13,080 bases of DNA, taken from NCBI GenBank assembly GCA_039803205.1, contig JBDRYB010000039.1, positions 1 through 13,080 on the forward strand. Direction: 5' to 3'. The stretch's first letter is position 1. Every line of letters starts with the position of its first letter. The stretch is from a candidate division WOR-3 bacterium. Its GTDB lineage: Bacteria; Hydrothermota; Hydrothermia; JBDRYB01. Positions 1 through 13,080 of the stretch are shown in pieces. The notes beneath the pieces were generated by a model that was not told the DNA's origin, searched no databases, and was given only the letters and a program-made list of their open reading frames with translations. Position numbers and translations under genes: made by a program.

Positions 1-1017
1 TCTGTAATGCTTTGAGACAAACCCGTAGTATCTCCTCCCGCAGGATGAGCATGTTATCATGCCTCTGAGAAGGTAAAGATGTTTGTCCTTTCTCCCTGAG
101 AGCCTCGCCCTGTTCTCAGAGAGCCTCTTCTGGGCAAGCTCAAAGCTCATTTCATCAACTATGCGAGGGACGCTTATGAGTATCCACTCATCTTTTGGCC
201 TTGGTTTCCTGCTGGTCTTCCTGGTCTTCCTTGACCTCTTTATGGGCCTTTTGGGTTCAACCGCCATCCTCTTCCTGAAGTAATACCTGCCTATGTAGGT
301 CTCCCTGGAGAGGATGTCCCTAATGGTGCTGGGGTCCCAGTTGCCTCCCATAGGGGCCTTTATGCCCATCTCCATGAGATTTTTGCTTATCTCCCTCAGG
401 GAGAGCCTCTCGTGAGCGTATAGCTGGAATATGAGCTTCACAATCCCAGCCTCTTCCTCGTTTATCACGAGGGTTGCCCTCTTGTTCTTTCCCCTCTCAG
501 ATAGCTCGTAGCCATATGGAGGCTTCCCTGAGGGGATGAAGCCCTCACGCGCCTTTGCGATCAGTCCCCTCAGGCACCTCTCCCTTATCTTCTCCCTCTC
601 GTATTCAGCAAACACCCCCTTCATCTGGAACAGGACCTTTGCCTCAGGGGTCTCACCGAGAGGGGTTGTGACGAACCTCAGGGAGGTTCCTGATCTCTCC
701 ATTTCCTCTTGGAGGAGGAGCTGGTGCGATAGCTTGCGGGATAGCCTGTCAGGGTCATGGATTACTGCAAGCTCAACATCAGGCCTTGATATTAGCTCCC
801 TGAACCTCGTTAAGCCAGGCCTATCAAGGGTTTCACCTGAATAGCCCTCGTCTACGCATATGTATTCCTCAGGGACACGATAACCGAGCTCAGCCGCAAG
901 CCTGAGGCACTCGGCTATCTGGGATTGGATTGAGTAGTTCTCAGCCTGCTCAGATGTTGATACCCTGGCGTATACGATGGCGATGCCTTTGGGTTGAACC
1001 TTTATCCTTTTGGTCAT
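1..1017 (-). CDS. Large serine recombinase/integrase (resolvase catalytic domain, recombinase domain and start of zinc ribbon); partial, 339 codons in window
   Basis: Hand translation from ATG at 1017 is open to the left edge: MTKRIKVQPKGIAIVYARVSTSEQ (catalytic Ser motif YARVS), VDEGYSG..LDRPGL, DPDRLSR, FAEYEREKIRERCLRG, GKPPYGY, LVINEEEAGIVKLIFQLY, WDPSTIRDILSRETYIG, VPRIVDEMSFELAQ, YLLRGMITCSSCG (CxxC zinc ribbon). It is absent from the ORF track, presumably because the stop lies outside the window. Confidence 0.96.
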   Translation of the reverse strand, partial: MTKRIKVQPKGIAIVYARVSTSEQAENYSIQSQIAECLRLAAELGYRVPEEYICVDEGYSGETLDRPGLTRFRELISRPDVELAVIHDPDRLSRKLSHQLLLQEEMERSGTSLRFVTTPLGETPEAKVLFQMKGVFAEYEREKIRERCLRGLIAKAREGFIPSGKPPYGYELSERGKNKRATLVINEEEAGIVKLIFQLYAHERLSLREISKNLMEMGIKAPMGGNWDPSTIRDILSRETYIGRYYFRKRMAVEPKRPIKRSRKTRKTSRKPRPKDEWILISVPRIVDEMSFELAQKRLSENRARLSGRKDKHLYLLRGMITCSSCGRRYYGFVSKHYR

Positions 1018-1234
1018 ATCATCAAGGGGAAATTCCAACTCTGAAGGGCATGGCTTTTCCAAGCTCTGGCTTGCAGTGCACCCTGCGTGAATTTACCCGC
1101 CTCATGTGCAAATTTTAAGGCTTCCTGCCGTGCGAGCGCAACATTTCCGAAACAAAGAAAGAGCAAAGCTTAGCTCAAGCTACGCGCAAATGATCTAGCA
1201 ATTGCTCATTAGTGGAGACCGAAAAATTATGCGA

Positions 1235-1262
1235 ATTATAATCCAAAAAAGTGAAATGTAAA
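1235..1262 (-). promoter_or_regulatory. Candidate sigma70 promoter for the recombinase
   Basis: Minus strand reads TTTACA (1262-1257), 16 bp, TATAAT (1240-1235) in an AT-rich patch about 220 bp upstream of the recombinase ATG. Confidence 0.5.
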
Positions 1263-1494
1263 ACCGAGGGAATTACATGCTCGCGAGGGGGTTCTTTTCC
1301 AGTCTTGGTGAGGGAAAAGCCCAAAAAAGCCCTTTTCGCGGGTAACACCTGAGCTTTATCTCTCAGGAACAAATAATGGTTGCCTTGGGATAGCCTATGA
1401 CCCGCTTAGAAGGGAGTGACAACAAAGTTAAAAGACACGAGTGAGAGTTGTAATAGAGAAAAACCAAGCTGGGACCTGAAAAGCGAGAATGAGA

Positions 1495-1511
1495 TGTCAA
1501 TGATCTTGACA
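1495..1511. promoter_or_regulatory. Palindromic candidate operator TGTCAA-N5-TTGACA overlapping a -35 box
   Basis: Perfect 6-bp inverted repeat: tgtcaa tgatc ttgaca. Confidence 0.45.
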
Positions 1512-1535
1512 ACATGGGGTATAATTTGTTATGCT
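1506..1535 (+). promoter_or_regulatory. Candidate sigma70 promoter for the small rightward genes
   Basis: TTGACA (1506-1511), 18 bp, TATGCT (1530-1535), with an extended -10 TG at 1527-1528. Confidence 0.6.
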
Positions 1536-1547
1536 TTGCGCCTTTAT

Positions 1548-1721
1548 ATGAAAGAACACAGCCCAATCCTCCTCAAAGGCCTCGTGAGAACAACAGGGGC
1601 CAGGGAATACGATCTGAGGTGGAGAAGGGTTGTTCTCATACTTGAGAAGGCTACTGTGAGAAGAAAGGTAAACAGAACAAGGAGAAACAAACATGATGTG
1701 GGCTCATCCATGCAAAGATGA
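1548..1721 (+). CDS. Possible small basic hypothetical protein (57 aa, nearly leaderless)
   Basis: ATG at 1548 lies just after the candidate promoter; MKEHSPILLKGLVRTTGAREYDLRWRRVVLILEK...; host-like AGA/AGG codons. There is no SD, it overlaps the next gene, and no family is recognised. Confidence 0.3.
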   Translation: MKEHSPILLKGLVRTTGAREYDLRWRRVVLILEKATVRRKVNRTRRNKHDVGSSMQR

Positions 1722-1947
1722 TGTTGAGTTCCTCTTAGCTTGTGGGAACGGTCCTGTTCTGGTGAGATGTCTCAAGGCCTGGGCCTTGGAGAGGGGCTGG
1801 AGCAGGACAAAGTTCTACAGGAAGCTGGCCAGGCTCAGGAAATACGGGTGGATAATCCAGAAAGAGGCAGTGGTTTGGGTCAGCAAATTGGGAATGAAGG
1901 TCATCAGGGCTTGGGAAAAAGCGAGAACCAACAAATTGGGTTCTTAA
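1693..1947 (+). CDS. Small winged helix-turn-helix DNA-binding protein (84 aa)
   Basis: SD AAGGAG at 1679-1684. RGWSRTKFYRKLARLRKYGWIIQKEAVVWVSKLGMKVIRAW fits the recognition helix, LxxxGxI, wing and T/SxxG pattern of MarR/ArsR-like wHTH domains. Confidence 0.72.
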   Translation: MMWAHPCKDDVEFLLACGNGPVLVRCLKAWALERGWSRTKFYRKLARLRKYGWIIQKEAVVWVSKLGMKVIRAWEKARTNKLGS

Positions 1948-2033
1948 GGAGTCTATCTGAGGAGGATAGCGCCCTCACCTGACACATTTCACACCCCCAC
2001 ATATTGAAGATTTGGCCAGCGTTTCCTCGTAAG

Positions 2034-2050
2034 CCCTTGTGGCACAAGGG
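2034..2050. repeat. 17-bp palindrome CCCTTGTG-G-CACAAGGG
   Basis: Perfect 8-bp arms around one central base, between the convergent wHTH and transposase-remnant ORFs. Confidence 0.75.
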
Positions 2051-2059
2051 GATCGCAAT

Positions 2060-2494
2060 CTATCCAGGTCTTCTGAGAGTAAGGGTTATATAGCCTCTCA
2101 GAAACTCTCTAACCAGGGGGTCATCCTGGGAGAGGAGTCCCTTAACGAGGGCATATAGGCCTCTGAGAAATGCAAGGAGCCAGGCCAACATGATAAGGGT
2201 GATGAGCCCTTTCCTGACCACAGGGTCTCTTATCCTCCTCAGAACCTCCCTCATTCCAAAGAGCCCTTTCGGGTCCCTGAAGAGATGCTCTATCCTCATC
2301 CTCTTCTTGTAGGCCTTTAAAGGATCGTTTTCCTCGTAAACGGCAAAGACCAGGAGCCTCTCTTCTGTCTCTCTCAGGTATGTTGGCTCCATGAGGCAAA
2401 TGGTGTCCTCATCCCCACCGGTGAATATCCTCGCAAGCTCAGCCATTATCTCCTCCTCCATCTCAGCGAGTTTCCTCAGTTTCCTCCTCAGCAT
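2060..2494 (-). pseudogene. Truncated or internally deleted IS4-superfamily DDE transposase
   Basis: YKKRMRIEHLFRDPK matches the Y-x2-R-x3-E-x6-K (YREK) signature and is followed by the usual hydrophobic helix. At 144 aa it has no room for the N-terminal catalytic Asp region. No terminal inverted repeats were found. Confidence 0.8.
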
Positions 2495-2516
2495 CTCAAG
2501 ATTGAGGCCCTCGCGT

Positions 2517-2546
2517 TTGCAATCCCCCTTGCCCTTACTTTACTAT
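2517..2546 (+). promoter_or_regulatory. Candidate promoter of module 1
   Basis: TTGCAA, 18 bp, TACTAT, followed by SD AAAGGAGGT before the ATG at 2572. Both hexamers are identical in copy 2 while neighbouring bases differ. Confidence 0.6.
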
Positions 2547-2571
2547 TGTCTGAAACACAAAGGAGGTTGAG

Positions 2572-4278
2572 ATGAGCTACATAGCCATAACCCTGATAGC
2601 ATATCTGCCATTCCAGGCCGATACCCCAAAGGCCCCTATGCTCTGGTGGCCTGAGGCCGCGAACGGCGTGTGCGCTAACGGGGTTCACACTTCATATCAG
2701 AGGGGGAGAGGGCTGTTGGATTCCTCTTCCCTGAGGATGAAGTGGGAAACGCCCATACCTTCAGAGTATTGGTCCTATTGTTCCGGCAACACCTATGGCC
2801 CTTTGGTCTATGATATTGACATGGACGGGGTTCCAGAGGTCCTAGTAGCTTACGGGGTGCTCATACCCCGGCAGAGCCGCGGGGTTCTCCTGGTCCTGGA
2901 TGGCCAGACAGGCGCTTACGAATGGATATGGACGCACCCGAATTTTGCAATAGATAATATGACCCCCGCAATCGGATACCTGGATGATGATCCCCACCCT
3001 GAGATAGTCCTCTTTAGCCAGAACATGGAGGTAGACGATATGGATACCCTTCGAGTCTTTTGCCTTGATGGGGTAACCAGGGAGATAGAATGGCACAAGA
3101 GGATCAAGCCCAACAGTATGGGCCCGCAGGGCCGGTGCGTAGCAATAGCTGATGCGAACGCGGATGGCAAGCTGGAGATCATAATAAGCATCAAATCAAA
3201 TAATGTTCCTTCTACTTACCGGGTATTATGTCTCAGAGGAGAAGACGGTGATATCCTTTGGTGGAGGGACAGCTGCTTCAGCGATCCTCCGCTTTGCTGG
3301 GATATCAACGGGGATGGGATACCAGAGGTCGTCGCAGAGAAGGTCGACTTTGCTGGTCTCGTTGCCATATCGGGAATTGATGGCTCGGATGTGTGGTTTA
3401 GCACAGAAGACCACTTCTCCGATATGTATCCTACTCTTGCGGATGCCGATGGGGATGGCGAGTGGGAGGTTGTGACCATGGGGAACCAGCAATTTCCGGC
3501 TGGGATATTCTGGTTTGACGGAAAGACCGGCGTCCTAGAGAGGAAGTATGTCCCAGCCTGGCACTGCGTTCATTCAAAGATGGCCATCACAGGTCAGATG
3601 GACTCTGACTCTGCTCTGGAAACCATAGGTTGGATCATGCAGGTTTGGGGATCCGCTTGCGTTGATGGCCTTACAGCCCTAGAGCAGTGGGTGTATACCC
3701 TTCCTCGTCCTGACACATTTGGTTGCGGCGAGGGTGCTATGGCTGACATTGATAACGATGGCGAGAACGAAGTAATCAGTATGAATCTTCGTATGATCCC
3801 CGGCGAGGATGTGATGCGACTCAACTGTATCGGCCCCAGGGGTGAGCTTGAGTGGAAGATAGACTTTGGTAATTGTAATCCAGGAATTACTCCAGTTATT
3901 GCTGATGTTGACGCGGATGGCTGGCTTGAAATAGTCCTCGCTCCCATCTGGAGCAGTTACCCACCATATATAGATACCCCTAAAATCAGAGTCATAGACA
4001 ACGAGGGGGCTCTTTCAGTAGAGGAGGCCGTAAAACCACCCAGGCTCCCAACCATGTTGGCTTTGCCCGGAAAGCTCATCCTTACCCTGTTTGATCCCTG
4101 CCCGGTTGATCTTTCGATTTATGATTTGCCAGGAAGAAAAGTCAAACAACTCTACCAAGGCCAGCTTCCTGCTGGAACCCACGAGTTTGAGTTAACCGGT
4201 CTTGAACCAGGCGTTTATGTGGCCAGGCTCAGCTACGATGGGGTTATAACGACAAAAGCCCTTGTAGTGAGGAGGTGA
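2572..4278 (+). CDS. Gene A: secreted FG-GAP/VCBS-repeat beta-propeller protein with T9SS type A-like C-terminal sorting domain (568 aa)
   Basis: Strong SD and a short hydrophobic N-terminus. Eight DxDxDG-type repeats (DIDMDGVPE, YLDDDPHPE, DANADGKLE, DINGDGIPE, DADGDGEWE, QMDSDSALE, DIDNDGENE, DVDADGWLE). The tail LSIYDLPGRKV...LEPGVYVARL...TKALVVRR is typical of Por/T9SS CTDs. Confidence 0.92.
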   Translation: MSYIAITLIAYLPFQADTPKAPMLWWPEAANGVCANGVHTSYQRGRGLLDSSSLRMKWETPIPSEYWSYCSGNTYGPLVYDIDMDGVPEVLVAYGVLIPRQSRGVLLVLDGQTGAYEWIWTHPNFAIDNMTPAIGYLDDDPHPEIVLFSQNMEVDDMDTLRVFCLDGVTREIEWHKRIKPNSMGPQGRCVAIADANADGKLEIIISIKSNNVPSTYRVLCLRGEDGDILWWRDSCFSDPPLCWDINGDGIPEVVAEKVDFAGLVAISGIDGSDVWFSTEDHFSDMYPTLADADGDGEWEVVTMGNQQFPAGIFWFDGKTGVLERKYVPAWHCVHSKMAITGQMDSDSALETIGWIMQVWGSACVDGLTALEQWVYTLPRPDTFGCGEGAMADIDNDGENEVISMNLRMIPGEDVMRLNCIGPRGELEWKIDFGNCNPGITPVIADVDADGWLEIVLAPIWSSYPPYIDTPKIRVIDNEGALSVEEAVKPPRLPTMLALPGKLILTLFDPCPVDLSIYDLPGRKVKQLYQGQLPAGTHEFELTGLEPGVYVARLSYDGVITTKALVVRR

Positions 4279-4295
4279 TGCCTATGGAGGAATAA
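4270..4295 (+). other. Perfect SD plus micro-ORF (MPMEE* or MEE*) overlapping the stop of gene A
   Basis: AGGAGGTGA-TG-CCT-ATG-GAG-GAA-TAA; identical at 8869-8894. Confidence 0.5.
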
Positions 4296-4360
4296 GCTGA
4301 AAAGGAGAGGTGGAATGGTAAAGGGGAAGGTAAATGAAAAAACAAAAAGGAGTGAGAAAC

Positions 4361-7150
4361 ATGAACACGCTGATAACAACGCTGATAGCCGGCCTGGCCT
4401 GGTGGCCACAGGGCCGGCACGACGCGGCAAACACAGGCCGCATCTACGGGCACGGGAAGATAGTCCTTCCCAATATAGCCTGCATCCCCCTGGATCCGTA
4501 TAACAAGATATCCATAGAATCCAGATATGGCGCTACTGTTGGGGATGTGGATGGCGATGGGAAGAACGAGATCATCGTGGTGGCCGGGAACTACACTGGT
4601 TGGGTGGGCATCTACGGCCTGGAATACGATGGTAGCGTCCTGAGCATTGAAAAACACTATCAAGTGGGCCCCTATCCTAACCAGTATCAGAGAATAGATT
4701 GTGCGCCAGCGCTGGTTGAGGTTGGGAAGATGCTGGGCGAGCCTGATGGTATTCCGGACATAATATGGCACTGGGGATCAGCGGATGGCAGAACAGTGGA
4801 GGCAGCAGATTACTACGCATGGTCTTCCGGAAACCCTCCTCCCTTCTTCTGGAGACAGCCAGCTTTCACCATAGACCCCTCCTCCCCTGCCGTTGCTGAC
4901 CTGAACGGGGATCAGTGTTCCGACGCTGTTCTGGGGACATGGAAGCCTCAAAAAGGAGTAGGTCAGATCATCGCGCTAGACGGTCAAAACGGGGAGTCTC
5001 TCTGGAAGTGGGACCTTCCCTCTGAGCATCCCAATTCCTACTCCAAACCCGCTGTTGGCGATGTGGATGGCGATGGTAACCCCGAGGTTGTTTTTACCGC
5101 GGGAACAGGCGCTAAGGAACCAGGTGGCTACGAGCAAATTCGCTTTGTGGACTATCTAGGTGTCCTTGGAAACACCGGGAGTCTCTCGCCCGTGCTTCTG
5201 GCCTCCTGGACCCAGGAGAACACATGGATCGGCTGGTGTTCTGCCCCTGTCCTCGTGAACCTTGATCTGGATCCCAACCTTGAGATCGTGCTTTTCTGCT
5301 GGGAATATGCTGAATCCTCCAATAGCAAGGTCATAGCTCTTGATTACGCCAACGGCTCTCTCAGCCCCCTGTGGTCTTCAGCCTGTCCTAATAGTTCTTC
5401 ACCTCCTTATGCCTCTCCTGCTGTTGCTGACATGAACGGAGATGGTGAGCCTGATGTGGTAGTCGCGAGCATGGATGGGTATGTGTGTTGCTTTAGCCGC
5501 GATGGTGCATTACTTTGGTCTGTTCAACCGCCTTACGCAGAGGCTTTTGAAGCCTCACCAGCGATAGCCGATCTTGACGGGGATCCCTCTGATCTTGAGG
5601 TAGTGGTGGCAAGCAGTAACGGTTGGGTGTATATCCTCCATGGTGCCAACGGTGGGGTCTTTTGGTCTCATCAGCTTTCTTCTGATGAGTATATCACCGC
5701 CTCACCGACCATAGCTGACTGCGACGGGGATGGATGGCTGGAGATCGTTGTGTGCGGTTACTCCGGCCGAGTTTATGTTATAGACGGCAGTCCCCTCTTT
5801 GCTGAGGAACCCGCCTGGGCTATGGTTCCGAACACTAGCCTGGTTCCTTCGCCTGATCCCAGCTGGAAGGCCCGTTTCTATGACGCCTCGGTCATGCCCC
5901 CTGACAGGGCAATAGATAGGGACTTCGGCATAGACCCGAACCTTGTCTCGGACACGATGGTGGCCGTGGGGGAGTTTGGCTTCACTACCTGGCCTATACC
6001 TCCTTTTTCTTACTATTCCCATGACGGTGGAATGAGCTGGTTTTTCTCATCTCTGATTGATCCTTATCCAATTGATGGCCTCCGATACTTTGCCGATGAA
6101 TACCATCTATATGGTGTTCATCTGACCAAGTATGCTCCGGGTCTCTCACCTCGGATAAACGGCGTTGCCGTGGGTTGGGCAGTTGTGAAAGAACTCCCAC
6201 AGCCACCCTACATTGGATATGGCTGTATTCTGATAACCACAGACGGAGGCAAGACCTGGCAGGATGAGACAGGAGACCTCCTGGGAGTATCCAATTATCT
6301 CCATCTGCCTGAGGCTCCCCTCACTGACGCTGTTATTGTCACCGATGGCCACGATCACAAGACATGGATAGTTGGGCTTTCTGGCCAGGTATATACCGGG
6401 AGCCTGACCAACAATGGCCTGAAACAGGTAAATCCTCCTCCTCAGTGTCCAGGAGGCAAGGCACCGCTTCCCGATCTCTACGGAGTCCACGCCTATTACC
6501 CTTATCCTGGGAGCGTCCAGAACTTCATCTGGGTTGCTGGCAAATGCTGGGACAGAGGCTACATAGACTGGGGCTATTACAACGAGAGCAATGGCCAGAT
6601 GGCTTGGGGCACCCCCCCATGCTGTCATGAGACCACAGAGGCCTTCTACGACGCCATATACGACCAGTGGGCTCAGGGGGCTCAGATACCATCTTTGCCC
6701 GGGTATTGTGGCTCATTCAACGAGGCCGGAATAACGGACTCGGTTTTCGCGGTAGGGATGTCAAAGAAAATAACGCCCGTCAGACCTTATGCCCTCATCT
6801 GGGGAACAACGGACAGGATGAAGAGCTACGAGCTGGAGGATTACCAGGCCAACCGCTCCTTCTACGACATATCCACCCTTGAATACCCTGCTTTGAGGCG
6901 CTATGTCTTTGGTGAGGGGCCCATAAGATACTGGGATTATAACTTCACGAAGGAGGACTGGCTTTTGCCGGATGAGTATGAGGATCCTGATGTGGATAGG
7001 ATAGCCATAAAGAACGACAATGACCCCAACCCTCCGGGCAGAATATTATATGGCTGTGCTGATAATTATCCCCTCGCAGTTGGAGAAATGAATAATCTTC
7101 CTTGCATTTGGATAAAAAAATACATCCCCCCAGAAGAGGCAAAAAGGTAA
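4361..7150 (+). CDS. Gene B: FG-GAP propeller plus Asp-box (BNR-like) propeller protein (929 aa) with no T9SS tail
   Basis: Start placed at 4361 (SD AAGGAG at 4347-4352; the ATG at 4334 is not conserved in copy 2). WWPQGRHDAANTG N-terminal strand, eight DxDGDG-type repeats up to about 5790, and Asp-boxes YYSHDGGMSW and ITTDGGKTW. It ends 5 bp before the start of unit 2. Confidence 0.9.
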   Translation: MNTLITTLIAGLAWWPQGRHDAANTGRIYGHGKIVLPNIACIPLDPYNKISIESRYGATVGDVDGDGKNEIIVVAGNYTGWVGIYGLEYDGSVLSIEKHYQVGPYPNQYQRIDCAPALVEVGKMLGEPDGIPDIIWHWGSADGRTVEAADYYAWSSGNPPPFFWRQPAFTIDPSSPAVADLNGDQCSDAVLGTWKPQKGVGQIIALDGQNGESLWKWDLPSEHPNSYSKPAVGDVDGDGNPEVVFTAGTGAKEPGGYEQIRFVDYLGVLGNTGSLSPVLLASWTQENTWIGWCSAPVLVNLDLDPNLEIVLFCWEYAESSNSKVIALDYANGSLSPLWSSACPNSSSPPYASPAVADMNGDGEPDVVVASMDGYVCCFSRDGALLWSVQPPYAEAFEASPAIADLDGDPSDLEVVVASSNGWVYILHGANGGVFWSHQLSSDEYITASPTIADCDGDGWLEIVVCGYSGRVYVIDGSPLFAEEPAWAMVPNTSLVPSPDPSWKARFYDASVMPPDRAIDRDFGIDPNLVSDTMVAVGEFGFTTWPIPPFSYYSHDGGMSWFFSSLIDPYPIDGLRYFADEYHLYGVHLTKYAPGLSPRINGVAVGWAVVKELPQPPYIGYGCILITTDGGKTWQDETGDLLGVSNYLHLPEAPLTDAVIVTDGHDHKTWIVGLSGQVYTGSLTNNGLKQVNPPPQCPGGKAPLPDLYGVHAYYPYPGSVQNFIWVAGKCWDRGYIDWGYYNESNGQMAWGTPPCCHETTEAFYDAIYDQWAQGAQIPSLPGYCGSFNEAGITDSVFAVGMSKKITPVRPYALIWGTTDRMKSYELEDYQANRSFYDISTLEYPALRRYVFGEGPIRYWDYNFTKEDWLLPDEYEDPDVDRIAIKNDNDPNPPGRILYGCADNYPLAVGEMNNLPCIWIKKYIPPEEAKR
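6847..6958 (+). repeat. 112-bp near-identical block shared with 11503-11614
   Basis: By hand count there are 4 mismatches, all synonymous. Both copies encode ANRSFYDISTLEYPALRRYVFGEGPIRYWDYNFTKED. Confidence 0.92.
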
Positions 7151-7163
7151 GTCCTCCTCGCGT

Positions 7164-7193
7164 TTGCAATCCCCCCTGCCCTTGCTTTACTAT
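7164..7193 (+). promoter_or_regulatory. Candidate promoter of module 2
   Basis: TTGCAA, 18 bp, TACTAT, as at 2517-2546. Confidence 0.6.
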
Positions 7194-7218
7194 TGCCGGG
7201 GACACAAAGGAGGTTGAG

Positions 7219-8877
7219 ATGAGCTACATAGCCATAACCCTGATAGCATATCTGCCATTCCAGGCTGATACCCCAAAGGCCCCTATGCTCTGGTGGCCTG
7301 AGGCCGCAAACGGCGTCTGCGCGAATGGGGTTCATACTTCATATCAGAGGGGGGTGGGACTACTGGATTCGGAGTCGGTGATGATAAGGTGGGAAGCGGA
7401 ACTGCCGGACACATCCATCAGCACTCCTTACTTAGGCTCGGTCGTTTATGATGTTGACCTAGACGGGGTTCCGGAGGTCCTAGTAACCTACCAGGGCGCT
7501 ACCGGTTCCAAGCTCGTGGTCATGGATGGCCCCAGTGGAATGATTGAATGGGTCTGGACATGTCCCAATCTCACATTAGATCGTCACGCTCCCTCTGTTG
7601 GTGATGTTGATCTTGATGGCCATCCTGAGATAGTCATGAGGAGCGGAAATGTGAGCCTTACTGATTCTACCCGTGTTATCTGCTTAGATGGTGTAACCAG
7701 GGAGGTTAAATGGAACAAAGTAATACTTCCCCCTGCCCCTGGCGGGGCGCCTAACATATCCTCTCCCACCATAGCAAACCTGAACTGGGACCCATATTTG
7801 GAGATTGTGGTCACAGGCCTCATAGAGGGCTTTGATTTCGCGATGTTCTGTCTCAGTGGCAAGGATGGTTCTATCCTCTGGAGGAGAGATAGCGTAAGAA
7901 CACGACTAGCCGCGTGCTGGGATGTTAACGGTGACGGGATAACTGAGGTAATTGCGTCCCACATCCCGGATTATCACCTCATAGCCCTTTCAGGCCTTGA
8001 TGGTTCAATGGTTTGGCATAACACCGAGACCAATGTCTATGCCGGAAACGATGGGCCAACCATTGCTGATGCTGACGGGGATGGTGAATGGGAGATTATT
8101 GTTTACGGAGATTACGGAAGCTATGGGTATAACGAGGCCATCTTCTGGTTTGACGGCAAGACGGGGGCCCTGGAAAGGATGTATCTTCCCAACAAACACT
8201 GTTGGGATTCTGGCATACCCATCACAGGCCAACTGGATAGCGACCCCGCGCTGGAGTCCGTAGCCTGGTTTCCCAAAACCAAATCCGCTATATGCGTTGA
8301 CGGAGCATCTGCGGGAGAACAGTGGGAGTTCTCCTTTTCTAACTCAGCTCTTTTTAAGGGGGCCGTGGCTGACATGGATGACGACGGCGAAAACGAAGTT
8401 GTTCTCTTTTCATGGGAAGAGAACTATCTGCTTTGTCTTTCTAGAACGGGAGAAAAGAAATGGGGAATGGATTTTTCATATCTGAATTACCACGTAACAA
8501 TAAGGCCCATTGTTGCCGATGTTGACGGAGATGGTTATCTTGAGATAATTCTAACCCCAGCCGAGGGCCAAGGATCCCTGAGGGTCCGTTGCATAGACAA
8601 CGAGCGTGCTCTTCCGGCAAAGGAGGAAGAGAAAACCTTGAGGCCTCCAACCATGCTGGCCTTACCTGGAAGGCTCATCCTGACCCTACTTGATCCCTGC
8701 CCGGTTGATCTTTCGATTTATGACCTTGCTGGTAGAAAGATTGGGGAGCTCTATAAAGGCCAGCTTCCTGCCGGAACCTACGAGTTTGAGTTAACCGGTC
8801 TTGAACCTGGCGTTTATGTAGCCAGGCTCAGCTACGATGGTGTGATGATAACAAAGGCTGTTGTGATGAGGAGGTGA
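7219..8877 (+). CDS. Gene C: paralogue of A; FG-GAP propeller with T9SS-type CTD (552 aa)
   Basis: True start is 7219 (SD AAAGGAGGT; first 45 aa identical to A), not 7102. Eight repeats from DVDLDGVPE to DVDGDGYLE. Tail LSIYDLAGRKI...LEPGVYVARL...TKAVVMRR. Confidence 0.92.
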   Translation: MSYIAITLIAYLPFQADTPKAPMLWWPEAANGVCANGVHTSYQRGVGLLDSESVMIRWEAELPDTSISTPYLGSVVYDVDLDGVPEVLVTYQGATGSKLVVMDGPSGMIEWVWTCPNLTLDRHAPSVGDVDLDGHPEIVMRSGNVSLTDSTRVICLDGVTREVKWNKVILPPAPGGAPNISSPTIANLNWDPYLEIVVTGLIEGFDFAMFCLSGKDGSILWRRDSVRTRLAACWDVNGDGITEVIASHIPDYHLIALSGLDGSMVWHNTETNVYAGNDGPTIADADGDGEWEIIVYGDYGSYGYNEAIFWFDGKTGALERMYLPNKHCWDSGIPITGQLDSDPALESVAWFPKTKSAICVDGASAGEQWEFSFSNSALFKGAVADMDDDGENEVVLFSWEENYLLCLSRTGEKKWGMDFSYLNYHVTIRPIVADVDGDGYLEIILTPAEGQGSLRVRCIDNERALPAKEEEKTLRPPTMLALPGRLILTLLDPCPVDLSIYDLAGRKIGELYKGQLPAGTYEFELTGLEPGVYVARLSYDGVMITKAVVMRR

Positions 8878-8953
8878 TGCCTATGGAGGAATAAGCCGAA
8901 AAGGAGAGGTGGAATGGTAAAAGGGAAGGTAAAGGAAAAAAGGAGTGAGAAAC

Positions 8954-11900
8954 ATGAACACGCTGATAACAACGCTGATAGCCGGCCTGGCCTGGTGGCC
9001 ACAGGGCCGGCACACAGCAGCCAACATAGGCCGGATATACGGCCACGGCCTGTTTCAGTACGAGAAGTCATCTCCACAGATTTTCAGCTATGATAACCCC
9101 AATGGCTACGCGGTCCAGATGCGCTACGGCCCTGTTGTTGGGGATATAGATGGGGATGGCAAGAATGAGATCGTTGTTGTTTGGGGAACATCTGAGGCCA
9201 CGGGATATGGGGAGATAGGGTGCTATGAGTTTAGCGGTATCGGGATCAGTCCAGATCCGGCCCATCCAAAATGGCCAATAAACCCACCGTATCCTCAGCG
9301 CGTTGAGCTCGCGCCAGCGCTCGTTGATGTGGGAGCATATGAGGACCCCGGACCTGATAACATCCCTGATGTCATCTGGCATTGGGGAAGCGAAGGGAAA
9401 GTAGAGGCACTTGATTTTGAGCCGGCCCCCAATCCTGAACCCCTCTGGTCCCGCCAGCTCTTTTCCGGCGGCACCCCTAACACCAGACCCACATCCCCAA
9501 CCGTCGCTGATCTCACCGGTGAGGGAATAGCAGATGTGGTGATAGGTTCAACGAGACCACCCGGAGTTGCAACCCTGTATTGCATAAACGGAGCAGGTGG
9601 AACCGTTAGCTGGACCTTCGCGTGCGACAGCCCTTCACTCACTCACTCCAAGCCAGCTGTTGGTGATGTGGATGGAGACGGAGACCCAGAGGTAATCTTT
9701 ACGGCTATCTATAATGAGCATCCCAGATACCCGGAGTTGCGCGTTTTCGTCCTTGAGCACACTGGAGCCCTGTTGTCTACTGCTGTTATCCCTCTCTATA
9801 ACGATTATTCCCAACATGTTCAACTTACAAACTACCCCGCACCCCTTCTCTGTAACCTTGATGCTGACCCTGAGCTTGAGATAGTGATATACCAGCAGGT
9901 TAAAATAGGGCCCAATATAAACCATATCTGGCCGTGCCGTAATGACCTCATAGCGTTTGAGCCCAACCTCACTCAGAAGTGGATATACTCCGTGGATTTC
10001 ACCCTTAGCACCCCGGATCTCTATGGAGATGTTTTTGCATCCCCAGCGGCAGCTGATCTTCAAGGAAATGATGGGAGTTCTGAGATCGTGATCGTAGATC
10101 AGATAGGGCGCATTCACCTTATAGACGGAGGCTCTGGCGCTGGGATCTGGGTATCGGCACCCTCCAATCAACTAATGATACAAGCCTCTCCAGTTATAGC
10201 TGATCTTGACGGTGATCCTGCTGACCTTGAGGTTCTCGTCATAACCATGGGTGGAGCGCTGAGTATCCTGGATGGTAATACTGGCAGTGAAGTGTGGAAT
10301 ACCACTGGTTTAATGCCAGCTTGGCCCTGCGCTTCTTCTCCAACCGTAGCTGACTGCGACGGGAACGGCACCTTGGAGATAGTGGTTTGCACCAACGATC
10401 TCGCCACCGGAGGGGGCAAACTCTATGTTATCCGGGGTTCTGAGTTCCCTGAGCCGTTCTGGTCAATGGTCCCCATTACCAACTATAACCCTCAGCCTCT
10501 ATCCTCCTGGAACGCCCGTTTCTACGATGCTTCAGTTATGCCCCCATCCAAGGCGGTTGATCACGAGTATGGAATAGACCCGAACCTGAGATCAAACCTT
10601 ATAGCTGCTGTCGGGATGTCCGATGTGGACTTCATGGGGACGGGCATAATGTCATTCGCGTATTACTCAACTGATGGAGGAAACGCATGGAACGGCGCGC
10701 CAGTAACCCGTAACTGGCCCATATTATTGCTTCCGAGTCTGAGAGCCGTTCGTTATATCCTTCACGGCGTCCACCTGATGTCCGCTTCGGCCGCAGAACC
10801 CCCAACTCCAAACGGCGTTGCAGTGGGCTATGCTTTTGCTCCTTATGCAGGAGGAGGTTTCTGGTATGGCTGTATCCTCGTGACCATTGACGGCGGAATG
10901 AGCTGGGAGGATTGGACAGGGGATCTTTTGGGGGTGTCGGCTCCTCGCGCGCTTCCAATAGCCCCTCTTCGTGATTGCATCATTGTCACCAACGGAGGAG
11001 ACCACAGGACATGGATAGTTGGGGATCAAGGCCAGGTGCTTACAGGGCAGTTGACCACAGGTGGATTAGCTTATACCACGCCCCCCTCTCTGCAGGCTCC
11101 GCCGAACAAGGTGCATCTCTATGGGGTTTATGCTTATTACCCTTATCCTGACCCTGTTAAGGGTTTCATCTGGGTCGCTGGAAAATATGAAAAGTGGGGT
11201 GGACCAAAAGGAGGCTACATCAATTGGGGCTACCAGAGAGGCCCAAACACCGTGGAATGGGGTATCCCTTATCTAAACTGGAGTCCAAATGCGGCCTTCT
11301 TTGACGCCATATATGACCTTTGGACTCAGGGCGCCCAGATGCCATCATTGCCTGGGTATTGTGGCTCATTTAAGGAGGCCGGAATAACAGACTCCATATT
11401 TGTTGTTGGTAGGGATGTAGCTCAGGATGGAGTGACCTATCCCTTGGGCCTCATCTGGGGAACCACGGATAAAAGAAAAACCTCAGAACTACAAGTTTAC
11501 CGGGCCAACCGCTCCTTCTACGACATCTCCACCCTTGAATACCCTGCCCTGAGGCGCTATGTCTTTGGTGAGGGGCCCATAAGATACTGGGACTATAACT
11601 TCACGAAGGAGGACCTGCTGCTGCCAGATGAGACTCTGGGAGACGACGGGATAGCCATAAAGAATGACTTTGAAGTAGGGCCAGTGCCTCCGGACAGGGT
11701 TCTCTATGGCTCCGCGGATAACGCTGGGATAGCTGTGGGACGAATGTCCATGAGCAACCTCCCGACCATCTGGAAAAAGGGCTCCTTTGAATATGTGGAG
11801 AGCGGAGAGCTCACCCCCATCCCCTTCGGCCCCCCTGAGATAACCTGGACAAGGTCTCAGAACAACGGCAGGGTTGCTTGGGTCGTCTGGAACCACAACA

Positions 11901-13080
11901 CAGAGCCAACTGTCAGGGATTACAGGATAAGGGCTTATCCCATGGGACAGGGCTCCGAGGACTGGAACTCCTTGCTCACCTTCAATGTTGAGACCTTCAT
12001 GCCCCTCCCGAATGACTCAGGCTACTGGGAAGGCGTTGGCGTAAAGGCTGTTGACTGCTGGGGAACCGAATCCCAGGCCTCTGACGACCTCGGCGACACC
12101 TCCTTGTTCTATCACCCTGGCCCCGCCGCTGTCTCGGACACCCTCGCCCTTTTCCCTTCATCAACAGAGAACCTGGTCGTGGACTACGATGGGGTCGCTC
12201 ACCTGGTTTACGCGTCCCGCTCCCTTGAGGATGGCGAGTATCACATCTATTACATCGCGAGGCCCTTTGGAGGGGCTTGGTCAGAGCCACAGGACCTCGG
12301 CCGGGGATATGCTCCAACCCTGGCTTTCTGGAATGACACGGCTGATTTCGCCAACGCTACCCTTTACCTCGCATACACCACCCACCAGGGAAAGACATCA
12401 AAGCTCATGATGAGGAAGAAGGGGCCTGGCGGCTCTTGGTCTCCAGCTAAGCAGGTTGTCATGTTCAACCCTTCAAGCCCCTACCTCGGCATGGGAGCGC
12501 CTGACATACTTGATGTTTTCCAGGGAGGCCAGACCCCTGCGTTCATGGGAGCTGGCGATCCCCCGCGCGTCTATGTGGCCCTGAAGGCCCCTATCCGCGA
12601 TGGAAAGAAGGACAGGGTCAAGGGATACGCGCTCCTGGTATTCACGATAAACCCCCAGAACATGAGCGCCCTGAGCGCAGAGACAGTGGACTCGGTCTCT
12701 GTCCCGGCCTTTGATGTCCCTGATAGACAGGCCTTTCTCTGCGGTATAGGGGGCGTTTCCTTAACTGGAATAAAGGTCCTAGACCAGTATCACCAGCACA
12801 TCGCTTGGGACACCGACGGAAACCACCTCTCTGTGCTCTGGAGAAAGAACCCCGGGCTTGGCTGGAACAGGATTGACCTATCTGGCAATCTCTACGGATA
12901 CGCCAATGAGGCAAAGGAGCCATACATAGTGGCTCTTGGAGGTTCAATATATTGCAATATTAATCCCATGATTTGCGACACATATTCCGTTGCATATCTA
13001 ACATTCTGCGGTCGCAATAACAACACCCAGCCATACTCTGTCTATCTCTCATACCTCTACACCCACCAGCCAGCTGGTTT
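8954..13080 (+). CDS. Gene D: long paralogue of B; FG-GAP propeller, Asp-box propeller, FN3-like domain and further propeller-like region; partial (at least 1375 aa)
   Basis: Hand translation from MNTLITTLIAGLAWWPQGRH is open to the right edge. Repeats run from DIDGDGKNE to DCDGNGTLE, with Asp-boxes YYSTDGGNAW and VTIDGGMSW. FN3-like VVWNHNTEPTVRDYRI...VGVKAVDCWGTES lies at about 11820-12085, followed by LVVDYDGVAHLVY...IYYIAR..GAWSEP. Not in the ORF track. Confidence 0.93.
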   Translation, partial: MNTLITTLIAGLAWWPQGRHTAANIGRIYGHGLFQYEKSSPQIFSYDNPNGYAVQMRYGPVVGDIDGDGKNEIVVVWGTSEATGYGEIGCYEFSGIGISPDPAHPKWPINPPYPQRVELAPALVDVGAYEDPGPDNIPDVIWHWGSEGKVEALDFEPAPNPEPLWSRQLFSGGTPNTRPTSPTVADLTGEGIADVVIGSTRPPGVATLYCINGAGGTVSWTFACDSPSLTHSKPAVGDVDGDGDPEVIFTAIYNEHPRYPELRVFVLEHTGALLSTAVIPLYNDYSQHVQLTNYPAPLLCNLDADPELEIVIYQQVKIGPNINHIWPCRNDLIAFEPNLTQKWIYSVDFTLSTPDLYGDVFASPAAADLQGNDGSSEIVIVDQIGRIHLIDGGSGAGIWVSAPSNQLMIQASPVIADLDGDPADLEVLVITMGGALSILDGNTGSEVWNTTGLMPAWPCASSPTVADCDGNGTLEIVVCTNDLATGGGKLYVIRGSEFPEPFWSMVPITNYNPQPLSSWNARFYDASVMPPSKAVDHEYGIDPNLRSNLIAAVGMSDVDFMGTGIMSFAYYSTDGGNAWNGAPVTRNWPILLLPSLRAVRYILHGVHLMSASAAEPPTPNGVAVGYAFAPYAGGGFWYGCILVTIDGGMSWEDWTGDLLGVSAPRALPIAPLRDCIIVTNGGDHRTWIVGDQGQVLTGQLTTGGLAYTTPPSLQAPPNKVHLYGVYAYYPYPDPVKGFIWVAGKYEKWGGPKGGYINWGYQRGPNTVEWGIPYLNWSPNAAFFDAIYDLWTQGAQMPSLPGYCGSFKEAGITDSIFVVGRDVAQDGVTYPLGLIWGTTDKRKTSELQVYRANRSFYDISTLEYPALRRYVFGEGPIRYWDYNFTKEDLLLPDETLGDDGIAIKNDFEVGPVPPDRVLYGSADNAGIAVGRMSMSNLPTIWKKGSFEYVESGELTPIPFGPPEITWTRSQNNGRVAWVVWNHNTEPTVRDYRIRAYPMGQGSEDWNSLLTFNVETFMPLPNDSGYWEGVGVKAVDCWGTESQASDDLGDTSLFYHPGPAAVSDTLALFPSSTENLVVDYDGVAHLVYASRSLEDGEYHIYYIARPFGGAWSEPQDLGRGYAPTLAFWNDTADFANATLYLAYTTHQGKTSKLMMRKKGPGGSWSPAKQVVMFNPSSPYLGMGAPDILDVFQGGQTPAFMGAGDPPRVYVALKAPIRDGKKDRVKGYALLVFTINPQNMSALSAETVDSVSVPAFDVPDRQAFLCGIGGVSLTGIKVLDQYHQHIAWDTDGNHLSVLWRKNPGLGWNRIDLSGNLYGYANEAKEPYIVALGGSIYCNINPMICDTYSVAYLTFCGRNNNTQPYSVYLSYLYTHQPAG

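Follow-up and report, generated by a model that had tools for sequence, protein, structure and literature searches.

Organisation of the array

The window, a contig of 13,080 nt from a candidate division WOR-3 bacterium, contains two collinear modules on the + strand, each composed of a leader, gene A or C, a spacer and gene B or D, which encode predicted secreted beta-propeller proteins. Gene A (2572..4278) encodes a protein of 568 aa with a short N-terminal leader, an FG-GAP beta-propeller and a T9SS type A-like C-terminal domain (CTD), as assigned by Pfam, NCBIfam and a tail search. Gene B (4361..7150; 929 aa) is a short internal form in which an FG-GAP propeller (approximately aa 33-476) precedes a YCF48/BNR-type propeller (approximately aa 495-922), without a stalk or CTD. 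Gene C (7219..8877; 552 aa) is a paralogue of A with a CTD, and gene D (8954..13080; >1375 aa) is a long terminal form with two propellers, stalk and tail, cut by the contig end.

Leader 1 (2509..2571) carries promoter-like hexamers, TTGCAA-18-TACTAT (2517-2546), and an AGGAGG ribosome site, and is identical at 57 of 63 positions to leader 2 (7146..7218), which overlaps the stop of B. A third copy of leader 2 precedes a related module on contig C18 of the same genome (38772-38705; 97% over 68 nt). In L022, a locus of another species, the hexamers (with one change) and their 18-nt spacing are conserved and the remainder of the leader matches at 37/60 positions. The hexamers match 8/12 consensus positions, and the leaders were absent from the list produced by a consensus promoter scan, which showed no excess (10 matches against 11.1 in shuffles).

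The layout read directly in the window and in L022 is a run of n units (leader, A, spacer, short B) closed by a leader, A, a spacer and a long gene of the D type, which carries the stalk and export tail. In both species the internal B genes are short and tail-less and the last gene of the row is long; we infer the same layout in a third case from the length of its contig. Full-length relatives of D (P0096, P0111 and the C18 protein) terminate in a T9SS-like tail, and the long genes of C18 and of G002, a relative within the genus, carry frameshifts.

Upstream, a large serine recombinase gene (1..1062, - strand; Resolvase, Recombinase and zinc ribbon by Pfam) is cut by the contig end and neighbours the array. 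It is present as a single copy in the genome, and a 37-aa remnant occurs in one of the two genus relatives (G002). An IS4-like transposase remnant (1975..2512, - strand), scoring below the NCBIfam and Pfam cut-offs, abuts the first leader and has copies of 90-95% identity on contigs C2, C24, C3 and C34. At the opposite end, the last 127 nt of the window (12954..13080, + strand) also end contig C31, there after an IS, and thus mark an assembly fork inside D.

Predicted folds and export

The model of gene A (pLDDT 69) had BamB and PQQ-type propellers as its nearest folds. For gene B the first propeller alone was modelled confidently, the region beyond aa 476 being unusable (mean pLDDT 49); the second propeller gave a TM of 0.66 to a YCF48/BNR cluster of predicted models. 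The repeat motifs and predicted fold are those of VCBS/FG-GAP and YCF48/BNR propellers (PF13517, PF01839, PF14870; cf. PMC8023676). The best PDB fold matches were 9-13% identical, with no solved or characterised close relative among them, and the structure atlas gave no match above 0.75 for stalk or tail.

T9SS tail matches on the contig were confined to A and C, with none in B; they scored 26 and 25.1 bits in one search (cut-off 23) and 22.4 and 21.8, just under, in another. D itself is cut off. Its C18 relative has a T9SS tail over the cut-off, and Por_Secre_tail lies below the Pfam cut-off in D-type relatives. The genome yielded 125 T9SS-tail matches (109 over the cut-off) together with candidate T9SS machinery, namely SprA_N over the cut-off in an 1883-aa frame and PorV-family matches, four of seven over the cut-off. 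The N-termini, judged by eye, are short and hydrophobic.

Constant blocks and silent divergence

Four blocks, mutually unrelated in sequence, are nearly identical between paralogues, all on the + strand. Block 1 (2509-2706 versus 7156-7353), which opens with leader 1, is 93.9% identical over 198 nt. Its coding part (45 codons, 2572..2706) agrees with C at 129/135 positions and with L022 at 116/135; the 45 first codons specify identical protein and contain exactly six synonymous changes, at codons 16, 30, 33, 35, 36 and 39. Block 2 (4048..4455 versus 8647..9048; 86.3%) spans the CTD of A, the 82-nt spacer and the N-terminus of B, and holds an exact match of 77 nt (4344-4420/8937-9013); its CTD part is far less homogenised (84% protein) than the spacer and N-terminal part. 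Block 3 lies close to where the second propeller of B ends (copy 1, 6847..6958) and recurs at 11503..11614 (copy 2) with 108/112 identities, against 91/112 between copy 1 and L022. Block 4 (12072..12318) is new, lying outside the stretch covered by the original prediction from this DNA. It comprises 82 codons in common with the C18 gene, matching it at 245/247 positions between flanks of 45-46% identity, and L022 at 210/246.

For blocks 1 to 3 all of the coordinates originally proposed hold, and the 45 identical residues with six synonymous changes and the 77-bp perfect identity were reproduced exactly. The strong divergence claimed between the blocks was likewise found, protein identity there being 44-47% for A/C and 41-57% for B/D. 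The same prediction held that near-identity at silent and non-coding sites exceeds what protein-level selection would yield, and two results bear this out. Sliding uncorrected pS was 0.22 in block 1, 0.36-0.39 in the CTD, 0.33 at the start of B/D and 0.25 in block 3, and elsewhere 0.51-0.94, near saturation; being low in the blocks and high between them, dS is not uniform along the alignment. Furthermore, the block 2 spacer matches at 73/76 positions within the genome versus 31/82 against L022, so that selection on the sequence itself does not explain its identity.

Further copies of the blocks, anticipated elsewhere in the genome, were found on contigs C18 and C43. Block 3 of the relative P0112 is of the other species' type, with runs in common with P0096/P0094. 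Block 3 is therefore not homogenised species-wide, and its match between B and D may reflect one event. Among the 2130 paralogue pairs of this genome that are 30-70% identical, 50 have a common block matching at no fewer than 54/60 nt. A separate listing contained many self-overlapping ORF pairs, which were disregarded. A motif-based division of these pairs into tail-bearing and other missed known tails and was too crude for any enrichment to be drawn from it.

Mosaic relatives and switch points

The chimeric alleles expected under recombination occur among relatives of the array, mostly as proteins out of metagenome assemblies, known without DNA or reads. P0112 joins aa 1-33 of B (33/33) to a third head, the D stalk (210/211) and the tail of the C18 module (535/547); its head is 46-48% identical to B/D and 77% to P0096. 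P0111, a type represented by six records from three sources, combines a head of 35% identity with the P0096 tail (643/648). P0002 differs from P0096 at 17 positions in the first 873 aa and thereafter follows the short type, with the switch within aa 868-873; in L022, the coding sequence for this tail lies ahead of the A gene. P0102 consists of a P0006 N-terminus and a P0009 body (sites 0:0:8, then 40:0:0; switch window 16 aa). P0004 is identical to A over 64 aa, 59-71% identical in the core and 91% in the CTD, and in the G002 gene a second propeller of B type is joined to the stalk type of D and the tail type of C18.

P0002 and P0112 switch from head to stalk just after block 3 copy 2, and block 4 is the stalk/tail switch point in P0112, P0111 and the G002 gene. 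The points vary in position: A parts from C at codon 46 and from P0004 at codon 65, and the head-stalk join at aa 868-873 in P0002 lies about ten codons later in P0112. Variable breakpoints make homologous recombination likely. Two head types were seen in both forms, one short in P0002 and long in P0096/P0112, the other short in B/P0094 and long in G002.

Informative sites in the quartet B, D, P0094, P0096 grouped (B,D) at the N-terminus (5:0:0) and (B,P0094) in the first BNR half (0:19:1), with 4:1:0 in block 3 and 2:11:0 after it (permutation p 1e-5); the FG-GAP head was without clear grouping (7:3:12). In the quartet A, C, P0007, L22A the first half of the core favoured (A,C), 8:0:2. Segment trees disagreed. 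For groups picked after viewing identity matrices, AU tests rejected the grouping of the ends when applied to the cores (p 5e-6 and 8e-58), and that of the core when applied to the CTD (p 0.013). Trees excluded the frameshifted G002 and C18 and the near-duplicates P0001, P0095, P0099, P0100, P0008, P0102 and P0114-P0118.

Relatives were sparse. Pattern scans found no related locus in genome_contigs, viral_contigs or a first metagenome scan, and a second metagenome scan gave one useful locus among the matches listed (at least two). At E 1e-60 the A-family profile found G000 alone among 64 class genomes, the D stalk was present in three of 272 phylum genomes (one a weak 28% match), and a representative search with the second half of B gave nine matches, two of them true relatives. 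A literature search covering papers outside subscription listed none on WOR-3 propeller arrays.

Recombination and repair genes

recA and comEC are present in all three genus genomes; mutS1, mutL and nucS were found in none of the three. A strong mutS1 match occurred in all 61 other genomes of the class (56 over the cut-off, 5 fragments). mutL is missing also from 12/12 genomes of family f2, and its loss is thus not unique to the genus. dprA was not found in G000 and is present in 2/2 relatives.

Proposed mechanism and alternative explanations

Identity of the blocks is far higher within the genome than between species, and relatives change parent at or beside them. Non-uniform dS, further block copies, chimeras and discordant trees all point to the gene conversion or cassette exchange originally suggested, and the parts of this tandem two-gene propeller array are probably reshuffled by ordinary homologous recombination at the four short near-identical blocks. 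RecA-type exchange starting in a block would convert it between paralogues, so that the block stays usable, and exchange between two blocks would swap a propeller core for the allele of another locus, strain or species. Near block 3, loop-out or unequal crossover could gain or lose a whole unit and so move a head between a short tail-less and a long export-tailed position. Loss of MutS1/MutL likely permits recombination of blocks that are 85-96% identical. The proposal that propellers are swapped while export signals are kept stands in part. Cores do swap, but B is without an export tail, so block 3 is no export signal, and exchange extends to stalk and tail segments. A changing repertoire of putative surface binding domains is the likely benefit; the propellers may be 'ligand-facing' and the array a dedicated or selected 'system'.

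A tenable if tentative alternative is that the mosaics are drift, a neutral by-product of old duplicates in a repair-deficient genome recombining where protein conservation keeps their DNA similar. The blocks are the most conserved protein stretches, across species too (91% and 80-85% protein), the 50 of 2130 paralogue pairs with a common block accord with it, and the frameshifts in the long genes of C18 and G002 fit decay as much as turnover. Against this, head types diverged by 35-50% persist with open frames, some across species (P0096/P0112 77%, B/P0094 70-73%), a pattern of balancing selection, and the short-internal/long-terminal layout is conserved in two species. Sequence evidence separates the two readings poorly, since both invoke the same recombination mechanism. 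Were the process merely neutral, the array would still serve as a clear caution that in MAGs loci of this kind break or are misjoined.

More speculative, and in our judgement unlikely, is a mirror-image orphan system in which upstream tail-less heads would be stored and loop-out or unequal crossover near block 3 would put one onto the sole stalk and T9SS tail. A mismatch-repair-deficient bacterium would thereby switch display, assembling head, stalk and tail in varying combinations from a cross-species pool.

Collapsed repeats or misjoined paths could in principle yield both blocks and chimeras. The fork inside D at the contig end and 152 exact nt in block 4 are compatible with such an artefact, and given this exact match to C18 and the 16-aa window of P0102, both joins could be assembler misjoins. 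An assembly origin is nevertheless improbable. The inter-module blocks are 86-96% identical with at most 77 exact nt, which is shorter than the 127-nt contig overlaps of the assembly and makes a collapsed or duplicated array unlikely; P0002 switches within a window of about 6 codons; the P0111 type does not stem from a single source; and G002, a different species showing 85%-type divergence, has the D-stalk plus C18-tail pairing as well.

Very improbable is a site-specific cassette system, shufflon- or integron-like, driven by the serine recombinase 1.4 kb upstream, for which an ORF on C43, past the second copy of the C18-type gene end, might also be cited; we take it from sequence motifs to be tyrosine-integrase-like. 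Switch points nevertheless vary, the four blocks are unrelated, and G002 has the gene yet just the 37-aa recombinase remnant. Scarcely credible is a single old duplication with purifying selection on block nucleotides (promoter, ribosome site, RNA structure), a reading that accommodates the promoter-like leader inside block 1 and the translation starts in both N-terminal blocks but is contradicted by the spacer comparison, the mid-gene position of blocks 3 and 4 and the chimeras.

The array provides base-level evidence, with located switch points, for constant-block recombination, a process familiar from pathogens adapted to their hosts, as a source of diversity among the predicted surface proteins of an uncultured lineage, one that devotes about 125 genes to T9SS-like cargo and is without MutS1/MutL. 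Recombination may join internal heads to the one export tail, which closes the row, and the short-internal/long-terminal layout predicts heads changing display status through junction switching.

Comparison with known systems

Several classes of variable locus were compared with the array; silent cassettes, site-specific shufflons or integrons and Rhs/CDI orphans did not fit. Silent-cassette antigenic variation (vlsE/pilE) relies on partial donor cassettes that lack promoters and on one expression site; here every module has an open frame with its own leader, start codon and ribosome site. Shufflons and integrons use one repeated recombination site with a fixed crossover point, unlike the varying switch points and unrelated blocks of the array. 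Diversity-generating retroelements require a reverse transcriptase and a template/variable repeat pair; Pfam found no reverse transcriptase among the six window proteins scanned, and the module differences include indels. Rhs/CDI orphans comprise a variable C-terminal toxin with an immunity gene and are without initiation signals. The array varies on the N-terminal side, its modules have no small immunity-like gene between them, and Pfam and NCBIfam scans gave no toxin family.

In Salmonella, according to the accessible portion of PMC3967940, Rhs orphan modules are partial genes next to a main gene, and recombination deploys them by fusing them to the delivery part. Relative to that description the array is a mirror image, its variable part being N-terminal and upstream and its export part C-terminal and last, and unlike the orphans described there its short B genes retain start, ribosome site and upstream leader.

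The process, originally not recognised as a described system, is of a described kind, the concerted evolution of Helicobacter pylori babA/babB, to the extent set out in the available text of PMC3960876. In that organism, babA/babB/babC, sabA/sabB/hopQ and homA/homB are paralogous surface-protein genes at several loci whose end segments are closer within than between strains, and chimeras arise via probably RecA-dependent intragenomic recombination (PMC3960876). By analogy the array would work like babA/babB conversion. As in the portion of that account available, certain segments of paralogues in one genome resemble each other more than their counterparts in another species, and chimeric alleles (P0112, P0111, P0002/P0096 and P0102, as assembled proteins) switch in common segments. 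It differs from babA/babB as described there in its two-gene unit, four blocks (two of them mid-gene), tandem arrangement, internal genes without an export tail and predicted T9SS-like export.

T9SS cargo of Porphyromonas gingivalis (gingipain adhesin domains and others) is varied by domain rearrangement and allelic exchange, giving a mosaic unrelated to the genome tree, and negative frequency-dependent selection was proposed, in the part of PMC5266723 available. As presented there, this cargo differs from that of the array in fold (proteases, adhesin domains) and is without a two-gene tandem unit or short-internal/long-terminal layout (PMC5266723).

Organisation of the array

Contig C39, of which the window is the entirety, belongs to a genome (G000) of 2.3 Mb that is 96% complete. 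It carries four long ORFs on the + strand, gene A (2572-4278), gene B (4361-7150), gene C (7219-8877) and gene D (8954 to the contig end), all containing FG-GAP repeats. The predicted model of protein A (pLDDT 69) comprised a beta-propeller and a small C-terminal sandwich, the best fold matches being BamB and PQQ-type propellers at 9-13% identity. In the predicted model of protein B the first propeller spanned residues 33-476, and the second domain was nearest to YCF48/BNR propellers (TM 0.66, predicted model against predicted model). A search of the genome for T9SS-like export tails yielded 125 matches, 109 over the cut-off; A and C bear such a tail at the C-terminus, scoring about at the cut-off, and B gave no match. 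Genes for SprA and the PorV family are also present.

The same module was found on L022, a metagenome contig of another species whose adjoining core genes are approximately 71% identical in DNA to those of G000. In the window and in L022 alike, a short gene lies inside the array and a long one closes it. L022 opens with 72 nt that code for the short tail of P0002 (a related database protein, as are all P-numbers); the leader and a gene of A type come next, and then P0096, the long form that bears the export tail. Records P0094 (short), P0100 (A-type) and P0115 (long) derive from a contig size of 10,064 nt, of which 9,654 nt would be coding, and would fit the order of the window. The short tail is 82% conserved between species and terminates at the propeller boundary, which marks short B as an old, maintained form; it may act in the periplasm, travel as a passenger of A or be a stored head. 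In L022 the long gene is directly followed by the 3' part of a tRNA-Lys(TTT) with its downstream sequence (6971-7092) and no whole copy, which looks like an attachment-site remnant; in G000 this tRNA is whole on contig C2, with another fragment on C3.

Constant blocks and evidence for copying

The alternation of constant and variable blocks is real. All coordinates and counts in the original prediction held on recomputation (block 1, 2509-2706/7156-7353; block 2, about 4048-4455/8647-9048; block 3, 6847-6958/11503-11614). Silent divergence is non-uniform, uncorrected pS being 0.22-0.39 in blocks versus 0.51-0.94 elsewhere. The longest exact repeat between the two modules is 77 nt; the contig overlaps of the assembly are longer, at 127 nt. 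A fourth block (12072-12318), beyond the range first described, is identical at 245/247 positions to a gene on contig C18, with flanks at 45-46%. That gene is part of another module, the third and a more distant one, ahead of which lies the 68-nt leader in a copy 97% identical. Nor is block sharing limited to this array: among 2130 paralogue pairs of the genome, 50 have such a block in common.

Constraint on the sequence itself could also keep blocks alike, and L022 bears on this alternative. Identity between G000 paralogues exceeded that to L022 in the coding part of block 1 (129/135 versus 116/135), block 3 (108/112 versus 91/112), block 4 (245/247 versus 210/246) and the intergenic spacer (73/76 versus 31/82). 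Since the spacer varies between species yet stays equal within the genome, its pattern points to copying rather than constraint. In the leader, two hexamers at 18-nt spacing are kept in L022 while the remainder drifts; they appear promoter-like by eye and are absent from the list of a consensus promoter scan.

Chimeric genes in relatives

Chimeric alleles, which had been predicted, were found as P0112, P0111, P0002 and P0102, all known from assembled proteins, and block 4 is long enough for an assembly misjoin. P0112 starts with the first 33 residues of B, and its head matches P0096 at 77% and B or D at 46-48%; 210/211 residues of D follow, through block 4, and then the C18 tail (535/547). Block 3 of P0112 is not of G000 type. 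P0111, whose cluster comprises six records from three sources, joins a 35% head to a tail identical to P0096 at 643/648 residues, with the junction at block 4. P0002 differs from P0096 at 17 positions in 873 residues before switching, within six codons, to a short tail. P0102 combines the N-terminus of P0006 with the body of P0009. In G002, a genome of another species of the genus, a gene interrupted by frameshifts joins a second propeller of B type to a stalk of D type and a tail of C18 type.

Informative sites were counted for a quartet of B, D and the second-species genes P0094 and P0096. At the N-terminus (5:0:0) and in block 3 (4:1:0) the sites united genes of one genome. In the second propeller's first half (0:19:1) and past block 3 (2:11:0) they united genes of one type, and the FG-GAP head showed no clear pattern (7:3:12). 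These shifts gave a permutation p of 1e-5, and segment trees were in conflict under AU tests for groups chosen after seeing the identity comparison.

P0004 keeps the ends of A (64 residues identical, tail 91%) around a core at 59-71%. An 82-residue record of the same source and contig size matches the start of B except at two positions, and together they suggest a closely related strain in which the core has been replaced. A-type cores and the head types that follow them were P0007/P0114, P0100/P0115, A/B, P0004/P0098 and those of L022. Judged from same-size source contigs, each core and its head seem to move together, which hints at cognate partners.

Mechanism and mismatch repair

Switch points in block 1 fall at codon 46, 45-60 or 65 depending on the allele, and those after block 3 lie about ten codons apart between alleles. 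Because switch points vary and the four blocks are unrelated in sequence to each other, homologous rather than site-specific recombination is argued for. A serine recombinase gene (1-1062) is a neighbour, its role in the array putative at most. If two block-3 regions crossed over, a unit would be lost or gained and a head would pass from the short position to the long one or back; the junction of P0002 is what such an event should produce. Overall, recombination is a very probable explanation of the array, and its adaptive value is plausible.

Mismatch repair is established as a barrier to recombination of diverged sequences. No mutS1, mutL or nucS was found in the three genomes of the genus (86-98% complete); strong mutS1 matches occurred in all 61 other genomes of the class. 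Family f2 has mutS1 in 12/12 genomes, with mutL absent (nothing over short fragments) from all 12. In the genus, the missing repair may be a factor in array recombination. All three genus genomes have recA and comEC, and two have dprA, for which G000 gave no match.

Comparison with known systems

In Helicobacter pylori, babA and babB show intrastrain similarity of their end segments and form chimeras by intragenomic recombination (PMC3960876). The array would work like babA/babB and would also resemble the mosaic T9SS cargo of Porphyromonas gingivalis (PMC5266723). Set against the activation of Rhs orphans (PMC3967940), its short-to-long fusion would run in mirror image. The array lacks the features by which Rhs, silent-cassette or shufflon systems are identified. 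No description of it was found in the openly accessible literature searched. Its components are narrowly distributed, the A family occurring in 1 of 64 class genomes and the D-type stalk in 3 of 272 phylum genomes.

Related sequences elsewhere in the genome

Contig C31 (G000:C31:1-939) ends with the same 127 nt as window 12954-13080, but with an IS in front that is 98% identical to a copy on C29. Two readings fit this fork: some members of the population carry an IS inserted in D, or the assembly was wrongly joined across the IS.

Contig C43 opens with the final 33 codons of an export tail of C18 type and approximately 330 downstream nt, near-identical to C18 (31753-32393), followed by an integrase-like ORF. 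The shared stretch is possibly a fifth block and the missing 3' end of D. In the third module, a frameshift near 36268 interrupts the long gene (C18:32291-37035). This interruption is probably real, since P0113 from another assembly starts at this place and is identical over 1315 residues.

Window 1485-1973 (489 nt) holds two small ORFs and a strong promoter-like site (1506-1535), and matches the beginning of contig C40 at 97.8% identity; C40 bears another array of tail-bearing genes with common 3' ends. There, the end of a long ORF (C40:5627-9675) repeats sequence upstream of the first gene, which suggests that leader DNA has been duplicated within the C40 array.
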